NCBI GenBank assembly: GCA_028279805.1
Contig: JANQMZ010000007.1
Coordinates: 240,001-272,000, forward strand
Reading direction: 5' to 3'
DNA: 32,000 bases
From: an archaeon
Lineage (GTDB): Archaea > Iainarchaeota > Iainarchaeia > Iainarchaeales > JANQMZ01
The notes below the pieces were generated by a model. The model searched no databases, was not told the DNA's origin, and saw only the letters and a list, made by a program, of their open reading frames with translations. The position numbers and the translations under genes were made by a program. Below, piece by piece: positions 1 to 32,000 of this stretch (positions within the stretch are counted from its first letter, which is position 1; each line of letters starts with the position of its first letter).

Positions 1-1766
1 ATATATCTTATGCCATTTCCTTTGTAAAATTTTGTAAAAAATTCAACATAATGCAATCTCATGCTCTGAATAAATGAGCCCATTACTCCGAGCCACAAAT
101 TTATTGCATGCCCCAACAAAATTACTATTAAGCCTATAATAAAACCTGTAATACCGTTCCAGATATGCTGTCCTGCCAGATTATTTATAATTAAGGCAAG
201 CTGCACTGAAGATAATCCTATTCCAAAAAGTCTTGCATATGAAATAATGTGTCCTACTGCTGACGGAATTTCAATTATTCCTGCAAACCCTTCCCCTTTA
301 ACCATTAAAACCAATGCGATTAGTGAAATTATCCCGCCTGAAATTAATCCAAAGCTGATCATTCCAAAGTTTTCCAAAATAACAAGCGCAACTCCTAACT
401 CCAGCAAAATCCATGAAATTCCTTCCTCAATCGCCCCCATCAAACCATGTTTTGCAAAACCGTTTACAGCCTTTAAAACAAAACCAAGGTTTATGTGTAA
501 TACGCCCACCAGCACTGAAATTAAAAGCATTTGAGTAATTCCATGAACCCTGTTAATCAAAGGATTGTGAACAAACTCTACTCCAAAAAATTCTGCAAAA
601 ACAAATCCAAAAAATATTGTTGAAATGCTTGAAAGCAAAAGAATTGTCAAAAGATTTTTCAGCTGTTTTCCTGGCTTTAAAAGCCTTAAACCGGTGTAAG
701 ATATCAAAAAAACAAGCAAGCCGTAACCCACGTCTCCAAGCATAAAACCGAAAAATAAAGGAAAAGTTATTGAAAACAAAACGGTGGGATCTAATTCATA
801 ATATTTTGGCAAAGAATACAAGTCCAGAAACAGTTCAAAAGCATTTGTTGGTTTAGGATTTTCAAGCTTTGTAGGAGCTTTTTCCCCGGCGTCAAATTTT
901 TCAATATGAATTCTTTTTTTTGCAGCCAGACTTAAAGAATTTTCAAATTTTTGCAAGCTTTCAGCAGGAATCCAGCCGTTTACAAAAAAAGAACGCATGG
1001 ATGAAGCAAACTGAAGAGGCGCTTCAGCTTTTTCATTTAACTGTGTTAAAGCCTGTTCAAATGAATTGATAAAAAGTTTATGTTTTTTTTTAATTGCCCT
1101 TAATTCTTTTCTTTTAAGCCTTATTTTTTTTCTGACGCTTGCCAGCATTGATTCAAGTTCTTTTTTTGATTCGTCAAACTTGATTTCAGATTCAGCAAAA
1201 CCATGTGACAATAAAATTTTTCTGGTTTTCTCTTCCTCTGAAAGAGGAACAACAAGAATGAAAGCATTAGCTGTTTCCTCATTGTTTCCCATTAAATAAT
1301 ATGACTTGACTTCATTTTTCAGTTCAGGTTCGAAATCTGACTGGCAAACTCCCTTAAACAGTTTAACATTTGAATAACCTTTAAGCAAAAAAGGCTTAAC
1401 ATTAAGATTCAAAACAGGTTCTTCAAGTTTTCTTTTAATTGCCTCTCTTTCCTTCCTTAATCCAGTTAATTCAGAGTTTAGAAATTTAACTTCCTCAAAA
1501 ATTTTGACAAATCTTGCATTAGCCTGTGAAATGTTTTCAATTTTTTTAATTTTTTTGCTTTTCCTGATTTTTAACAAGTCAATAACAGAACGCAGTTCAA
1601 CCAAAGTCTTTGAATATTCTGAAGCTTCATCAAAAGAATTGCCTGAATTAAAAAAATCATTTTCTTTTTTTTTGAAAGGATTCACATGCAAAAGATTTAA
1701 GTCATACAATGAGCCTATAATTTCCTTCATCAAATTTTTAGGGCCGGAAATTCTGACCTTAACCAT
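1..1766 (-). CDS. atpI: A/V-type ATP synthase subunit I (membrane a-subunit), partial; the C-terminus runs off the left edge
   Basis: Not in the ORF track because the frame has no stop inside the window. My translation from the ATG at 1766-1764 gives MVKVRISGPKNLMKEIIGSLYDLNLLHVNPF. The same frame at 59-3 reads RLHYVEFFTKFYKGNGIRY, the conserved C-terminal region of subunit I/a. It starts 4 nt after the atpH stop. Confidence 0.8.
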   Translation of the reverse strand, partial: MVKVRISGPKNLMKEIIGSLYDLNLLHVNPFKKKENDFFNSGNSFDEASEYSKTLVELRSVIDLLKIRKSKKIKKIENISQANARFVKIFEEVKFLNSELTGLRKEREAIKRKLEEPVLNLNVKPFLLKGYSNVKLFKGVCQSDFEPELKNEVKSYYLMGNNEETANAFILVVPLSEEEKTRKILLSHGFAESEIKFDESKKELESMLASVRKKIRLKRKELRAIKKKHKLFINSFEQALTQLNEKAEAPLQFASSMRSFFVNGWIPAESLQKFENSLSLAAKKRIHIEKFDAGEKAPTKLENPKPTNAFELFLDLYSLPKYYELDPTVLFSITFPLFFGFMLGDVGYGLLVFLISYTGLRLLKPGKQLKNLLTILLLSSISTIFFGFVFAEFFGVEFVHNPLINRVHGITQMLLISVLVGVLHINLGFVLKAVNGFAKHGLMGAIEEGISWILLELGVALVILENFGMISFGLISGGIISLIALVLMVKGEGFAGIIEIPSAVGHIISYARLFGIGLSSVQLALIINNLAGQHIWNGITGFIIGLIVILLGHAINLWLGVMGSFIQSMRLHYVEFFTKFYKGNGIRY

Positions 1767-1770
1767 TTCT

Positions 1771-2124
1771 TCAGCGTGAAACACTTTTCAATTCCTCTAA
1801 AAATTTTTTAAAAATAAAATTAACCTGTTTTGAAGTTTTTGGAATTACCTTTTTCTTCAAAGAATTCAACTTTTTTTCAGCTTTTACCTTAATTTCTTTT
1901 TTCTTTTTTTCAATTTTTTTCTCTTCCTGTGAAAAAATTTTTTCACGGAATTTAGCATCATTTTTTTCAGCATTAATTCCGACCTGAAGAGCTGATTTTT
2001 TTGCTTTTTCAAGAATTTGAAGTTTTTGCTTTTCAGCTTTTTCAACAATTTTTTGAGCCTGAATCTCAGTTTCCTTTATTTTTTCAAGTGATTCTTCGCT
2101 TGATTGTTTAACCAGTTGAGACAA
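1771..2124 (-). CDS. atpH: A-type ATP synthase subunit H (small Lys/Glu-rich coiled-coil stalk protein)
   Basis: 117-aa KE-rich coiled-coil ORF immediately upstream of atpI, matching the archaeal atpH-atpI order. TTG start at 2124 is preceded by GGGGGA. The call rests on size, composition and position. Confidence 0.6.
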   Translation of the reverse strand: MSQLVKQSSEESLEKIKETEIQAQKIVEKAEKQKLQILEKAKKSALQVGINAEKNDAKFREKIFSQEEKKIEKKKKEIKVKAEKKLNSLKKKVIPKTSKQVNFIFKKFLEELKSVSR

Positions 2125-2521
2125 AATTAATCCCCCAAAACATTGCCAAAATGCTTAAAACAAATGAAAACACAACACGTTTTTAAAGCTTTTTAGCCGT
2201 TTTAAAGCAAAAACAAGCATTATACGGAAAATATATACAAAAAGAAAAAGAAAAAAGTTGTTAGATTCTCTAATTTTTGATTGTTAAAAAGTTTGAATTT
2301 CAAAATAAAAATTGATAATAAGTTCTTTGAAGACACTATTGACAGCGTCAGAAGTTTTTCGGAATTTTTGACGCTACTTTTTTCAAATTTTTAAGCTTTC
2401 TCCCCCTGAAGCACTGCCCAACATTTTTTTGTTGGGCTGTTTCTTTTTACATTTTTCAGGTTTTTAAAAAAAAGGCTATAAAAACATTATCTTTTTTTAT
2501 TTTTCATCGGGGATTTTTTTA

Positions 2522-3277
2522 ATGATTCAGAATTCTTTTTGCTTTTTAAAATCCGGGGATATAAGAATTGAAAAAATTTTATGGCAGGAAGGAGTCAAAA
2601 ACTGGAAAGATTTTTACAATTTAAACGGATCATCAGAATTAAAACAGCAGGAAATTGATTTGCTGGGAAATGAATTAAAAGAAGCCGAAGAAGAATATGG
2701 TTCTGAAAACTCTGACTATTTTTACAAGCTTTTTCCTGAATCAGAAAACTGGAGACTGTTTAAAGATTTTGAAAAAAACACAATGTTTTTTGATATTGAA
2801 TGCACCGGTTTAGGCTTTAATGATAAGACTACGATGCTTGGCACTCTTTTCAGGGGAAAATTTAATGCTTTGATTCGCGGGCAAAATCTTTCAAGGGAGA
2901 ATGTTGCAGAAGAATTGAGAAAAGCAAAATTGCTTGTTAGTTTTAACGGAAGCCAGTTTGATATTCCTTTTTTGGAAAAAGAATTCAGAGTCAAAATAAA
3001 CATTCCGCATGTTGATCTGCGTTTTACAGGTTACCAGATTGGATTAAGAGGTGGGCTAAAAAGCATTGAAAAAGAATTAAATTTTCAAAGAGATGAAGAA
3101 ATTCAGAATGTTGATGGCTTTGAAGCAACCAGGTTGTGGAGAAATTATTTAAAAGGAAACAAAAAATCTTTACAGACCCTGGTGGAATACAACAAGTATG
3201 ATGTTGAAAATCTGGAAAAATTAATGAACCATTGTTATAATAAGCTGAAAAAAAAGAGATTAAATGAAGAAAATTAA
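2522..3277 (+). CDS. RNase H-fold 3'-5' exonuclease, YprB-like (PolB-exonuclease-related)
   Basis: DEDD-type motifs in the expected order: FFDIECTGL (Exo I), SFNGSQFDIPFL (Exo II), YNKYDVENL (Exo III). Confidence 0.65.
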   Translation: MIQNSFCFLKSGDIRIEKILWQEGVKNWKDFYNLNGSSELKQQEIDLLGNELKEAEEEYGSENSDYFYKLFPESENWRLFKDFEKNTMFFDIECTGLGFNDKTTMLGTLFRGKFNALIRGQNLSRENVAEELRKAKLLVSFNGSQFDIPFLEKEFRVKINIPHVDLRFTGYQIGLRGGLKSIEKELNFQRDEEIQNVDGFEATRLWRNYLKGNKKSLQTLVEYNKYDVENLEKLMNHCYNKLKKKRLNEEN

Positions 3278-3567
3278 AGCACTGTTAAAGTGCCATTTCT
3301 TCCTGTGCCGACCTGTTTGTCGCCTCTGAATTCTGAAACCCAGCCGTTTTCAATTTTAACGGTGTCTCCTTCTTTAACCTCTGCACATTGTTCGTTCCAC
3401 AAAGTCAGGCTAACCTCACCGGAATCGTCTTTTGCAGCACAAGTGCATACTTTTCCTGCACCTTTTTCAGTGGCAAAATCTCTTACCTCTCCTTTGCTTA
3501 CAACCTCAAGAGTAATTTCATCTACAGCCGTTCTAGGCTTCAAATCTTCTACTTTCATCAAATTCAC
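3274..3567 (-). CDS. Small OB-fold nucleic-acid-binding protein (RPA/SSB-like)
   Basis: 97 aa with a single-OB pattern: KGEVRDF..GKV....AKDDSGEVSLTLWNE...VKEGDTVKIENGWVSEFRGDKQV..G. GAGGTGA Shine-Dalgarno lies 6 nt upstream of the ATG. Confidence 0.6.
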   Translation of the reverse strand: MNLMKVEDLKPRTAVDEITLEVVSKGEVRDFATEKGAGKVCTCAAKDDSGEVSLTLWNEQCAEVKEGDTVKIENGWVSEFRGDKQVGTGRNGTLTVL

Positions 3568-3636
3568 CTCAAATATAAGTGTAACAATTCAACACCTAAA
3601 ATGTTTAAAAAGGCTTTTGATTGTTTTAAAAAAATT

Positions 3637-4587
3637 TTAAAGCTTAAAAACCATGTTTTTTAAAGTCAGATTATGAATTACAATCCAGTTAAGCAATGTA
3701 ACAAAAGCTGCAAAAATTATTGCACTCACTCCTGTCAAAAACTCGGGAATGTTTAAAGCCAGAACAAATGCAATAAAAACGAACTGCAAAAAGAAACCAA
3801 AAAAAGCATTCAATCCGAAAATTCTTAAAAATTCGGCTTTAAATTTTTTGAATTCAAACAAATAATAAAACAACAAAAACAAAAAAACTGAAACTCCGGC
3901 TGAAAAAACAACATAGCTTTCTGAAACCGTTAACCTTGCCAAAGGAATAAAAAAACTTAAAACAATTCCCAAACCTGTTAACAAAAAAGCAAGAGAAAAA
4001 GTTTTCAGAACAAATTTTTTTTTCTCAGCAAAAAAATTTCCGACAATTAAACCTATTACAACAATAAATGTCCATGTTAAAATTCCGGGCAGCCCGCCTT
4101 CCCCAAAATTTACAGCCAAACTGTGAAAAAAAGGGTGTTGCAACAGAAAAAAATGAAGCAATATTAAAAAAAAAGCAAAAACAAATTTGAACAAATTATT
4201 TTTTGAACTGACAAAGAATGCAATAAAATAGGAAGCTCCAATTGCTTCCAAAACACCCCAGACCAACTGCAATGAATTGCTTCTTACCAGATTGTCTCCA
4301 AGCATTCCGATTAAAATAAGCAGAACAGAACGCTTCAAAACATGTTTTGTTATTTTTTCATTTGACTGTTTTAATATTTTTTTTCTTTTTTGCATTGAAA
4401 AATGAAGTGAAACTCCTACAATAAACAAAAAAAATGGAAAAATTAAATCAACAAAAGTTATTCCTCCGATACCATCAGGAAAATGTTTTAACGCAAAAGG
4501 AATCAATGAAAAAAAAGCCAAAGTGTTTACAAAAATCATTGATAAAACGGAAAAACCTCGAAAAATATCAACAAAATCATAACGCAT
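3637..4587 (-). CDS. Polytopic membrane protein, HGSNAT/DUF1624-DUF5009-like acyltransferase family
   Basis: N-terminal motif MRYDFVDIFRGFSVLSMIFVN followed by about 9 hydrophobic segments. I prefer the start at M24 (4587) because the 4656 start abuts tRNA-Arg. Confidence 0.5.
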   Translation of the reverse strand: MRYDFVDIFRGFSVLSMIFVNTLAFFSLIPFALKHFPDGIGGITFVDLIFPFFLFIVGVSLHFSMQKRKKILKQSNEKITKHVLKRSVLLILIGMLGDNLVRSNSLQLVWGVLEAIGASYFIAFFVSSKNNLFKFVFAFFLILLHFFLLQHPFFHSLAVNFGEGGLPGILTWTFIVVIGLIVGNFFAEKKKFVLKTFSLAFLLTGLGIVLSFFIPLARLTVSESYVVFSAGVSVFLFLLFYYLFEFKKFKAEFLRIFGLNAFFGFFLQFVFIAFVLALNIPEFLTGVSAIIFAAFVTLLNWIVIHNLTLKNMVFKL

Positions 4588-4664
4588 GTAAACCAGCCAA
4601 ATATGCAAACAAAGTAAACCAGTGCTGCCGAAGGCGCACGTTCCCACCCGAAACATCGGGCTAG

Positions 4665-4736
4665 CGGACCCGGAGGGATTCGAACCCTCAACCCACAGCT
4701 TAGAAGGCTGTTGCGCTTCCGTTGCGCCACGGGCCC
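4665..4736 (-). tRNA. tRNA-Arg (anticodon UCU)
   Basis: The reverse complement folds as a 72-nt cloverleaf: acceptor GGGCCCG/CGGGTCC, anticodon stem ACAGC/GCTGT, loop CTTCTAA, T-arm GAGGG-TTCGAAT-CCCTC, discriminator G. No CCA is encoded. Confidence 0.92.
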
Positions 4737-4829
4737 TTTTTTAGCTATTAATTGTGGTTTGATAGATTTTAAACCTTTTTTAATTAAATTCAAAAACCTA
4801 TTTAAAGCATTAAACAATAATAATTAGCA

Positions 4830-5681
4830 ATGATTCAAAGAAACTGGATTTTAATAGGAGTAATTGTAATTGCTCTTGGCTGGATTTTTTTAAATTTTGA
4901 CACTGGCCTGCCTTTTGATACGCAGGAAAATAATGAGGCAAATGTTTTGAATGAACCTGTTTTGAATTCTGAAACTGTTGAAACAAGTGTTAATTTTTTA
5001 CAAAATAGTGTGACATTTGCAGATGAAAAAGATTTGGTGAGTACCATTTTTATGAGCCGCAAGGTTGACACGGAAAATGAAGACGAACCGTTTGTTTTTC
5101 AGGGAAGAGAGTATCAGATTGTTATAAACAAAAGCAGCAAAGTTCTGGAAGTAACTTATAATGATTTGGAAAATAAAAAAATGCGTTTTTCTGTGCCTTA
5201 TGAAAATGAAGCTTTTTCAAAAAATTCTGTAAGTTTTTCAAATGCGTTTGATGAAAAAGAAGCTGAATTTAAATATTTTGTTTTTGAAAATGAAAATCTT
5301 GTTTATTTTTTTTTAACCGCACAATCTTTTCCTTTGCAGGGGCAAAATTTTTTAAGATTTGAGGGAACTGATACAGACGGAGACGGAGCTGTAGATATAG
5401 ATTATTATGCAAGAGATGCAGAAGCTTTTGGTTTTGATTCAGGTGATTCAATGCCTCTGGTCGGGCACTTTGTTCTTTCAAACAAAGGAAAAGATGTGAA
5501 AGTTTTTGTTAACACTTTAAATGATGCTTTAATTGTTCCTGATGAAACTTTTTCCTATTATTTGGGTCCGGTAATGTTTGACGGGAAATTTTTTAATGAA
5601 ACAGGAAAAACAGCTGTTGATTCAGCGGGAAACCAGTTTCAGCTTGACGAAAAAAAAGTTTTAGTTGTTCTTGCTCCTTAA
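4830..5681 (+). CDS. Hypothetical secreted or membrane-anchored protein with a DxDxDG-type motif
   Basis: N-terminal hydrophobic helix (WILIGVIVIALGWIFL), acidic ectodomain, and DTDGDGAVDIDYY, which resembles calcium-binding loops. No family recognised. Confidence 0.55.
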   Translation: MIQRNWILIGVIVIALGWIFLNFDTGLPFDTQENNEANVLNEPVLNSETVETSVNFLQNSVTFADEKDLVSTIFMSRKVDTENEDEPFVFQGREYQIVINKSSKVLEVTYNDLENKKMRFSVPYENEAFSKNSVSFSNAFDEKEAEFKYFVFENENLVYFFLTAQSFPLQGQNFLRFEGTDTDGDGAVDIDYYARDAEAFGFDSGDSMPLVGHFVLSNKGKDVKVFVNTLNDALIVPDETFSYYLGPVMFDGKFFNETGKTAVDSAGNQFQLDEKKVLVVLAP

Positions 5682-5694
5682 AATTAGTGGTTTT

Positions 5695-6396
5695 ATGGAA
5701 AAAGCAAAAAACAGGAAAAAAAATTTTACCGCAATAGCATTGTTTGTAATAATGCTTGGAAGTTCACTGGTTTTGTTTTACCACATGCCTGAGCTTATTG
5801 CCCCTGTTTTAGCCACTTTAATAGGAATAAGCATTGTTTTTTTAATCTGGAAAGCAATTCACGGCCCCGGTTCTGTTAAAGAACTTTTAAAGCAAAAAAG
5901 AAAAATTTTGAAAGAAATAAGCATAACAGAAAAAGAGTTTTTCAAAAGAAGGTTATCCGAAAAAGATTACAGGGAGATGATGCAGCAAAAACAAACTGAA
6001 TTAATTAAAATTGAGGGAAAAATTGCAGGAATTGAATCAAAAAAATCATTAAAAGAAGAAAAAACAACAAACCTTGCAAAAAACAAACAACATGCTTTAA
6101 AAAAATTATTAGAAGAAAAAAAAAGACTGTCAGATGAAAGAAAGCTTATTGACATAAAATTTCATAAAAGAAAAATTAATCAGCAAATATACGAACAACT
6201 TGTTAAAAAAAACAAGAAAGAAGAAGTGGAAACAGAAGCATCAATCCAGCAAATTTACAGTGAAAAAACAATTGATGAAATAATGACTGGTTTAAAAAAC
6301 AGGTTAAAAGAACTTGAAAAAGAAAAAAAAATAAGAGCAAAAGGAGAAAAACAGATAATGGAAGAAGATATAATTGAAAGTGTTTCAGAAGAATAA
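5695..6396 (+). CDS. Hypothetical membrane-anchored coiled-coil protein
   Basis: Two N-terminal TM helices followed by about 170 aa of K/E-rich heptad-like sequence. I prefer the ATG at 5695 because the 5665 start overlaps the upstream gene. Confidence 0.5.
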   Translation: MEKAKNRKKNFTAIALFVIMLGSSLVLFYHMPELIAPVLATLIGISIVFLIWKAIHGPGSVKELLKQKRKILKEISITEKEFFKRRLSEKDYREMMQQKQTELIKIEGKIAGIESKKSLKEEKTTNLAKNKQHALKKLLEEKKRLSDERKLIDIKFHKRKINQQIYEQLVKKNKKEEVETEASIQQIYSEKTIDEIMTGLKNRLKELEKEKKIRAKGEKQIMEEDIIESVSEE

Positions 6397-6408
6397 TTAA
6401 ATTAGTGA

Positions 6409-6888
6409 TTATGAAATTTTTTCAAGCAAATCCGAAGCAAATTTTTTGATTTCCTCTGTTTTTTTTTCATTCAAATCAAACAAAGATTTAACAGTAACAG
6501 AACTTACAACATCTGCACCCATAGTACTTAAAATTCCTGACAATTTTTGAACTGTTTTTCCTGCAAGTGCAACTGAAGAGCAAAAAATTCCGAATTTTTT
6601 ATTTTCAACATTTTTAAGTTTTCTTACAAAATGTTCAACAACAGGATGCATTGAAAAATTGCTGACAGGCGTCCCGACAATAATCAAATCAAAAGACTTA
6701 ACATCAACCAGGTCCTCCTCAAAATCAATTTTTTCAAGTTTGGAATATTCATCTACTTTTACTTCTTTTTTTGGCTTTAATTTTAAAAACTTTATTTTAA
6801 AATTTTTTAATTTGAAAAAATTTTTCAAAGCATTAGCCATTGACTCAGCATTGTCAGCTTTTGAATAAAAAGCAATTAAAACATTCAT
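6409..6888 (-). CDS. Flavodoxin-like fold protein
   Basis: MNVLIAFYSKADNAE at the N-terminus, IIVGTPVSNFSMHP and KKFGIFCSS fit the alternating beta-alpha layout of short flavodoxin-family proteins. Confidence 0.5.
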   Translation of the reverse strand: MNVLIAFYSKADNAESMANALKNFFKLKNFKIKFLKLKPKKEVKVDEYSKLEKIDFEEDLVDVKSFDLIIVGTPVSNFSMHPVVEHFVRKLKNVENKKFGIFCSSVALAGKTVQKLSGILSTMGADVVSSVTVKSLFDLNEKKTEEIKKFASDLLEKIS

Positions 6889-6980
6889 TTTAACACAACC
6901 TATTTTTACTACAATTATATTAAAACTATTTTTCTCAGGATCATTCTGAATAAAACTGAGCTTGCATTATTTAAAAAACT

Positions 6981-7517
6981 TCAGTAATAACGCCTTATAA
7001 AAAAATACAAAAATACCGCAATTAAGGAAAAAGCAATCCAGTAACCCAAATCATTAAAAGCAGGCTGTTCAACCGGTTTTTCTTTTTCTTCTGATTCAAA
7101 ATTGTTTTGAACAAAAACCTGTAAAATAAATCCAAATTTTATTTGTTCATTTGAAACAGGCTGAATTACAAATTTTGTCCTGTGATTTCCCTGTGAAAAA
7201 TTTTCAGGAGGATTAATTGAATAACTTATTTCTTTTTTTTCACCGGGTTCAAGTTTTACAGATGAATGGCTTAAAGATGAAAATTTTTGCAAATCATCAA
7301 TAACATCATCATTTATTCCCAAATCATTGTTAACTCTTAATGAAACTTCAATTGGTTTATTTGAATCGTTTTCAACAAAAAAAGAACCGTTAATTTTTTC
7401 ACCTGTAAAATCATGATAAATTGTTAAAGGTTTTACAATAATAGCCGGAGACAAAGCAAATGCCTGTGTTAAAAAAATCAAAAAAAACAAAAATGTGAAA
7501 ATTTTTTTAAAAAACAT
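6981..7517 (-). CDS. Hypothetical surface protein: signal peptide, beta-rich ectodomain, C-terminal TM anchor
   Basis: Signal-like N-terminus (FTFLFFLIFLTQAFA), a C-terminal helix YWIAFSLIAVFLYFFIRRYY, and a start 11 nt downstream of the large surface-protein gene. Confidence 0.55.
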   Translation of the reverse strand: MFFKKIFTFLFFLIFLTQAFALSPAIIVKPLTIYHDFTGEKINGSFFVENDSNKPIEVSLRVNNDLGINDDVIDDLQKFSSLSHSSVKLEPGEKKEISYSINPPENFSQGNHRTKFVIQPVSNEQIKFGFILQVFVQNNFESEEKEKPVEQPAFNDLGYWIAFSLIAVFLYFFIRRYY

Positions 7518-7528
7518 TTAAAAAACCA

Positions 7529-9760
7529 TTAAGTGCAAGGAGCTGCAGCAGAATCATCAGCTGCTGTTGTATCTTCCGCAATGTAAAAAGTTACATTTAC
7601 ATCCAAAGATGTTGTATCCGGTTCATCATCCGGAACAAGAATTGCAATTCCAACATTAATTTTATCATTAGTTGAATCAAGCTGTTCACAAATCTGGCCT
7701 GAATTTCTGCCCAGACCAACAATGTTAAAATCAGTCCAGCCTGTCTGAGCAAAACCACCTTCACAGGAACTAGCCACATTGTTATCTGAAATAAACCTGA
7801 AATAATTCCTGTCAGAACCTCCGCTTGTACCATTCCAGGATAATTGTTGTGCACAAGTGCTGACATCAATATCAACATTTCCGGTATTGGTAATCAAAAA
7901 AGGAGTGTCACTATCTCCATTTTCATCAGAAGCACCGTTGTTTAAAGTAAAAGTCATGGGGCTGTTTGTAACATCAATTGTAACAGTTGAAGCAACTGCC
8001 TGGGTTGTAATTGTTCTGTCAGTTCCCAAGGACGTGTTAGCATCAGCTTTTGTTCCGTTTCCAGAAAATCTTAACTCATAAGCTTGAGCTGTTGTAGTGC
8101 TGTTCACATCCCATTTAGGAGTATAACTTTGATTATAAGCCAAATGGGTTGACTGAGGATTTGCGCCTGAAGTAATATACAAAGGGCTTGTGTTAACGGT
8201 ATTCATGTCCCAAAAGTCTGTACATCCCGCGCCAACACAATACTGTAAAGTTGTGTCAACAACTCCACAATTAGCATCATTGCATGTTACTGTTCCTTCA
8301 ACCAAAAATTCTTCACTCACATTAATTGTAGTGTTCGCATCAGACGGAGGAGAAGTAATATTAAAACTTAAATTTCCATCCTTTTCAGTGTAAGAAACAT
8401 TAATGTCAATATTATCCCAAAATGACCTTAAGCCTGTTGGAAAAGAAGTTGGATTTGCAACAGCATAAACACCAAAATCAACATGGTTAATGTCAGCAGA
8501 TGTCCAGGTTGTTCCCCACAAATCATTTGTTGCCCCAACAGTTTCACGAATCGGAGTTGTGCTTGCAATACTTGCAGTTGACTTTGTATCACCGGTTGCT
8601 GTTCCCGCTTTAACCAGCTGCAAATCTGTTTGCCAAGTGTTTCCTGTCTGAGTATGCCTTTCAACTCTAACTTCAATTCCGTTAATTTGAGCTCCTACAG
8701 GAACATCAAAATCAAAATCATCATAAGTTGCTTCTCCTGCAATAGCAACATACCTGTTGGTTGTATTAACATCATCAGAAGTCCACGCATTGTTTGGGTT
8801 ATCAACACCGTCGCTTGAAGCTGTTGCAGTCGGATCCTTAAAGCTTCCCGGTTCAGACAATGTTAAAGTTCTGTCTGTTCCCGAAGAATTTCCGGTATTT
8901 GCCTTTGTTCCGCTTGCCTGTACCCTTAATTCATATGATTGGGCAGTAAAACTTGATTCAACAACCCAGCTTTGAGTAAAACTTTGATTATAACCCAAAT
9001 GCTGGCTCTGAGGATTGTTACCAGAGGATAAAAACAAAGGAGCCGAAGCATCAGAATTCATATCCCAAAAATCAGTGCAACCAGAACCGACACAGTATTG
9101 TAAATTTGCATCAACAACTCCACAATTAGCATCATCACACGTTACTGACCCTTCAACCAAAAACAAGCTGTTTGTATCAATTGTTGTATTGGCATCAGCT
9201 GACGGAGTAGTAATGCTTGCAGTAAAATTCCCATCATTCTCAGTATAAGAAACACTAATATCAACATCATCCCAGTTCGCAGGATCTCCACTAATAGGAG
9301 CAGTTCTTACTAAACCAACACCAAAGTCTGCGCTGTTAATATCTGCAACGGTTAAAGTTGTTCCCCACATATCCGTGGTTGACCCGGCTGTCTGAGTCAC
9401 ATCACTGGTAGAATTAGTTTGAAAGGAACTGGAATCTGTGTTTCCAATAAGTCCTGTGCTATCTCTTAACTGTGCAGTAGTGGTTATGGTTGAAAACCCT
9501 GTAACTTTCCATTCAAGCCTAACCCTGATTCCGTTAATTGTTGCACCAATTGGAATATCAAAACCGAAAGTGTCATAATGACCGGTTTGACCCAAACCAC
9601 AAGTTGTTCTTGAATCATCGGAAGCCCAGGCATTATCAGGACTGGAACAAGTTCCCGAATGAGTTGCTGTCGGATCAGTAAAAGCTGTGTCAGTTGCAAA
9701 AACAAGCAATGCTGAAAATATTAATAAGAATAAAACCATTAACCCCGAAGCATTTTTCAT
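7529..9760 (-). CDS. Large secreted surface protein (adhesin or S-layer-like), internally duplicated, Thr/Ser/Asn/Asp-rich
   Basis: 743-aa ORF with a signal peptide (LMVLFLLIFSALLVFA), two repeats of about 281 aa, roughly 17 N-x-S/T sequons, few Lys and no C-terminal TM. GC looks higher than in the flanks. Confidence 0.7.
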   Translation of the reverse strand: MKNASGLMVLFLLIFSALLVFATDTAFTDPTATHSGTCSSPDNAWASDDSRTTCGLGQTGHYDTFGFDIPIGATINGIRVRLEWKVTGFSTITTTAQLRDSTGLIGNTDSSSFQTNSTSDVTQTAGSTTDMWGTTLTVADINSADFGVGLVRTAPISGDPANWDDVDISVSYTENDGNFTASITTPSADANTTIDTNSLFLVEGSVTCDDANCGVVDANLQYCVGSGCTDFWDMNSDASAPLFLSSGNNPQSQHLGYNQSFTQSWVVESSFTAQSYELRVQASGTKANTGNSSGTDRTLTLSEPGSFKDPTATASSDGVDNPNNAWTSDDVNTTNRYVAIAGEATYDDFDFDVPVGAQINGIEVRVERHTQTGNTWQTDLQLVKAGTATGDTKSTASIASTTPIRETVGATNDLWGTTWTSADINHVDFGVYAVANPTSFPTGLRSFWDNIDINVSYTEKDGNLSFNITSPPSDANTTINVSEEFLVEGTVTCNDANCGVVDTTLQYCVGAGCTDFWDMNTVNTSPLYITSGANPQSTHLAYNQSYTPKWDVNSTTTAQAYELRFSGNGTKADANTSLGTDRTITTQAVASTVTIDVTNSPMTFTLNNGASDENGDSDTPFLITNTGNVDIDVSTCAQQLSWNGTSGGSDRNYFRFISDNNVASSCEGGFAQTGWTDFNIVGLGRNSGQICEQLDSTNDKINVGIAILVPDDEPDTTSLDVNVTFYIAEDTTAADDSAAAPCT
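8000..9682 (-). repeat. Tandem intragenic duplication (2 units of about 840 nt; aa 27-306 and 307-587)
   Basis: Shared blocks at an offset of 280-285 aa: F(T/K)DPTAT, NAW(A/T)SDD, GA.INGI.VR.E, VSYTE.DGN, LVEG(S/T)VTC(D/N)DANCGVVD..LQYCVG.GCTDFWDMN, AQ.YELR. The antisense track ORFs 8190-8393 and 9015-9248 are also near-copies. Confidence 0.85.
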
Positions 9761-9801
9761 GTTATTAAATAGTTGTTTTAATTTTAAAAAAGAATGCTAT
9801 T

Positions 9802-10230
9802 TCAGTTTAACAGCTTTTCAAATGCTTTTAAAATGTTGTTGGCAACGCCTTTAATTTCATCTTTTGCATATTCAACATGCGTCCATTTTAATCCAACTTT
9901 GTCTTTTTTAAACCGTGGAATTATGTGCACATGCAAATGAAAAACTTCCTGTCCGGCGGCTTTACCGTTTGAAACATGAATATTATAGCCGTCAGCTTTT
10001 ACAGCATCAACAGTTGCTTTTGCAACTTTTTTTGAAGCTTTAAAAATTTTTTCAATCAAATCTGAGGGCAATTCGTTAAAATCTTTAAAATGCTGTTTTG
10101 GAACAATTAAAGTGTGGCCTTTGCTTGCAGGATTAATATCCAAAAAAGCCACAATGTCTTTGTTTTCAAAAACTTTTGTGGCAGGTAAATCATTTGCAAC
10201 AATTTTACAAAAAACACAGTCATTGCTCAT
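9802..10230 (-). CDS. HIT-family (histidine triad) nucleotide hydrolase/transferase
   Basis: Histidine triad HLHVHIIPR, plus N-terminal CVFCKI and KGHTLIVPK motifs. Confidence 0.88.
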   Translation of the reverse strand: MSNDCVFCKIVANDLPATKVFENKDIVAFLDINPASKGHTLIVPKQHFKDFNELPSDLIEKIFKASKKVAKATVDAVKADGYNIHVSNGKAAGQEVFHLHVHIIPRFKKDKVGLKWTHVEYAKDEIKGVANNILKAFEKLLN

Positions 10231-10261
10231 GCCAAAATTAAAACAGCAAATTGCTAAAAAA

Positions 10262-10786
10262 TTAACCTTTGGTTATTTCAACAATTTTCACTGAAAAAAT
10301 TAAAGTTTTTCCGGCTAAAAAATGATTAAAATCAACTTTAACAGTTTGATTGTCAACTTCAACAATTTTTCCCCTTTGACCATTTAAAACAAGTTCAGTT
10401 CCGATTTCCGGAACAATTCCCTGGTCTTCAAACTGGCTTAATGGAACTCCAACAATTAAAGAAGAATCAGTTTCACCATAACCGTCTTTCGGAGCAATAA
10501 CCAAATCTTTTTCCTCATCAAGCTTTAATCCAATAACACCATTATCAAAACCTTTAATCATTTGACCTGCTCCCGCCTTAAACTCTAAAGGGTCACGCCC
10601 TTCACTTGAATCAAAAACAGAACCGTCTTCCAGTTTTCCGGTATAATGAACTTTAATAGTGTCACCAGATTCAACAATTTTACTCATATCAACATCAACT
10701 CCTTTATCCGTTTCAACATTACCCTGATTTGAAGTGCATCCCAACACCAACAAAAACAATCCTAAAATTAAAACAATTTTTTTCAT
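10262..10786 (-). CDS. FKBP-type peptidyl-prolyl isomerase with IF (insert-in-flap) domain and a lipoprotein-type signal
   Basis: VHYTGKLEDGSVFDSS...EFKAGAGQMIKGFD and DFNHFLAGKTL flank an inserted domain. MKKIVLILGLFLLVLGC carries a lipobox (LGC). I prefer M23 (10786) as the start because the longer ORF runs toward the tRNA trailer. Confidence 0.8.
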   Translation of the reverse strand: MKKIVLILGLFLLVLGCTSNQGNVETDKGVDVDMSKIVESGDTIKVHYTGKLEDGSVFDSSEGRDPLEFKAGAGQMIKGFDNGVIGLKLDEEKDLVIAPKDGYGETDSSLIVGVPLSQFEDQGIVPEIGTELVLNGQRGKIVEVDNQTVKVDFNHFLAGKTLIFSVKIVEITKG

Positions 10787-10814
10787 AAAATGAAATAACT
10801 TACAAAACATTTTT

Positions 10815-10860
10815 AAGTCCCAGTGAAACTGGGACGTTCGCAGCCGGAACACCGGCTAAG
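10815..10860. repeat. 46-nt two-hairpin module, copy A (directly abuts the 3' end of tRNA-Ser-GGA)
   Basis: AAGTCCCAGTGAAACTGGGACGTTCGCAGCCGGAACACCGGCTAAG. Hairpins are GTCCCAG/CTGGGAC (10817-10835) and AGCCGG-AACA-CCGGCT (10842-10857). Confidence 0.7.
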
Positions 10861-10944
10861 CGCAGGGGACGAGATTTGAACTCGCGCGTTCCGAAGAACA
10901 CAAGCTTTCCAGGCTTGCGCGTTAAACCACTCCGCCACCCCTGC
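10861..10944 (-). tRNA. tRNA-Ser (anticodon GGA), class II with long variable arm
   Basis: 84-nt cloverleaf on the reverse strand: acceptor GCAGGGG/CCCCTGC, anticodon stem CAAGC/GCTTG, loop CTGGAAA, variable arm TGTTCTTCGGAACGC, T-arm GCGAG-TTCAAAT-CTCGT. No CCA is encoded. Confidence 0.92.
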
Positions 10945-11080
10945 AAACCGATTGCATAATTGATTTTATGTGCTATCTTTAAATAGCATCTGAAGCGTTC
11001 CGTCCGGACGCAACCGCGCTCTCAAGAGCGCAAGTGCTATCGCAGATAGCACGCGGATTGTCCCTACGCAATGGGACAAG
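10945..11080 (-). other. 136-nt structured spacer between the two tRNA-Ser genes (five hairpins)
   Basis: Stems: 10971-10988 (TGCTAT/ATAGCA), 10995-11011 (GCGTTC/GGACGC), 11016-11031 (GCGCTC/GAGCGC), 11034-11052 (GTGCTATC/GATAGCAC), 11058-11079 (TTGTCCC/GGGACAA). Confidence 0.55.
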
Positions 11081-11164
11081 CGCAGAGAGAGAGATTCGAA
11101 CTCCCGCGTTCCGAAGAACACCAGGTCTCAAGCCTGGCGCGTTAAACCACTCCGCCATCTCTGC
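11081..11164 (-). tRNA. tRNA-Ser (anticodon UGA), class II with long variable arm
   Basis: 84-nt cloverleaf: acceptor GCAGAGA/TCTCTGC, anticodon stem CCAGG/CCTGG, loop CTTGAGA, the same variable arm TGTTCTTCGGAACGC, T-arm GGGAG-TTCGAAT-CTCTC. Confidence 0.92.
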
Positions 11165-11275
11165 ATCGCCTGTGTTCAGGCGGCAAACTTGCTGCTTTCA
11201 GCAGCAAATCCGAAGCTTTGCTTCGGAAGTCCCAATGCAATTGGGACGTTCTCACGCGGAACACCGCGTAAATGG
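11165..11275 (-). other. Structured putative 5' leader of the tRNA-Ser operon (five hairpins, includes module copy B)
   Basis: Stems: 11167-11182 (CGCCTG-TGTT-CAGGCG), 11189-11207 (TTGCTGC/GCAGCAA), 11209-11227 (TCCGAAGC/GCTTCGGA), 11229-11247 (GTCCCAAT/ATTGGGAC), 11254-11269 (ACGCGG-AACA-CCGCGT). AT-rich TATA-like sequence lies just upstream on the minus strand (about 11300-11325). Confidence 0.5.
11227..11272. repeat. 46-nt two-hairpin module, copy B
   Basis: AAGTCCCAATGCAATTGGGACGTTCTCACGCGGAACACCGCGTAAA. It is collinear with copy A, and every stem difference is compensated on the partner strand. Confidence 0.7.
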
Positions 11276-11331
11276 ACAATTATTGCCCTAATGCTTACCA
11301 ATTAAAGAATTTAAGTGTTTTAAATACTTCT

Positions 11332-12444
11332 ATGAAAAAGGATTTTCTTGTTTTAGAGGATAAACTGGAGCGAATTACTGATGAACTGGATACTGATTTG
11401 TCAAAATATATTACTCCGGTTAATGCTATAAGTGAAGAGAAAAAGTTTTTTGAAGCATTGGAAAAAGGCGAGGAATATAATCCTGTTTTTGAATATTTGC
11501 CAAAAAACCCGCTTTATTCTCATTTGAAAATGAGCCCTGAATATAAGGAAAAATTAACAGAATTAACTTTGATTCAGACAGGGGAAAAAGGTGTGTCAAA
11601 ATTGTTAGGTAAAAAAAAACAGGATTTGATTAAAAAAATGGAATTTATCAGAATGATTGGAACTGAAAAGTTCGGGGAACAATCAGTCGAATTTTTTGGA
11701 AAGCCAAGCAAAAAACTTGTAAAAGATTCAATTAAAGAATTGAAAAAAAAAGTTAAACCGGATGAAAAAAACATTTCAGCTGAAAAAATGGTTTCAGAAT
11801 TAAAAAATTTTTTAAAAAAGAAAAAAATTAAGTTTAATGTTTTAATTGAGGAAAAAATGTCAGCAGATGCAGCTGTTTTAAATTCTGTTCACGAATTAAG
11901 AATCAGAAAAGATGCAATGTTTTCAGAATTGGATGTTAAAAGATTAGAAATTCATGAAATTGAAACACATATTTACAGGCATTTGAATGGTCACAGGCAA
12001 CCGTATAAACTTTTTTTAACAGGCACTGACAGAAACTGGTTGATTACAGAGGAAGGGTTGGCTGTTGCAAATGAAAAACTGTTTAATTGTTGCAGTTCTG
12101 CCAGGTTAAAAAAATATGCAGGCAGGGTTTTGTCCGTTCATAAAAGTCTGAATAATTCTTTTTATGATGTTTTTAAATATTTGGAAAAATTTTTTGAACC
12201 GGAACAGGCTTTTAGAATTGCTTTGCGTTCAAAAAGAGGAACTTGTATTACTGAAAATCCGGGAGGTTATACAAAAGATTATTTTTATTCAGAAGGAATT
12301 AAAAGAATTAATAAATTTTTAAAAAAAGGAAACATTGAAGACTTGTATTATGGTAAAATTTCAATTGAAGATATTAATGAATTTAAATCAATTCCCGAAC
12401 TTGTTAAACCAAAATATTTACCTGATTACAAAAAGGTTTTGTAA
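11332..12444 (+). CDS. DUF1704 / MATCAP-like metallocarboxypeptidase family (QEGLA-motif protein)
   Basis: HEIETH (HExxxH) at LEIHEIETHIYRH, followed by ITEEGLAVANE (a QEGLA-type motif); about 370 aa. I prefer the ATG at 11332 because the 11272 start lies inside the hairpin module. Confidence 0.65.
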   Translation: MKKDFLVLEDKLERITDELDTDLSKYITPVNAISEEKKFFEALEKGEEYNPVFEYLPKNPLYSHLKMSPEYKEKLTELTLIQTGEKGVSKLLGKKKQDLIKKMEFIRMIGTEKFGEQSVEFFGKPSKKLVKDSIKELKKKVKPDEKNISAEKMVSELKNFLKKKKIKFNVLIEEKMSADAAVLNSVHELRIRKDAMFSELDVKRLEIHEIETHIYRHLNGHRQPYKLFLTGTDRNWLITEEGLAVANEKLFNCCSSARLKKYAGRVLSVHKSLNNSFYDVFKYLEKFFEPEQAFRIALRSKRGTCITENPGGYTKDYFYSEGIKRINKFLKKGNIEDLYYGKISIEDINEFKSIPELVKPKYLPDYKKVL

Positions 12445-12590
12445 TAATGCGAACGAAGTAAGCAAGTGTCACTGAAAGTGGCACGCCGATTGCGCCTAGG
12501 CAATGGCGCTGGGACAGAAAGTAATAAATAATCCAAAATCCTACTTTTTCCGTAAGTTTTGCCTTACTTATAGCTGAAAAAGGGGATTTT

Positions 12591-13505
12591 ATGGCGGATA
12601 TAACTGGACAATTGCTTCAAACAGGAAGCGAGTTTTTAGACGCTTTAAACCCTTTATGGGTTATTATTGTTACTGTTATTGTTGCCAAGCTTTTTAATCT
12701 TCTGGCAAACAAGTTCATGGCAAGAGTTTCAAAAAATATTAAGGTTCATGAAACACAGTTTTTGCTTGCTATTCGATTTATTTCTGCTTTAATTTATTTT
12801 ACGGGTTTTATTGTTGCAGGTTCAATGATTCCTGAACTGCAGTCAGTGGCTGTTTCAATTTTTGCATCCGCAGGTATTCTTGCAATTGTTGTCGGTTTTG
12901 CTGCACAGCAAACTTTGTCTAATTTTATTTCCGGAATTTTTATAGGAATGTTTCAGCCTTTCAGGGTTGGGGACAGGATTACAATTGAAAAAGAATATGG
13001 CGTTGTTGAGGACATTACTTTAAGGCATACTGTTATCAGAACAAGGGATAATAGAAGAGTGGTTGTTCCAAATTCTCAGATTAATGACAGCATGATTATT
13101 AATTATACTATTAATGATGCAAAAATTTTACGGGAAGTTGATGTAACCATAAGTTATGATTCTGATATTGATTTTGCCAAAAAAATACTGGAAAAAGAAA
13201 TCAAAAAACTGCCTGATTTTCACGGAATAATTAAAAAATCTGAAATAATGGGAGAAAAAGATGTTTTAATCAGAGTTGTTGACCTGGGAGAATTCGGAAT
13301 AAAATTAAGATGTTATTTTTGGGCTCCCGACTGGGCTACTTCAAGAAGAATGAAACAAAAACTTCTTGAAAATGCTAAAAAAGCTTTTGACAGGGAAGGA
13401 GTTGAAATTCCTTATCCTTACAGAACAATTGTTTACAAAAAAGATTTAAAAAAAACAAGAAAAGCGCCGCAGAAAAAAAGAAAAACAAAATCTAAAAAAA
13501 ATTAG
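12591..13505 (+). CDS. mscS: Small-conductance mechanosensitive channel (MscS family)
   Basis: Three N-terminal TM helices, the pore-helix motif QQTLSNFISGIFIGMFQPFRVGDRI, and the beta-domain GVVEDITLRHTVIRTRDNRRVVVPNSQI. AGGGGA Shine-Dalgarno precedes the ATG. Confidence 0.85.
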   Translation: MADITGQLLQTGSEFLDALNPLWVIIVTVIVAKLFNLLANKFMARVSKNIKVHETQFLLAIRFISALIYFTGFIVAGSMIPELQSVAVSIFASAGILAIVVGFAAQQTLSNFISGIFIGMFQPFRVGDRITIEKEYGVVEDITLRHTVIRTRDNRRVVVPNSQINDSMIINYTINDAKILREVDVTISYDSDIDFAKKILEKEIKKLPDFHGIIKKSEIMGEKDVLIRVVDLGEFGIKLRCYFWAPDWATSRRMKQKLLENAKKAFDREGVEIPYPYRTIVYKKDLKKTRKAPQKKRKTKSKKN

Positions 13506-13699
13506 ATTGTTAATGGGGAAAAGCCAGGGAACCGACAAGCGGTATAGCTTCACCCCTTAACTCCCAACACACGTAGTAATAATTTTACGATTTGTTTAAA
13601 AACTTAATTCGCAAAAATGCTACATAAAATTTTATACATAATTTTTTTGTTTTTTTAACTTAACACTTGTTATTTAAGTTTTTCTTAAAAGAAATTAGT

Positions 13700-15496
13700 A
13701 TGGTTTCAGATAAAATTGCTGTTGTTGATTTCGGAGGACAATATGCACACCTTTTGGCCAGAAGAGTCAGAGAGTTAGGTGTTTTTTCTGAAATTTTACA
13801 GCCAAATGCTTCGAAAAAAGATTATTCTGATTTTAAAGGAGTCATTTTAAGCGGGAGTCCTTACAGCATTTGCGATTTGCATGTCCTGAAATGGAAAAAT
13901 GATTTGTTTAAAATGAATATTCCGGTTCTGGGAATTTGTTACGGGCACCAGCTTATAATGAGAGAAAATGGAGGGGAAATACGGAGAGCTCCAAGCACGG
14001 AATTTGGTTCTGCAAAAATGCATGTTTTAAACAAAAAAGGCGTTTTTAAGGGTTTAAAGGGCAAAAGCGTTGTATGGATGTCTCATAATGATGAAGTTTC
14101 TTCTCTGGCGCCCGGATTTGAGGTTATCGGAAAAACAGCTGACTGCAAATATGCCGCTATTGCAAATTTTGAAAAAAAATGGTTCGGTTTTCAGTTTCAT
14201 CCGGAAGTAACTCATTCAGAGGAAGGGCAAAAAATGTTGAAAAATTTTGTTTTCAATGTCTGCCAATGCAAAAAAGAATGGAGTTTAAAGGATTTTAAAA
14301 AACAAAAAATCAGGGAAATCAGAAAAAAAGTGGGCAAAAAAAATGTTTTTTTACTGGCTTCAGGCGGAATTGACTCAACTGTCTGCCTTGCCTTACTTTT
14401 AAAATCATTGCCAAAAAAACAAATTCATGCTTTTTTTATTGACACCGGTTTGATGAGACAAAATGAGCCAAAACTAATTCAAAAAAGTTTTGAAAAAATG
14501 GGTTTTAAGCTCAAAATTGTTAAAGCAGGAGAAGAATTTTTATCAAAACTAAGAAATGTTTCAGACCCAGAACAAAAAAGAAAAATTATTGGAAAAATTT
14601 TTTTAGAAGTCAAAGACAAAGAACTTGAAAAACTTAAAGTTAATACAAAAAACTGGATTCTGGCACAGGGAACAATTTATCCGGACACAATTGAAAGTGC
14701 GGGAACAAAACATGCAGACAAAATCAAAACACATCATAACAGAATTGAAGAAATTTTAAAAGAATTAAAAAAAGGAAAAATAATTGAACCAATTGAAGAA
14801 TTATACAAAGATGAAGTAAGATTTTTAGGAAAAGAATTAGGATTGCCTAAAAAATTTATTGAAAGGCATCCTTTTCCAGGACCCGGATTGGGAGTCAGAA
14901 TTTTATGTTCCAACGGAAAACAAATTCAAGGAAAAAAACTGGAACAAAAAATTAACAATTTTTTAAAAAAAACAGGTTATAAGGCTAAAATTCTGCCGGT
15001 TAAAAGTGTGGGGGTTCAGGGAGATTTAAGAACTTACAAAAAAGCTGTTGCACTTGAAGGAAAAATTGATTTTCAAAAGATTGAAAAACTGTCAACACAA
15101 ATAACAAACAGGTTCAGGGAAATTAACCGGGTTGTTTTGCTTTTATCCCCTCAAAAAATTAAAAAATTAAAAATGTTAAAAGCATTTTTAACTGATGACA
15201 GAATTAAAATGGCACGGGAAGCAGATGCTGTTTCAATGAATGTTGTAAAAAAAAATAGTTTGTTAAAAAAAACATGGCAGTTTCCCACAGTTTTAATTCC
15301 CGTGCAAGTTAACGGTTTTGGGGAGAGTATTGTTTTAAGGCCGATTGAAAGCCTGGAAGCAATGACTGCAAAATTTTACAAAATGCCAAAAAAAGCTTTG
15401 AAGGAAAATGTTAAAGGAATTTTAAAAATTCCGAGAATTGGAACTGTTTTTATGGATGTTACACACAAGCCTCCTGCCACAATTGAATGGGAATAG
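13700..15496 (+). CDS. guaA: GMP synthase (glutamine-hydrolysing), single-chain long form
   Basis: GATase domain (VLGICYGHQL, FQFHPEV), ATP-PPase P-loop SGGIDSTV, KTHHN, RHPFPGPGL, and C-terminal KPPATIEWE. I prefer the ATG at 13700 (MVSDKIAVVDFGGQY). Confidence 0.9.
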   Translation: MVSDKIAVVDFGGQYAHLLARRVRELGVFSEILQPNASKKDYSDFKGVILSGSPYSICDLHVLKWKNDLFKMNIPVLGICYGHQLIMRENGGEIRRAPSTEFGSAKMHVLNKKGVFKGLKGKSVVWMSHNDEVSSLAPGFEVIGKTADCKYAAIANFEKKWFGFQFHPEVTHSEEGQKMLKNFVFNVCQCKKEWSLKDFKKQKIREIRKKVGKKNVFLLASGGIDSTVCLALLLKSLPKKQIHAFFIDTGLMRQNEPKLIQKSFEKMGFKLKIVKAGEEFLSKLRNVSDPEQKRKIIGKIFLEVKDKELEKLKVNTKNWILAQGTIYPDTIESAGTKHADKIKTHHNRIEEILKELKKGKIIEPIEELYKDEVRFLGKELGLPKKFIERHPFPGPGLGVRILCSNGKQIQGKKLEQKINNFLKKTGYKAKILPVKSVGVQGDLRTYKKAVALEGKIDFQKIEKLSTQITNRFREINRVVLLLSPQKIKKLKMLKAFLTDDRIKMAREADAVSMNVVKKNSLLKKTWQFPTVLIPVQVNGFGESIVLRPIESLEAMTAKFYKMPKKALKENVKGILKIPRIGTVFMDVTHKPPATIEWE

Positions 15497-15522
15497 TTGC
15501 GGTAGGGCGTTCTAACACAATC

Positions 15523-15545
15523 TTATTGATAACGATTATCAATAA
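15523..15545. promoter_or_regulatory. Fur-box-like perfect inverted repeat next to a TATA-like box
   Basis: TTATTGATAA-CGA-TTATCAATAA has 10-nt perfect arms with core TGATAA/TTATCA. CTTTATAAAG follows at 15546-15555, then a degenerate half-site TTGTCAATAA at 15558-15567. All lie upstream of or overlapping the Fur-family gene start. Confidence 0.5.
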
Positions 15546-15557
15546 CTTTATAAAGTA

Positions 15558-15974
15558 TTGTCAATAAAAATTGAAGAGAAGGTAGTTTTCGTGGAAGAAA
15601 GAAAAACAAAACAAAAAAATGCGCTTAACAAAATATCAAAAAAACTAGGAAAATTTTTTTCAGCAGAAGAATTGCATAATAAATGCGAAACAGAGGGACA
15701 GAACATAGGAATAGCCACCATATACCGGTTCCTGAAAAAAGAGGCTGAAAACGAAAACCTAAATGTGTTTGAATGCGAGGGTAAAAAAATATACTCACGT
15801 TCAGAAAATGAGCACAGCCATTTCACTTGCACAAACTGCCATAAAAAAGTGCATCTGAAAACCCCTATGAAAATATTTAAGGAATTAAAAAAGCAAGCAA
15901 ATTTCACGTTGGAAGCATTTCAGATAGAAATTGCGGGATTGTGTGAAAATTGCATTTCAAAACAAGCACAATAA
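15558..15974 (+). CDS. Fur-family metal-responsive transcription regulator (Fur/Zur/PerR type not resolved)
   Basis: Recognition-helix region GIATIYRFL, HSHFTCTNCHKK and GLCENC (two CxxC pairs). Start is uncertain: TTG at 15558 or GTG at 15591. Confidence 0.75.
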   Translation: MSIKIEEKVVFVEERKTKQKNALNKISKKLGKFFSAEELHNKCETEGQNIGIATIYRFLKKEAENENLNVFECEGKKIYSRSENEHSHFTCTNCHKKVHLKTPMKIFKELKKQANFTLEAFQIEIAGLCENCISKQAQ

Positions 15975-16039
15975 GCACAATCCTGGGTAAAACAACAAAT
16001 TAGATTTAACAAAATTAAACAAACAGGGAGGTAGTACAA

Positions 16040-16297
16040 ATGGAAAAGAAATTGTATATAGGAAACGTGGATTATCAAACCACAAAAGACCAATTAGGAG
16101 ATGCGTTCTCTGAATTTGGTGAAATAAGGGACATATTCATCCCTACTGACAGGGAAACAGGAAAATCACGAGGATTCGCATTCCTGACTTTTAGCGAAGA
16201 GGAAGACGCAGATAAAGCAATTCAGGCAATGAACGGTAAAAAATTCAACGGAAGAGAACTCTCAGTTTCCGAAGCACGACCAATGAACAGAAGATAA
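16040..16297 (+). CDS. RRM (RNP-type) single-domain RNA-binding protein
   Basis: RNP-2 LYIGNV and RNP-1 RGFAFLTF at canonical spacing in an 85-aa protein. GGGAGGT Shine-Dalgarno lies 7 nt upstream of the ATG. Confidence 0.85.
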   Translation: MEKKLYIGNVDYQTTKDQLGDAFSEFGEIRDIFIPTDRETGKSRGFAFLTFSEEEDADKAIQAMNGKKFNGRELSVSEARPMNRR

Positions 16298-16364
16298 CAA
16301 AAGCAAGAAAAAATGGCCTCTTTTGGAGAGCATAAAAAACCAAATACGTTATGAGGAGAGGTAA

Positions 16365-18020
16365 TTGGAAGATAAAAAAAAGAAACGACGTGCACTTTTA
16401 GGAGATAAAGAAATAAAGCTAATTGGCAATAGACCAAAAGAAATGCAACAGATAAAAGGAAAATTTGCAATACCTGCTGCAAGAAATACCAAAAAATCTC
16501 TCAGGTTAAAAGGTCTTTCAAATGGCACTCTGATTCTTTCAACACTACCAAACATCGGAAAACATGCATGCGTAAGACAAATACTGGATGTTGAAGAGAA
16601 AAGTGAAAAAATACTCGGAAAAAAAATTCCAATTTATCATGTTTCCTCAGACGAACCTGAAAAATGGGGGGAAGTCACCGAGATTCACCCTAATGTTAAA
16701 GCAAAAGGATATTCAATTTACAAAATGAATAATGAAGAAAAAAAAGAATTTCTCAATAATTTTGGAGTCGAAGTTGAAAACAACCAAAGAATAGCACACG
16801 GACTATTCGGAATAAAAAATGGAAAAATAATGACTTCTCTTATTCCAACAATCCAAATGGGAAACCCGGATGTGAATCGCTTTCTAAAAAAATTCCAAAG
16901 TAAAATTGAACAAAGAAATCACGCAGACATAATTATTGTCGGGGCGGGAGCAGCAGGAATCGGTATGGGAGTGCTTTTGCAAAAAATCGGAATCGATTTT
17001 ATTATTCTTGAAAAAAAATCAATAGGAGAATCATTCAAAAAATGGCCAAAAGAAATGCAGTTCATTTCCCCCTCGTTTACAGGAAATTTTTTTGGAATGC
17101 CAGACCTTAATGCAATAACACCTGAAACTTCGCCCGCATACAACTTTCTAACAGAACACCCTTCAGGAAAACAATACGCTAAATACTTAAAAGGGGTTGC
17201 AAACTATTATGAACTTCCAATTTTTACAGGAGTAGAAGTCAAATCAATTACAAAGAAAAAAGAAAATTTCCTAATAAAAACCAAAGACAACGAACTTCAC
17301 TCTAAATTTGTTATTTGGGCTGGAGGAGAATACCAATATCCAAATGATAATCCTTTTCCAGGCGCACAGTATTGCATACATAATTCAAAAATAAATAATT
17401 GGAGCAAGTTCTATAATGGAGAATATCTTGTTATTGGCGCCTATGAATCGGGAATAGACGCTGCTTATCAGCTTGCAAAAAAAGGAATGAAAGTGGTTGT
17501 TCTTGATTCAGGGAATGAAATGACTAATGTTCAAAGCGATTCAAGCTATTCATTATCCCCTTTCACAAGGGAACGATATTTAGAACAAAAAGCAAGCATA
17601 AAAATCGTTCCAAACGCAAAGGTAAAAGAAATTCAGCAAAAAAATGGCAAGTTCATAGCAGTAACTGAAGATGGAAGAACATTCAAAACAAAAACAAAAC
17701 CAATTCTTGCAACAGGTTTTAAATCAAGTCTTTCTTTAATTGGCGAATTATTTTCAAGAGAACAAGGAGTTGTTCAACTAACTGAGAATGACGAGTCAAA
17801 AAAAACCAAAGGATTATTCCTTGCCGGGCCACAGGTTCGACATAAAGATGCAATTTTTTGTTTCATATACAAATTCCGGCAAAGATTCGCTGTTATTGCA
17901 GAAAACATTGCAAAAAGATTGGGAAAAACAAACAATGCAAAAAAGATTATTGAAGAATATAAAAATCAAAATTTTTATCTGAAAGATTTAAGCTGCTGCG
18001 GAGATGACTGCCCATGCTGA
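16365..18020 (+). CDS. FAD/NAD(P)-binding oxidoreductase (CzcO/ArsO/flavin-monooxygenase-like) with an unknown N-terminal domain of about 185 aa and a Cys-rich tail
   Basis: Dinucleotide-binding motifs IIIVGAGAAGIG and LVIGAYESGIDAA, plus ATG-type ILATGF. The N-terminal 185 aa are unrecognised. The C-terminus is SCCGDDCPC. TTG start follows AGGAGAGG. Confidence 0.6.
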   Translation: MEDKKKKRRALLGDKEIKLIGNRPKEMQQIKGKFAIPAARNTKKSLRLKGLSNGTLILSTLPNIGKHACVRQILDVEEKSEKILGKKIPIYHVSSDEPEKWGEVTEIHPNVKAKGYSIYKMNNEEKKEFLNNFGVEVENNQRIAHGLFGIKNGKIMTSLIPTIQMGNPDVNRFLKKFQSKIEQRNHADIIIVGAGAAGIGMGVLLQKIGIDFIILEKKSIGESFKKWPKEMQFISPSFTGNFFGMPDLNAITPETSPAYNFLTEHPSGKQYAKYLKGVANYYELPIFTGVEVKSITKKKENFLIKTKDNELHSKFVIWAGGEYQYPNDNPFPGAQYCIHNSKINNWSKFYNGEYLVIGAYESGIDAAYQLAKKGMKVVVLDSGNEMTNVQSDSSYSLSPFTRERYLEQKASIKIVPNAKVKEIQQKNGKFIAVTEDGRTFKTKTKPILATGFKSSLSLIGELFSREQGVVQLTENDESKKTKGLFLAGPQVRHKDAIFCFIYKFRQRFAVIAENIAKRLGKTNNAKKIIEEYKNQNFYLKDLSCCGDDCPC

Positions 18021-18988
18021 ACTTGCTTTCCCTGCTTAAAACTTACAGACCAACAGCAATATTTCTAATCTCAATTATTTTCGGATCACTACTGGGAATA
18101 TTTTCAAAAGAATCGGGATTACTGCTTGGAAGCTACTTGGACCATATTATACTTGCACTTGTATTTTTTATTTTTCTCGAAGTTCCTTTTGAAAACATCC
18201 TAAAAGGAATTAAAAATATTAAATTCATAAGCGTTGCATGGGCAACAAACTTTATCCTTATCCCCATAATCGGATTTGTAATTGCATCTTTATTCCTGCA
18301 GGAAGCCCCATTATTTTTAATCGGGCTTTTCATATACTTCATGGCACCTTGCACTGACTGGTTTTTAGCTTTCACTAAAATCGCAAAAGGAGATACAGGA
18401 TTAGGATCTGTTCTTCTGCCAATAAACATGATTACTCAATTACTACTCTATCCAGTTTACCTGTTTATTTTTGTAGGTTCAACACTAGAAACAAACATAT
18501 CAACAATTTCCAATACTCTCCTTAATTGGTTTTTACTACCATTTGCCACAGCAACCATACTACGCCTGGTTTTAAGAAAACTTACCAAAGAGAACACAAA
18601 AGAAAAGATTGCAAACGCTACAACCTTTATTACAGAAGGAATTCTTGCAATTCTTATAATATCAATATTCGCCACGAACATTGCCAAAATATTAAATCAT
18701 TTGGAAATGCTTACACTAGTCTTAGCAGCGGTTTTCACATTCTTTGTAATAATTTATATAATAACCGAAAAAATATCCCGCCATCTTCATTTTTCACATC
18801 CAATGCACGTACTATATACTATGACAACTTCCGCGCGAAACTCCCCATTAATGTTAGGTATAACTATTGCTGCATTCCCTCAACAACCACTCATATACGC
18901 AGCACTCATCATAGGAATGCTTGTCGAATTTCCCTATTTAGCAATTGTTTCAGCAGTTCTTCAAAAACCAAATAAAAAACCATTTTAA
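18014..18988 (+). CDS. BART-superfamily permease (ACR3 / arsenic-resistance / bile-acid:Na+ symporter-like)
   Basis: About 10 TM segments in 324 aa. The FMAPCTDWFLAF segment sits where ACR3 proteins carry their conserved Cys. The start ATG overlaps the stop of the upstream flavoprotein gene (CCATGCTGA). Subfamily is not resolved. Confidence 0.55.
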   Translation: MLNLLSLLKTYRPTAIFLISIIFGSLLGIFSKESGLLLGSYLDHIILALVFFIFLEVPFENILKGIKNIKFISVAWATNFILIPIIGFVIASLFLQEAPLFLIGLFIYFMAPCTDWFLAFTKIAKGDTGLGSVLLPINMITQLLLYPVYLFIFVGSTLETNISTISNTLLNWFLLPFATATILRLVLRKLTKENTKEKIANATTFITEGILAILIISIFATNIAKILNHLEMLTLVLAAVFTFFVIIYIITEKISRHLHFSHPMHVLYTMTTSARNSPLMLGITIAAFPQQPLIYAALIIGMLVEFPYLAIVSAVLQKPNKKPF

Positions 18989-19066
18989 ACCCACTGATAT
19001 TTAGGTAAAAAAACAAGGTTTTCTTATAATAACGTTCACAATGAAATCAAATGGAAACAATTTTTT

Positions 19067-19450
19067 TCATGGAATGAGAAGTTTTGCGTATTCAATTTTT
19101 TTGTTTTTTTGAAATTTTTTAAGCATTTTTTTTATTTCCTGTGACTGGCCGTTTATGACAAACATTTCAAGACATTTTCCGTTTGATAAATGATTATGAA
19201 TTTGGGTTCTGATTAAAGAATTGAATTCGTGTCTTATTTTTGATATTTCTTCCGGTTTGTCCCTGTGGGTTACAAAAATTACTGCGTCTGAAAAACCTGT
19301 GAGCTCTGCTTTGTTTTTGTATTCATCCACGAGCAAATTAAGAGCTGCTCGAATTGTTTCGCTTCTCCCTGAAAACTCAAACTCGTTTTCCATTTTGTTT
19401 ACTTGTTCAAGCAAATCTTTTCCCAAGGACATGCTGATTATTTCTGCCAT
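19067..19450 (-). CDS. nikR: Nickel-responsive regulator NikR (ribbon-helix-helix plus ACT-like metal-binding domain)
   Basis: RHH N-terminus ISMSLGKDLLEQVNKME..FSGRSETIRAALNLL. The C-domain has H-x10-H-x-H-x5-C-L-E with the same spacing as the E. coli NikR Ni ligands H76/H87/H89/C95. Confidence 0.8.
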   Translation of the reverse strand: MAEIISMSLGKDLLEQVNKMENEFEFSGRSETIRAALNLLVDEYKNKAELTGFSDAVIFVTHRDKPEEISKIRHEFNSLIRTQIHNHLSNGKCLEMFVINGQSQEIKKMLKKFQKNKKIEYAKLLIP

Positions 19451-19458
19451 GAAATCAC

Positions 19459-19520
19459 GTTAATAACAAATTAAAAAAACACTAAAAATATTATTAACAA
19501 ATAAGTTTAAAATTATTAAC
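19459..19520. promoter_or_regulatory. Candidate operator repeats in the nikR-znuA divergent intergenic region
   Basis: GTTAATAAC at 19459-19467 is the inverted partner of TTATTAAC at 19491-19498 and 19513-19520. AACAAAT follows two of the three sites. Confidence 0.3.
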
Positions 19521-19551
19521 TATGGTTTTTTCCTACAGGTGATTCTTTTTT

Positions 19552-20493
19552 ATGTTAAAAATTTCAAGTGTTTTATTAGTTTTTTTAATAATTATTTCCG
19601 GGTGTACAACCCAGCCTGTTGAAAATGAAGGATTGCAGGCAGTTGCAGGCTTTTATCCGTTTTATGACATAGCCAGAAATGTAGGCGGGGAAAAAGCAGA
19701 TGTTTCTGTTTTGGTTCCTCCTGCAACCGAGCCGCATGCTTTTGAACCCACTCCTGGCGATATTTTGAGACTAAACCGGGCAGATTTGTTTATTGGCACC
19801 GGTGTTGATTTTGAGGAATGGGAAGATAACATTGTAGCAGGTCTTGACCCAAACGTCAGACTGGTAAAAGCAAACAAAGGAGTAGAACTTTTGAAAGCAG
19901 AAGAAGATGAACATCATGAAGAACATGAAGAAGAAATACATGAGGAAGAAGAGGAAGAACACCACCATCATGATCATGGCGAATTTGACCCGCATTATTG
20001 GGTTTCTCCTAAAAATGCAGTCAAAATCACAAACACAATAAAAGAATCTTTTATGGAAGCAGATTCAGAAAATGCTGCTTATTATGAAAGCCAGGCTGAC
20101 AAATTTATTTCAGAACTTGAAGCTTTGGATAATGAGTATACAACAAGACTTAATAACTGCAAACAGGACAGAGTTTTAACAACTCATGCTGCCTTTGCAT
20201 ATCTTGGCAACGATTATGGTTTTATACAAATACCAATTTTGGGTTTGAGTCCTGAATCAGAGCCGACTCCTGGGGAAATTGCAGGACTGGTTGAAGAAGC
20301 AAAAGAACATGAACTAAAATATGTTTTCTTTGAAGAGCTTGTTGATCCACGGGTTGCTGAAACAATTGCCTCGGAAACAGGAACTGAAACACTTGTATTA
20401 AATCCTGTTGCAGGTTCAAAAAAAGACGAAGGTTATTTAAGAATCATGAGAAACAATCTTGATAATCTTGAAAAGGCATTAGAATGTCAATGA
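19552..20493 (+). CDS. znuA: Metal ABC transporter substrate-binding lipoprotein (ZnuA/TroA cluster A-I) with a His/Glu-rich loop
   Basis: Lipobox IISGC. Metal-ligand contexts EPHAFEP, DPHYW and THAAFAYL. Loop EEDEHHEEHEEEIHEEEEEEHHHHDH at nt 19900-19977. AGGTGA Shine-Dalgarno present. Confidence 0.85.
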   Translation: MLKISSVLLVFLIIISGCTTQPVENEGLQAVAGFYPFYDIARNVGGEKADVSVLVPPATEPHAFEPTPGDILRLNRADLFIGTGVDFEEWEDNIVAGLDPNVRLVKANKGVELLKAEEDEHHEEHEEEIHEEEEEEHHHHDHGEFDPHYWVSPKNAVKITNTIKESFMEADSENAAYYESQADKFISELEALDNEYTTRLNNCKQDRVLTTHAAFAYLGNDYGFIQIPILGLSPESEPTPGEIAGLVEEAKEHELKYVFFEELVDPRVAETIASETGTETLVLNPVAGSKKDEGYLRIMRNNLDNLEKALECQ

Positions 20494-21188
20494 ATTCAAT
20501 AAAAGTTGAAAGCGTTTCTTTCCGATATTCAAAAGAATCAGTTATTGAAAATCTTTCTTTTGAAATGAAGAAAGGTGATTTTGTAGGGATTTTAGGACCT
20601 AATGGATCGGGAAAGACAACGCTGATAAGACTGCTTCTTGGTTTCCTGAAACCTGAAAAAGGAAAAATAAGCATTTTTGGAAAAAATGTTTTCAAGGCAA
20701 GAGAACTTATCGGATATGTTCCACAGAAGCTTGACATTGACAGGAGTTTTCCGGGAACTGTAAGGGAGATGCTTGAACTGGTCAAAAGCAAAAGCGGGAA
20801 TGAAATAATTAATCTTATGGAAATTAACCAGCTTTTTGATCAAAAATTTGTTGAACTGTCTGGAGGGCAACAACAAAGGGTTATTACTGCAATGTCTCTT
20901 CTTAAAGAGCCTGAAATACTTATTCTTGACGAGCCTTCTTCCGGAATTGATGTGAAAGGGCAAACAAAATTTAACGATTTGTTAAGCAGGCTGAATGCAG
21001 AGAAAGGAGTTACAGTATTATTAATATCTCATGATGTAAACCTGGTTTCAAAATATGCTAAAAAAGCGCTTTGTGTGAATAAAGGTCATTATTGTTTTGG
21101 TGCAACAAAAGAATTGCCAAAATTTATCAAAGAAACTTTTGGGAAAGACTATAAATTTTATCCGCATTACCATGGTGATTCTCATTGA
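20484..21188 (+). CDS. znuC: Metal ABC transporter ATPase (ZnuC-like)
   Basis: Walker A GPNGSGKTT, signature LSGGQQQR, Walker B ILILDEP. An alternative ATG at 20490 gives the typical ATGA overlap with the znuA stop. Confidence 0.85.
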   Translation: MSMNSIKVESVSFRYSKESVIENLSFEMKKGDFVGILGPNGSGKTTLIRLLLGFLKPEKGKISIFGKNVFKARELIGYVPQKLDIDRSFPGTVREMLELVKSKSGNEIINLMEINQLFDQKFVELSGGQQQRVITAMSLLKEPEILILDEPSSGIDVKGQTKFNDLLSRLNAEKGVTVLLISHDVNLVSKYAKKALCVNKGHYCFGATKELPKFIKETFGKDYKFYPHYHGDSH

Positions 21189-21979
21189 TTGAAATGTTCC
21201 AATATGCCTTTGTGCAAAAAGCATTTATTGCAGGAATACTGGTTTCAATAACAACCGCTTTGCTTGGAGTAATTCTGGTTCAGAAAAAATTATCCTTGCT
21301 TGGAGACGGATTGTCTCATGCAGCATTCGGCGGAATGGCAATAGGTCTTCTTTTCAACATTAATCCTTTGTTAAGTGCTTTGACCGTTGCAATTATTGCC
21401 TCAATTGGTATTGAAAAAATACTTGACAAAATAAAGTCACAGGGAGACGCAGCAATAGCAGTAATTTTGTCAACAGGAATGGCTATTGCAATTACAATCA
21501 TAGGATTAATCAGGGGATTTAATGTAAATCTTTTTAGTTTTCTTTTTGGAAGTATTCTTTCAATTAACAATTTTGATTTAATGCTTTTAATAGTTTTATC
21601 CGTGCTTGTAATTGGAACAATTTTAATATTCAGAAAACAAATCTTATTTTTAATTCTGAACAAAGAACTTGCAGAGCTAAATGGAGTGGACACAAAAAAA
21701 ATAAATTACACGATAATGATTTTATCGGCACTAACAGTAATTTTGGCAGTGCGTGCTGTTGGAATATTGCTTGTAACCGGAGTGATTGTAATGCCAGCAT
21801 TGGCAGCCCTGCAAATCTCAAAATCTTTTTCTGACACTTACAAAAAAACAATTGCAATCAGCTTGTTTGGAATGGTTGGCGGAATAATGCTGGCAATATT
21901 GTTTGACCTTCCTCCAAGCGGCATAATCATACTGACAATGACAGCCATCTTGCTAATAACATTTTTTTTGAAAAAATAA
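21185..21979 (+). CDS. znuB: Metal ABC transporter permease (ZnuB-like, ABC-3 family)
   Basis: About 8 TM helices, and its position after znuC with overlapping stop and start. TTG at 21185 or ATG at 21194. Confidence 0.8.
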   Translation: MIEMFQYAFVQKAFIAGILVSITTALLGVILVQKKLSLLGDGLSHAAFGGMAIGLLFNINPLLSALTVAIIASIGIEKILDKIKSQGDAAIAVILSTGMAIAITIIGLIRGFNVNLFSFLFGSILSINNFDLMLLIVLSVLVIGTILIFRKQILFLILNKELAELNGVDTKKINYTIMILSALTVILAVRAVGILLVTGVIVMPALAALQISKSFSDTYKKTIAISLFGMVGGIMLAILFDLPPSGIIILTMTAILLITFFLKK

Positions 21980-22050
21980 GGCTATTGTCACACTTTTAAG
22001 CCTATTACGTGGGAATAATTTAAATAGTAGAAAAACATACTTTTAGCATT

Positions 22051-22398
22051 ATGAAGGGGTTTAAAGGCATTTTAGTATTATTTGCTTTGATTTTTTTGCT
22101 TGGATTTGTTTCAGCTGAAGCACAGGAAAATTCAATAATGGGATTAATAACAGGTTTCATGAGCGGTTTCAGTTCAAATGAAATCGTTGAACAGATTAGT
22201 GATTCGTTGCCGGAAGAGTTAGAAGAATTTGGTCCGGGAGATGACGGAGTTATGACGGGACCGGGTGACGATGGTAAAATGGTTAAAGGGCCTGGCGATG
22301 ACGGAAAAATGGAACAGGTTTCTGTTTCAAATCCTGTTGATGCTGTTACTCAAACAATTGGAAATATTTTAAGCGGAATTTTCGGATTTTTTGGCTGA
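22051..22398 (+). CDS. Small secreted protein with three GPGDDG(V/K)M repeats and a hydrophobic C-terminus
   Basis: Signal peptide ILVLFALIFLLGFVSAEA, repeats encoded at 22231-22316, and C-terminal ILSGIFGFFG. No family recognised. Confidence 0.5.
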   Translation: MKGFKGILVLFALIFLLGFVSAEAQENSIMGLITGFMSGFSSNEIVEQISDSLPEELEEFGPGDDGVMTGPGDDGKMVKGPGDDGKMEQVSVSNPVDAVTQTIGNILSGIFGFFG

Positions 22399-23769
22399 TT
22401 AGTTCTCATCGCAAATTTTTCGTGCAAAAGGCAATGCAAACAAAACATTTTCAGAATTAAAATATTCCTGTTTTTCTTTAACCAGGTCTCCTGCAAAACC
22501 GGTTAAAAAAATTCCGGCAAGAGCAGAATCCATAGGAGAATTTGTTGCTGAAAAAGCTCCAATGGTTCCTGCAACCAGGTCGCCTGTGCCTCCGGCAGTC
22601 ATTTTTTCATTGCCTGAATGATTGTAAAAAACTTTTGAACCGTTTGAAATAATATCAGCCGGGGCTTTTAGCACAATAGTGCATTTGTATTTTTTTGCCA
22701 TTGTTTTAACATTTTTTGCATTTGGTTTTAATTTGAATGTTTTTTCAAATTCTGTTCTGTGAGGAGTTAAAACAATATTTTTGTGCAACAATTTTTTATC
22801 AAGCAAATGCAATGCTCCTGCATCCAAAACAAATTTTTTGTTTTTAAATTTTTTTAACAAAAAATTTACAAGTGCCTTATTTTTGGAATTAACTTCCAGG
22901 CCGGGCCCGATTACAATTGAATCTGCGCGTTCAGCAAACATTTGAGCATTTTTTTTATTCAACTCTGAAGCAATAAAATTTGGAGATGTTTTTTTCGCCA
23001 CATTCAGGTTTTCTTTAACGCTTAAAACAAAAACCAAATCAGAAAAATATGTAGCAGCTTTTGCTGCAAAAATCAATGCTCCGTGAAATTTTTTAGAACC
23101 CCCAATTACGAGAGTTTTGCCATTATCTCCCTTTTTAGAGCCTTTTTTGGGTTTTTTTAGCAGTTTTACGTTTCCAGGGCCTGTATATGAATGGAATTCT
23201 TTTGGTGCTCCAAATTCAAGCAAAATTCCTTTTGAATGCTTTTTTGTTATAAGGCAGTAAACTTTGTCGGCTTCAAGGGAATGTGTCGGAATATCCAATG
23301 CAACCTTTTTTGCTTTTGATTTGTTAATCAGGTTTACAGCTGACTGCACAGGCTCTTTTAAGTTTCCCTTAATGCCGGAACCGATAATTGCATCAACAAT
23401 TATTTCAGAATCAATTTTTTTTGGTAATTGTTTTGGGCTTTCAACAAAATTTATTTTTGTATTGGTATTTTTTAAAATTATAAAATTTCTAAAAGCTTCA
23501 TCTGTTGAAATTTGTTCCTGTGTTCCAAGTAATGTTACCTGAACGGAATTTTTTGGAGCAAGATAACGGGCCATTACAAAACCGTCGCCTCCGTTGTTGC
23601 CAAGGCCGCAAAAAATGTGCACTTTTTTTCCAGAACCAAAATCTTTCTGCAATTGTTCTGCAAAAGTTCTTCCCACGGATTCCATCATCTGGGTAACAGT
23701 TAAACCGTAATACTGAAAATTTGAGTCAACTGCTTGTGCTTTTCTAACGGATTCGGGTAAAACAGGCAT
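22399..23769 (-). CDS. nnr: Bifunctional NAD(P)H-hydrate repair enzyme (YjeF_N epimerase plus ADP-dependent dehydratase)
   Basis: N-domain motif CGLGNNGGDGFV and C-domain GGTGDLVAG near the C-terminus; 456 aa. Confidence 0.85.
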   Translation of the reverse strand: MPVLPESVRKAQAVDSNFQYYGLTVTQMMESVGRTFAEQLQKDFGSGKKVHIFCGLGNNGGDGFVMARYLAPKNSVQVTLLGTQEQISTDEAFRNFIILKNTNTKINFVESPKQLPKKIDSEIIVDAIIGSGIKGNLKEPVQSAVNLINKSKAKKVALDIPTHSLEADKVYCLITKKHSKGILLEFGAPKEFHSYTGPGNVKLLKKPKKGSKKGDNGKTLVIGGSKKFHGALIFAAKAATYFSDLVFVLSVKENLNVAKKTSPNFIASELNKKNAQMFAERADSIVIGPGLEVNSKNKALVNFLLKKFKNKKFVLDAGALHLLDKKLLHKNIVLTPHRTEFEKTFKLKPNAKNVKTMAKKYKCTIVLKAPADIISNGSKVFYNHSGNEKMTAGGTGDLVAGTIGAFSATNSPMDSALAGIFLTGFAGDLVKEKQEYFNSENVLFALPFARKICDEN

Positions 23770-23795
23770 AAGGCAGATTATGGTGGTAAATTGTT

Positions 23796-24206
23796 TTAAA
23801 TTTTAACATTTTCAATTTTTGTTTCTTTTGGATTTTTTTGGTGTCTGGCTAATCCTGTTTGTAAAACAATTATTCCAAGCAAAGCACATTTTGAACGGGC
23901 TTTAGCTGTTTCACCAATAATGTCATAAATGTCCTGTGCTTTTAAATTTAAAATTTCTTCAATTGTTTTTCCTTTAACAATTTCAGTTAAAAGTGACGCT
24001 GAAGCCAAACTTAAAGAACAGCCGTGGCCTTCAAACTTAATATCTTCAACTTTGTTGTTTTTTAATTTTAAAGTATAAGTAACACTGTCACCGCATGACC
24101 TGTTTCCACCGCCAAATTCCAGGTCAGCCGGATCAATTTTTCCTTTGTTTAAAGGATTTTTATAAGCTTTCAAAATTGTTTCATTGTAAAGTTCTTTTGC
24201 TTCCAT
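23796..24206 (-). CDS. sufU: SUF Fe-S cluster scaffold / sulfur-transfer protein SufU (NifU N-terminal family)
   Basis: Three Cys contexts: NRSCGDS, GHGCSLSLASAS and SKCALLG, with a long insert between Cys2 and Cys3 as in the SufU type. Its start directly abuts the sufS stop. Confidence 0.85.
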   Translation of the reverse strand: MEAKELYNETILKAYKNPLNKGKIDPADLEFGGGNRSCGDSVTYTLKLKNNKVEDIKFEGHGCSLSLASASLLTEIVKGKTIEEILNLKAQDIYDIIGETAKARSKCALLGIIVLQTGLARHQKNPKETKIENVKI

Positions 24207-25421
24207 TCAAACACCAAAAATTTTAACAGCATCGTTCAAAGCATCAATCAGAACATCAATTTCTTTTTCAGTATTGTAAATGTAAAAACTTGCCCTCACA
24301 GTATGTTCAACACCCAAAGCATGCAACAAAGGATGAGTACAATGAGCTCCTGCTCTGACCGCAATTCCATGAGTGTCCAAAACAGAAGCAACGTCATGAG
24401 GGTGAATGTCAGCAATATTAAATGATATAACACCTGCCCTTTTATCGGTTTTAGGGCCGTATAATTGAATTCCTTTAACATCTTTTAATGCGTTTAAAGC
24501 ATATTCAACCAGTTTATGTTCATGTTTTAGAATTTTATCCATTCCAATTTTGTTCAGATAATCAACTGCTGCACCTATTCCGATTCCTCCTGCAACATGA
24601 GGCGTTCCGGCTTCAAATTTCCATGGCAACATGTTCCATTCGGTTTTTTCAACTGAAACCGAGCTAATCATTTCACCGCCAAACAAAAAAGGATTCATTT
24701 CTTCAAAAGCTTCTTTTTTTCCGAATAATCCGCCTGTTCCCGTTGGTGCCAGCATTTTATGACCGGAAAAAGCAAAAAAATCACAATTCAAATCTTTAAC
24801 ATCAATTTCCATATGAGGAATGCTTTGAGCCCCATCAACAATAGCCAGAGCATTTTTGTCATGAGCTTTTTCAATTAATTCTTTAACCGGATTAATTGTT
24901 CCCAAAGTGTTTGAAACATGAATAACTGAAACAATTTTTGTTTTATTGGTAAGCAAAGAATCAAAACTTTGCATGTCCAGTTCTCCGTCTTTGGTTATGT
25001 CAACATATTTTACCTTAAATCCTAATTTTTTTCCCAAATATTGCCATGGAACAAAATTTGCATGGTGTTCCATTTTTGTAATTAACACTTCATCATCTTT
25101 TTTCAAATCCAATCCAAGAGAATAAGCCAAAATATTTAATGATTCTGTTGTGTTTTTTGTAAAAACAATTTCATCCCATTCACTGTTAATAAAGTTTCCA
25201 ACTTTTTCATGAGCTTTTTCATAAGCTTCGGAAGCCTCCTCACTTAAAGCATGCAATCCACGATGAACATTTGCATTATAATTTGAATAAAAATCATTTA
25301 CTGAATCAATAACCTGTTTTGGTTTTTGTGTTGTGGCAGCATTGTCAAAATAAACCAATGGCTTATCATGCACTTTTCTTTCAAGAATTGGAAAATCTTT
25401 TCTAATGCTTTCAATGTTCAT
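24207..25421 (-). CDS. sufS: Cysteine desulfurase SufS (class II)
   Basis: PLP-lysine context FSGHKMLAPTGTGGL and catalytic Cys RAGAHCTHPL. I prefer M24 (25421, MNIESIRKDFPIL) as the start. Confidence 0.9.
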   Translation of the reverse strand: MNIESIRKDFPILERKVHDKPLVYFDNAATTQKPKQVIDSVNDFYSNYNANVHRGLHALSEEASEAYEKAHEKVGNFINSEWDEIVFTKNTTESLNILAYSLGLDLKKDDEVLITKMEHHANFVPWQYLGKKLGFKVKYVDITKDGELDMQSFDSLLTNKTKIVSVIHVSNTLGTINPVKELIEKAHDKNALAIVDGAQSIPHMEIDVKDLNCDFFAFSGHKMLAPTGTGGLFGKKEAFEEMNPFLFGGEMISSVSVEKTEWNMLPWKFEAGTPHVAGGIGIGAAVDYLNKIGMDKILKHEHKLVEYALNALKDVKGIQLYGPKTDKRAGVISFNIADIHPHDVASVLDTHGIAVRAGAHCTHPLLHALGVEHTVRASFYIYNTEKEIDVLIDALNDAVKIFGV

Positions 25422-25440
25422 ATTTTCACAAAAAACAAGG

Positions 25441-26589
25441 TTATTTGACGTTAAAATCTTTTTCCCATTTTTTTTGAATCCTTTTAACAATCATTTCACT
25501 GGCTTCTGAGTCCAATTCTGTTAAAAGTTCCTTAAAAAATGAAAACATAAGCATTTTTCTGGCGCCCCGTTCATCAAATCCTCTTGACCGCAAATAAAAC
25601 ATTTTATCTTCATCAACCTGAGCAACAGTTGCTGCATGAGTTGCCTTAACATCATCTGCTTCAATTTCAAGGCCGGGAATGGCTACAAGCTTTGATTCAG
25701 GGCTTAAAAGCATTCCATGAGCTTCTAACAAGCCGTCAGTTCTTTGGGCTTTTGGCAAAACTTTTATCATTCCGTCAAAACTTGTTCTTGCTTTATCAGC
25801 CAAAACTCCTTTTAAAACAGTAAAACTTTTGGCATCAGGAACTGAATGCAATGAAAGCAAGTCAAAGTTTAATTTTTGTTCTTTTGCAAACAAAACCAAA
25901 TCATATTGCTTATAATTAGAACCTTGTTTTACTAAATTGTTTATCTGAGAAAAATTCATTAATTCAACGTCAGCAAAAACATTAAACAATAATAATTCTG
26001 AATCTTTTTCAATTAAAGAATTGTTAAAAACAAAACCATTGTTTAATTTGTCATAAATTGTTGCTAAGCTTATTTTTGATTCATTTTTAATATTTGTTGT
26101 TGTGCTTAAAGCAAAATCTTTTTCTGAAGAAATATTCTGAATAATTGTTAAACCCTGAATTTGCGGTTCAGCAAAATATAAATTTTTTGCAATACAACCA
26201 TTTTCAAAAACTAAATTTAAATGTAAAAAAGAATCTGGTTTTGCAGATTTTATGTAAACAAAATAACCTGAATTAAAAAAAGCATTTGGAAAAGCCTGAA
26301 ACTGGTTTTTTGGTTTTTGTTCATTGTTTAATAAAGACAAAATTTTGTCTTTGTGTTTTTCAAACGCTTTTTCAAATGGCAAAATTTCAAATTCAACATT
26401 TTTTTGTTCAATTATTTCAATTTTTGGTTTTTGTTTTGAATTGGCTTGAAGAATTGTTTGAATTTTTGTTTCATAATCCGGAACGTCAAAAGAAACACTT
26501 TTTTTTAACGGTTTTTTTTCAAACAATTCCAGATTTGTTTTTTTATAATTTTTAATTTGATTTTCAAGTTCGGAAAAAGTTAAAGTCAT
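25441..26589 (-). CDS. sufD: Fe-S cluster assembly protein SufD
   Basis: Position between sufB and sufS. The C-terminal region ATVAQVDEDKMFYLRSRGFDERGARKML parallels the SufB C-terminus. ATG at 26589 follows AGGTGA. Confidence 0.8.
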   Translation of the reverse strand: MTLTFSELENQIKNYKKTNLELFEKKPLKKSVSFDVPDYETKIQTILQANSKQKPKIEIIEQKNVEFEILPFEKAFEKHKDKILSLLNNEQKPKNQFQAFPNAFFNSGYFVYIKSAKPDSFLHLNLVFENGCIAKNLYFAEPQIQGLTIIQNISSEKDFALSTTTNIKNESKISLATIYDKLNNGFVFNNSLIEKDSELLLFNVFADVELMNFSQINNLVKQGSNYKQYDLVLFAKEQKLNFDLLSLHSVPDAKSFTVLKGVLADKARTSFDGMIKVLPKAQRTDGLLEAHGMLLSPESKLVAIPGLEIEADDVKATHAATVAQVDEDKMFYLRSRGFDERGARKMLMFSFFKELLTELDSEASEMIVKRIQKKWEKDFNVK

Positions 26590-26599
26590 TTTATCACCT

Positions 26600-28018
26600 T
26601 TAACCAATGCTGCCTTCCATTTCCAGTTCAATTAACCTGTTTAATTCGGCTGCATATTCCATCGGCAAAGATTTAACGAATGGCTGAATAAAACCTAAAA
26701 CAATTAATGTTAAGGCCTGTGATTCTGTCAAGCCTCGTGACATTAAATAGAATAATTGGTCTTCACCGATTTTTCCAACTGTTGCTTCATGAGTCAAAGA
26801 AGCGGTCGGATTGTCAACCTTAATTGTTGGATAAGTGTCACTGCGGGATTTGTCATCAATCAGTAAAGCGTCGCAAACCACGTTTGCTTTGCAGTTTTTG
26901 GCATTTTTGGCAATCTGCAAAATTCCCCTGTAAGAAGACCTGCCTCCTTCTTTGCTTATGCTTTTGCTTGTAATGTTGCTTGTTGTATTTGGAGCTAAGT
27001 GAACTGCTTTTGCTCCTGCATCCTGTGATTGTCCTTTTCCTGCCAGTGCAATGCTTAAAATTTCAGCTTTGGCTCCCTGTCCAAGCATGTAAACAGCCGG
27101 ATATTTCATTGTAACCTTGCTTCCTAAATTTCCGTCAACCCATTCAACTGTTGCATTTTCATAAGCAAACGCCCTTTTTGTAACCAGATTATAAACATTT
27201 GAAGACCAGTTCTGAATTGTTGTATAACGAACTTTGGAGTTTGGCAAAGCAACAACTTCAACAACAGCTGAATGCAATGAATCAGCAGTATAAACCGGTG
27301 CAGTACAACCTTCAATGTAATGAATTTTGCTTCCTGGTTCCGCGACAATTAAAGTTCTTTCAAACTGGCCGATTCGTTCAGCATTAATTCTGAAATAAGC
27401 TTGTAATGGAATGTCTGATTGAACATTTTTCGGAACATAAACAAAGCTGCCGCCAGACCAGACAGCAGTATTCAACGCTGCAAACTTGTTGTCATTGTGT
27501 GGAATGATTTTTGTAAAATATTTTTTTACAATTTCAGGAAATTGTTTTAAGCCTTCATCCATGCTTAAAAAAATTATGCCTTTTTCTTCCAATTCTTTTC
27601 TTAAATTGTGGTATACGACCTCAGAATCAAATTGTGCTCCGACTCCTGCTAAAAATTCTCTTTCAGCTTCCGGAATTCCAAGCCTTTCAAACGTGTTTTT
27701 AATTTCTTCAGGAACATCGTCCCATGATTTTGAATCAGTTGCTTTTGGTTTCATGTAATAAATAATGTCATCAAAATTAATTTTGCTTAAATCGGCACCC
27801 CATTTTGGCATTGCCATTTTTTTAAATGCTTTAAAAGCCTTTAATCTTAAATCAAGCATCCATTTTGGTTCATTTTTAATTTTGGAAATGGCTGCAACTG
27901 TTTTTTCACTTAAGCCTTTTTCTAAAATTAAATCATAAGCAGCATCAACAGAAAAATCGTATTTGCTATAATCTGTTATAGCAGCTGCTTTTTCCTGTTT
28001 TGTAAGGGTTTTAGGCAT
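26600..28018 (-). CDS. sufB: Fe-S cluster assembly protein SufB
   Basis: 472 aa containing [28 protein letters not shown] and a C-terminal ELEMEGSIG-type end. Confidence 0.92.
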
Positions 28019-28792
28019 TTACAATAACTCCTCGTTTTTGATTTCAATGCCTTGTTCTGCTAAAAATTTAACATAGCCTTTTTCGTCTAATTCATCTGCA
28101 AGTTTTTTGTCGCCTGAAGCAACAATTTTTCCGTCAACCAAAACATGAACAAAATCAGGTTTTAAATGATTTAAAATTCGCACATAATGAGTTATAACCA
28201 AAGCCCCAAATTCTCCACCTCTAACAGAGTTAACTGCGTCGGAAACAAATTTTAAAGAATCAATGTCCAGGCCTGAATCGGTTTCATCGAGGATAGCCAT
28301 TTTGGATTTTAATGTCAGCATTTGTAAAATTTCAGCACGTTTTTTTTCTCCTCCTGAAAAACCAACATTTAAATCACGCTGAGGCAAATCTTCTTTCAAA
28401 CCCAGTTCTTTTGATTTTTCTTTTATTAATTTTTTAAATTCCATTAAAGTTTGCTCAGTTTTAGGATGCAATGATTTGTTTGCTTCCTGTAAAAAAGTGT
28501 TAAAAGGCAAACCCTCAACTTCCATTGGATACTGAAAAGACAAAAACAATCCAAGTTTTGCTCTTTCATCAGGCTCCAAATCCAGAATGCTTTTATCATT
28601 GAATAAAATTTCTCCTTTTGTAACTTCATAACGAGGATGACCCATTATTACATTAGCCAAAGTGCTTTTGCCCGAACCATTGGGGCCCATGATTGCATGA
28701 ACCTCCGGAGAACTAATTGTTAAATTAATTCCTTTCAGAATTTTTTTTCCCTCAATTTCAACGTGCAAGTTTTTAATTTCAAGTTTTGTCAA
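28019..28792 (-). CDS. sufC: Fe-S cluster assembly ATPase SufC
   Basis: Walker A GPNGSGKST, signature FSGGEKKR, Walker B MAILDETDSGLD. I prefer TTG at 28792 (MTKLEIKNLHV), 5 nt after AGGTGA; the alternative is GTG at 28801. Confidence 0.92.
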   Translation of the reverse strand: MTKLEIKNLHVEIEGKKILKGINLTISSPEVHAIMGPNGSGKSTLANVIMGHPRYEVTKGEILFNDKSILDLEPDERAKLGLFLSFQYPMEVEGLPFNTFLQEANKSLHPKTEQTLMEFKKLIKEKSKELGLKEDLPQRDLNVGFSGGEKKRAEILQMLTLKSKMAILDETDSGLDIDSLKFVSDAVNSVRGGEFGALVITHYVRILNHLKPDFVHVLVDGKIVASGDKKLADELDEKGYVKFLAEQGIEIKNEELL

Positions 28793-28801
28793 AAAAATCA
28801 C

Positions 28802-29128
28802 CTAACATTTGTTGCAATGGCCACCGCAAGAATGCGAAAAATGATAATCGGCCATCTGAAAAACGTTTTTGTTTTTCTCATTTAATTCTTCCCTGACAGA
28901 ATCCTTCAAAGAATAAATTCTTTGCTTTCCAAGCTTTTTAACTTCTACATAATTACATGTTTTTAAATTTTGCAAAGAATGGGAAACATGGGATTGTTCT
29001 GCATTTAAATCATTGCATAATTCCTGAACGGATTTTGGTGAATCCATTAAATCCTGAATTATCTGGACGCGCAATTCGTTTGAAAGAGTGTCAAAACATT
29101 TGTGATATGGGACTGTTTTCAGACTCAT
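28802..29128 (-). CDS. ArsR/SmtB-family winged-helix regulator with a C-terminal Cys/His cluster; first gene of the suf operon
   Basis: wHTH core LSNELRVQIIQDLMDSPKSVQELCNDLNAEQSHVSHSLQNL. C-terminus is HFSHSCGGHCNKC. Its stop abuts the sufC start. Confidence 0.7.
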   Translation of the reverse strand: MSLKTVPYHKCFDTLSNELRVQIIQDLMDSPKSVQELCNDLNAEQSHVSHSLQNLKTCNYVEVKKLGKQRIYSLKDSVREELNEKNKNVFQMADYHFSHSCGGHCNKC

Positions 29129-29160
29129 ATGATAAATTGTTCATATGAACCTATTTAAAG
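29125..29160 (-). promoter_or_regulatory. Putative suf-operon promoter/operator: TATA-like box plus two copies of the 8-bp palindrome TCATATGA
   Basis: CTTTAAATAG (minus-strand reading of 29151-29160) is centred about 28 nt upstream of the ATG at 29128. TCATATGA occurs at 29141-29148 and 29125-29132; the second copy overlaps the start codon. Confidence 0.4.
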
Positions 29161-29175
29161 ATATTGGGTCAAAAA

Positions 29176-29823
29176 TCATGAAAATTTAAGCTTTTTCATT
29201 GTTTTATGCATGTTTTTTGACTTGAAAATGGTTGAGCCTGAAACCAATATATTGGCTCCTGCTTGAATGCATTTCGGAGCTGTTGTTTCATCAATGCCTC
29301 CGTCAACCTGAATTAAAAATTTTAATTTTTTCTTTTTGCGTTGTTCTGCCAAAAATTTGATTTTTTTTAATGTGCTTGGCAAAAATTTTTGGCCGCCAAA
29401 ACCGGCATTTACTCCCATTACCAGAACATAATCACAGTATTTTAAATAGGGTAAAACTTTTTTTTCTGAAATTTTTGCATTTATAACCAAGCCCGGTTTT
29501 GCCTCCATTCTTTTTAGTTTTTGAAGCAGTTTTTTGGGGTTTTTTGAGGTTTCCACGTGAAATGAAACCATGTCGGCTCCTGCTTTAACAAATTCCGGTG
29601 CAAATTTGTCAGGATTTGAAATCATTAAATGAACATCAAACGTTTTTCTGGTTATTTTTCTGCATTTTTTTATTACGGGCAAACCAATTGTAATGTTTGG
29701 CACATAATGGCCGTCCATTACATCCCAATGCAATAAGTCTGCTCCTGCTTTTAGAACGCGTTTTGTTTCTTTTTCAAGGTTTGCAAAATCGCTTGAAAGC
29801 ATTGAAGGAGCAATTTTAGTCAT
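29176..29823 (-). CDS. rpe: Ribulose-phosphate 3-epimerase
   Basis: IAPSMLSSDF, HWDVMDGHYVPN, DVHLM, GVNAGFGGQKF and QVDGGI. I prefer M24 (29823) as the start. Confidence 0.9.
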   Translation of the reverse strand: MTKIAPSMLSSDFANLEKETKRVLKAGADLLHWDVMDGHYVPNITIGLPVIKKCRKITRKTFDVHLMISNPDKFAPEFVKAGADMVSFHVETSKNPKKLLQKLKRMEAKPGLVINAKISEKKVLPYLKYCDYVLVMGVNAGFGGQKFLPSTLKKIKFLAEQRKKKKLKFLIQVDGGIDETTAPKCIQAGANILVSGSTIFKSKNMHKTMKKLKFS

Positions 29824-29971
29824 TTGAATCAAAAGGAAAAGGAATAAAAAGAATAAAAAGTATTCTACATTGTCTGGTGAAAAAGGATACAAAGACTTTT
29901 AAAGTCTTTTAAACCCAGTATTTAAAATTAAAAAAATGCTTTTTTTATAGAAGAAAACAGGGAAGATTTTA

Positions 29972-31927
29972 GTGGCTTTTGAATTCATTTTACCTTCGGC
30001 AATACTCGCATTAATTTCAGCCGGAGTTCTGGCTTTTATTGTTGTTGGAAAAGACCATGGCAATGAAAAAATTCAGGAATTGTCAACAGCAATCAGGGAA
30101 GGAGCATTTGCTTATTTGAAAAAACAGTATTCAATGCTCGCCGTTTTTGTTGTTTTGGTTGCAATAGTTTTATGGCAGGTTTTGGGCAATGAAGCTTTGG
30201 CTGTAAATTTTGTTTTGGGAGCAATCGCTTCCACTCTTGCAGGTTTTGTGGGAATGAATATTGCCACACTGGCTAATGCTAGGACTACTCAGGCTGCAAC
30301 AGTAAAACTTGAAGAAGCTTTAAGGGTTGCATTTTTTTCAGGAGCAGTACTGGGATTGTTTGCTGTTGGAATAGGATTACTGGGAATAAATTTATTGTAT
30401 GATTTTTTTGGTTCAACTGAATTAATTTTTGGTTTTGCTTTCGGAGCAAGTTCAGTTGCATTGTTTGCAAGAGTCGGCGGAGGAATTTACACAAAAGCAG
30501 CGGATGTTGGGGCAGACTTGGTTGGAAAAGTTGAAGCTGGAATTCCGGAAGATGATCCAAGGAACCCAGCGGTTATTGCTGACGCTGTAGGGGATAATGT
30601 TGGTGATGTTGCCGGAATGGGAGCAGACTTGTTTGAAAGTTATGTCGGGAGTATTATTGCTGCAATGGCTTTAGGAGTTTTAGCTTTTGGTTCAGAGGGA
30701 TTGTTTTTGCCGATGATTATTGCAAGCATCGGAATTGTCTCATCAGTTTTAGGAATTTTATATTTTAATTTTTTCAGAGGAAAAAACATTGGTTCTTCTT
30801 TAAGAAACGGAACAATTGTTGCAGCTGCATTAGTTGCATTTTCAACTTATTATTTTATAACAGAGTTTACCGGAATTGACATTGGAGTATTTTATTCAAT
30901 TATTTCAGGTTTGATTGCGGGTTTATTGATTGGTTTTATTACTGAGTATTATACTTCACATGATTTTAATCCGACAAGGTTTTTGTCAAAAAGTTCTGAA
31001 ACTGGTTCGGCTACAAACATTATTGCAGGATTAAGCTTGGGAAGCAAATCAACTGCTTTGCCAATACTTGTAATTGGTTTGGCTACTTGGACTGCTTTTC
31101 ATTTCGGAGGAGTTTATGGAATTGCTTTGGCAGGAGTTGGAATGCTGTCAACTCTGGGAATAACATTGGCTGTTGATGCTTATGGTCCGGTTGCGGATAA
31201 TGCAGGCGGATTATCTGAAATGGCAGGATTGGGTAAAAAGATTAGAAGCAGGACAGATGCTTTGGATGCAGCCGGTAATACTACTGCTGCTATTGGCAAA
31301 GGTTTTGCAATTGGTTCAGCTGCGTTAACTGCTTTGGCTTTATTTAATGCTTACGCTGCTACAACTGCAATTGAAGCAATTAATATTTTGAATCCGACTG
31401 TGATAATTGGCTTGTTAATCGGTGCAATGCTGCCTTATTTGTTTGCAAATTTTGCAATGTCGGCGGTTGGACAGGCAGCAGAGGAAATGATTTTAGAAGT
31501 TCGAAGACAATTTAAACAAATTAAAGGCTTAATGAAAGGCAAAGCAAAGCCTGATTATAAAAGATGTGTTGAAATTTCAACCAATGCAGCATTAAAAAGA
31601 ATGATTGCTCCGGGTTTGCTGGCAATATTTTCACCATTGGTGTTCGGTTTATTGTTAGGACCGGAAGCTGTTGGTGGCTTGCTGGCAGGAGCTCTTGCTT
31701 CAGGAGTAGTTCTTGCAATAATGATGGCTAATGCCGGCGGAGCATGGGATAATGCCAAGAAATATATTGAGTCAGGTAATTTCGGAGGCAAAGGTTCAGA
31801 TGCTCATAAAGCAGCTGTTGTTGGAGATACAGTTGGGGACCCTTTTAAAGATACTGCAGGGCCAAGCTTAAACATTCTCATTAAACTGATGAGTATTGTT
31901 TCAGTTGTTTTTGCAGTGTTATTTTAA
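29972..31927 (+). CDS. hppA: Membrane-bound ion-translocating pyrophosphatase (K+-dependent type)
   Basis: [61 protein letters not shown] and [19 protein letters not shown] start. Confidence 0.92.
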
Positions 31928-31951
31928 AAAAAATTACAAGAGGTGACAATT

Positions 31952-32000
31952 TTGGCAGAAGACAGATTTGGCAGAGAAATGCATAAAACAACTTGTTCTG
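31952..32000 (+). CDS. Partial 5' end of a small ORF, possibly a CxxC zinc-ribbon protein
   Basis: AGGTGA followed 5 nt later by TTG. The frame reads (M)AEDRFGREMHKTTCS and is then cut by the window edge. Only 16 codons are visible. Confidence 0.3.
   Translation, partial: MAEDRFGREMHKTTCS

Follow-up and report, generated by a model that had tools for sequence, protein, structure and literature searches.

A 41-nt double-hairpin repeat at the flanks of tRNA genes in a DPANN archaeon

Short, GC-rich repeats folding into one or two adjacent hairpins (DHEs, GC clusters and other hairpin-forming repeats) occur in fungal, sponge and placozoan mitochondrial DNA, i.e., in AT-rich and compact genomes, as several diverged copies of conserved structure at non-coding sites including those beside tRNA genes. 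They are regarded as mobile (PMC2800124, PMC4478555). In bacteria, the RAYT-mobilised REP/BIME/REPIN sequences are short extragenic palindromes, present singly or as inverted doublets, with stems varying under compensation and with proposed side-effects on transcript stability and termination. REP/REPIN sequences are defined by an unpaired GTAG or CGTC tag at one palindrome end (PMC3733652). The external and internal transcribed spacers of tRNA operons (e.g., the 3′ external spacer of bacterial glyW-cysT-leuZ) occupy leader, spacer and trailer positions and are presumably cut away by RNase P and RNase Z. The genomes of DPANN archaea are extremely compact and thought to be poor in repeats. The 41-nt repeat reported here, a previously undescribed one, was found in a window of 32 kb (the whole stretch of DNA analysed) from a DPANN archaeon related to Diapherotrites/Iainarchaeota (GC content about 34 %). 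The archaeal nature of the organism had been overlooked in a preceding annotation of the window without database searches (hereafter the sequence-only reading).

Hairpins around the tRNA-Ser pair

The window contains three tRNA genes on the minus strand, tRNA-Ser(GGA), tRNA-Ser(UGA) and tRNA-Arg(UCU), identified with ARAGORN and Rfam RF00005 (Table 1); none of them has an intron. Neither tRNA-Ser gene encodes CCA, the discriminator of tRNA-Ser(GGA) is the G at 10861, and both tRNA-Ser trailers open with CUU, as the sequence-only reading had noted. The trailer of tRNA-Arg(UCU) opens with CU, directly followed by a copy of the module described below.

The GC content of the tRNA-Ser hairpin region amounts to 0.53 vs. 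about 0.33 in the flanks, confirming an impression previously gained by eye. Of the 308 non-tRNA nucleotides, 200 belong to twelve perfect hairpins (minimum stem length 6 bp), as compared to a mean of 0.4 ± 0.7 hairpins (maximum 4) in 1000 rounds of dinucleotide-preserving shuffling of the same segments. The hairpin cluster proposed for this region is thus real, with a density far above the shuffled control, and no second cluster of such hairpins is present in the 32-kb window. Folding of the whole region yields z-scores of −6.4 (minus strand) and −7.4 (plus strand). All twelve hairpins listed in the sequence-only reading had been described as perfect; eleven are indeed Watson–Crick paired throughout at the reported positions, the perfect ones with −4 to −12 kcal/mol each, but pairing in hairpin H9 is interrupted by a C-A mismatch if read on the minus strand, corresponding to a G-T wobble on the plus strand. 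The G-U pair of H13, a thirteenth hairpin, is valid on the minus strand only (−4.4 vs. −0.8 kcal/mol). The stems, being perfect palindromes, fold equally well on either strand. Assignment of a strand from G-U pairs was abandoned, since these are too few and conflicting, H13 and hairpin 2 of module Arg indicating the minus and H9 the plus strand.

Table 1 Positions, strands and properties of tRNA genes, hairpin modules, single hairpins and TATA-like boxes in the window
Feature	Position	Strand	Properties
Module Arg	4622..4661	−	R1 57.6 bits; 3 nt past tRNA-Arg discriminator; hairpin 2 4646-4661 (UGUU loop), GGGAAC linker 4640-4645, hairpin 1 4622-4639 (7 bp, one bulged A)
tRNA-Arg(UCU)	4665..4736	−	ARAGORN; Rfam
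TATA-like box (comparison)	4766-4773		29 nt to tRNA-Arg
Module A	10817..10857	−	R1 69.3 bits; 3 nt past tRNA-Ser(GGA) discriminator; hairpin 2 10842-10857 (6 bp, UGUU loop), GCGAAC linker 10836-10841, hairpin 1 10817-10835 (8 bp, UUC loop)
tRNA-Ser(GGA)	about 10861..10944	−	ARAGORN; Rfam RF00005 60.8 bits
Spacer hairpins H6-H10	10971..11079	.	five solo hairpins between the two tRNA-Ser genes
H10	10971-10988		arms common to H7; TATA-like TATTTAAAG in loop
TATA-like box (comparison)	10977-10985		33 nt to tRNA-Ser(GGA)
H9	10995-11011		imperfect solo hairpin
H8	11016-11031		solo hairpin in inter-tRNA spacer
H7	11034-11052		weak likeness to hairpin 1; 16.5 bits with R1
H6	11058-11079		GUCCC/GGGAC stem, common to hairpin 1 of modules A and B
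tRNA-Ser(UGA)	about 11081..11164	−	ARAGORN; Rfam
Module C (inverted copy)	11167..11207	+	R1 63.6 bits on plus strand; inverted repeat I1; hairpin 2 11167-11182 (TGTT loop), GCAAAC linker 11183-11188, hairpin 1 11189-11207 (TTC loop)
H3	11209..11227	.	UCCGAAGC-AAA-GCUUCGGA; middle of inverted doublet B-H3-C
Module B	11229..11269	−	R1 64.5 bits; promoter-distal end of tRNA-Ser(UGA) leader; hairpin 2 11254-11269 (UGUU loop), GAGAAC linker 11248-11253, hairpin 1 11229-11247
H13	11274..11288	−	GGGCAA-UAA-UUGUCC; missed in the sequence-only reading
TATA-like box (tRNA-Ser unit)	11300..11307	−	CTTTAATT; inferred by reading the sequence, not tool-predicted

The module and its four copies

The module comprises 41 nt, in which a G-N-R-A-A-C linker connects hairpin 2 (6 bp, UGUU loop) to hairpin 1 (7-8 bp, U-N-C loop). 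Modules A and B are direct repeats at a distance of 412 bp. Their gap-free alignment shows 82 % identity, and each of the six stem differences is compensated (6/6), in agreement with what had been claimed for this pair. While the duplication of a two-hairpin unit was thus recognised correctly, the number of copies is four rather than two. Both hairpins of module C had been listed before, without being perceived as one inverted copy of the module. Module Arg, the third copy, had been overlooked; its sequence is identical in an independent Logan contig (L005). Scores with model R1 range from 57 to 69 bits for the four copies, with 16.5 bits for the next-best match in the 32-kb window; this match, H7, remains below the full copies.

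All four copies are located at two tRNA loci, within about 70 kb (containing three tRNAs) of a genome that measures 853 kb or more; the further 38 kb or so of the same genome included in this range contain no additional tRNA, and no module was revealed there by an R1 scan. The suspected link of the repeat to tRNA flanks therefore applies to 4/4 copies within about 70 kb. The modules occur in both orientations, and in three of the four only 2–3 nt separate the hairpin-2 end from a mature tRNA terminus (for module C, 2 nt from the tRNA-Ser(UGA) 5′ end).

Alignment of the four copies shows pairing in 55 of 55 stem cells, and 11 of the 14 base pairs are changed on both sides. None of 500 shuffles matched these values, and slid controls were paired to 23–42 %, in support of the view that base pairing is maintained via compensatory change. 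The unpaired loop and linker bases share 77–92 % identity, the stems only 36–54 % among the more distant copies. Since the stems are free to vary as long as they remain paired, while the unpaired bases are held constant, some factor probably reads the loop and linker bases. The conserved entity is a folded single strand. Selection on pairing had been taken to imply structured RNA; the pairing is indeed kept, but the step to RNA is not established, because the stems fold on both strands, one copy is inverted, and quasi-palindrome correction by template switching at the DNA level also yields compensated stems (PMC8794818). For the same reasons, selection could act on either RNA or single-stranded DNA. 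From the conservation of the UGUU loop and the GNRAAC linker, a specific factor that binds or cleaves the module may be predicted, and the module set provides a concrete covariance model (four copies, 14 pairs) for scanning DPANN genomes.

At the gathering threshold, Rfam returned only the three tRNAs; at E ≤ 10 over 10700-11400, sub-threshold chance matches overlapping the tRNAs were obtained (e.g., sX4 with 22 bits vs. a threshold of 70). The hairpins thus lie outside known RNA families, as anticipated. Several further candidates were rejected: C/D or H/ACA sRNAs (no box motifs and no Rfam matches), self-cleaving ribozymes (no Rfam matches), a CRISPR array (hairpins differing in sequence, without regular period and with interspersed tRNAs), an archaeal bulge-helix-bulge motif (helices uninterrupted, leader-trailer pairing with 1x1 mismatches only) and a pseudoknot between UGUU loop and GAAC linker (sterically impossible with a tetraloop). 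The cumulative GC-skew reaches its minimum at about 11000, but gene orientation switches there, the region is GC-rich and no orc1/cdc6 was found in about 70 kb, arguing against a replication origin. An 85-aa open reading frame (11034-11291) crosses hairpins as well as a tRNA and is not considered coding.

Gene boundaries in the window and in relatives

The inverted doublet B-H3-C (11167-11269, 103 nt) is located between an AT-rich promoter region and tRNA-Ser(UGA). TATA-like boxes of the tRNA-Ser unit are confined to the H10 loop and to the sequence upstream of 11296. The inferred box at 11300..11307 ends 135 nt before the tRNA +1 position, or 32 nt before it without the doublet. Because cutting out the 103 nt restores a spacing resembling the 29 and 33 nt observed elsewhere, the sequence suggests that the doublet upstream of tRNA-Ser(UGA) represents an insertion. 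Excision of module A in silico joins CUU to UUAAAAAUGUUUUG, a T-run like those directly 3′ of the tRNAs of relatives. A miniature transposable element of the MITE/PATE type would be marked by terminal inverted repeats or subterminal palindromes together with a target-site duplication or fixed target motif. The modules are flanked as T-element-TT, T-element-TG and AT-element-AT, i.e., with at most 1–2 common nucleotides, which is meaningless at 34 % GC. Clear target-site duplications or terminal inverted repeats were not found at the modules, and no transposase or mobilising gene was seen in about 70 kb (Pfam scan of window genes, Pfam labels on the extensions). On the 3′ side, the sequence continues with UUAAAAAUGUUUUG after module A and with UGGUUUACUUUG after module Arg, and more hairpins come after modules B and C; no run of at least 4-5 U, as in an intrinsic or oligo-T terminator, follows a hairpin or tRNA 3′ end.

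The strict module pattern CGRTGTTYCGSSTGNGAACGTSC yielded no match in viral contigs and six in the genome collection, all in unrelated bacteria and at about the number expected by chance. A tRNA-anchored pattern (GTTCRAATC-N19-23-TGTT-N5-TG-N-GAACGT) matched seven times in metagenomes, in no case with hairpins. The best non-self homologue of the neighbouring DUF1704 protein (Pfam MATCAP) is only 48 % identical, so that there is no alignable orthologous spacer. The syntenic tRNA-Ser(UGA) loci of relatives (Diapherotrites/Iainarchaeota contigs) are devoid of these modules. A different hairpin element of about 48 nt is present in these relatives 2–4 nt past tRNA-Ser genes, sometimes in tandem, and in sister species also inside canonical-position introns of tRNA-Ser genes. 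The search for homologous flanks next to tRNA-Ser in relatives, proposed in the sequence-only reading, hence gave a mixed outcome: the module sequence is absent, but a different hairpin element does occupy the same position. This element resembles the module in its niche (2–4 nt past the discriminator), its unit size of about 42–52 nt, the succession of a hairpin and a conserved single-stranded segment, and its tandem copies. It differs by an AT-rich, polypyrimidine/polypurine hairpin and by its additional occurrence in canonical-position tRNA introns, which the tRNAs of the window lack. No homology between the two was detected.

Origin of the repeat and comparison with known systems

The module may represent a lineage-specific, duplicating double-hairpin family which in about 70 kb is confined to tRNA leaders, spacers and trailers; judged from sequence, a probability of about 0.45 is assigned to this reading. 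From the three options raised previously (parts of a tRNA operon, small hairpin ncRNAs or protein-binding sites, and a hairpin repeat targeting the flanks of tRNA genes), the last, situated in leader, spacer and trailer, fits best, except for the implied step to RNA. The elements would have multiplied by insertion or duplication at tRNA gene boundaries of an AT-rich DPANN archaeon, with modules and solo or degenerate hairpins now filling the leader, the inter-tRNA spacer and the trailers. The modules would be transcribed within the pre-tRNA and removed by RNase P and RNase Z, which could explain why they are tolerated at tRNA flanks only. A benefit to the host would be secondary and is less certain than the pre-tRNA step; stable hairpins capping both precursor ends could slow exonucleases, and the modules may also keep each tRNA apart from the following gene's promoter. 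If the duplicating family is real, a new class of short structured repeats would be added to those of Archaea, its niche being set by tRNA processing and not by intergenic space in general.

All copies are perfectly paired despite 20–50 % divergence, which fits selection on each copy in place, and thus a host function, better than decaying old insertions. The modules could accordingly be dedicated host RNA elements, the helices exposing UGUU loop and GNRAAC linker for recognition by an RNA-binding protein which defines or protects the pre-tRNA 3′ end or insulates the downstream leaderless gene from read-through, with the leader copies protecting the 5′ end. Such a role is possible, even if rather unlikely. 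It would account for modules A and Arg both starting 3 nt past the discriminator in the orientation of the tRNA and each ending 0–3 nt before the TATA-like box or promoter of the next same-strand gene, as well as for full pairing of every copy and for loop and linker bases being much more conserved than stems. The tRNAs of the window also lack the oligo-T run trailing those of relatives, in which a hairpin element likewise takes exactly such a trailer position. However, no relative conserves the module sequence, module B resides in a leader instead of a trailer, the trailer of tRNA-Ser(UGA) contains no full module, and the inversion of module C leads to AACA and GAA loops and a GUUUGC linker in the pre-tRNA. 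Moreover, the modules are devoid of the oligo-U tracts on which, together with aCPSF1, archaeal termination relies (PMC8716108, PMC7515710). If they are host elements nonetheless, they would point to 3′-end formation or tRNA-gene insulation without oligo-U tracts in an archaeon.

Creation and maintenance of hairpins by template switching is documented (PMC8794818), and the modules might be functionless by-products of this process at heavily transcribed tRNA loci, their compensation being mutational and not selected. The almost exclusively Watson–Crick stems that fold equally on both strands would agree with this origin, as would the scarcity of G-U pairs (about 2 of 102 pairs in the hairpins vs. 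5 of about 71 in the three tRNAs), although that difference is not statistically significant. This origin is nevertheless improbable, as it explains neither the top conservation of unpaired loop and linker bases nor the recurrence of a defined two-hairpin unit of 41 nt at a second, unlinked tRNA locus at a distance of 6 kb. Very improbable is a processing stem in which inverted leader module C pairs with trailer module A, bracketing the two-tRNA precursor as in rRNA operons, so that an endonuclease recognising double strands or bulge-helix-bulge motifs would cleave it. Over the 38 nt of inverted repeat I1 (10824-10861 with 11163-11200), complementarity amounts to 71 %, 19 of 24 positions pair over the hairpin-2 and linker parts (counted by hand) and the minimum-free-energy fold of the 491-nt precursor joins both regions, whereas the centroid structure keeps the local hairpins. 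The hairpin-1 arms of A and C are mutually non-complementary, no two 3-nt bulges are spaced by 4 bp as in a bulge-helix-bulge, and the trailer module of tRNA-Arg lacks a complementary partner in the leader. Double-stranded DNA sites, i.e., operators, att- or dif-like recombination sites or remnants of tRNA-targeted integration, are already disfavoured and carry hardly any probability. Integration at tRNA genes is common, and modules A and B form direct repeats, but conservation is lowest in the palindrome arms, i.e., where contacts of a dimeric DNA-binding protein would be expected, viral contigs contain no match, and neither a partial tRNA duplication nor an integrase or mobile-element gene (window genes, Pfam) is found nearby.

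Returning to a duplicating repeat, one may speculate that the DPANN clade hosts small hairpin elements homing to tRNA genes, namely to leaders, trailers and, in sister lineages, the intron position of the anticodon loop, and persisting via removal by RNase P, RNase Z and the splicing endonuclease, with the module family as one such lineage. This broader proposal is doubtful, but if true, it would reveal a source from which tRNA introns and structured tRNA spacers of archaea still arise. The occurrence of one hairpin element in the trailer of one related species and in a canonical-position intron of another renders the origin of introns testable by comparative genomics.

With known tRNA-operon spacers, the modules share the position in leader, spacer and trailer and the presumed removal by RNase P and RNase Z; those spacers are, however, not built of a repeated, covarying two-hairpin unit common to unlinked tRNA loci. 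REP/BIME/REPIN sequences resemble the module in being short extragenic palindromes, single or in inverted doublets, with compensated stem variation, and similar side-effects could apply to the module. The module unit differs in having two hairpins, an archaeal host and, in about 70 kb, tRNA flanks as its only sites, and no RAYT gene was seen in that range. The halves of B-H3-C are only 49 % identical and thus would form no single long hairpin of the REPIN type. The unpaired tag of REP/REPIN is lacking: GTAG is absent and CGTC occurs in modules A and B only, with its last three bases (GTC) in the stem; the corresponding positions read CGTG in module Arg and CTTG in module C. The mitochondrial repeats share with the module their shortness, GC-rich hairpins, AT-rich and compact genomic setting, diverged copies of conserved structure and non-coding sites including those beside tRNA genes. 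No sequence kinship is expected between organellar, eukaryotic elements and a module on a free archaeal chromosome. Unlike these elements, the module has all of its observed copies at tRNA genes, and its unpaired bases are the most conserved.

Hairpin cluster and two-hairpin modules

The 460 nt around the tandem tRNA-Ser pair have a GC content of 53 % vs. ~34 % for the window, in agreement with the GC enrichment noted by eye in the sequence-only reading. Of the twelve hairpins listed as perfect in that reading, 11 are indeed perfectly Watson-Crick paired at the listed coordinates, while the one at 10995–11011 contains a G-T wobble (plus strand) or a C-A mismatch (minus strand). Within the 308 non-tRNA nucleotides (trailer, spacer and leader), 12 perfect hairpins with a minimum stem length of 6 bp account for 200 nt, compared to 0.4 ± 0.7 hairpins (maximum 4) in 1000 dinucleotide-preserving shuffles, confirming the observation. 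On both strands, the fold of the region is 6–7 standard deviations better than that of shuffles, and no comparable hairpin cluster is present elsewhere in the window.

The cluster contains a 41-nt two-hairpin module composed of hairpin 2 (UGUU loop), a G-N-R-A-A-C linker and hairpin 1 (U-N-C loop). Its previously proposed duplication (modules A and B) is real, but there are four copies rather than two: a third (Arg) was found in the tRNA-Arg trailer, and the fourth (C) corresponds to hairpins 11167–11182 and 11189–11207 read on the plus strand, with 2 nt between its hairpin-2 end and the tRNA-Ser(UGA) 5' end. The module thus occurs in both orientations. The motif TGTT-N8-GAACGT is found exactly three times in 32 kb, each time inside a module.

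Alignment of the four copies requires a single one-base gap. All 55 cells of the two-helix structure pair and 11 of its 14 pairs are changed on both sides, bearing out the compensatory stem changes described earlier; none of 500 column shuffles reached these values, and sliding of the pairing partners lowered pairing to 23–42 %. The unpaired UGUU loop, linker and U-N-C loop share 77–92 % identity between copies vs. only 36–54 % for the stems of the more distant copies. This is the opposite of what would be expected of a double-stranded DNA operator and shows the conserved entity to be a folded single strand in which particular bases stay unpaired. When the four copies were used for a covariance model, run without filters, they scored 57–69 bits, followed by 16.5 bits for hairpin H7 (11034–11052), which resembles hairpin 1.

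GGUGUUC...GAACG is common to hairpin 2 plus linker (10836–10851, 11248–11263) and the variable arm of tRNA-Ser (GGUGUUCUUCGGAACGC; compared at about 10886–10903 and 11106–11123). An alternative UGUUY/GAACG pairing is possible in all three minus-strand modules, in the minus sense only. In addition, an exact match to the 3' side of this arm, CGGAACGC, is present in the spacer (repeat D3). Hairpins H10 (10971–10988) and H7 have identical arms (9-nt perfect inverted repeat I10).

Coordinates of modules, genes and AT-rich elements of related archaea
Feature	Position	Strand	Basis
Module A	10817–10857	minus	
Module B	11229–11269	minus	
Module C	11167–11207	plus	
Module Arg	4622–4661	minus	
tRNA-Ser(GGA)	10860–10944	minus	ARAGORN and Rfam
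tRNA-Ser(UGA)	11080–11164	minus	ARAGORN and Rfam
tRNA-Arg(UCU)	4664–4736	minus	ARAGORN and Rfam
FKBP-type lipoprotein	10262–10786	minus	neighbouring gene
DUF1704 protein (matches Pfam MATCAP)	11332–12444	plus	neighbouring gene
AT-rich element, L021	2735–2786, 7086–7137	minus	
AT-rich element, L001	385–445, 520–578, 5365–5420	minus	
AT-rich element, L020	6130–6396, 6465–6526	minus	

Genomic distribution and tRNA boundaries

The genome sequence, whose source contig measures 853 kb, was extended to ~70 kb with Logan contigs of the same sample. Since the added sequence contains no further tRNA, module or GC-rich hairpin cluster, all four modules of this stretch lie in two tRNA loci, the only ones among its ~60 intergenic regions; the evidence base comprises four copies and three tRNAs of one metagenome-assembled genome. 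Modules A, Arg and C have hairpin 2 on the side of the tRNA, with 2–3 nt left up to the mature tRNA end. When large collections were scanned with two patterns, only chance matches in unrelated bacteria or hairpin-less sequences were obtained, and Rfam contains no family matching the module, in line with the sequence-only reading, which did not recognize it as tRNA, C/D or H/ACA sRNA, CRISPR, RNase P or SRP RNA.

None of the three tRNA genes of the window, all on the minus strand, encodes CCA. Further neighbouring genes encode HIT, MscS, GMP synthase, SUF and H+-pyrophosphatase; A-type ATP synthase and diphthine-ammonia ligase are encoded on the extension loci. Homologues of the DUF1704 protein (best non-self match 48 % identical) are annotated as Candidatus Diapherotrites or Iainarchaeum. 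The host is a DPANN archaeon without close sequenced relative, and the hairpins therefore have to be judged against TATA-box promoters, oligo-T termination and RNase P/RNase Z processing.

The mechanical ORF starts of 3637–4656 (minus) and 11272–12444 (plus) are spurious: the ATG at 4656 falls within the hairpin-2 loop of module Arg, with the in-frame ATG at 4587 as likely true start, and 11332 is the likely start of the DUF1704 gene. A TATA-like box ~26 nt upstream of the DUF1704, FKBP (ATG 10786) and ATG-4587 genes suggests leaderless mRNAs. Two Logan contigs (L005, SRR20820740_17411), assembled independently from the same sample, both end inside tRNA-Arg, by coordinate arithmetic at window position ~4691–4707. 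The cumulative GC skew is lowest precisely at the hairpin cluster (10800–11300), where gene orientation also switches from minus (left) to plus (right), so that an effect of the coding strand is probable. As regards a replication origin, the ~70 kb of the genome contain no orc1/cdc6 gene.

Modules B and C form an inverted doublet around the central hairpin H3 (11209–11227), located at 11167–11269, with an AT-rich divergent promoter region on one side and tRNA-Ser(UGA) on the other. By sequence reading, the TATA-like box ends 29 nt upstream of +1 for tRNA-Arg and 33 nt for tRNA-Ser(GGA), in the latter case as TATTTAAAG in the H10 loop (likely promoter), and the nearest one for tRNA-Ser(UGA) ends 135 nt upstream. 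Removal of the 103-nt doublet would reduce this distance to 32 nt, which may be counted among the signs of insertion. The stretch from the tRNA to the TATA-like box of the following gene on the same strand, apparently a leaderless one, is taken up entirely by module A or Arg, respectively, and the oligo-T run following the tRNAs of relatives is absent after the tRNAs preceding these two modules. The syntenic tRNA-Ser(UGA) of relatives, likewise upstream of a DUF1704 gene on the opposite strand, is devoid of such modules.

Hairpin elements at tRNA genes of related archaea

Three contigs of related archaea (L001, L020, L021) carry an AT-rich element of ~48 nt, 2–4 nt past the discriminator of tRNA-Ser genes, consisting of a polypyrimidine/polypurine (Y-tract/R-tract) hairpin followed by GUAAGUUGCCCAAAAGAAA. 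In L021, both tRNA-Ser genes are followed by identical copies; in L020, the element is arranged in tandem (42-nt period, up to 5 units). In sister species, it is also present within canonical-position introns of tRNA-Ser(GGA) in L001 and tRNA-Ser(UGA) in L020. At 12575–12785 (minus) of the Iainarchaeum contig L023 (25 % GC), a tRNA-Leu(CAA) with a 44-nt intron has the motif CCUGCACUAAAA common to the intron and the 3' trailer, in which two 52-nt hairpin units in tandem carry it. Homology between these elements and the module of the window was not detected. They show hairpin repeats in the removable portions of tRNA transcripts to be a recurring feature of the clade.

The intron copies of the AT-rich element hold runs of 4–6 U, which should lead to archaeal transcription termination. 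The intron-containing class II tRNA at L001 5275–5456 (minus), syntenic with tRNA-Ser(UGA) of the window, was missed by default ARAGORN and called tRNA-Ala(UGC) with introns allowed; judged by eye, the gene is tRNA-Ser(UGA)-like and has a ~97-nt intron.

Interpretation and comparison with known systems

In the best-supported reading, the module is tentatively regarded (probability roughly 0.45) as a lineage-specific double-hairpin repeat that spreads at tRNA boundaries through insertion or duplication and is constrained in its folded single-stranded form. Such a repeat would be transcribed together with the tRNA and cut off by RNase P and RNase Z, and may serve as a cap for protection or insulation. 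The main competing explanation, somewhat less likely, is a host RNA motif dedicated to formation or insulation of the 3' end of the pre-tRNA: it is favoured by the identical placement of modules A and Arg and the perfect pairing of every copy, whereas the inverted copy C and the leader copy B speak against it.

Template switching (PMC8794818) as maintenance of palindromes would account for the perfect stems, but is improbable, leaving unexplained both the conserved loops and the recurrence of a defined unit at an unlinked locus. Still more doubtful is a leader-trailer processing stem, as suggested by the minimum-free-energy fold, which has neither bulge-helix-bulge geometry nor a counterpart at tRNA-Arg. 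Double-stranded DNA operators or att sites can hardly be reconciled with the copies, whose arms vary while their spacers are conserved.

Among known systems, the closest analogues of the double-hairpin repeat are the mitochondrial double-hairpin elements and GC clusters, and bacterial REP/REPIN elements. REP elements are recognized by an unpaired GTAG or CGTC tag, dispersed extragenic distribution and an associated RAYT gene (PMC3733652); the module has no such tag, and neither dispersal nor a RAYT gene was seen within the 70 kb. It is therefore placed in no named family and is filed, in general kind, as a short palindromic repeat element.
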